Source: Hamiltosporidium tvaerminnensis FI-OER-3-3 (taxonomy: Eukaryota; Fungi; Microsporidia). Taken from it: a DNA stretch of 64,000 bases. The stretch is from the NCBI GenBank assembly GCA_022605425.2, contig JAKIMF020000007.1, forward strand, positions 1,240,001-1,304,000, given 5' to 3'. Positions within the stretch are counted from its first letter, which is position 1, and each line of letters opens with the position of its first letter. The notes under the pieces were generated by a model. The model was not told the DNA's origin. It was given only the letters and a program-made list of their open reading frames with translations, and did not search any database. Position numbers and translations under genes: made by a program. Shown here piece after piece: positions 1 to 64,000 of this stretch.

Positions 1-12975: not shown

Positions 12976-15403
12976 ATGGTAGTAAGTGATATAAACGAAG
13001 AGAGGGTTGTAAATATTGTTTTAATATTTTTTTTAAAAGCTTGGTGGTATAAAAACCTTAATAATATGTATTTATATAAGGCTTTTAGACTTCATTATCT
13101 GATATATAATATCTTAGAAAACTCGATTAATTGTACCCTACATAGAATAAATATTGTATATGTTTCAAAGAATGAGTTGAAACTTGAAGAATTCGAAAAA
13201 TATAAAAGTATAGAAAGTAATCTTAAGCAAAGTGTATATTTAAACAACTCATTTACAAATTTGAGAGTCAAAGCATTAGAAATAATATATAAAAAAAATC
13301 TGGATAAATATAAAGAATTGAATAAAATAGAAAAATGTAAGATCATAATTGATTATCCACATCAATGTCTATTAAAATTTAAGACTTTTGATACATTTTT
13401 AAACAGTAAAACAAAATCGTTTAATTTATATTTAGATGAATTAGATAATGGCTCTTTAAACTATATTTATTAAGTCATTATCCCGTATAGATTATTTCGT
13501 AAATAATATAAAGCCAAAGCTCTTCTATTCAATATTGTTTTGGCTGCAATACTTTGATGTAATCCGAAATAAGTACTTTGAAATATATCTGATGGGTCTT
13601 TTTAATAACTCATTGATGGGTCAATATTCAAATGAATATCGGACATTTAATTATAAAAAATTTTATTTTGGAGGTAAACTCAAATCTGTAATTACAAACT
13701 TGGTTTTTACATGTTTTCTACAGGTTTATTTGCTGGGATTGAAAAGATTTAAATATATTCTATTTTTTCGATCAAGATAATAATGCTTCAATCAATAATG
13801 ATCTGTTTGCCAACCTCGTTTTACAATTTAAAAATAAAAACCTTGCGTCTATATTGAAATATTGGGTAGAAAAAAAATCTTTTCATTTTATAGAACATTA
13901 TATTGCAAGAATTTACATAAAACGAATTGAAATAGGAAAACTGACTTCAGATATATCAGATGATAGATTATTGATATTTATAGAGTATTTCCTGCTAAAA
14001 ACTAGAAGAAATCGAATTAATAATTGATGAAAACAATGTAAAAATATTAGAACTTATAAAATGTAAAAAACTTCGGTTTTTAAAAACAAAAATATTGTCT
14101 ATTAGCAATATTAATATAAAAGATATTTTCATTCTTCTACAATTTCCCAAATTAGAACATATATTTCTCAAAGTTGAAGTCAATTCTGATAAAAATCATA
14201 TGGTGTTCGACGGACGAAATACATCTCAATTACGTTTTTTTAAAGATATTTTTCTTTTCTCTAATCAAAAAATTATTGATAAAATTTTTGAAATATTTGT
14301 CGAATTATTAAAATGTAAAGATTTGAAAGTAATCATCAGAAAAGAAATTGGATTGTTTGAAGTTAAGATACTTAGGAGCAATAAATTTCATAGACAGTAA
14401 TTTAGAATATAAAAAAGGAAATCATCTTTTTGATTTGACAGATACCAACATTTACTCAAAAATAATATCGCTTGATACTATTATGATAAAATATTGGAAT
14501 CCAAGATATAAAAGTTTTATAAATATCTTTGATTATCAAGAGATACAGAATTTAAATGTGTTTAGATCCCAATTATGTGTGTTCCTATATACAGAAATTA
14601 TATCTCTCTTTAAACATCCGAAAATCAAAAAAATTATTTTAAACGACTGTACGATTTTAAAATCTACGGATAAAATAAAAACCGAAGATTTTGAGAATTA
14701 CGCCTTAGAAACTTTAAAAACCCAGAATACCGGATTCTCAAAGCATTTTATTAGACTTTTATCGGGGTTTATCAATCTAAAAACATTATCTTTGGATTCA
14801 TTTATAAAAAAAACAGAAGACATAAATATTTTAAAAGACATAAAATTTCCAAAAACTTTAGAAACTTTAGACCTCAAAAATAACAATTTTGAGGTTCTAA
14901 ATGAACGAGTTCGTTTTCAGTGTCAAAATCTAAAAATTATAAATTTATCCAATACAGATATTCCAAAAGACAGCTTATTTTATCTAATCTCATTTAAGGA
15001 TAGCATAGAAAGTTTTTATTATTCACATAATCGGATACATTCCTCAGATTTTAATTTATTTTGCCAAATGACCAATCTTTCCTGTTTATTTCTATCACAT
15101 TCAACATTTAAAAACATAACATTTTCTGATCTCATTGTTCAAAAACATCTCACTACAATAAAAGTCTTAAACCTTTCACACACTACACTTTACCCCCAAG
15201 ATTTATTTAAAATATCTTTGATACAAACCTTGGAACACTTGAATCTATTTTCTTGTAGATTCAAAAACCACTCCAAATTTTTCTTTGAACCAAATAAATT
15301 ACCTAAATTAATATATCTAAATATAGAAATAAATTATTTTACAGATTCTGAAATACAAAGTTTAAAAGAAACAACAAATCAAAACGTACTACACCTTTCA
15401 TAA
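12976..15403 (+). pseudogene. Leucine-rich repeat protein (microsporidian LRR family), multiply frameshifted
   Basis: CCCAGA-ATG start; consecutive same-strand ORFs 12976-13473, 13535-13780, 14095-14400, 14348-15403; LxxLxLxxN/T repeats (LETLDLKNN, LKIINLSNT, IKVLNLSHT, LEHLNLFSC, LIYLNIEIN). Confidence 0.8.
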
Positions 15404-16029
15404 TATTTATGTAGCTTATTTAATTCACTTTTACCGTTTTCCTAAATTAATTTAAATCTAAATACCACATTTCTCTTCTGATTAATTTAAATAAAAGTTA
15501 AAATTACTTAAATTCGTTTTTATTTTTTTATGTTAAACTTACAAAACCTTTTAAATTTTGATTTATTATTTTATAGCTATATTGTTTTTTTGTTCGAATT
15601 TCTATTCATTGACTATGAATATAAGGATGTATATTTTTTTTAAGGTTTATATTTCATCAATTATACTTTTCGTTAAAAAATTATTCTGTATATATTGATA
15701 ATTAGGATGGTTTTATAATTACCTCGATCCATTGCATTTATTTGACAATCTTATTTTCCATTTATTTTTATTATTTATACAAGTTTATAGTAGAAACCAG
15801 TAATATAAACTATAATTATAAAGCTAGTTCTCTTGGTTTTTATTATTTAAGAAATATCATATATTTTTCAAATAGTGGTTTGTATATATTGTTTTTATTA
15901 TACTCGTGCGTTCTGGATTTGACATAGTTATATTTTCTCGATATTGATTCGTAATTCTTAAGAAAACTACAGCTTAAAGCTTTCGATCGACGGTTGTAAA
16001 GAGCATATTAGAAAGACGAAGTAGTGGCT

Positions 16030-16385
16030 CGGATTAAGTTAAGGTAATTGCTTGAATTTTGATTGGGTGAAACCCATATAAGCCTCGGATAAAAGCAACG
16101 TTTCTACTTACTCTACACTTACCGAACCAAATATACTTCAATTTTAAATATATCTCGGCGGCTTATATGAGGTATTTATACCTTGATAAGCATACCAACG
16201 GATATAAGCTGCTATTTGCATCACCGGCTTTATCTAAAGTATATTTTTTGCATCGAAGGCGCCACGTCTTCTGACTCGAGTGATCAGAGCCATGTTTCTA
16301 TGCTTTTACATGTAATTGCCATAAGGTTAGCTGGGGTTTCTAATCTGGTTAAAAGGAAAACTACAGGCTAGGTTTGTAGAAAATG
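16030..16385 (-). mobile_element. Diverged internal copy of the structured-RNA retroposon
   Basis: ctacttactctacactt, cataccaac, gtcttctgactcgagtga, atgcttttacatg and aatctggtta...aaaactaca match the reverse complement of ~33920-34290. Confidence 0.8.
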
Positions 16386-19300
16386 CTTCCTAATATGTAG
16401 ATATTTATTTGTATAGACAAGTTTCCATAGATAAACTAAAAAGTTAGTATTATTTTCATGCCACTGAAAAATAATAAATGACTTTAACATCGATTACATC
16501 TAATCATTGCCAATCATATGTTTGCTGTGGCATACCCCATACCAAAAAGTTATTAATATATATAGAGCTAATTCTAAAACTAGATTAAACAGAAAGTAAA
16601 AAATAAATGTTTTTTATCTGAACCTTTCGTACACTTAGAGCTGTGATTTCTTTTGTATATTCATATTCCAGAGGGAATATATTTAGTATACTACGAGTAA
16701 AATTTTATATCAAGGTAAAAACAATTGTGATAAACATGAAATTGAATACAAAATTTTTTTTAAATTTTTAGAAATTCACCTTCCAGAATGAATTTACATC
16801 AGAAATGGTGGTATTTTAAAGTAGCGAATCTTATATACATCAAAAATGGTAGGGTATATACACAGATGTGGACAATATCATAAAAGAAGCAATAATGAAA
16901 GATGACAAGGCAGCCGTAGTCTAATTTTTTTTCCTATATACATCTTTCATTTCTTATTTATAAAGTTAATGCACTAGAAAATCATAAAAAAATACTGCGA
17001 GTTTGAGCGGAAACGAATCGAAATATTTGTTAAACGTGTCTAGATTATCTGCTATTGAAAGCATTTTATAAAATTCGGATGATTATTCCAAATTATACAT
17101 AGGAATGAATATAGTTATGTTGGTTGATATGAAGAAATACACAACAGATAATGCAAGGTTTGATGTATTCTACACATTTCGAATATAAATATTTCAATAT
17201 AAATCATGGGATTATTACAGCGAAATCCGGCAGCTGGTGTTGGCAAGCGTTTGAAAATATAATTTCTCGAAAGGGGAACCTTTTATCCGCAAATAATAAC
17301 GATAATAGCTATAAACGAAATAATAAAGCAATTACGACATTACCTGCATTTTTGGAATAGCCAAAAACATAATATTCAAGGACAGATTAAGAGAAACGAT
17401 CTGACTATTATACGCAGATCTGCTAAAAATTTAAGAATGTGTCGCTGAAAAGTTTGGTCGGATGTATATAAGAAAAGCGTGCTTACTTGTTTAGCATTTA
17501 AACCAAGAGCAGAGTAACTAAAAAAATTCTGATGGTGTATTTAGACGATTATCGGCAAAAAAAGCTATTAAATATGGAAACGATGCAATTTATAAGAATA
17601 TTTTTCAATCTTTGAATTAAAGGAATATTTGAAAAACAAATCAAAGCATAAAAATTATATTCGATGAAGATTAAATAGATATCGAGCATAAATTAACTAA
17701 TAAAATCAATATTTATAACAATAGTACTTTGACATCGAGACAAATATGTGTGTATACCAAAATGATACGGGTATATACTCTTTTCTTTTAAAATTGATTC
17801 GGGCGACTTAGATTCTTTTTAGAGAAATTTTGATAGCAATTAAAAAAACAGAGGAGCAAATTCTTGTTTTTACAAAGAAAGCTTTGTAAATTTGTCGCTT
17901 AAAGTGAAAGAGATAGCCTTCACCTTAATACTACGGTAAAATATCATTATTTTAAAAAATAGTATTTAAAAGGTACCATTCTGATAAATACTTTTCTTGG
18001 CAATAGAATGGACAATTAAAAGCCCATTTTTTAATAGCCATTATTTATATCTTAAAAGTAATATTCGGCATATTTTTTCATTTAAATTATTTATGGATTC
18101 TTTTTATATTTTTCTTCTTATTTGAAGTTATTAAAATTAAAAAGTTGAAAAAATAAGAAATCAGATGAAAATAGTCAAAGAGAAAAATTAGAGTGCAAAA
18201 TAAATTTATTTGTTTAGAGTTGATCTAATTTTTCCTTTTTAGGACTGGCCTGTTAAAAAATTTGTGGTTGTGGAATAAGAAATGAATATAGAATGAATCT
18301 AACAATATTTTTTCTAAAATTTTACTGGATTATAAATCCATAGGGTGCAGTTAAAATGATTATAATCAAAATTTAAACTCTAAAAATCAATTATCTTTAA
18401 ATGAGATATTCTATATAATAGGGGAAATGTATGGAATTGGAAACAAAAATTTGCAAGAAAAACAGCCATATATAATATATTTCATCTTTTATTTAATAGA
18501 AATTCCTTAATATAAAAATTTTATGAAATTTAATCTGTGGTTGTATAAAATACAATACATGTAATCTAAAAACAACAAAGATATTTTTTACATATTAAGA
18601 AAGACTTAATCGACAAAAAAAGGAAATAACTATAAATTATTTTTGCCACTAAAACCTGCTCATAATTATTAGACTTTGTATGTTGTGTATAAGAAGGATG
18701 TGTGTTTGAATGAATTCTTGAGCAAAAAAAAATCAGAATATCGCTATAACACTTCATTTTTTGCTTAATTCGGCAATTTAAAATTTTCTATTCTGCATAC
18801 TTCATATAATGAGAATGTAAACTGTTAATAGTGAAATCAAAAACTTTATTTAAAATTTGTCTTACTATAAAATTAATTTATTAAACGAATATCTTGGTCA
18901 AGTTCTATCTATAAAGCAAATATGTTCTCTCCTTTCTACGTTTTTATATTTATTAATTTGCAAGACACTATTTGAACGAGTAATTCGTCTTTCTGAGGTT
19001 TTTTTTGGGGAAAAGCTGGCAGGAAAAAGGTTTATCAAAAGAATTTTACAAAATTGAAATATTCGAAACATTTTTTAATTAATTTTAAAAATTATACTCA
19101 AAGTTTTTCTTTCTAAATGCCAAGAAACAATAAAATATCTCGATATTGTAAATCTGCTAAAAATAGAAAAAAAATCCATCAAAATACCAAAGTACTATAA
19201 AACCTATTCCTGCTTTCCTTATTACTCCCATTCGCTTTACACCTGCTAATTTTTTTATTGTTGAAGTTATATTTCTTTCCAAAACTGAAAAGTGTGATTC

Positions 19301-22300
19301 AATTCGACATGATACTACCTCTTCTAGAAAAAAAACATCAATGAAAGCCATATTCTTTTTCTAGAAAACATGGAAACAATTCCTAAAAGAAATAAAGGCT
19401 TTTCGAATACTCAAAGAATACAGATGTGGTTCAAGAAATAAACTTTATTAATATAGATCAAGAATTGATAAAAACGACAAACAAAAAGGAATGGAAAGAA
19501 AATTTTAGATGTTTATATGATTCTTCAAATGAATATTGGCTACGAAACGAAAATATATGACATCTAAGATCGTCTAAGACCGAATTTATAAACTAAAAAG
19601 GTTCAAAGTCGCAAAAAAATTAATGATTTCGGCTATGAACGAATTAAAAAACGTAATACAAGCATAGTTTTTTTATTCAGACGAGTTCATAATTACATCG
19701 TGATATTTTAATAATATCAAAAAAAACATAATGATTGAAAATTTAAAATATCTTGAAATCACAAAAACATATATTGATATTTAAAAAGTAGAAATATAAT
19801 TTTAGAATCATTATTTGTATTAATAGAAAGTGTTTAGAGCCAAAGAGAAAAAATTCATTAATTTTTTTAGAGGTTTTTACTCATTAAACTGATTGCACAA
19901 AATAAATGTTATGTATAACTTAGATAAACCTTTATTACCAATGTTATTCTTATATAAAAATCATATTTTTTAAAAACAGTTCGATAAAAAATAAAAATGA
20001 AGTAATATTGACAAATAATTCACAGTTTTAACCATTTTTATCTCCATTTATTGATGCAGTATAATTGAAATTCAATAAAAATTTAGATGAACTATAGTTT
20101 GTAAAAGGAAAAACATTAAATGTTCTTCTTTGATACAAAAAGGATTTTAAGGATTAAAAATAGGAATGACACATGAAGCACTTAGTCCGATTTTTAAAAA
20201 AACCTAGTATTGATACCGAATCATTTGTATGTTTAATTCAGTTATTAAATAAACTTTATTTAAATATCCAATGATAATGTAAATTATTCCAAATCTTCTG
20301 AAAAAGACGAATAATATATATCTAGAAATTTACTTTGTGAATGATTGTATCCAAAGTTTAATTCTTTGTCTTTTGAGTAATTAAAAGAAAATTTTTTACT
20401 GAATTAATACGATAAGAAGTTTTTGAAACTAGAGGGCATTTTTCTTGCTTATTTTATGTAAATATTGTTGTATCTTTTTGTGGTTTGTAAGCTATTTCTC
20501 TAACAAAATTTACCTTCTCAGCTGCGAACCGCTTTTTTTTCAAAATTTAATTATATTTTCCACGATTTTAAATATTAATATTTTTATATTTCTATGACCA
20601 AATAATTCTTCAAAAATTTGATTAAAATTAAAATAGAACACTTGGATTCAAAGATATGTATTATGAAAGTTCAAAAGATGAATTAGAAGTATTGGAACGA
20701 GGATAACACATTGATTGGTTAGAGAATAAATTATTCTAAGTTTGGTTATTGTCGTAACCTCTCTCGAGGCACCCAGATAAAAGGCATTTTGATAGAGGCA
20801 GGCTCTATGATTTGAATAAAAAGGTTTCTTAAACCATGTAACTAAATAGTTGTTTTGATTAACGAAAGATTTATTTAATTTAATCTGCTAATCTTCGTTT
20901 TTCTTTCTTTCATCATTGAGGTTTGCATAAAATAAAATATAATTTTATATTTTATAGGGGAATTCAATAAACCATAATTATGCAGTAGAATACTGCAGGT
21001 ATAAATTTACAATTTTCTTATTTAATTTCAAAACCTTGAATATATGAGTATGGGACATCTCGATTTTGATTTTTAAATTCGGGAAATTTTTATTATGTAA
21101 AAAAGGGTTTATTTCGTTAGATCTTTTCGAATTTAATTCAATAGAACATATTTCAGCCTTTTATATTAATATTGAATTTGAAAATTAATTTTTGCTAGAT
21201 TTGAGCTCTAAAATCTTAAGAGCACATTATATTGTAAACTTTATATATACCTACAAAGTGTTCTGATCCTAGTAAGTGTTCATCGATTAGTGGCATAGAT
21301 TTTTAAAAAAAATGTTAGAATTATATAGCCTTGGAGCCTTCGGATTTACCTCTTCCGAGACAAAAATTGTTACGAAATTCTTATTAAAAAGCACGTTGCT
21401 TTCCATCATTTATCTTTTCGGAATTCCTTCAGAAAAATATGCTGTTTATCTACCAGTTCACGGCTCTAAAGAATTTGAATTTTCGAAGTATAATTCATAG
21501 CCGGGTCTAATGTATTAATTATAGTCGGGTTTCTGAGTTCTGCATTTCAGAAACTTAATCATCTGTAAATTGACTTTATGATCGTATTTATATACAATTT
21601 TTTGCCACATATAGTCATATATGATTTGCAAAATAGAAACATTACTTTTACAAAAATCTTAAATTTCTGCAATTACAGTACAATTCATAAAAGCACAATT
21701 CTGATTGCTAAATATTTATTTTATAATTCTTCTGTTACTGATAGCGTTTTAGTAAAAGATATTTCATGTTTGAAATATTTAAAAAAACATTAAATTTTTC
21801 GATTACAAAATGATCTACGGATTGTTGATTATTGATGTTATTTTAAAAACAACTACTTTGATATTTTAAGAGCTCTCTTTAAACATATGATATGGTATAT
21901 GTGTTTAACTTTTTTTATAATTGAGTAAAATTTATAAGATATATATTTTTTCAATATTTAATTAATGTTGCGTATTTTAAGTATGACAAATATTTTGGAC
22001 CTAAGCTTTTGATCAGGAAAAAACAAAGGCTAATACGCCTCAAGTCATTTAAATTAAGAATATATTAAATTTTTTAACGTTATTTGAACATATCGGAATG
22101 TCTAATAAATACCTAAATCTACTAAATAGCGACTATCTATAAATTATATGATATTAAGCTTTTATATCTGTACGCAATTGAATAGGCAAATTTTTAATGT
22201 TATAATTTAAATTAGAATATAATCCAAAAGGTTCTTTTTTTTTGAATTAGAATTATAAATTTTTATACATTAAATATTGGTTTTCGATATACCATTTAAA

Positions 22301-22310
22301 TAATTCCGGC

Positions 22311-25300
22311 TTAAAAACATTTTCACTCTGTTATAGATTTTCTTCTACCTCGTTAATTCACAAATATTTCCCCTAAAACCTAGTCTTATTTTATATTTAT
22401 AGTTCTTTCTGTAATGGGGGATTTATCTGAGATAATTTACAAATTATTTCTCATTTCGGATGTTTGGCACCATCCTCAATGTTACTCGCTTGTTTTAAAA
22501 AGGGTTTGTCTCTCAATCATCTCGGCTCCTTTAATAACAACTATTAACGCTTTTACTAAGCTTCAGTCGGCATTTCGTTCTGGCTAAAGTCCTTTTGTTC
22601 GATCGAAAAAATTTTCTTGACTTATATGTGAGTAGAATATATTGTATAGGCCCCTTCTCTTGATCGCATTTGAGATTTTTTGTAAGCGTGGCTTATTGTA
22701 TTTTGTTACAATGTGTCGAAGGCCATCACATAAAGAATTATCCGAAGTATAATTTGTCAATAAGCTCCAAATATTCTGCATTAGGGTGATACTTCCTAAG
22801 TTTTCTATTTAAAATATTTTAAGCGAGTTATGCGGAGTTATTCCTACTCTAATGAAAGTTATTTTATTCTATCATTCCCTTAAAATGAATAAATATGTTC
22901 TATTATACATAATTGAAGAATTTTTTACATTAATATTTGCTCTGATTTATGCATACTCGTTTTCATGAATTTATTTAACTTAGTGACTTCTAATTTATTT
23001 TCTAGGTTACAAATTAAGTCTGTTTGAGAATATAGTTAATATTTTCGTACAGTTTCATTATGCATTCTGGTATAATCATGTTTAAGTATTTTTTAGCATT
23101 GATTTGCTAATTTTCAAGTTTTTTATTGAATAAAAAATGTCATGAGACATACCTTCTGCTCTCCAGAAAACATTTTAATATAATTAAAATACATTCCTTC
23201 ATTCATCATTGGCACTACAGCCCTGTGCGAGTTTTGGCCTCCCTTAGTAATACTGCTTACCTGTATTTTTCCAGTGGGTTTGTTTACTTATCGGGTTTCG
23301 TAACAAGGTCGTTTTAAAAGGTGGGTTGTTAATCCTACGCCCAACATGAAGGATCAGTCCCTTTTAGTCGCCTCTTACGACAAGTTGAGAATACTCCAAG
23401 CCAATTCTGCACCCGGAATGGTGAGAAAAATTAAAAATATAACTTCCTTATAATGTGGCCTATTATTTCTTTTCTATAGATACTTAAGAGTCGCTAGCAC
23501 TTGAGAGCTTATATTCTTACAATATATGATTTTAAGTCGAGTTTTCGTTTTCCATTCTGTGATTATAATTTACTATGCAAGTTTCTTCTGATTTCTTTTA
23601 TATAGCTTTTTCGTCTAATTTTTTTTTTCTCTTTACGAAGACTTTTATGGGTGCAAGATCTATTTTATTAGTATTTTTTATATTGAGATTTATACTTTTC
23701 TCGGTTTAATTTCTTTACCTTTTTCAAACAATTCAAGGGTTGTAAATAAATATTTTTTCCTCAAAGTTCAATCTATGTTAAGCATCTCTCAAGTGATGTT
23801 CGCGAGGGATAAAAATAATCTAAACATTTTTAAAGAAATTAACGCTTATTTTTTTTATAAAAACTGTACTTAAAGCATCATCTGACTTAAGAAGTACTAT
23901 CATTTTAACAAAAATTCACATGTATGATAGTTTCGTATGATATTGCTTTTTGATTAATGGTTTGACAAAATTTCCCCGGTTAAATTTTGTTCGGCTAATT
24001 TTTATACTCGTTTATATGTTTGATCTGTACTTCATCAAAAAACCCGAATGTTCAGATTTATCATCCATCGTCTATTTTTTCAAAAAATAGGCATACTCTT
24101 AGCCACACAGTTTCTTTATGAGAAAATTCTCGGTGTAAATTTAATATTCTATGTTGTTTTGGGCTTTTTTACCTCTTAGTAATCTGTTTTAATGGTTCTC
24201 TTTCTTACAAGAAGCTTGAGATCATCAATAAAAGAGAGAAGATTATTCGACGATGATTCCGAATGTTTTTGTATTGTCACCTTAGCTATTTTTCATCCCG
24301 ATTTCGGCTTAATTGATCCATAAATAACCTCGAAAAACAATGGTGGCAAATCATTTATTTGTAATATTTTTCTTCTAGTCTTGTTGTTCAGATACTTGCT
24401 GGTCCTCTGACATAAAAATTTTCTTTTTTTAGATTTTTCATAGATAAATTTCATAATTAAACCAGTTAAACATAAGTTTAAAAGTTAGTGTGTTTAATAA
24501 GCATGATAAGTTCAAGCATAAGCCTTTTTTGGCTTCGATTTTGATACTTTATAGGTTTTAATTCATTCTTCATTACGAGAAACATTTAAGTGAGCTTCTA
24601 TTCGTCTTTCCATACACCCCCACGTTAAAAATTAATATCTGATAGTTTAATTCGTCTTTAGTGTTTAAACTGAACGATCTTTGTAACATACTTTGTCGTC
24701 AGCAGGTAGAAATTCGAAATACAGCCAATTTCTCTATACGCAGAACCCTTTTTAATGGGTCTTTAAGAAATAGAATACGAAGCATCGTAATTATATAGGT
24801 CTAACCGTGTCGTTCCTTCTAAAACTTATTTTCACATATCAAATAGTATATAAAGGCTTATAAGATTTTGGATCATAAGATTTTATATGCTTTCATCTCC
24901 GCCATTAAGAAGCCAAATGAAAATTTCTAGAACTCGTCAGTGAATAGACTGTGTTCGATGGATACCTGATTTAAAAGCATCAAATACTTATCATACGAAA
25001 AAACCTAGAATTTCTTTTACAATAAAGGCTAAAAACTTATAGTTAAATCAAAATAACCATATGCTCACGATATTCATGCATAGAAGACCGACGCCTAAAT
25101 TCCTCCATGAATAGTTCAAGATTACGATTCTTTCTTTGTAATGTTTTTAACTTCTATACATTGTAATTTGTTTCCATTAGACATTAAAAGTCCTTTTCTT
25201 CTCAACTGAAGACTCGTAAGATTAGTTACACTGCCAAAGTTCAAATTAAAATCTCTTCCGGTTTTTATTATGTAATTGTGTCATTGAATCGTCGAGTTTT

Positions 25301-25719
25301 TTGTCTATAGGCTTTCTTAAAGAGATCCTAAAGAGTCAAACTGCGAGATTTCACTCTCTATACTTTCCTTCCGAGTTATTAAGGTTTCTATTTACGTGTT
25401 AACTCGTCATAGCATACCTAACGCACCGTATAATCCCCCCTGCTTCAGTTATAGCATTTCTTTTATGCTGTTCGGCAAGTTCAAAGTAATCAATCTATTT
25501 AGTTCAAAACCTTGCTATCCACCTGTTTATTATCAAATTTCAAGTTTAGACATCTATATCTAATATTTTGATATTCGAGATTTCTTTGATAATATTATAA
25601 AACCAATCTCTTAGGTTTATGCTTTCATTAGTGTCGGGCGAAGAAAATTTCTCGGTGTGAAAGGTTTCGATGCAATCACATTAGTTCTCATTTTACCTAA
25701 TTTTATTTTCGGTCTCCAT
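22311..25719 (-). mobile_element. Near full-length degenerate non-LTR retrotransposon, RT plus restriction-like endonuclease (R4/R2-type)
   Basis: Broken minus-strand frames give, in order: LPPLFF..FMDQLSR, FIDDLKLL (RT catalytic, ~24210-24233), YPSRTSLERCL, HDYTRMHNE, NEYA.IR, ITFIRVGIT..SL, LRKY, YVMAFD.IVTKY. The 3' end aligns with 30845-30900. Candidate ATG at 25719; a GC-richer putative 5' UTR extends to ~26090. Confidence 0.8.
23192..23426 (-). mobile_element. Short non-autonomous RTE-derived (bipartite 5'+3') retroposon nested in the RLE element
   Basis: Minus strand carries cttGTCGtaagagGCGACtaaaaggg (motif I recall from RTE 5' UTRs) and ends ggaggccaaaactcgcacagggctgtagtgcc-aatgatgaatgaag (RTE-type 3' end plus microsatellite tail). 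Flanked by imperfect aattaaaa(a)ta repeats; second copy at ~59905. Confidence 0.75.
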
Positions 25720-26454
25720 TTTTTTTTGTTAATTTTTTTAATACCTCGATATCAACAGCACAGCAAAGTTTCATATTATAGTACCCAGGAATTCCAGAAT
25801 ATCTGTTTCTTGGCAGTCTCTTAAATATCTTCTGCACTTCCAGCGCGAGGCTTTTATTAGTCACAGCCAGGACAGAATCAAGTATTTAGTGTAAAACTAT
25901 CAGGCTGTTTCCCTTTGGAATGTAATCAGCATTAATATTATATACTGTTGACTCGTCTACACGCAGATGAATCAGAGTAAAAGAACGAATGTATGATTAC
26001 AAACAAGTAGACTAGACCAGACTGACAATTTTTACGCAATAAAAAGTGTATGTTGTTAAATGATCGGTTAAGTTGGTGGTCCCTCGAATAGCGTTAATAA
26101 ATCTATACACATACTTTCTTGCTTTGAATATTTTAGATCGATTTAAGTCTTTTCATTTTTTATATTTTCGCTGTCAACTTTCTTCTTTATGCTCATGTTC
26201 CAATAATAATAGAACTATAATTATAAATATTGGCATATATAACATCCGAATTTCAATTATGGGGAATTATTTACTTTATTGGCATTTCTTATTAAATATT
26301 TATTCAATTTATGCTCATTTAATAATCCCTGAGTATAAAATTTATTAATAAACTCATTCATAAACTAAAATTACAAATTAAATTTCTAAAAAAAATATTT
26401 TTACAACAAAGAAAATTCATTTAAAGAAGAATTTTATTAAATTACAGATGGGTT

Positions 26455-27582
26455 TTAAAAATCAAATTCTTTATCTATTTCTTCTTCCCAATCATTGCAA
26501 GAACACTTTCTATTACTTACAGTATCACTCTTATATTTATCATAATCAACCATTCTATAACAAAAAATACTTTCAAATATCCATTTATAATCTAATCCAT
26601 TGTTTCCAACAACAATATTTGCACTTCTTAAATCTACACATTTTCCTCCATAAAATTCTACCAATATTTCTATAAAATTTTTGAATTCCAAATTATTAAA
26701 ACAAAGATGAATATTTGTGCCACCAAAAACTTTATTTCTATACTTTTTTACTATCTTTCTGACATCTTTTTTACAGTTAAAAAAGAATTTTTTGTGTATT
26801 TTTTTCAGAATATTTAAAATTAAAAACAAATCCTTGTCTTTTTCTTGAAATGAAACAAATGAATTCTGCTCAATTTTATTCTTTTCTTCTAAAATTTTAT
26901 TTGTCGACAAATTTATCTCTGTATTGCTTTCTACTGAAGTATCAGGAATCGTAGAAACAGAAATCGGTTCATTAATATCTCCATACTCAAAATATTTGTA
27001 TGGTCGTATTAAAAACAAATTATTGCAATAATTCCATACATCTGCTCTGTCATCAATAATAACTGTATGTAATTTATTGGAAGTAAATATTTTTTGAATA
27101 TCTTTATACGTAGAATACGACTCAGATCTTGTCATAACTCGATTTGAAAATAGAAATGAAGAAGGATCAATTAATTCCAATATTTTGTTTGCATATTCCC
27201 GGGTTCCAAGTGTATAAATATGTAAAATATATATTTTTGAAAGAGAAGAAAGAAATAAATCTAAATTCGGACGAAGTTTTATGGTAATCGGTGAACTATT
27301 AACAAATATGTGATGAATTTCAGGTAAAATACTTCCAAACATTACATGTCCAGGACATGCATGTAATATTGTCTGATCAATATCAATAACCAAAGCAAGT
27401 TTTTTACTTTTTAACATTTCTGTTGTGTGTTTCTCTGTAATTTTTTTAATTCCTTTTTTTGTTGCTTTTAAAAAAGAATTTGTGTAAAGCGTTGAGTACA
27501 GTTCAGTATTCGGAACCTCCTTACCACAATTAACACATAAATTACCAAGACGTATAGAATGAGAGCATTCAGATGGTAACAT
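26455..27582 (-). CDS. FCP1: RNA polymerase II CTD phosphatase Fcp1
   Basis: N-terminal CxH...CxxCG knuckle, LALVIDIDQTILHA (DxDxT), KLRPNL..FL, YTLGTREYA, IIDDRADVW, short BRCT-like C-terminus (KWIFES). Confidence 0.93.
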   Translation of the reverse strand: MLPSECSHSIRLGNLCVNCGKEVPNTELYSTLYTNSFLKATKKGIKKITEKHTTEMLKSKKLALVIDIDQTILHACPGHVMFGSILPEIHHIFVNSSPITIKLRPNLDLFLSSLSKIYILHIYTLGTREYANKILELIDPSSFLFSNRVMTRSESYSTYKDIQKIFTSNKLHTVIIDDRADVWNYCNNLFLIRPYKYFEYGDINEPISVSTIPDTSVESNTEINLSTNKILEEKNKIEQNSFVSFQEKDKDLFLILNILKKIHKKFFFNCKKDVRKIVKKYRNKVFGGTNIHLCFNNLEFKNFIEILVEFYGGKCVDLRSANIVVGNNGLDYKWIFESIFCYRMVDYDKYKSDTVSNRKCSCNDWEEEIDKEFDF

Positions 27583-28143
27583 TTACGAAATGAAGTGATT
27601 TAATGGGTGTAAATATATAAAATATTTTATAAGAAATTGTATATTTTTTAAAAAAATAATTCTAAACAAAATTTTGATAAAATAATCAGTTTATTTCAGA
27701 ATACAAATTTGTTTTAAAAAATTTCGCTAAAATAATTTTATTTTCTCTTTTTTTCAGCGTTCCAAACTACAAATCATTAATTTGATTTAAAAAATCTTCA
27801 AACTAAAAAAGATGAAGAAATAAATTCATCATTTAATCTGTTTTAATAAAACCGAAGATGAATGAAAAAAGAAATATATTCTACACCAAATTAATAACCA
27901 TTTTAATATACGGAATTAAGAAATAAGAAGATAAACTATTTATATACTAATTTAATAACAAAAATTAGAATAAAATTTTCAATTTCACTCATTTCATTCC
28001 CCATTAAATTTTTTTAGCAATATACTCGACACGGATAGAAGATAAATATATAATCATTCCACTTAGGAACCGTAATTATGTTACAGGTTCTTGACATGAA
28101 ATTTAAAATTCTATAATTTCTCTTTAAAAAAGAAGAAATCAAA

Positions 28144-28179
28144 TGTCTTTTTGAGTACTATAGACTGAATATATGCCTC
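28144..28179 (-). mobile_element. Small fragment of the RLE retrotransposon C-terminus
   Basis: Minus strand reads EAYIQSIVLKKT, cf. EAYVQSILLKKI in 30862-31218. Confidence 0.65.
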
Positions 28180-28343
28180 TAAATAAGAGTATCTTGAATA
28201 AAATAAACTCAAAAATAATTCAAAAGAATCATTTATCACTGAATTTCTTAAGAACATTTTATTGGTAAAAAAATAATTTATAATCTGTAGACCTACACAG
28301 ACTAAAAATATACTTTTTACTTCACAAAGAAAATCTTATTAAA

Positions 28344-28683
28344 TTTCTAATCTAAAATAAATATATCAGGTCTATTATTAAAATTTTTCTATAAATATTA
28401 AGTTTTAAAAATGAATTTAATCATTTCTTATCTAAAATAAATATATCAGGTCTATTATAAAGAATATTTATCAATATATTCTAGTTTTCAAATTCCATCC
28501 TTCTCTATTCTTATGCATAAATAAACATTTCAAAATTCCAAGGGTAAAACAAATATTTTAAATTAAAACTTTATTTAAAAATATGTCAAAAGAACAAATT
28601 TATATTGACATCAATAAATATAAGAAAGCCATAATATCAGATAAATATGTCAATAGAACAAATTTATATTGACATCAATAAAT
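28344..28683. repeat. Two pairs of local direct repeats (~35 bp and ~40 bp)
   Basis: tctaaaataaatatatcaggtctattat at ~28351 and ~28431; aatatgtcaa(a/t)agaacaaatttatattgacatcaataaat at ~28580 and ~28644. Confidence 0.85.
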
Positions 28684-28700
28684 CAGATATAATTAAAATA

Positions 28701-30122
28701 TTAATTTTTTAACCTTTCATGAACTGCTTTTAAAAATTCTACTACGACTTCTTCAGTGTAAGTTTTATAAAAATTATTACCCAAAAAACCAACGTGTCCT
28801 CCCTTAGAAAACAAAACAAGAAAGATATTTTCATTTTCCTCGCATTTTTTCTTTGGAATAGAAAATTCGGGTATCAACGGATCATCGACACTATTTAAAA
28901 TCATAAAAGGTATTTTAATTTTAGGTATAAATTTTTTACCAGAGAAATCCTCATAATAACTTTCTAAATCTTTAAATTTAAAAACTTTGCTTGTAAAATA
29001 CAAATCAATATCTTGAATGGTTTGACACTTCAATAAATCTTTCATTTTAAATTTTTCCTTTTCAAAAACTTTCCAATTTTTAATAAAATATTGCTTGAAT
29101 TTGTTTGTAAGCATTCGATTGTATAATTTTCTTTGTACAGGTTTTAACATATATTCTTTAATTTTTATAAAATCTAGAGGAACACTCACTGCTACTCCAC
29201 ATTTGAAACGAGGATTGGTTATTTCACTGCTTATTTTTACTGTCCATGCACCACCCAAACTAAATCCTATTATTGATATATATCCGGTATAATTGTCTAT
29301 AATGTAATTTACTAATACATGTAAGTCTTCTGTCCATCCAATATGAAAGAAAGTCGTCGATTCTAATAAATTTGTCACTCCACGTGCATTAAACCCAAAA
29401 ACTCTGAAATTTTCGTTACTCAGATGTAAAGCTAAATTTCTTATATAACTCGTATATGAAGACCCATTAAATCCATGGACTAATATAACGTTATTTGGTA
29501 TTGAAGAATCATAGTAATTAAAGGGTTTTATATTTAAAAGGGAATTTTCATTGTCACTAAATGGGTGTTGTTTATATGGTGTGTTACTAACAGGGTGTTG
29601 TTCATCAGTACTGCTACTAACAGGGTGTTGTGTATTAGTACTGTTAATAAGAGGGTGTAAGTTAGTTGTACCCTTATTAAAACTCTGTTGTTCATTGGTA
29701 CTGTTATTAACACCCTCTTCCTTCGTACCCTTATTAACACATATGTCCTCACCTTTATAATTAACACCCCACTCCTTACTAGTATAATAAGGGTTGTTAT
29801 TAGTTGGTTCAAAGACATCTACCGTTAAAATACAACCATCCTTAGCTTTGATTTTAAGACACTGATCAGGATTTCTTCCTTTACTTCTGATTCCACCAAA
29901 AAATGACTGAACATGAGGTGTAAACCCTAAAATAAAAGGATAAAACCTTCTGCTTAAGGAAGGTGTATTTTCATAAATAAAAAAATTTCTGGCTGTCTTA
30001 ACATAAAAAACCGAAGGTTTTTTACAGACGTAAAGATAAAATAATACAAACAAGACAGTCAAACGCACACCGATAAGTCCTAACAATAAAGGCATTGTAA
30101 TATATAATGTGTTGAATTTCAT
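28701..30122 (-). CDS. Alpha/beta hydrolase, ABHD1-3/YheT/Eht1-Eeb1 family, with in-frame minisatellite insertion
   Basis: N-terminal hydrophobic anchor, HVQS, DG..L.VD, VILVHGFNGSS..SYIR, FNARG, GWTEDL, GFSLGG nucleophile elbow, LNSVDDPLIP, GGHVGF. Confidence 0.92.
   Translation of the reverse strand: MKFNTLYITMPLLLGLIGVRLTVLFVLFYLYVCKKPSVFYVKTARNFFIYENTPSLSRRFYPFILGFTPHVQSFFGGIRSKGRNPDQCLKIKAKDGCILTVDVFEPTNNNPYYTSKEWGVNYKGEDICVNKGTKEEGVNNSTNEQQSFNKGTTNLHPLINSTNTQHPVSSSTDEQHPVSNTPYKQHPFSDNENSLLNIKPFNYYDSSIPNNVILVHGFNGSSYTSYIRNLALHLSNENFRVFGFNARGVTNLLESTTFFHIGWTEDLHVLVNYIIDNYTGYISIIGFSLGGAWTVKISSEITNPRFKCGVAVSVPLDFIKIKEYMLKPVQRKLYNRMLTNKFKQYFIKNWKVFEKEKFKMKDLLKCQTIQDIDLYFTSKVFKFKDLESYYEDFSGKKFIPKIKIPFMILNSVDDPLIPEFSIPKKKCEENENIFLVLFSKGGHVGFLGNNFYKTYTEEVVVEFLKAVHERLKN
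29551..29781. repeat. Coding 30/27-bp minisatellite (~8 units) with palindromic AACA-NNN-TGTT core
   Basis: Units at 29551, 29581, 29611, 29641, 29671, 29701, 29728, 29755; encodes ...WGVN...CVN...EGVNNSTNEQQSFN...LHPLINSTNTQHPVSSSTDEQHPVSNTPYKQHPFS. Confidence 0.9.
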
Positions 30123-30382
30123 TGGGGTATTGTTTTACATTTTTTAATATTGAAAAGAAATTTATAATTTACTTATTATGCATAAACAAAATACTGCTAT
30201 ATTAGTACTTGATTTATGCAATTTCGAAATATCATTTTTATAAATTTATTGATGATTTGTAAGTGGACATGTTCTTTATAATCTAATAAATATGCAATAA
30301 AAATAAATCTGTTTGTCTAAAACCGTATCTAGTTATCTAAGTATCTAATTAAATATTTTTATATTGTCTATCTATGTATATA

Positions 30383-30505
30383 TCAATATATCAACAATCT
30401 ATCGATCAAATAAATATATCAATAATTTATCAATATAATATATATCAATCTAATATATATCAATAAACTATCAATATAACATAGATGTCAATAACCTATC
30501 AATCA
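30383..30505. repeat. Degenerate ATCAAT(A) tandem repeat
   Basis: Repeated tatcaat units upstream of the hydrolase gene. Confidence 0.7.
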
Positions 30506-30624
30506 AATTTTTAGCTTTTTATTATAAATATTAACCAATTTCTTACTTATGACTTCATTTCTGTCAAAAATGTAAAACTCAAAAAAATCAATTAAATTTT
30601 TTTCGAATGCAAAATAGAAATTCT

Positions 30625-30860
30625 TTAAATTAAAATGTCAAAACAAGAAATAAAAACAAAATCTTTGATTAAATAAACTGTAGAATGAAAATAAATTAGT
30701 ATTAAAAAAAAAAACTGAATTAAAAAACAAAACTGAATTAAAAAACAAAATTAAACAGCAGAATTAAAAAACAAAATCTTTAATCAAATAGACAGTAAAA
30801 TTAAAATAAATCCATATTAAAAATTAGATTAAAAAACAAAATTATTTAATAAAATTCTGG
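30625..30860 (-). repeat. AT-rich repetitive block, probably the 3' UTR of the RLE element; related block at 31580-31860
   Basis: Directly follows the element stop codon; shares taaaatgtc.aaacaagaaataaaaacaaaat, taaataaactgtagaat and aaaatctttaatcaaatagaca with 31580-31860. Confidence 0.75.
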
Positions 30861-30861
30861 G

Positions 30862-31579
30862 CTAAAATATTTTTACCATTTTTGATATGTTTTCTTCTAC
30901 TTCTTTTGTCTCTTCTTCCAAATCCGACTCTTTATTTTTGTTCTTGGTCGGTTCCTCTAAAGTGGTTCCTCCTTGTGAAATAAAGGGTGCTTTATTTTTC
31001 GGTTTAAATTTTTTTGCACCATCTTCCTCTCTCTTCTCTTCTTTTAAAGGGGGTGTTGGTTCCTCGTGCATCTCTGCTCTCATAATAACACCCATTGACG
31101 CTCTCTCCCAGCTCTCTTCAGCATTTAGTCCTGACTCAAGTCCTATTCTTCGATAAAAAGAAATTGTTTCGACTATCTTCTTAAGTAATATCGACTGAAC
31201 GTATGCCTCTACATTCATGGGTATTTCTAGTCTTTTAAGATGAGATTTATGTATTTTGTCACAATACCGTCCCAGGTCATCACATATGGGATTATCTCAT
31301 CACTACACTTATAAATAAGGCCCAACTCATTGGCTAGCTAGTCATACTTCCTAAGTTTTTCAGTTTCAACTATTTGAAGTGAATCTTAGGAAGTGATTCC
31401 CACTTCAATGAGTGAAATATTATTCTTCTTCATATCTAAAAAATATGTCGGGTCTGTTATTCCGAATTTTAACATCAGTTTTTATTCTGGTGTCCACTCT
31501 TATCTCCGCATACTCATTATCAAGAATTTCTTGAACTGAGTGACTCCTAATTCGTTTTGAGGACTTAAACTTTACCTAT
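30862..31579 (-). mobile_element. Young 5'-truncated RLE non-LTR retrotransposon copy (endonuclease domain plus C-terminus)
   Basis: Minus strand: FKSSKRIRSHSVQEILDNEYAEIRVDTRIKTDVKIRNNRPDIF..ISLIEVGITS*DSLQIVETEKLRKYD*LANELG..IIPYVMTWDGIVTKY, continuing into the 118-aa ORF. RPD...IEV...K..KY is the PD-(D/E)xK RLE signature. Confidence 0.9.
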
Positions 31580-31860
31580 AATTATAAAACAAAATCTTTA
31601 ATTAAATAAACTGTAGTATTAAAAAAAATTAGTATTAAATTAAAATGTCGAAACAAGAAATAAAAAACAAAATATTAAATTAAATAAACTGTAGAATTAA
31701 AATAAATTCGTATCAAAAATTAGATTAAAAAAAACAGAGTTAAAAAAACAAAATCTTTAATCAAATAGACATTATAATTAAAATAAATCCGTATTAAAAA
31801 AAACAAGAAATTAAAAAAAACAGAATTATAAAACAATATTATTTAATTAAATTAAAATTA
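31580..31860 (-). repeat. Second copy of the AT-rich 3'-UTR-like block, abutting the 5' truncation point
   Basis: Multiple 15-30-bp matches to 30625-30860 in the same orientation. Confidence 0.75.
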
Positions 31861-31950
31861 TTAAAAATTAATAATCAGTTATAAAAACCACCAATACCCT
31901 AAAATACAATACTATGTTATAACAATCATTTTAAATCACCATTTTATTAA

Positions 31951-32622
31951 TCACCTACACTCCTTATCTTCTAAACTCTTAGACACAACGTAATACATAT
32001 CATCCTTAATTAAAAAACCATTCCATCCGTTCTTTTTAGAACAAATTACATTAGTTTCTAAATCATCATAAAAATATATTTCATGCGGTTTTTTTTTCAA
32101 AGTTTTTTCCAATACTTTATAACTAAAATGTTCTGGTTTACACACAAAATCTTTAATACCATAGTCACAGTAAAAAATACACTCAAAACACTCTTCAACA
32201 CCCAAACACCTCAACACACGCTGTGCGTGTACCTTAGACGCATTCGTAAAACATATTTTATGTAAATTTATATTATTAAGAAAATCTTTCAATTTTCTAT
32301 CTTCTTCTAAATATTTACCAAGTTCTACACTTTCATCCACCAACTCATTAAATCTGAGAGGATCTACATCATGATGCAATATAAATCCTTTCAATGCTAA
32401 TCCATACTTCTTGGTATATTCCCCTGCTATCTCTTTAATCTCCTCTTCTTTTATATTCAGTGTCCGTGCAAATTCATAAATTTTATTTTTTATTAATTTT
32501 TCTACTCCACATTTAGAAGAATATAAAGTATTATCAATATCGAATACTAAGATATCCCCTGGTAGATATAATTCAGTAGAATTCTCTTTAGTAAGAGGAA
32601 GATATAAAGGACTTCTTGACAT
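31951..32622 (-). CDS. HAD-superfamily pyrimidine 5'-nucleotidase (SDT1/PHM8-like)
   Basis: LVFDIDNTLY (motif I), Y.KKYGLALKG, FTNA (II), VCKP (III), YFYDD (IV), NGW; CCC motif upstream; AATAAA 2 nt after the stop. Confidence 0.92.
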   Translation of the reverse strand: MSRSPLYLPLTKENSTELYLPGDILVFDIDNTLYSSKCGVEKLIKNKIYEFARTLNIKEEEIKEIAGEYTKKYGLALKGFILHHDVDPLRFNELVDESVELGKYLEEDRKLKDFLNNINLHKICFTNASKVHAQRVLRCLGVEECFECIFYCDYGIKDFVCKPEHFSYKVLEKTLKKKPHEIYFYDDLETNVICSKKNGWNGFLIKDDMYYVVSKSLEDKECR

Positions 32623-33071
32623 AAATTAGGGGTGGAATGTTATTTATAATTAATATTTAGAATTTGTAGAATTATTTTTAGAATTATTTTAAGATTTTAA
32701 TAGGATTTTTACAACTAATATTTAGAATTTTAGAATTAATTTTATTCAAATAAGATTTATTCTTTTATTCAAATAGGAATTTATTCTTGTATTTTAATAG
32801 AATATATGTAAGTATTATTTTAATAAGATTTATTTTTTTAGTGTTTTTTTAATATTTTAAAAAGATTTATTTTAGTCTTTTTTTATAAAATCTTTGAATT
32901 TATTTTCATAAGATTTGTTCTTTTATTCTTTTTATAAAATTAATATTTTAAATATTTTTATTATTTTTAAAATTTTAAATGCATAAATAATTTAAAAGAA
33001 GAAGAAGAAGAAACAATTATTTTACTAATTCTCACAAACATTACTACTGAAATAAATATATCACGACTTTA

Positions 33072-33401
33072 CTACTTATCCAAATGCTTGGTGACAAGAC
33101 TTTCAAATACATTAACATCTTTATATCCAAGCAGCAAATCTATCTGCTTACCTTCAGCTGTAACAACCAAAAGTGCAGGAATATTTCTTATTTTGTACTC
33201 AACAGCAAGTTCAGACACTTTATCAATATCTATTTCATACAGATTTACAGGAATTGGTAAACTGTATCTTTCTAATTCTTTACTCATTGTATTACACGGA
33301 CCACACCAGGTAGCATACATCTTGACAAACCCTATTGTGTTGTTTTTCTTGAGAATATCGAAATATTGCTCTTTGGATTCTATTTGGATGTGTCTTAACA
33401 T
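33072..33401 (-). CDS. Thioredoxin
   Basis: YATWCGPC active site, EIDID, YKIRNIP cis-Pro loop, 109 aa, CCCC upstream. Confidence 0.93.
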   Translation of the reverse strand: MLRHIQIESKEQYFDILKKNNTIGFVKMYATWCGPCNTMSKELERYSLPIPVNLYEIDIDKVSELAVEYKIRNIPALLVVTAEGKQIDLLLGYKDVNVFESLVTKHLDK

Positions 33402-33507
33402 TTTAAGGGGTGGAGAATAATAATATAATATTTTTTTTAGGAATTGTATTAATATTTAGAATTGGTTAAGAAATGATTATTTTTTTTATCTATTTATTGG
33501 TGATTAT

Positions 33508-33709
33508 CAACGAACTCCGGGCAACTGCCTCGCCTATTATTTAGGTTCTACACATCTGGTAGATGAAAGGCTTTGGGACTTAGGTATCGCATGGGTTACC
33601 GATGGAGTGTTGGGGTAGCAGTCATGTATGCTAAACCTAGAACTGCGTTAATGTCATGAAAACAAATATAAAACTTGCCACTTTTTAAAAAAGATGTGAT
33701 ATTTATAAA
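33508..33709 (+). mobile_element. 5'-truncated (202 bp) young copy of the structured-RNA retroposon with 13-bp TSD
   Basis: Matches ~34263-34465; flanked by perfect tattggtgattat at 33495-33507 and 33710-33722. Confidence 0.92.
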
Positions 33710-33740
33710 TATTGGTGATTATAGTTTTTAATTAATAATT

Positions 33741-34469
33741 GGTGGAGGGAGGATAACCACATAAAAAACTTTCTGCTTGGCAATGAGTGTGTGAAACTGT
33801 TGTGAGATCATTGTTTGGATTTTTGGTGGGAATTAACCACACTACATCTTCGGTTGTTCCATGGGAGTTGTTATGAAGAGGAGAGGTCTAAGAAATGGAG
33901 AAACTTTTTCTACAAATTTATTTGTAGTTTTTTATGTAACCTGATTGCAGACCGCAGCTGAACATGTAGGTAATTGCCATGTAAAAGCATGGAAACCTAA
34001 CCTTGCTCACTCGGGTTAGAAGACTTAGCGCCTGGGAGATATAAAAATAAAACCCATTAAAAGCCGGGAGAGCTAAGTAGCAGGTTATACCTGTTGGTAT
34101 GACATTGCACTGTCTAGGTGGACCCCATGTAAGTCTCTGAAATATATGTTGGCTAGAAGTTTATTGGGTTCAGAAAGTGTAGAGTAAGTGGGAATGCTGC
34201 ATAGTCTTGGGGGAGCCCAGGGGGGGCTTCGGCCTTCGATCACACTCCATGCAACGGACATTAACGAACTCCGGGCAACTGCCTCGCCTATTAAATTAGG
34301 TTCTACACACCTGGTAGATGAAAGGCTTTGGGACGTAGGTATCGCAGGGGTTACCGATGGAGTGTTGGGGTAGCAGTTATTTATGTTAAACCTAGAACTG
34401 CGTTAATGTCATAAAAACAAATATAACACTTGCCACTATTGTAAAAAGATGTGATATTTTTAAATAAAG
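33741..34469 (+). mobile_element. Apparently full-length (~730 bp) young copy of a non-coding structured-RNA retroposon (SINE-like) with 13-bp TSD
   Basis: Flanked by perfect ttaattaataatt at 33728-33740 and 34470-34482; GC-enriched versus flanks; no credible ORF; many hairpins; four other copies in the window. Confidence 0.9.
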
Positions 34470-34487
34470 TTAATTAATAATTATATT

Positions 34488-34612
34488 TGTAGATTTATTT
34501 TAGATATATTTTGTGTTTATTATTAATTATATTTGTAGAATTTATTTTAGATATATTTTAGATATATTTTAGATATATTTTTAGATAATTTTTGGATTTA
34601 TTTTGGATATTT
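34488..34612. repeat. Degenerate 11-bp tandem repeat (ttttagatata)
   Basis: Consecutive tagatatattt units at ~34540-34590 plus a duplicated taattatatttgtaga block. Confidence 0.75.
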
Positions 34613-36272
34613 TTTATTAGTCTTGATATTACTTTGCAAATTTATTGCTAATATTTGTATTTCTTGTTTAGGATTAGTAATTCTTCAAAAATTTTAATAA
34701 TAATATTGATAGTGTTATTACTTTGCTATTAAGTTTATTATTTGTGTTTTTAAGTATATTTATTCCTTAAAAAGAAGAGTTAAAAGGATAGAAATATACT
34801 TTGTCTTTATAAATAATAGAAATTAGAGATACCCCGGATATAATATTTGATTTACCTGTTTGGCCTATTTAATGTATATTATATTAATATTCTGGTACTT
34901 GGTGTTCATGTTTGGTCTACTTTGCTTTATGGTGTGACAAATACACTATAATAATAATTATGTTTTGAAATTGTGGTAATGTTTTCTATATTTGTGGTTT
35001 TTTACTTTTTTATGAATAGAACAGCAAATAGAAATATTTTTATAGAAGATGAAAAATTTAGAATTGTGTTGGGATTTGAATGGCATTTTTTTGTAGTTAA
35101 TTAGTAAGAGAAAAATATATTTTATTTATACTTTTATATTCTAAAAGATTTAAAAGTATAAATAAAATGAAACAATTACTTGATAAAATAGGAAAGACTA
35201 GTGTTTCGTTTATTTTGCAAATACTGCTTTAAAATTATAATGAATATATTTGTTGTATTGAGAAAACCGATCCAATATGGTTGTAATTAGAAAAGGAATA
35301 GAAAAATTTTGGAATCTGAAACTTTAAGGAAATCGTTAAAATATGTCGTTCAATTGCAATAAGCCATAAAATTTGCTTGATTCTTTTAAATGTATTAAAA
35401 GAATGTATAATACAGTCTATACACACTTTATGATACGGATTATCACAGATAAATATTTAGTATGGCTGAAGCAATATATTTATAGTTTTACAGTGTTAGA
35501 AAATTACTACGAAAAGTTCGGGTAGACAAAAAAAAGGGCAAAGTGAAACTTACCAGAATTTGAAATTTTATTTTATTTATTTGAGAAGAATAACATCATC
35601 GATATTTCCAATATAATTTTATCGTAAAAAAAAGGAGAAAGTAGTTCCGAAAAGAGAATCGTATAATTGAGCCGTTTTAAGCTTAAATGACCTTAAAATA
35701 ACTTAGAATTCTTAGAATTTTTCAAGTCTGATATTTTTAACCAGTCAAATAACAAAAAAGTGATTTTTGCATAGAATTTAAACGTTTTTTTCTGTATTTT
35801 TTTTGCTTTCCTACATATAAATATTTTGACATTTTAAAATTTTACAATCGTTTATATGAAGAAGTTAATACTTCTGCAATTGGTTTTATTGCTGGCTTAC
35901 GTATAGTTTTTGAAAAATGTAGTTTAAAAAGTCTTTTTTACAGATCAATTACTATATGTCTAATCTAATAAGTTAGAAACAAATTATCTACCATAATTAA
36001 TAATAAAAAGAGAATAATGCATTTAGAGATCTATCAAATAAAAGAAGAACAATGTAATAACCAAATTACTATTTTAAAAATTTTAATAAAAAATTCAAAA
36101 TAGGGAAAACAGTCATTTATGTGGTAAATAATATAGATAAGCAAACAGATATGATCCAATTCCAACGAAATGTGCTGGAATGTAAAATTTGTATTCAAAA
36201 ATGTTCCAATTTATATTATTTGGAAAATATAAACTTTGAATTTATAGATTTAGACCAAGGTATTGGTCTAAC

Positions 36273-37571
36273 TAACTAACTCCGCGGCACTACGGCTTTT
36301 CGAGAGGTTGGGCTTCCTAAACGATTCTCCTCCATTCATTTCTATCGTGCACCAAGTTTCCATTGCAATACATTGAGTTTTCTTAAATTCCTTTTCGCTT
36401 CATCTTGCCATCTTTTTCTCGGTCTACCTCGTCTACTTTAACCTTCAGGTGCAGATCAAAGAATTTTGCTAACAGCTATTTCCGTCGACATTCTTTCTAC
36501 GTGTCCTAGCCATCTAAGTCTTCTCTGTTTCATAATAGTGACCAAATTTGTTTCTTCATACAGCTCGTATATTTCTTAATTCGTTCTAATTGTCTACTTT
36601 TTTTTTCAAATATTTGGTCGTACATTCTTCTCAGTATCTTTCTTTCCCATGTGTCTAGGAGGGCTTCGTCTCTTTTTGTCATAACCAGTGTTTTGGGGAG
36701 CGTACAATACAACAGGTCTAATAATCGTTCTAGATATTTGTTTTTTTCGTATTTAAGTTAACATGTTTGACATCAGTAATCGCCGCAGAGCAAAGTAGGT
36801 CTTGTTGCCGGCTTTTCTTCTTTCTTTAATCTCATGAGCATTTATGTTATCCTTGTTCAGAAGAGATCCAAACTATTTAAAGCTCGATACTCTTTCAAAT
36901 ATATATGAATCAATTTTAAATGAGTTCCTCAAGTATTCTTGGCCTGAGGAACTGGCCTTATATTTTGTCTTGCTTCCATATATTTTTAGTTCTGCCTTTC
37001 CTAATTTCGCTGCTAATACTCTTAAAGTTGAGTCAATATCTTCTTGTATTTTTCATACGATGGCAGATCACATTCATATGCTATGTGTTGTGTGGTCTCA
37101 TTAAATATTATACTATCAATCTTCTTTACCAACTTTCGGATTATTCCCTTTAGTTTTAGATTGAACATAACGCAAGATAATGTATCACCTTGTCTTAGTT
37201 CCAAATTAATTCTAAAATCACTAGATATATTACCTGTTAACAATACCTTTCCTTTTGTTTGCATCAGTTTCTTTTGATTAAACGAATAATTTTCATGGGA
37301 ATTTTAAAATTTCTGAGTGTGTTATATAAAAATTCGTGATCAATACAGTTATATGCTTGCTTGTAGTCTACAAAAAGATGATGTGTTGTGATTTTGTATT
37401 CAAAGCATTTTTCAAGCATCATTCTTATAGCAAAGATTTATTCAGTCGTTGATCGGTATCTTCTGAATCCACATTGATTTTACCCGAGAGCGTTATCTGC
37501 GTATGGCTCTAATCTTTTTGAAATATTTTTACGAGAATTTGTATCCAATATCTAGAAGAGATATTCCCCTA
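36273..37571 (-). mobile_element. 5'-truncated RTE-clade LINE (RT to 3' end), degenerate, with 16-bp TSD
   Basis: Minus strand: RGISLLDIGYKIL, GFRRYRSTT, HHLFVDYKQAY, LRQGDTLSCVMFNL, WERKILRRMY, RLRWLGHVERM, RRGRPRKRW, DRNEWRRIV; (GTTA)n tail; TSD aagg(t/c)attggtctaac at 36257-36272 and 37572-37587. Confidence 0.92.
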
Positions 37572-38630
37572 AAGGCATTGGTCTAACGTTTTAAAAAACC
37601 AAGGTAATATTATAAGTGATGGAATATCGATTTATAATATCACACATGCAAAAATCATTTAAATCGAGATATATAACAATACTATATGAATATAGGCATA
37701 CAAATTAATCGTAGAAAATTAGTATTCGGATATTTAAAACCTACTTTTCGAAAAATAAAGCAAATTTTGCGGTAATGGCACGGCAGATAAATTTCATTCA
37801 AATTAAAATAAGTATTTAAAATCGACTTTCGCATTGCTATATTTTTTTTCAATTCTACATATATGCAGCTATTTGTAAATTTTTAAAACTCTAGTTTTAA
37901 AATCAAGGAAAGTTAATATTTATGAAAATATATTAATAGATTTATATTAATAAATCTTCGTTTTCTAAGCCAGCGCCAGTAATATACACAAAATGAAGTT
38001 TTTTTAATCAAGGTAAAAAACTATTTAACAAGTATATATATCGGCTTATATGTGCAGCAAATGAGTTTATTTAAAATTGAGACATTTCACATTTGTTGTT
38101 TGTTAATGCTAGCTGCCAAGATATGAACCCATAAAAAGCCTAAAAAGAAGTGATTCAAAGCCCACACCCTATATTTCAAACTGAAATTACAGAATATAAT
38201 TAGGTAATATTATCGAATGACATGTTTTATGCAAATAGAATCAAATATTTTTTGTCGTAACATGAACAATACTGATTAAACGCACCGTAAATAGTTGCTT
38301 CTTACATACAAAAGACTTTAGAAAATAATTTTAGAAGTTATTAAATTCAAAATTTGAACTTCGTGTTTTAAAAAGATTTTTATAAATATTCAAATCAAAA
38401 TCAGTACAAAAACCCACTTCCAATCTTTAGTTTATTTTTATTTTAAGTTCTAATCAGAATACCAAATTTATAATTTAAGCTTTTTAATAGTTAAAATATA
38501 TCCAACTTTTTCTTAAATCGTTCATTTTTATATATTAATTTTAGTAATACAAAACTGCTTTCATTTATCTTTAGCATCAACCTAGGGACATCTATTTTAG
38601 AATAGATATAAACTATAATCTTAAAACATA

Positions 38631-40353
38631 CTCTCTCTGTCCGGAAATATGGTATACATTTGCAAAAAAATAAAATAAATCAAAAAATGTACATGACAAG
38701 TTTATTATATTACCTTTATTTCAAACATTTTAATAAATATTAATGTAAATATTAGCTAAAATTTAAAAACATACATATTAAAATTAATAAGTTCACTCGA
38801 AATTTGATTTGGCTTTAACGTATGATTCTTTCGAACATACATATTTTTCTAGCAGTCGACCTTCGCGACGAAGTTTTCCTTTACTTAAATGAGGTATTTT
38901 ATAGCCATTTCCTCCATCTGCTAACATAATTGACTCCATACATGCTTGCAATGCTGTAAAAACGTTATCGAGAGTATTATCTTCTAATTAATGAAATGCA
39001 TCTTGAACACAATTTATTAATTCGTCAATTGTGTGTGGCGAAGCTTCATGTTGCAGCGATTGTATGGAGTTGAAAAAACCTAAATCAAGAACATTTAAAT
39101 CGGGCTATTTGTCGGTTGCGCCTTAAATTTAATATTCCAGTCATCAGCAGAACCAAGAGCGACAATATCTGCATCATTATCCGAAAAATGGGGTTTTGCA
39201 TTGTCTTGTTGTACGTAAATTGTTTTCTTTTTGTATGCTGGCGGAAATTTAGATTTAATTGCGGGAATTACATTATCAATGATCATGTTTTTGCAATGTA
39301 CTGCTGTAACAGATTCCACATTTTTTGTTATCATTGTCCCTTTAGCCCTATTTTTAGAATTTCTTTGAGCTGGTTCTTGATAAACAAATGGCCATATTCC
39401 AATTTTCCCATCAAAATAAAGCTTTCGATGTGCATCATAGCGTGGTCGAGCTACTGCAGCCATGAACATTATTTTCGTAATAAATCGCTTACTTTTGCAG
39501 TTTCTCTCCGGGTTTTCTTCGTTTAACATTAAGTAATAAGAGCGCTTAACTTTAGTTAGATAAAACCACTTTTCATCAATGTGAACGTAGTCGTACAAAT
39601 CATCAAAAAGTAAATCTCCATTATTAGCAAGATTTACTTTAGACAAGCAAAATTAAAATCTGTCAATTTTATTTTTATTTGTTAAAGTTGGTTTAACTGT
39701 AGAAGATATTCTCTTGATATACTTTCCCGACTTGAATATATCAAACAAAGTTGATTTTGGAATATCAATTGCAAAGGAAAGACAGCGGAGCGTTCCTCGA
39801 CGATTTAATAGTGTATTCTTTATTTGCGCTAAATTATTTGAATATTCTTTAGGTTTTCTTCCGCATCTTTTTTTCTTTTTTGAAGAAACATCGGCACATA
39901 TCTTGCCCTTTTCTGTATTGAGTTTATGCTGCATGCCAAATTCTGCTAACAGTTAGCCGGGAAACTTGAAAAGCAGAAGAAACTTCGTTGATAGCACCGC
40001 GTTTTAACTTATTCTCCTTCATCTGCTGTAATAATTTTTCTAAAATACCTTGACGTTGTTCTTTAGTTAACTGTTTATATTTTGAATCTCTTTTTTCTGA
40101 ATTTAACAAATTTTCTTCCACATTTTCCATATTCGTCTTGTATCAGTACCAATTTTATTTACCTTAAGAAACCCTGATGTTTGAGCGGTAACTTTTTAAC
40201 TAAGAATGATATTACTAAAGTCAAAAATTTTAGGTTATATTGTCATGAATATTTACTATGACAAAGTCATGACGGTTGCCTATTTATTTTTTATATTCAC
40301 GATAATCTACGGTTTTTTTTTGAAATGTATACCATATTTCCGGACAGAGGTAG
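38631..40353 (-). mobile_element. Full-length Tc1/mariner DNA transposon, DD39D (plant-mariner/Stowaway-related) family
   Basis: ~31-bp TIRs ct(ct/ac)ctctgtccggaaatatggtatacattt; TA duplication at 38629-38630 and 40354-40355. Confidence 0.95.
38793..40130 (-). pseudogene. DD39D transposase, inactivated by at least 3 frameshifts and a stop
   Basis: VHIDEKWFY, KIMFMAAVARPR, FDGKIGIWPF, QQDNAKPH...QPTNSP(D)LNVLDLGFF (39 residues between 2nd and 3rd catalytic Asp after repairing a -1 at ~39102), GNGYKIPHL. Confidence 0.92.
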
Positions 40354-41677
40354 TATATTTTATTGAAAGATTATATAAAAAAAATATAAAATTAATTTTT
40401 TCGGCTCTCAAATTTCTGTAACTTAACCATAATATAAGTTTTTATTAAAAAGTATAAAATCTGATTTATCAATGTATCACACAAAAAATTTTAAATTTTA
40501 CTAAGTTTTAACGCATTAAATAATACAAATAGAAATATAAATACTATAATCATAAAATAATTAAATAAAGACAAAAATTTTTTGTAAAAGAAAAATTATA
40601 TATTGCAAATTGTAAAACAAATTAGATATAATAGCAAAGGTTTCAAAAAATGATCCACTTTTAGAATCTTTGATTTAAGAATTATATCTAGAATTCTTCT
40701 GACTCGCAAATTCGAGTACCCGATTTAGAAAACCAATATATATATCCATATAAAGAAGCTTAATCATATCCAAGTCAACACAAAATAAGCCAAATCATTA
40801 ATTTTTATTGATATTCTTAATTTCTATAATTCTCATCGTAAAAAGCCAGAGAATTAAATATATTACAGTTTTCAAATGATGATATTTATAATTCGTATCG
40901 AAAAGATTGACTCGATCAATTTAAAACTTGCATAATACAATGATAAACTAAAAATATAGTTAGTTTAATATACAAAGATTTTAGTGAAACTCATTTCCTT
41001 TCAACAAACTGAGAAAATAAAATTTTCTTTGATTTAATCAAACTAAAATTGTTTCTAAAATTTAACTCATTTACTGACAAATAACTTGATGAGGCAATCT
41101 AAATTCCCTTTAAATAAAATGGAATGCAGATTAAAGAAAGTAAAATACTGGTTTATGATAGTAAATATAAGAAAAAAAATAATTATACAACAAAGTCGAA
41201 AGTTAAAATTTATAAATTTTAGAATTTAAAGAAAGTTTAGCAGAATATTTTTGTTATAATCTTCGGTGATATATTTAAAAACTATATTTCGTTAATTTGA
41301 ACAAATTTATATTCATTTTCTTTTTATAGAAAAAGTGCAATTTATCATTTTATTAAAAAAAGTAAATTCATTTTTTAAAAAAAATTATTAAAATATTTCT
41401 TAAGAACTTCAAAAATGCACTCTAATAGAAAAATATGAAGCAAATATTTATTAGGACTTATTTTCAAGGTAAATATAATTTTACAAATATTTTTATACTC
41501 CAATATTTCAAGATATAACTTGATTTTCAATTTATAAATATTTCTTCTTTTTTAATTTATACTGATATGATAATAAAAAGAAAATTAGAATAGTTTGATC
41601 ACCGTTTTTTTACTTTGATATTTATGACAGGAACAATATAATTTTTTACTATATAAGAAATTATTTGATAAGCCCTT

Positions 41678-42424
41678 ATGAGCAGAGAATCTGAAAATGT
41701 TGAGAATATCAAAAATGTCGAAAACGCCTCAAAGAAAAATACAGTGATATACATCCCTATAACTCAGGATAGAGTAAATGAATTTAAGAATCAGATCTTT
41801 CCATTAAATAGCGACATTTTGTTTGTATTTGATATTGAAGATACGTTATATCGCATCGATAAGGAAATAACAGACCTCAAGTTAAAGATCATCAGAGAAA
41901 TGGCTCAACATTTTAAGATATCAGAAAATGAGATGATTAAACGCACTGCGAAATACACCAAAGAGTACGGATCGCCAATGAGGGGATTCTATGATCATTT
42001 TAAAATCGAACCAGATGTTCTTGAGAAAACAAAAGATGTATTTGTTGATCTAAGTCATAAAATTGATTTTGACATCGATTTGATACAATTCTTAAAAAAT
42101 TTACCGGGCAGAAAAATATGTCTAACAAATTCTAACTTAAAACATTCTTCTCACATTTTTAAACTTAAAAGGTTTGACGAAGTATTTGAAGCTTTAATTC
42201 ATTGTGATTACGGTGATCTAAAGTATCTTTGCAAACCGAAGGAAGAAGTCTTTAAGTTTGTTGAAGATATTTTTCAAGTAAAAAATACTTCTAAAATTAT
42301 GTTTTATGACGATCTCGATGAAAACATCAAAGCAGCCAAAGACCGCGGATGGAATGCATTTAAAGTGGATTTAACTACAAATACGATACAAGAGATTGTT
42401 AAAAACAGTATTAAAACCATTTAA
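41678..42424 (+). CDS. Second SDT1/PHM8-like HAD nucleotidase paralog (motif I DIEDT)
   Basis: FVFDIEDTLY, Y.KEYGSPMRG, LTNS, CDYGD...CKP, FYDDLDENIKAAKDRGW; CCCTT-ATG; colinear with 31951-32622. Confidence 0.9.
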   Translation: MSRESENVENIKNVENASKKNTVIYIPITQDRVNEFKNQIFPLNSDILFVFDIEDTLYRIDKEITDLKLKIIREMAQHFKISENEMIKRTAKYTKEYGSPMRGFYDHFKIEPDVLEKTKDVFVDLSHKIDFDIDLIQFLKNLPGRKICLTNSNLKHSSHIFKLKRFDEVFEALIHCDYGDLKYLCKPKEEVFKFVEDIFQVKNTSKIMFYDDLDENIKAAKDRGWNAFKVDLTTNTIQEIVKNSIKTI

Positions 42425-42999
42425 TTTATTAAAAAAATATAATATAAATTTTAAGATATATTTGATTTAATTTATCAAAAAATTTTTTTCAACCATTTTG
42501 AATTTTTTTTAATATAAAACAAACATAGGAATTTTGATATATTTTAAAATTTTCCAATAAACTTAAACTGTATTTTCTAGTAAATTCTATAATAAATATT
42601 TGTAAGTTTTAGGAAATTATTTCTAGAAAATCATTATAAATAAAATAGTTCTATAAGTTAAAAGTATTAAAGTAGAAGATTTATTATTCAAACATAGAAT
42701 TTTTTTGTAAATTTTTATATCTTGATATTATGCGCTTAAAAAATATTTACAAAACAAAATAATTAGAAATCAGAAAATATTTCGAACAAAAGAACATATC
42801 ATCATGGGTTGAATAAATTAAAAAATAAAAATTTAAAAAAATTTTTTATAACCAAAATATATAATTTGAAGTGTAAATTATTGTCATATTTTTTAAATCA
42901 AAAAGAAATAATAAAATTTCTTTAATTTTTATTTTTGTCTCGGGTTTAGCTCGCATTATTATGAGTAATAAGCCTTTTTATTCGTTGCGTATTTATATT

Positions 43000-44350
43000 C
43001 AGCTTCGTTTTTTTGTGTTTTGTGCCTATTCTTTGAATTCGCTTTTTTCATCTGCGTTCTGTGATTAATTAGTATAGGTTTTGATGTGTAGACCTACTTT
43101 ACATTGAAATCTATAAGATGTGGTAATAGGTAGTCTATAAGCACCTTAAATACCATTCGTTTTGCACTTTTATTGCACCCATATGTCTCCTAATTCATGA
43201 TATATTCGTAGATTATAATAGAAGTTTTGACTATTTTGTTTGTTACTATCGAAAGAATGTCACTGTTAAGTAGAATTCCTGTTTTAAAAGATACACCCGA
43301 TAGTATTCAGTTGTAATACCACCTTTAAATATCCAATATGAGATTATTTACTCACGAACCAATAAAGAAAACCGAATATATCCTCCAATAATTCTGAAAT
43401 TCTTAGGTTTTCGGTTTCTTAAATGTGAAATAAATCTTGAAAAACAATTTCGCACTCAACAAATATGATAAAATATTTTTCATGAACCAAGATAAATATA
43501 TTTGATCTATCATCCTGCATTTTTACATCCGTTTTAGTCTTGCTTCTGAATACCCAGTTAAGACTTCCTTGAATTGGTAAACTCCTAAATCGTTTAAAAA
43601 ACTTTTTCTTAATTTATATAAGAGAATTAGATATAATACAGAAGTACTTTATACGGTGTCTAACTATTCATATAAGCGTGCTTCTTAACATTATCTTGTC
43701 GAACGCTTCAGTTTTTTTTAGAGTTTCGGAATATTGGTAATTATTTCTTTATCTCTAAATACATTCCATACCGAATTTAACAAAAATCTATTCACTTAGC
43801 TTCATGTTCTTTTTAATTCATTTAATGAAATCTCGTCATCTAAAAACTTTATATTTCTAGGATTATTTCTTTCATTGCATTTAATTTCTTGTTTTATATT
43901 TTGTTCTATAACTTTGCGTGTTAAGTCTTTCGAACACTCTTCTAATAAATCCTCAAAATATATATTTTACTCGAAGGAATTCTTCTTTAGTGTGGAGTGC
44001 TTTTTATTGGTATTTTGCTTGTAACATTGCTGCAGTTTCGTTATCTATGTTACTTATTTCAAGATATTATAGAGTTTCAAAAGCATATATTCGCTTATCG
44101 GCCTAACACAACAAAGACTTTAACTAAGGTTTGATCCGGATTTTAATTGAAGCTATATGATGCTAAGCTGTCTGCCGCTTATACTTCCAGAAATTACACG
44201 TTTTGAATAATATATCACAGAAAATCAGCGGTTCAAGTTATAATACATCTATATGATAGCATTTTACGCAATAGAATTTTTATAATTTGAATAAACTATT
44301 TGTCACAGTTATTCTTTTACCGCAGATTTCTTAATTTTCTATATAAATTT
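43000..44350 (-). mobile_element. Very degenerate RLE-type retrotransposon remnant (N-terminal/RT-proximal part)
   Basis: Weak, stop-riddled resemblance to the family (LLNSVWN, IYSVFFI, RWYYN, HMGAIK); no intact catalytic motif. Confidence 0.3.
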
Positions 44351-47300
44351 GCTTTTTAATTCTTTAAATGAGCTTCGTATTGGATTCGATAAGATATTCC
44401 TTATTACCAATCTATTAAACTTATTTCTTTGTAGAAGCAATGTTTTATCTTGGCAAACCGAGTCGTTTGAACTGATTTCTCTTTGTTCATATTCTTGCAA
44501 ATCTCTAATGAAATTTCATTGCTGTCTCTAACATCAATCAAAACTGTTCTATATTTTATAAAGAGCTTAGGATGTGCAATGATAGAAACCCTAGATGTAG
44601 ATTTAGAAACCGAATCAGTATTTGTTGCAACTTTGTGATCTCTAATTAAGTTTCCAACCAAAAAATCCTTACAATACACTAAAATCAAATAAGAAAGGCG
44701 ATTTTACCCCATATTCTTCTTTATGTCTACTCTTTTATGATCCTTAAAAATCTTTCTGATATAACAATTTACAATCTTTGATACATACCTCATACCATGT
44801 CAGGATTAATCATATTAGTTAGCGATTTCCATACTTTGATCCAAATATGTATTTTCGATGAAATAAAAGGCTTTTAAACAAAAAAATTTGCCTTGCACCG
44901 GTTCTTTACTGTTTCTTATATAATCTTCGACAGAGTTTGAAATTTCTACCTGCACACCTCTCCTTATTTCACATTTATGTCAGCAAGACATCCCTTCTTT
45001 TACACTTTAAGTTGAAAGATATTTGTTACATAAATTGTCGTTTATCTGTAGAAACTTTGTATATAAGTGCTTTCTACATACTAAGAGATTTTCGGAAGAT
45101 GTCTTTTGTATCAAATACTTAAAGCCAGTAAAATAAATCAGACCGAGGTGTTTTTTTTTGAAAAATACAACTTGCACAATATCATCAAATCTTTGTAAAG
45201 AGCTGAAAGTATTATTATGAAAGAATTTTGAATAAAATTTATTTTAGCGGGTATCATGTTAGATAGTAAATGATAATACTAATTAATCTATCCAGCCAAT
45301 AAAACATAATTTGATCAGTTTTTGAAAAAAATATAAGCATATGATAATCGTATATGGCCTTTCATCGTTACATTTTAAACCAAAAATACTTTTCATCTGA
45401 TAATTTTGATCCTAAGATTGCAAACTTATAGATAACAACTCATTAAAAGCACAATTTTGCAGCTTTGAAATCCGATTCCCTTTTAGGAATTTCTTCGATG
45501 AACAAACTCGAATTCCTTTTCTGGCAGCCTTATAGGACTCATCCTTCTTCACCAAAGCATTAGAACGATAATTTTTATGGCTTAAGCTAAAATTAATTGT
45601 CGGATAATTTTTTTAAGGTTGTTTGCTTCTAAAAAAATTTATCTGCCTAAAAGATTCTCAAGCAACTTTCTAGTATTACTGAATTGAAAATATACCTCTG
45701 ATACTTTCATTTCTAACGAATGCTTTTTTTTGCGAGTTTTTTCGTCATTGTCCTGTACAACATGAATAATGCACTTACCATTATTTATTGGTAACAGCCC
45801 ATGCTATGTAGAGTATCACAAACCCCACTGGATAAAAGCCGTTAGAAATTTACTGGCTATGCCTTTACCCGTAAGCTATTGAGCTCAAACCACCCCTTCA
45901 TCAATAAACTTAACAGAAAGTTTCCTGATATTATATGATTTATCTTCTTTCAAGTTACTCTTTTTTGCAGTTTTTGTTTAAAAATTGAGGCCAGGGATAA
46001 AGAGAAGATCTTATTTCGCTCTTTTCTTCTTTCTTCCGCTTTGATCTTCGCATACTATTAAATATTTTTACCACCAACATTTTAGAAACAAAAACCAATT
46101 TCTTCTAGAGATCTTAATCCGAGACCAAGGTTTTCTATGTATTTTTTCAAATCTATTGCATACTCCTAGATGCATAGGATACCTCCATTCTTGATTTACA
46201 TCCTCGACAGAACTAGTATTGCACGTAAAACAATTACTTGGCTTCCTTCTGTAATGACTGCAGCACTGCAAATTGCCATATAATTGGCTATTCAACAGAA
46301 ACAGAATTCGGGCTAGAGAATGTAGATGGTTTGGAAAGGACAAATATATTATTCTAAGAACATCGAATTAGGGGATAATGCGTAAATTAAGCATGGATTA
46401 TGTGGTCTTTAGAATAATTTAAGGAATCCGAAGGCCGACTTTATCTTTCTTAAACCATTTTCTGGGAGAAAACCGCAATTATTTCTATGACTTAAATTTT
46501 TTCTATAAGAATATTTCATTTTACTCCTTCAATAATCATTAACTGCTCTTAATACATAAAAAATAGCAACGATATCTCATTTATACAATTTTATACACCA
46601 CAGAAATACATCGGATACAATAGATTAATCTATTCTATAACCAATACAAACTCGTAAGTTATGTTGACAACAGATTCAAAACATATAACATAGTAAATTG
46701 AAACAGCATGAGTTGAATAAATATTTATGATTTTAAAAATTCTAAAAAGTCGCAAAAAATATTCACCGAAGTACGAATTAAGCATTTAAATCCATTTTTA
46801 AAAAATAAACTAAAAAATTTCAGAATTTATTCTTTATTATTAATTTATTGTAATTATATCGTTTTTAATTTGCTGACTAATTTCAGAATATCGTTAAGCT
46901 AATTAACTAATTTATTTATAAATGATAAAAAATTTGTTTCAGATTGAAAATGAATACATCACGATTAAGAGCCTTTTTTTAACTAATCTTTGAACAAACT
47001 ATAATTTTTTAAAATCCAGTTTGATTATAGTAATGATAAGCATATCAGGTATTATATTTTTCGTTAAAACAACTCCCGACGCGTTTTAAAAGAGAAAAGT
47101 TAGGAGAAAGAAAATGCAACTGTTAACAAGTTACAGTCATAATAAGCCCTTCAAACCAATGCTTAAATGATAATCTTAAAAACAAAGCATTTCCATAACG
47201 AGAAGTAGGCGTGTCCAAGCGTGAGGTTTTTGGTTTTTAAATCCCTACCGAGATATCTTTAAATGGTATCTATAAACAATAATCTATTTCTATAAATTAC

Positions 47301-49099
47301 GAGTTAATTAGCTTATCTAGGATTTGAGAAAATATATTCTATTTGCATACAAAATTTTAAAAAATAGTAAAAGCAGATGATTTTTCGTTTTGTAAATGTA
47401 TATAAATTTGTATCGAAAAACTTATTTATTATTCCTTGTAGTAATAAAAAATTGTTCAGAGAAAGATAAATCATAGATTTAGCTTGCATTATTCTATATA
47501 ATTTGACATCAGGATCTTACATTCATATTTAAATACAACATATATCCTTTTGTCAGCAATATTGTCTTATTTTTAAACCAATGAGCCTACGAAGCAAATT
47601 TAAATTAAAATTTCAAGAAATAAAAAAATTTTTATGGGATCAACCAAACATTATCAGAAAATTAAAATTTGGTTTTGCGACCAAAGAATTGCATCACTAA
47701 ACCATAGAAAGAACTCAAAACCTTAAAAAAGTATTTTAAAATGAGAAAGGTAAATCGAGAACAAACTAAATCAATTTTAAAAATTCTTTTAGTAATTTAG
47801 GCATTAAATATTTCTGAATAATAGATTATTTACAAAAACTTTACAATTAAAATATGCGTTGACAATAAAGTTTTGTTTAAAATGATGTGAGCATCTAAAA
47901 TAATTAATGAGATAAATTGATCTATTAAATTTAATTCATATATTTTTACCATTTGAATTTTTTAAGATAATACTATTTACAACTCATTTATTATTTATGT
48001 TTGAGACATCATTGACAAGCCTATTTAGAGATAAGGTTTTTTGCACATCTCATGACAAATATATAAAAGATTTACACCGAATCAAAATTTTTTTAAAAAC
48101 ATTTTAAAATTTATAAAACATTGAAATATAAAAAAAGGATAAATAAAGCGATTAACTAGAATTAAAAACATAGATGAAGAATTTATTTCAGCCTAGAAAA
48201 TATATTGTTTGACTTACGATTCAAACGCATATATACGAACTAAACAAGAACAAAAGACAATAATTAATTAGCAAAGAATCTAAACTACCTTGTAAACTTT
48301 ATAAGAAAAAACGAATAATATTTTTTTAGAATATTTAATTACAAGCCAAATCTTTAGTGATGCTTAATATTATTCATTATTTATTTCATGAGATACTTGA
48401 CATGAATGGGATTTTATAAAAGTTATATCTGACCAAAAAAATTGTGGACTTAAATTCTCTTGATTTTTTTTTCATTTAATGTGTTAATACATCTGAATGA
48501 AGTAAATAATTTGCAAGGAAGAAGAGATTAAGGTTTGTTTAGGAAAAAAATAATCTTTTTTATTGCAAAATATCAAATATTTAATTATTAAAAGTACAAA
48601 AATCAATCTTCTGAATATTTTTATATTTTTTTGATCAAAAAAGTGCCATTCTATATATTCTAGCATTTAATTTCCGAACCTTTTCGATCATTTATGTACA
48701 AACAAATCCTTTTTTAAGTATATATTGTCTAATACTTGATGCATAACATTTTCCGGCTCAATCGGTCAATTATCAGTTGAAAAATAAATTATTTTATACA
48801 ACTATCATATAAAGAATTAAAGTAAATAAATGTGTTTGAAATATTGTATTTATTCGTTCTAAATTCTATATTAATCTATGTGTTGTTGGTTTATCAAAAT
48901 ATCTGTGAGTAAAAATTTTAAAAAATTATTTAAGATTTAAACTGAAGCTGTATTTTTATAAAGGAATAAAAACAAAAACATAGGTAAAGATAGAAAGCAC
49001 ATCTAATAATCTTCAGTTTTAATGTATTAATTTCTTACAGAAAAATTCACAAAAAATCAAGAAAATTATTAAAACGCAAAATAGCAAGAGACCAAAGTT

Positions 49100-50650
49100 T
49101 TCATAAATTCATGATATAGATTTCTGAAATAAATGATGTTCGAGTTGAAAATAAAAAATACACTTTAAATATGAGATACACGAAAGATATTTAGGAAGAG
49201 ACGAATCTTCTTTTGAATATTCCGTCAGACGAACATAATTCTAATTTTATAGAAGAAGTGATACAAATAATAGAAAATTTCGTCAGGTATCGATATATGC
49301 TTGAGAGGAATAGATAGCCGCCCGATGTAGAATATTTTTTAATAATAGCATTTCCATAGATAAAATACGGCACATCAAAGCATTCGAAGCGTCATATTGT
49401 GGCAAGTAAACATAAGAATGCTTTTTCTTAGAATATTACTATGATATAAACTTTATAAAGGTATACAGTATAGAAAATATAAAGAGAGCTAGTGTAATAT
49501 ATTAGAGTTTTTCGCACAATAGATTGTAGCAAATATTGCATTTTCATATGCTTGAGATTAAGATGGAGCAAATAAGTTAAAAGATTATTAAATTTAGCAT
49601 AAATATAAAGGTCCTATATTTCAGCGTTTATATGAATTTAAGTAAACTTAAAGAGATTCTCTAATGTATTGCTTGGAAAAAAAGTGAATTTATACATCGC
49701 AAGAAATACGAAAAATTTACCCGAGTATCTATTTTTAAAAAATTTCTCTGCCTGCAAGAAAAATGTTATGAAATAAACACTAATATAAAATAAAACGACA
49801 AAATACTTCTTACTATAAATTTACAAATCCAAGACAAAACATATCTAAAGAGGCGGATGAGTTAGTCTCTTGTATTGATTAACATAAGTGTTCTTTGTAA
49901 AAGTATTATCCAATCCTTTTTGGAGCCATAAAGAGACCGAAATGTGCCAATATGATATAACCCATGACAATAATTGTATTTAAACTAACAAAACATCTAC
50001 GAATTATTGTCGAACAGTAAAGACAGATCAATTCCAAACAAAAAATCTATAATAACACAATTTATAATATAAAAAACAGCAATACTTTAACTATACGATC
50101 AAGTAAAAGAAAGCAAAAAATTATTGAGAAGTAGAAAAAAATGATATGAAACGATCTTCTTAAGAAAAGCCTAGATGTTAGATCTCTTACAACTAAAAAT
50201 ATTAATCAGAAATATTTTTTTACGAATTCAAAACAAGGATCCGCAAATTAGAAAACAACGATGAACGTTTATCTAAGCCTGCTTTATATTACAAGAGAGC
50301 TAGAAATTTTTAGTTATTGCTTTCAAATTAAAAATAAAATACAAAAAAATCTAAATCTAGCAAATAACCATATAAAATACTTTTCAATATACTTGATTGA
50401 GTTGTATAAACATCTTGATTCCGTAACGGTTTTAAGACCGGAGAATATAAAACAGAACAAGTCTTTTACTTATCTAGAAATAGATCTTATTAAAAAAATT
50501 AAGCAGTAAGTAACCAAATATTCAAATAGCGAAAAGATCGTCGGAAAACCCACAGAAGTTTCTGGATAACTAAAATCACGCACCAATAAGATTTTGTAAC
50601 AAGAAAAGAATCCTTTGAACAGTTCTTAACCTAAAAAATTTTTTGCATAT
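49100..50650 (+). mobile_element. Very degenerate RLE-type retrotransposon remnant
   Basis: Scattered in-order fragments: IEEVIQIIENF, RDRNV (~49932), LRPE, and an IDL...VT...EK-like segment. Confidence 0.35.
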
Positions 50651-52189
50651 CATATAGAATAGAAGCTCTTTATATGTTAAAATTACAATGTGTAAGAAAT
50701 TTAAAGCTACACAGATATTTTTATGGTTTTATAAAAAACAAAAATCTATATTTATGTTTAATCAGGATATAATTTGATTTTCTATCTTTTTTCTATAATC
50801 CAATGAAATATATTTGACCTGAAATATAAAGACCAGGCATTTGACCGAATTATATAGAAACTCATAACTCTGAAGTCTTGGTATGTAATTTTTAAATAAA
50901 TTTAATTAAATTTTAGTTCATATTTGATAACAAATTTTTTAATCCACATTACAAATGTAAAGATATAAATAATTATCATGATTTTAATCCTTTAGAAAAA
51001 TCATGTAATACTTTCAAAAAATTTAATTTGTATTTTTTATCAACCTCGATTATAGGAACACCATAACTATACATTTAAATTCATTTTTACGTACTAAATA
51101 TAATTAGAAACAAAAATTAAAAAAACCTGATTTTCTAATTTAAGCACAGTCAGAAGTTTGTTAAGATTAGAAAGTTCAAAAAAAAAGACATTTTTTTAAA
51201 GAAGTCTATTAATTTTTTATGAAATGAAGATTTGAACTTTTTTAAATTTCGTATATCAGGTATATGGTATATATTTTAAAAATATCTAAAGTATGTTTAA
51301 ACTATCACCGAGACTAAATATTTCTGATAGGATTCTATATTTATATGAATGTATGATATAATTATCAATGGTATGTACTAAGCTGGCTTTTAAAATGTAA
51401 ACATCTGTTTGTATAATTTTAATATGATTCTAACCGAAACTCACAAATTTGTAAACATCAATATTTCTTCCTTAAATATTTCACACTAATAGCATATTTA
51501 AATATTAATTATAAGTAAAAGAAGAATAGACTTGAAATCGCACCTATAAAAAACCTTACAGAAATATAATTTATCACAGAATTTCGAAAAATATTCATAG
51601 CTAAGATGAAAATTCTATCAAATAACCAAATAATTGTAATTTTTAGAATATAAGTTCTACTAATATATTTAAAATGATTTACATTTTAGATTTCCTTAAA
51701 TTTTTAAACAAGAAAATTGAAACCCCAAGTGAGTTACTCTATATATAAAAATCGTGACCTACACTTGTAAGCTAAATATTAATATGCTAGACCTTCTATA
51801 TCACATATATATCAATTAATAAAAAATCGTAAGAACATTTCAGAGAACTGGATTTATAAATTGCAAGAAGTCACTGTCTTTGTTTCTGTCTAAGTCGTGT
51901 TTTAAAAGATTATTTATAATTTTTCAAAAGAATATTTTTTAAGAAGCTTCATGTATAGAGTAGAATCGAATTTTATAAATAAATAAATCCTTTTAAATAT
52001 TTTAAATTATAAATTAAAGTATTTTCTCAAAACTAAATTCAATTTACCAACAAAAGAAACATAAATAACGACTATAAATTTTTTATATTATTTTGGAAAG
52101 AAATCCAATGATTATGATCTTGGCTTAAATGCATTTAAGATTCTTAATTGTGATTATTTAAAATAGTTTTTATATAAAATAGATTATTA

Positions 52190-52232
52190 TATCTTCAGCT
52201 TTAAAGCTATGCACGAGCCTTGGCCGCCCTTT
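52190..52232 (-). mobile_element. Isolated RTE-type 3' tail fragment
   Basis: Minus strand ggcggccaaggctcgtgcatagctttaaagctgaagat resembles the 3' ends at 23205-23245 and 60093-60125. Confidence 0.45.
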
Positions 52233-55200
52233 ATACAGTATATTACTTATAGATATCATAGACTTATATTACTTAAATAAAGTTATATATTAAAGATTAA
52301 ATTTTTTAAAATATTTTATTAAATAAAATTCTGGTTTTAAATTCTTTATAATTTTTACATTTTCTCAGCTTTTTTAACCAAAGTAGTTTCTTCTTTAGAA
52401 TCCAGCTTTTCATTTATGTTTATCCTAAGTTCATCTATCGTAGTTCCTCCCTTTTGAAAAAATTTAAAAAATAAATATTTAAACTATTTTATTTTCGAAA
52501 AGAAATTGAATATTCATCTCATACAAAAAAGAAAGCCAAAAAGAATAAAATAATATGACATCTAAAGTTTAAGAAGGCAAAAGTTTCCATTAATAAGCTT
52601 GGATAGCATTCTATATTTAAATCAACCCCACCTATACTTTTAGAATTTAAAAAAAAGAAATTGCTCATGTAAAATCAAATTATTATTTTAAATAACCACA
52701 AAATCTTAAAGAAAATTTATATTAAAGCAGAAATAAATACCAATAGATTATTATTTAGATAATTCTTTTTATATCTATGATTTTATAGTAATATTCTTTC
52801 ATTTTAAAAATTTTAAATTCAATACAAAAATACCTAAAAATTTATAAAATAATTCATTTTTGCAAGTTTAGAAGAGTAAAATTTTTTAAAGTAAAATGAA
52901 CAATATAATTAAATTTCAAATTAATATTTAGTTTTTTTATGTTTATAGTTTACGAACAGCATTTTTGTCTGCTGAGAAACATTATTTTCACCAAACCCCA
53001 TTGTCCCCGTTTTTAAGTTCTTTTTGAGTTTTTTTCTTGAAAAAAGAAGCCGTGAATAGATACTTTAAAATTTTTATATACATTTTCAAATAAGGAATAT
53101 GTTATAGTTGAATTTATCAAAGAAATATTTGTATAATCATAGATTTGGATAAATTTATAATGTTAAAGGCGATTGAAAATTCCCGATTCTAACAGACTTA
53201 AATTAGAATTTTATGATATATAAATAAAAATATACTTTATTTGTTTTAAATATATTTTTTGCTTGAAACTAGATGAAAAATAATTTATATAGCTTACATT
53301 CATAATTTCTATACTATTGGTTTTCTAATTGCTGTAATTTGTTCTTATAAGATAGATTTGAATTTTTTCAATCATGTAATATAGGCAATACATATTATCA
53401 TTAATTTAACACTTCTATCAAGGTTTACAGACAAAAATTCCTTGATTGAATTTAAAAACAAAAGAAATGCCTCATATAGGTAACCAGGAAACTTTCTTTA
53501 GCATGAATTATTCTGTCGACTTTATTTTAGTAACGATTTTTAAAATTATAAAACTTGTTTGAATTAATGACACCAAAGACTGAATATTTTGTAGATTTAG
53601 AAGAAAACGTATTCGCTAAATACATTAGTAAAAATATTTTGCAATATAACGACAAAAATGTGTTTTTCTAGTATATTATACCAAAGACAATATAACGATA
53701 AATCATACATTTTTTTTAATATTTTAATTTTTTTAATAGATTTACTTGAAGCGATAAATGTTAGATTTGATAATATTATTTAGAATTTAAACTAATCTAA
53801 TTTACATATTACCAACGCAAAAGTGTAGATAATAAAAGGAATTTTAAAACATTCAATGTATTTTTTTTTTGTTAAAATATTTTATGTTTTTATTTTAGTT
53901 CTACATAGCTTATATGTATATGGAGATATTCATCTATGAAAATCTTAAAAATCATAATAACAAGACTTTCAGACCGGTTTATTACTAGCAAATTTTATAA
54001 AACTGTTAGAATAATTCATAAGTCATATGTACACTATTCTCAATATTCAGGACTAGCGGATTTTTTAAAATAAATTTCTAAGCCAAAAAACTTGCAAAGA
54101 GCTTATTATATTTTATCTCTGTCTGTTTGTTAAAATGAAAATATTTTTTTTGATTTAAATAAAATTGATGATTAATTTATCTGTTTTTTTAATCAAATTT
54201 TATTTTTAAAGTGTCAAAATATAAGATTAAAATGCCAAAATAATCAACAAAGGCTGATTTAACTGATCAATTTTAGCAGATTTAGAGATGTCAAGTATAT
54301 TTCAATAAGTTTCCGTAAGAAATGATCACGAATTTCGACATTGTACAAGAATGTTCAAAACATGTACCGCCGATGAAATTCCAAAGTTTAGATAGCCAGC
54401 CACTGATACATCAATCTAGGATAAAAAAATAGCTACGTGGAGGGTGTACTTCCAGTAGCTTTGTATTCAAATGCTTACACTACCATGTAATTATATATTT
54501 GTCACTTTAGTAAAATGAAAATTTGAATTTTATTATATTTGGTCTGGTTTCAAATAAAAAATTTGTTGACATTATTCGTTTGAGTTTAAACATATAGGCT
54601 CGAGACTTTCTATGTGTTTGAACTATAAATAGCTTAAAAATCAATACGATCTGTTTTTTCATTAGAATAACAAAGCAGTTAATTTTAAGGAAAATTTTCA
54701 TTTTATTTTTTTTACAAATACTAAAATTTTTGATCTCAAAAATTACATCCTAAAAGATGATACCGAAGTAAATGCGTATCATAACTTCCGCAATTCATAT
54801 TTTAGATTTATAAAATTTTTATTTCAGAAATCTTCTTAACTTGACTAGTTATATAGAAAGATATATAGATAAGATTAATTTATATGTATAAAAATTGTAG
54901 CTGATTTAAATTATATCATTTACCAAAAAGTTCTGAAAAACCTGGAATTTTCTATGGCATGATCAGTCTAATAAACGCATGTATAAAATTTTTTGCATTC
55001 ATACGTTATATCCATAGACTTTCCTACGTAAAGCAACTCGGATTCGCCAGCACCTTTTTCATTTTTTTTCTTATGACCCTAATAATTAGATATTTAAAAT
55101 TATGTCTTAGACTAAAAAAATCAGCATAACATACAAGATTTTATAAATTGGTATATATTTATTACTTAATTTAAATAGATAAATCTTAATCGTTTTTTAA

Positions 55201-56329
55201 TCATATCTGAAGCTAATTTTACTAAGAGAGCTTACGAAACATAAAGTATTCTTTCGAAGTTGTTTATTTTCTAAGAATCTAAATTTTTTAAATAATTATA
55301 TTTACAGAACTTTATTTATAGTATTCATTTTTTTTAGCAAAGAAAAAACTTCATGATACTAAAGAGTTCAAATATATTTTGAATACGAATAACCGCGTTT
55401 TTTTACGCTTTATTTTTAAGAGATATTATTTTTTTAATTGCCTAAATTTAAAATTTTATTTTGTTTTTAGAAGGAGAATTTATAAATTTTGTTAAAATAA
55501 ATATAATCTTTGTACCTGATCTATATGTATCTTTGGATTTGCAGGTGAGATATATGTGATTATTCAGTTTGAGTCTTTTCTACTTTGGTGTAAATGGAAA
55601 TTAGAATAATAATTATCAACAAATAAAATTGGATTATCCAGAAGCGACTTAGTAAATTGGTTTGTAAAATTTCGTTACTTATTTCTGTAAGTAAAAAAGA
55701 TTTAAAAAAAATCAAATGTATCTACTCAACTTATACTTATTAAATGCTTATGTTTATGTGTCAAAAAAAATTAGTCGAAAATATATAAGCGGAAACGAAA
55801 GGATGGATATAAATGAAGGGAAAACTAATGTTCTAACTCTGTCTAATCCTAAAAAAAGACATTTAAATGGAACAACACAGATAACACACAAAACTGTAAG
55901 CTTAACAAACACCCAACAGGATTCTTTTCCTCCCTAGATAAAGTCTTTGTTTAAAAGTCGCTAATTTGAATGGCAAATTCTTGCACTCAGTCATTACATA
56001 TGAACCATTAAAATTATTTTAGAAAATGTCGAGTCATTAGTTCATCTTTATAAATTGCCTCAGATATACTTTTAGATATGTCAATAAAAATTTAAAGAAA
56101 ACCTACGAAAGGTTTGCTACGAAATTATCTGTTTCTAAAATATAAAGTTAATATACAGCTTCAGTGTCATCATTGCATAAAAATATAAAAAAATGGAGAT
56201 TAAAAGATTATATTAGCCCGGTACCGTAACAAGTAAAATTTTAAGTATCTAACAGAAAATATTTTCTGACTTATACATGTTCGTCGTTAACATTTTGAAA
56301 TAATTATGCAGGTAAAACAAATTCATCTT

Positions 56330-58330
56330 GGAAGAAAATCGAAGGGCAATTTTCCAACCCATCAACTTTAATACGAAATTGTAGATAAAAACTTGCTAGG
56401 ATGTCTTAATCGAATATGTAGTGTATATGTAGACTCATACATGCATTTGATATTTATGAAAGTGTGAATATCCTATAAAATGCTCAGGTTGTTATGATAA
56501 GCTTTCATTAAGAAAAGTTTAAATTTGTATGTAAAAAATAGAAACTAAATTACATAACTCTACTTTTCATAGAGTTTTCTTATTACCTATAGGTAAATAT
56601 ATTCGGTCGTTAGATAGTAAATCTTAAGACGAATATGCATTTTTTTTAATAATTAAACGTATCATTGATCTTTCTAAAGTCTTAGTAAAAATCATAGCTT
56701 TTAGGTGTCTTTGCAAAAGTTTTTAGATTTTGGAAGTATAAACTATCATTATAAAAATCAGATCATAGATTTATTCTAAAAGCTGCAACACCCAAGATCT
56801 TTTTATATGCTAAACTCCGCATATTTGTCTAAAAATGTAGTCAGTTGTAATTTTCTTGAGCATAAATGCAGAAGTTCAACATAATTATTATTATCTAATA
56901 CTATTCGTACAGGAAAATTTTTTAGCTCTTTGTAACAATTATTTTTAGAATATCTTCATTAGCTTTCAGATAAAAAGAATGCTGAAATTGATAATAAAAA
57001 ATATCTTTCCATAAAGCAACATTTAAACAATATATTTGTACTTTTTTATAAGTTTTACACAAAAAGAACTTAAACTGTCAGATTCTACTGTCGTTTGTCT
57101 CGAATCTCTAATGGCATACTACAAAAAGGGCTTTGCTTACAAATAAATCACTTCTCTATTCAACTACAAGTTATTGCAAAGAGTTAGAAATACATTTTTT
57201 AATTTATGAGACAACTGCAAGAAAATTGCTATAGCTACAAAATCAAAACGTGTAAGAGATTAGCAAGAAATTAGGAAGCAATCATAAATTTTGAAGTTAA
57301 CAAAAATATAAAAACGGCTTCTAAGCGACATAGATGGATGTCAAAAAAGTATAGGGAATATATGCTTGCATATCGATGAATATTTTGACAACTTTGATTA
57401 TATTTTTGCATGTTATGTTTCGCTTTAACAAAAATTTCTGTTTTTAGAACAACACGAAACAAAATATAAATATCCTCGTAGTATTCTAGATTCTCTGTTT
57501 AACTTCTTATATCTAGGGTTAAGGGTTATTTTTCTGCCGCAAAATTTCAGGCAAATGAGATGTAGTCATAAGACAAGCTTAAATCCGATGTAAAAAATTA
57601 TTCTAAATTTCGAATTAAATTAGGTATAAGACATCTGATTTTCCAGCAGAATTTAAGTTTCGAGCCGTATCTCGACCATAAAAATGCCATAGAAACTCGC
57701 AAACGAAATATAACTATTGAATGTTTAATTTACATGGTAGATATAAACACTTTCGGTAAATAAAGTATATATAAAATATTATCGGCGATGAAGCCATCGC
57801 TTTCCTCTAAATATCCAGAGTCATAATCATAAAAATATGTGTATTATAAAATATCCACACCATACTGCAAAAGTGTAGAAAAAGAACAAAATATTGCTTT
57901 ACATGCGCTAAAGGCTAAAAATTAAGTTTTGTGTGACCAATCATTCAATTCAGACACTAATATGATTTTTTATGAGAAAACGTTACGCTTCATATCTGTT
58001 GAAGGGCATAGGTATTTAACAGATATTTCTGCTTTAAACAAATCTTGATATTCCAGAGTAATTCTAAATTTTTGAAACACACAACAAAAACCAAAAGAGC
58101 AAGTGGAGTAAGCCACTCCGAATTGAAATTTTCTGCTAAAATGAGCTTTTATTTTATGAAAAGTATCAGAAAGAATTTAATCCGAAACAAATCCAAAATT
58201 ATTTGCGATTTCACTCAACGTTTATCAACAAAAGAGCGGATTCGTATAGAATAAAAAAGTTTTACGGGATGCAATTAGACAATTTCAAACAAGCTATAAA
58301 TAGATTATATAACACTTCTTATAAGAATCT
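56330..58330 (+). mobile_element. Very degenerate RLE-type retrotransposon remnant
   Basis: EIVDKNLLGCLNRICSVY and NIL*NAQVCYDKLSLRK resemble the family N-terminal region as I recall it; later IRNKSKII is RPD-region-like; heavily disrupted. Confidence 0.35.
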
Positions 58331-59904
58331 ATAAACATAAGCAAATTTGGCTTAGATATTTATCGAAATAAAAGATTACGAATAAAGATACTTAATTGAG
58401 GTATTTAGCAGTAAAAATACGAAAATAATACACATAACAAAATGATTAATTTGTTAAGACCCTTTTAAGCTGAAAATTTAAGGATTATTGGAAAACATGA
58501 AGATCATCCCGACTTTGTTTAATGAAGATAGAAAAGAAGCAGAGCGTAAAATATAAACAGAACAGAGATATCTCATATAGTTTCAGTTAAATATAAAAAT
58601 ATCTTGTTCGTATGCAAAAATTATGCTCATCTAAACCTCTTCGGTTTATAATTTTATTCAGGTGATGTATTAGATCTTACGACAGATTTAAGAATAATCA
58701 AAATACCAAAAATATGAACAAGTGGCTTTAAAAGAAAGCTTGATAAGTAATTGCAGATGTGGCGGCTAAAGTTTTTATTAGAATGTTGCACAAGATCTTA
58801 TATACGCCGCAAAAACACCATAAAACCATAGTTTCAAATTAATTATCTCTATTAAACTAATTTTACTGTTTGATATAGAAAAAACCGTGGTTTTGGCGCA
58901 AAAAAAAAGTATTATAACTTTTTGCCAAATTTGCTACATGATATTTTATTTCCTTTTTTGTTTATATTTGTGTGTCAAAAGAGCAAAAATGACAAATATA
59001 GGTACGAAAGAGAATATGTTATGCGACGATTCAAAAAAATTCATAAGACTAGATGACTTTTGAAGAATGTCTATCTCTATAATTCAATTTAATATTTTTA
59101 GCTTTTCAGTAAAAATTCGACACTTATTGTAAAATAAATGTTTCCTTAGTTGTATTTGAGTTATATTTTCCAAATCGAATTATGCTAAATTTCCTTTCTT
59201 TTTTTAATAGTCATCAGAAAAATCCATAGTAGAATTATTGTAATAGAAATATCAATATGAAAAAAACTCTAGTTCGCTATTCTTATCGAGTTTCTTTCAT
59301 AATTCGCAATATACTTTTGTATGTTGAATCTACAAATGAGAACAAGGGTTATTTTTATTTCCCGAGCATCTTCTAGAAACCGTCTATTATAAGCCAAAGT
59401 TTTTACAAGTTTAATACAGGAAATTTTATAGTGAATATTGTTTGGCGCAATAATTACAAACAAAATTTTATTGATACCTACATTAAAATAAAGATATATA
59501 TTTTTTCTGTAAAAAAAACAAGTGAAAGTGATATACATACTCTATTCTAGAATCAAGATACATTTATAAATGACCAAATTCATATAAAATCAATGACGCT
59601 TACATCAACATTATAATATAGCCTTAGATCGAAACATATATTTGCGACAATCAGATTTATATAACAGAAAACTCGTGTTATAAATCTGTCATAATACAAT
59701 TCATAATTATTGTGCAAATAAATTTGTAAACTAAATATTAAATTTTATAATTTTTTTAACATAAATGCTAGAAATAAAATTTATAACAATCTATTAGCAA
59801 GAGAAAACTCAGGTTTAAGGAAAAAGAATTATGATGCTGTATATAGCCAAAAATTATAAAATCGACAAAAATTTTCTATTTGATATTGTTGATATAATTA
59901 ATGT

Positions 59905-60128
59905 TTCCCACCATATAGGAAGCAAAATTAGCTTGTAGTATTTGAGATTATCTTAAGAGGCGACCAAAAGAAACTGGGCTTGCAGATTGGGCGTAGGGGG
60001 CTACACATCCTTAAAAACCACCTTGAAACTAAACTCAAAAATCAAACGAACTCACTGGATAGAAACCGATGAAGTGAGATTCTTGAAAATACCAAGGCTT
60101 GTGCAGGGGCTTTAGTTAGAGATAAATG
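59905..60128 (+). mobile_element. Second, older copy of the bipartite RTE-derived short element
   Basis: cccaccat..gcaaaattagcttgtagtatt..taagaggcgaccaaaag..ttgggcgtagg..cactgga..ccaaggcttgtgcagggg is colinear with the reverse complement of 23192-23426. Confidence 0.75.
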
Positions 60129-63100
60129 CATATTATTGCAGAATATTTATGTTTCCTATGTTTTTATAAACATTTACTACGTTTTTTGTTTTTAAACACT
60201 CTAAAATACCAATATTCTTTTCGCAAAGCTAAGGTGCAAAAAACAATGGTTACATTTTAAATGGCATAAAGGCACTTTTTTTTAAAAGGTAAAAAAATAA
60301 AAAGTTTTTTGTACAAAAAAACAAACATAGCACTAAATACATGCGAAAATTTTATTACCAGGTTATTTAATCTAAAACGATAAAATTTTGATGTCGATAA
60401 TGAATTTGTTAGAAATGAATCATTTCAAATGGCTTTTTTATCCAGATAATTCCTTCTTGAATATCATAAAACGAAAGCTATTAATTAAGTGAATTATATA
60501 AGATACAATAAGCGCATGGAATGTTGTGAAAGAAACAAACTGCATTCTATATCTGATTAATTTAATTTAAATATAGTATTTTTATGAACAATGCAGCCGA
60601 TTAATTTTTTTTTAAATTACATGATGAGAAAGCAACTATTAAACATAAACCCAGATTAGAAGTAAAATTTAAAGGGCAAAGTCCAACAAAAATGCTCAAG
60701 TAAGAAGTTTTTTTAACTATTTTTTTAGAAAAAATAAATTATGGTTAAGATAAATTCAGAAAAACATTAATAAATAAATGCATATTTCGACTTCTTTAAA
60801 CATTCTTGACTTTTTTAAAATTTAGTGGATTTAAAAAAAAATTTAGATTCATATGAAACAACCCAAAATTTTATGGTAACAAACAAAATTTTTATACTGG
60901 TTTTATGCGCGAGCCAAGAAATATAATTTCTAAAATTTACATTCGTGTTCGTATACGTTTAAACCTCTATATTAAGAATTAACAAACAAATAAATTGTTC
61001 GCTTTCAATATCTTTATTCCATTCAATTACAATCCTAGAAATCATCACACTAAATAATATTGCCGTCGAGAAAAAATACAAATTATTACAAAAATATATT
61101 TAAATGTAATCTTAGATTCAACTTATAGATATGTATTAACAAAAATAATATCAGCTGAAATATATTTTAAATTGTAAATAAATAAATATTTTATAATTTC
61201 TTTAGAGCATGATGTTATATATTACTATTTTGTAAGAATAATCTGTGTTATGAAAATACGCAACAACTCACAGAAAACCACAATTTATTCGTTTTACTAC
61301 TTTGAAATCACATGATATATTTTATTATAATCGAAAATTTCAAGATAAGATACACCACCTTAAAAATATACAAAGTCCTAAAAAGTTAATATAAACGAAA
61401 TTTTAGTCAATTTCTTTGCATATTTTCGGTTTAGTTAGTTATAAATATTAGTTGTAAAACAAGTAACAATTCCAAAGGCTTAAAATCATTTTTTTGGATG
61501 TAAAGTTTTACAACTGCGTTTTTTCTCCTAAAGTCTAAAAACTCTAAAAGAGACATGACTAATTCATGTATGATAAATTGAACGATTTTGACTTAATTTG
61601 TAAATTAATTTTCTTAAGATGAAATTTACTAAAAAAAACAAACAATCTGACGAATATATGTATACTCTGAGTACATTTTAGCAAGATCTTTTTTTCGGAC
61701 CAAAATGGATTTTTGATAAGTAATTTAGTTTGTATGAATAACATAAATAGTAGATTTATACTTTAAGTTCGCAGCAGAAGAAAAAATAACAAAAAGCAAA
61801 TTACGTATTTATTTTAAAATTGAAAAATGATATCATTTCAACAAATATATGTACTTTATTACAATGGGGTACGAACCGAAGCAACTTATAAAGCCTAAAA
61901 ATTTCAAATTATTATTAAAAAAAATCAAAGTACAAGTAATTGCAGTATAAAAGAGAGTAATTAGAGTTGAAATTTTATATTACAAGGCAAAAACAGATAT
62001 TTTTACGACAAAGTGAAGTTACAAATTCCATTTTAAAATCTTTTGTATAAATAAATTAACAAATTTATAGAACAAATCTTTTTTTTATTTATTTTGATAG
62101 CTCTAGCCTGACCTGAATCTTACTAAATCATATCTGATTCGATTTAATGACTAGAAACTTTATGAGCTATTGATTTAAAATTTAAAAAGGTTATCAGGTA
62201 TATGATTTCCACAAATAAATGATTAGATTTATTCTCTAAATGAAAAATTTTTTGCAAATGCCAAAAAATCTTCCACTATACAAAACTAAAGTAAAAGTTC
62301 TTTTCTATAATAGATTTTATAACTGTCAATATTGGAATTCCAGCTTTGCTTAGGTTGTAAAGTTTGAAGTAGATGTTTGCATATTTAACAGATTTATTAA
62401 CATACATGATTTAGTTATATACGAAAATATGAGATTTTTTAAAGTATTTATTTTTAAAAAATTTAAGTACAGCACATATCAAGAAATGTGTTATAAGAAA
62501 TTTATTCATGCTTCTATGAAAAATAAAAAGCTACTAATGAATATTGAAATAATATTTTATTTAGCAATATAACATAGATTTTTATGTTCCATATTTGCTA
62601 CAAGAAAATATCATCTTTGGTAAATATAAAAAGCCTTTGGCGTATGAATCAAATTTTACACATGCTTATTTTATAAAAATGAGAGATCACATTTTAAGTA
62701 GGAATGCAATAAAAAATCATCTATATTTATTCCTAAATCACTTCTCGATTTCCTTTTTTTTTATTTACGAGAAGCTTACATTTTAAGCAGCACCTTAGTT
62801 TTATTTGCTAATTATTTGCTAACAGATATTTTTTATATGTTTTAGATATTTTCTTATAGAAATTTTTTTGTTCGCTTTGCGTATGAAGACAATACCAAAA
62901 TAACTAATTGTTCAAGATATCTAATTCTATTTCATTTACTATGACTATCCTAAAAAGGTTCAATTGCCAATATATTTTCATTCCGAAATACAAAAAAAAT
63001 TCCGAACAACTTTACTTACATTTGACCAAATATTATCCAAAAATCTTTTTTACCTTTAATCTTTGTCATTCTTTCTGATATTAACCAAATGTTCTAGATT

Positions 63101-64000
63101 TTGGTCTAGTTATTCTTCTATACCTCTATTTCAAGGCTAAAAATATCGATATGCAAACAGCAATTCTGGTATTTCTATAGATACAAATAGCAAGCGCTGA
63201 AGCTGTAAGCTTTAATGCATCAAAACATTATTACCAAACTTGATATTTTTTTATTTATTATATAAGTTACTAACCAGAAATTGTTTTTTTATTCCTAAAC
63301 AATTTAAATTTTTAGACGCATAAAAATTCAATTTAAATTGCATATCCGCAAATCTAATTCAATTATAAAAGCACATAGCATTGAATAAACCAAACAAGCT
63401 AATTTAAATATTTTTATTTCTATTTGTATCGCAGAAAAAAGCAGAATCCATCAGTTTAAGATAATTTCTTTTATTCTTAAACAAAAATACGTTGTGAAAA
63501 TTCATTTTTAAATAATTCATATAATATTTCATTTTATTAACTAAAACAGACCTCGCTATATATACGTTTGTTTACAGGTAGGCATCGACTGAATTAAAAA
63601 CACAATTATTCAATAATAACATAACAAATTTTAGTTGTTACTTAAATTTATGATTATACAAGTAAGATACAAATCTACAAGCGAGTTTTCGTATAACATC
63701 TATAAAAAAATATCAAAAAGAATTGTTTACCCGATAATTGGCTTAATTTGTATCCAATATTTAACCTAATACACACATTCGAGTATATTCCGCACAAAAA
63801 TATATGTTATAAAACAGAATTTGATTTTATATTGCTTTAGCTCATGTGTTGTAACCTTTAAAGAATTATCTGATATATTTTAACAACATCTAAAATTTGT
63901 TTGAGCAGGGCACAGCGTTCATTTAGTAAAAACAAATAACCGATTATCTATCTTGGTACTAATACAACAATATAACTTCGAATTTAATTTAATCCAAAGA

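Follow-up and report, generated by a model that had tools for sequence, protein, structure and literature searches.

A 729-nt non-coding repeat in the genome of the microsporidian Hamiltosporidium tvaerminnensis FI-OER-3-3 can be explained as a SINE-like non-autonomous non-LTR retroposon, likely driven by a resident LINE of the RLE type, and we put the probability of this reading at about 0.75. The copy under study lies in a stretch of 64,000 nucleotides (contig JAKIMF020000007.1, positions 1,240,001 to 1,304,000 of the forward strand), the whole of which is called the window in what follows, and coordinates given without a locus name refer to it. An earlier note on this DNA had seen here a candidate new class of mobile element, namely a non-coding and highly structured RNA that retrotransposes. 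The non-autonomous, non-coding retroposon of that description is borne out by ORFs of at most 61 aa, by TSDs and by intact 3' ends, whereas the new class is not: because the terminal TTAAATAAA and the TSD range match those of a resident RLE-type LINE, the anatomy is that of a SINE-like partner of such a LINE, a kind known from Entamoeba (PMC2996970). The best available reading is that of a SINE-like retroposon which lacks a head and has an RLE LINE as its partner. It does not constitute a class of its own, and a high degree of structure is not demonstrable for it.

The repeat family and its age

The assembly examined consists of 17 contigs with 21,638,905 bases, in which the SSU rRNA model of Microsporidia is matched over its whole length at five loci (1208 bits, 1303 nt). 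Within the window, blastn identifies a complete copy of the interspersed repeat and the following relatives:

33741..34469, plus strand: full-length 729-nt copy of the young subfamily, used as the 100% reference; more than 40 relatives at 97-100% identity; no ORF longer than 61 aa
33508..33709 (blastn 33506-33711), plus strand: 5'-truncated independent copy, element ~520-726, 92.8% identity, with its own 13-bp TSD
3676..4235, minus strand: old copy found by blastn, element 150-729, 79% identity, without recognisable TSD
16095..16389, minus strand: old degraded copy, element 160-460 at 71%
15843-15926: second piece of the degraded 16095-16389 copy, element 642-727, 76%
1903..2249, plus strand: a very old copy or a related one, in two segments, 1903-1995 (element 6-96, 71%) and 2116-2249 (element 239-376, 77%)

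At least five copies had been claimed in the window; of the five listed, three stand, namely the full, the truncated and the old 79% copy, while the other two are matched only piecewise. For the one placed at 1898-2589 the matches are limited to the two short segments listed last, and that placed at 16030-16385 is an old degraded relative to which the separate piece at 15843-15926 belongs. The best genomic relatives of the copy at 3676-4235 are members of the main family at 80-82%.

At the genome level, the copies that match the element over its full length at 97-100% identity number more than 40, and the best 40 matches in the 21.6-Mb assembly are all full-length. For the first 28 nt of the element, with up to two mismatches allowed, there are 473 occurrences, and for a 28-mer close to its 3' end 535, with balanced strands; the reversed patterns used as controls for both 28-mers give 0 occurrences. 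Well-preserved copies amount to about 500 or more, that is at least about 1.7% of the genome, and there are many older copies besides; in 360 kb of fetched DNA, further full-length copies were found at 95, 93, 90, 87, 81, 74 and 70% identity. The element is G-rich and has 42% GC in a genome of about 26% GC.

Copies that are 98-99% identical indicate that the family was recently active. The 30 best copies differ from their own consensus by 1.4% on average, and the young copies have in common about 19 polymorphic sites that are combined in many mosaic haplotypes, which suggests that several source copies were active. The older copies (70-93% identity) are each nearest to the young consensus; they are singletons decayed independently, with a 3.3-fold G/C to A/T bias per site, and subfamilies were not found among the older copies sampled. 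An older state is shared at about 15 sites, for example T701/C717 and the cluster at 308-331, so the source lineage itself has evolved. Element positions 701 and 717 (window 34441 and 34457) are perfectly linked, G/T being the state of 20 young copies and T/C that of 10. Since C717 is found in all 12 of the older full-length copies compared (87-95%) and T701 in 9 of them, the window copy represents a derived subfamily.

Junctions and mode of insertion

Both plus-strand copies in the middle of the window are flanked by direct repeats of their own:

33728..33740: 5' TSD TTAATTAATAATT of the full-length copy, 13 bp; the identical 13-mer follows the element
34470..34482: 3' TSD TTAATTAATAATT of the full-length copy, 13 bp
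33495-33507 and 33710-33722: 13-bp TSD TATTGGTGATTAT of the truncated copy at 33508-33709

The truncated copy was inserted 5 bp upstream of the target site of the full one. When 30 full-length copies from the genome were oriented, about 25 had clear direct TSDs of 10-17 bp that abut the ends of the element. Between the 3' end (...TTTTTAAATAAAG) and the TSD there are 2-12 extra nucleotides in about 12 of the 30, the nucleotide preceding GTGGAGGG at the element start varies (G, A or T), and in three copies the first ~22 nt are repeated in tandem, one to three times. Insertion just upstream of start codons was not seen among the 30. The termini read GTGG...AAATAAA(G), with AATAAA at the very 3' end, and are devoid of TG..CA ends and of terminal inverted repeats, in agreement with the earlier statement that LTRs and TIRs are lacking. 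Those partial copies that have a defined end retain the 3' end (element 520-726, 648-728 and 358-729, in the window and at L025 and L026), and 5' truncation is real but confined to a minority, as seen from the genome-wide counts of 473 and 535 for the 5' and 3'-region 28-mers.

Variable TSDs, filler nucleotides and 5' truncation with intact 3' ends are the signatures of target-primed reverse transcription in non-LTR elements. The view that the element is a retroposon inserting in this way, proposed at first from TSDs and 5' truncation in the window, is therefore supported by the 10-17 bp TSDs, the intact 3' ends, the junction filler and the occasional truncation.

Some junctions are of more complex form. 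The ~22-nt start GTGGAGGGAGGATAACCACATA is tandemly duplicated at the 5' junctions of L016, L021 and L028, and at L064:2221-2269 an inverted 49-nt 5' fragment lies 42 nt upstream of a full copy; such 5' tandem duplications and the inverted fragment may be products of template jumping or twin priming during reverse transcription.

Coding capacity and transcription

Neither strand of the element has an ORF of more than 61 aa, and hence there is no coding capacity for an RT or an endonuclease, which confirms that no credible ORF is present. A tRNA was not found in the window by ARAGORN, no family of Rfam 15 reaches its gathering threshold over the window, and even at E<=10 the interval 33400-34600 gives nothing relevant, the best E-value being 0.3 for unrelated bacterial and plant families. 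The absence of a recognisable tRNA, 5S or 7SL head, noticed earlier by eye, is thus found by these searches as well, whereas the suggested ribozyme or IRES-like domain corresponds to no Rfam family. A self-cleaving ribozyme or a known structured RNA was accordingly rejected, as no covariance model of Rfam 15 attains its gathering score.

Words resembling the A and B boxes deviate from them at two positions, lie a long way from the 5' end and are not arranged as a head. Runs of T stand in the plus strand at element positions 80 (T5), 166 (T5) and 189 (T6); in an alignment of 28 copies the latter two never vary, and the first is kept in at least 90%. As RNA polymerase III would stop at such internal runs, a classical pol III SINE is unlikely; the canonical form, which has a tRNA, 7SL or 5S head and is free of internal T5-T6 terminators, was rejected. 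The invariant runs and the missing head would make Pol II the more likely polymerase. As to transcripts, two RNA runs in which the organism is not shown to be present gave zero reads, and two other runs were DNA-like, with short high-depth repeat contigs.

A candidate partner LINE

Because the element has no RT of its own, it needs a LINE. A search of the genome for RVT_1 yielded at least 150 RT matches among 466 first-look candidates, dozens of them with open frames of about 1255 aa. The most abundant intact RT family among those sampled is a LINE whose full copies are about 3.8 kb long with 38.6% GC (reference copy L041:3491-7296 on G000:C12; present at over 100 further loci). It has a single ORF of ~1256 aa and a 3' UTR of ~45 nt, and its copies begin at the ATG or a few nucleotides from it (ATGGGTAGA), leaving essentially no 5' UTR. 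In the protein, RVT_1 at residues 507-746 is the sole Pfam match, the RT is similar to those of L1 ORF2 and R2 in PDB, and behind the RT stand a CCHC motif CQHCGKSGKTVDHLATRC at residue 979 and RPDIFILD...LIEVG at 1064. The predicted order of RT, CCHC and PD...E endonuclease motif, without an APE domain, is that of RLE-type LINEs such as R2, R4 and NeSL, and judging from the many intact frames of about 1255 aa the LINE is probably still active. In the window, the LINE and its shared terminus are represented as follows:

34461..34469, plus strand: 3'-terminal TTAAATAAA(G) of the element, contains AATAAA, shared with the LINE 3' terminus
30842..31579, minus strand: 5'-truncated LINE copy, its 3' 752 nt at 91.8%, ending in TTAAATAA (blastn and tblastn against L041)
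22460-25419 and 44756-45629, minus strand: older LINE fragments

The element ends in ...GATATTTTTAAATAAA(G), and its terminal nonamer TTAAATAAA is common to the 3' terminus of the LINE, of which at least three diverged subfamilies end in ...AAC[C/T]CAGAATTTTATTAAATAAA, including TTAAATAAA. In the rest of the window, the background of this 9-mer is 1.9e-4 per position. The last 40 nt of the element agree with the LINE no better than random 40-mers do (P about 0.12), and in a blastn comparison of the element with 20 RT-bearing loci no similarity was found beyond the terminal 9 nt, apart from one inserted copy of the element. TSDs of 8-16 bp, some with filler, flank the six full LINE copies inspected. 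From the short shared tail, the equal TSD ranges and the co-abundance of the two families, with some of the LINE families sampled, a partnership of LINE and element is the best available inference.

In the proposed course of events, source copies would give rise to a non-coding plus-strand transcript of 729 nt, more likely made by Pol II; the RT/endonuclease protein of the resident 3.8-kb LINE would capture this RNA in trans, and target-primed reverse transcription at AT-rich sites would copy it into the genome. TSDs of 10-17 bp, occasional 5' truncation, a variable first nucleotide, untemplated 3' filler and sometimes a ~22-nt 5' tandem duplication would be the products, and the shared 3' terminus UUAAAUAAA is probably involved in recognition.

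Mobilisation by a different autonomous retroelement, such as a LINE whose GC-rich 3' UTR is followed by an (ATTTT)n tail, is rather improbable. There are several RT families in the genome, of which some were sampled, and what the element has in common with the 3.8-kb LINE does not go beyond 9 terminal nucleotides; however, the other RT loci sampled (L031-L040, L048 and L049) have no similarity to the element at all, and the 3.8-kb LINE is both the most abundant intact family and the one whose TSDs of 8-16 bp match. An element with the tail in question is found at L049 (G000:C1:616414-626413, minus strand), with a 1195-aa ORF, a GC-rich 3' UTR of ~170 nt and (ATTTT)n; it is unrelated to the 729-nt element, which ends differently and has no simple-repeat tail.

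RNA structure and the origin of the sequence

The elements of folding that had been pointed out in the plus strand are present. CTTCGG stands at 33848-33853 and 34227-34232 as described, and the adjacent hairpins CTTGGG-GGAG-CCCAGG and GGGGGC-TTCG-GCCTTC are contained in both the MFE and the centroid fold. What is not supported is the dense helicity of the whole. Dinucleotide shuffles give an MFE of -193.8 +/- 6.8 kcal/mol; the plus strand, with -201.8 kcal/mol, lies at z -1.17, and 3 of 20 shuffles do equally well. The minus strand reaches z -2.0 against shuffles over the whole element. Along the young consensus, z in windows of 120 nt varies between +1.4 and -2.2, and the folding z-scores of the whole element and of sliding windows are not significant on either strand. 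The element looks helical by eye because it is G-rich with 42% GC within a genome of 26% GC. The 3'-terminal ends of element and LINE are both AU-rich and weakly folded (z -1.2 to +0.9), and the idea that the G701T/T717C changes strengthen a 3' hairpin was dropped for this weak folding.

RNAalifold on 28 copies (12 young, 16 at 70-95%) returns a covariation term of +0.16, that is no net support. An excess of covariation against shuffled columns (29 double changes vs 6.3) was discarded as confounded by unequal divergence and relatedness and by the choice of the structure on the same alignment. In a non-circular test, the structure was taken from the young consensus only and scored on the older copies against random column pairs with the same consensus bases. 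On the plus strand, single changes preserve pairing at a rate of 0.41 vs 0.35 in controls (16 of 1000 controls as high) and double changes at 0.57 vs 0.47 (53 of 1000 as high), while on the minus strand there is no such signal (0.30 vs 0.30 for singles, 0.45 vs 0.46 for doubles). This result hints weakly at the plus strand as the functional RNA, with certain helices of importance to the source lineage, but it does not speak for an exceptional fold. The earlier claim that this strand is the RNA is likely to be right in view of the 3'-anchored polarity of truncation together with this weak plus-only substitution signal.

It is conceivable, if unlikely, that the 729-nt body is a constrained and partly folded plus-strand RNA. 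This would be an ncRNA of the host, or else a new RNA domain able to recruit the protein of the RLE LINE despite having no sequence homology with that LINE. The source sequence has stayed nearly constant at 42% GC against a strong mutation bias toward AT, while copies have decayed by up to 30%. If so, it would be the first SINE-type element described in Microsporidia, with an unusual recognition by structure or by a 9-nt tail only.

A reading in which the copies are retro-pseudogenes of one GC-rich host ncRNA gene of ~730 nt, copied by the LINE and not themselves sources, seems to us rather improbable. It would agree with a GC content far above that of the genome, as in a constrained functional RNA, with old copies each nearest to the young consensus, as expected of a slowly changing source, and with the pair-preserving excess of the plus strand. 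Yet no Rfam family matches even at E<=10, the mosaic of about 19 polymorphic sites suggests several active sources, and the roughly 15 sites with an older state show a source that evolved like a SINE master; moreover, high GC is a feature of retroelements in this genome, as the partner LINE also has 38.6%.

A categorically new element, whose folded RNA (ribozyme, IRES-like or self-priming) drives its own retrotransposition, is very improbable. Stable hairpins including GGGGGC-UUCG-GCCUUC and the preservation of plus-strand pairs above controls speak for it, but the folding energies no better than dinucleotide shuffles, the covariation term, the lack of a ribozyme or any other Rfam match, the dependence of an element without RT on a LINE whose TSD size and 3' terminus it matches, and the same design in Entamoeba SINEs (PMC2996970) all speak against it. 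Scarcely credible, and refuted by the junctions, is a reading as a solo LTR or as a DNA element of the MITE or Helitron type. One could cite for it the 207-bp direct repeat (33506-33711 and 34260-34466) around ~550 bp as a pair of LTRs, but the two repeats are independent insertions with a 13-bp TSD each, TSD length varies over 10-17 bp with filler, where a solo LTR would have a fixed 4-6 bp, the ends GTGG...AAATAAA(G) are neither TG..CA nor inverted repeats, and truncation is always from the 5' side.

Comparison with known systems

For the SINE-like retroposon with its RLE LINE, the closest known analogue is the EhSINE/EhLINE pair of Entamoeba. EhSINE1, EhSINE2 and EhSINE3 of Entamoeba histolytica are about 500-650 bp long, non-coding, abundant and flanked by TSDs, and are mobilised by EhLINEs (PMC2996970, PMC2657916). 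Like them, the element described here is a long non-coding retroposon without plausible ORF, present in hundreds of copies in the AT-rich genome of a parasite, with variable TSDs and, in some copies, short tandem repeats near the 5' end; in both systems the partner LINE, here a candidate, has a C-terminal restriction-like endonuclease, predicted in the present case, and the 3' terminus agrees with that of the LINE, here over a nonamer. There are also clear differences. EhSINE1 shares ~70 bp of 3' sequence with EhLINE1 and its RNA is abundant and polyadenylated, whereas here only the terminal 9 nt are shared and the RNA is a predicted one; EhLINEs have two ORFs in 4.8 kb, whereas the LINE here has one 1256-aa ORF in 3.8 kb and essentially no 5' UTR; and the host is a microsporidian, of the fungal lineage, instead of an amoebozoan.

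Other known types are less close. Common SINEs with tRNA, 7SL or 5S heads (Alu, B2, SINE3) are likewise non-autonomous, use LINE-dependent target-primed reverse transcription, have TSDs, are mostly full-length and show a pattern of masters and subfamilies, but the present element lacks a pol III head and an A-rich or simple-repeat tail, contains three T5-T6 runs and is 2-5 times longer. The SIDEs of Drosophila are internally deleted R2/R1 derivatives with both the 5' and the 3' end of the LINE and an HDV-like ribozyme. They resemble the element in being non-autonomous and in depending on an RLE-type LINE protein that recognises the 3' end of the RNA, and differ in that the element has neither blastn similarity to the body or UTRs of the LINE nor a ribozyme match; the reading as a SIDE or an internally deleted LINE was rejected on the blastn comparison with the 20 RT-bearing loci, one inserted copy aside. 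In trypanosomatids, RIME, NARTc and SIDER are non-coding retroposons of ~260-550 nt mobilised by the ingi and L1Tc LINEs, being deletion derivatives that share a 5' signature with the LINE. They too are non-coding retroposons in a protist parasite with a resident LINE, while neither the 5' end nor the body of our element resembles the LINE.

Novelty and significance

Large microsporidian genomes consist mostly of unexplained repeats. That of H. tvaerminnensis was described with 17 contigs, 21.64 Mb, an N50 of 1.44 Mb and 26.6% GC, and with 39.6% interspersed repeats, of which the 'other' category makes 25.45% of the genome (PMC10542269). The word SINE is absent from two surveys of microsporidian TEs (PMC4202319, PMC7313128), and literature searches gave no description of a SINE in a microsporidian and none that joins Hamiltosporidium with SINE. 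The family, which accounts for the share of the genome given above, appears to be undescribed so far and is probably hidden among the 'other repeats'. Repeat annotation would gain if it were named as a LINE-dependent non-coding retroposon, and insertion-polymorphism markers would become available for studies of Hamiltosporidium/Daphnia co-evolution; a case from the fungal lineage would also be added to the head-less, probably pol II-type SINEs with RLE LINEs that are best known from Entamoeba.

Genomic surroundings of the copies

Copies of the element often lie less than 1 kb from a copy of different age, as in the flanks of L010, L015, L029, L057, L063 and L064, and about 10 extra copies were met in ~90 kb of flanks vs about 1 per 20 kb genome-wide. 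Such neighbourhood of copies of differing age suggests clustering or preferred target regions. An identical insertion with its 17-bp TSD and flanks is found in opposite orientation on two contigs, at L003 (G000:C16:142170-145897) and L004 (G000:C3:1431314-1435041), which suggests a segmental duplication that includes the element and is perhaps subtelomeric. At L043 (3300-3490 and 7295-7480), a LINE copy lies inside a minisatellite with units of ~16 bp (AATAGGGATTATAAAT-like); just upstream of this minisatellite-borne copy stands a fragment, GTGGAGGGAGGATAA, beyond which the likeness to the 729-nt element is lost; this fragment may belong to a related family with a common 5' head.
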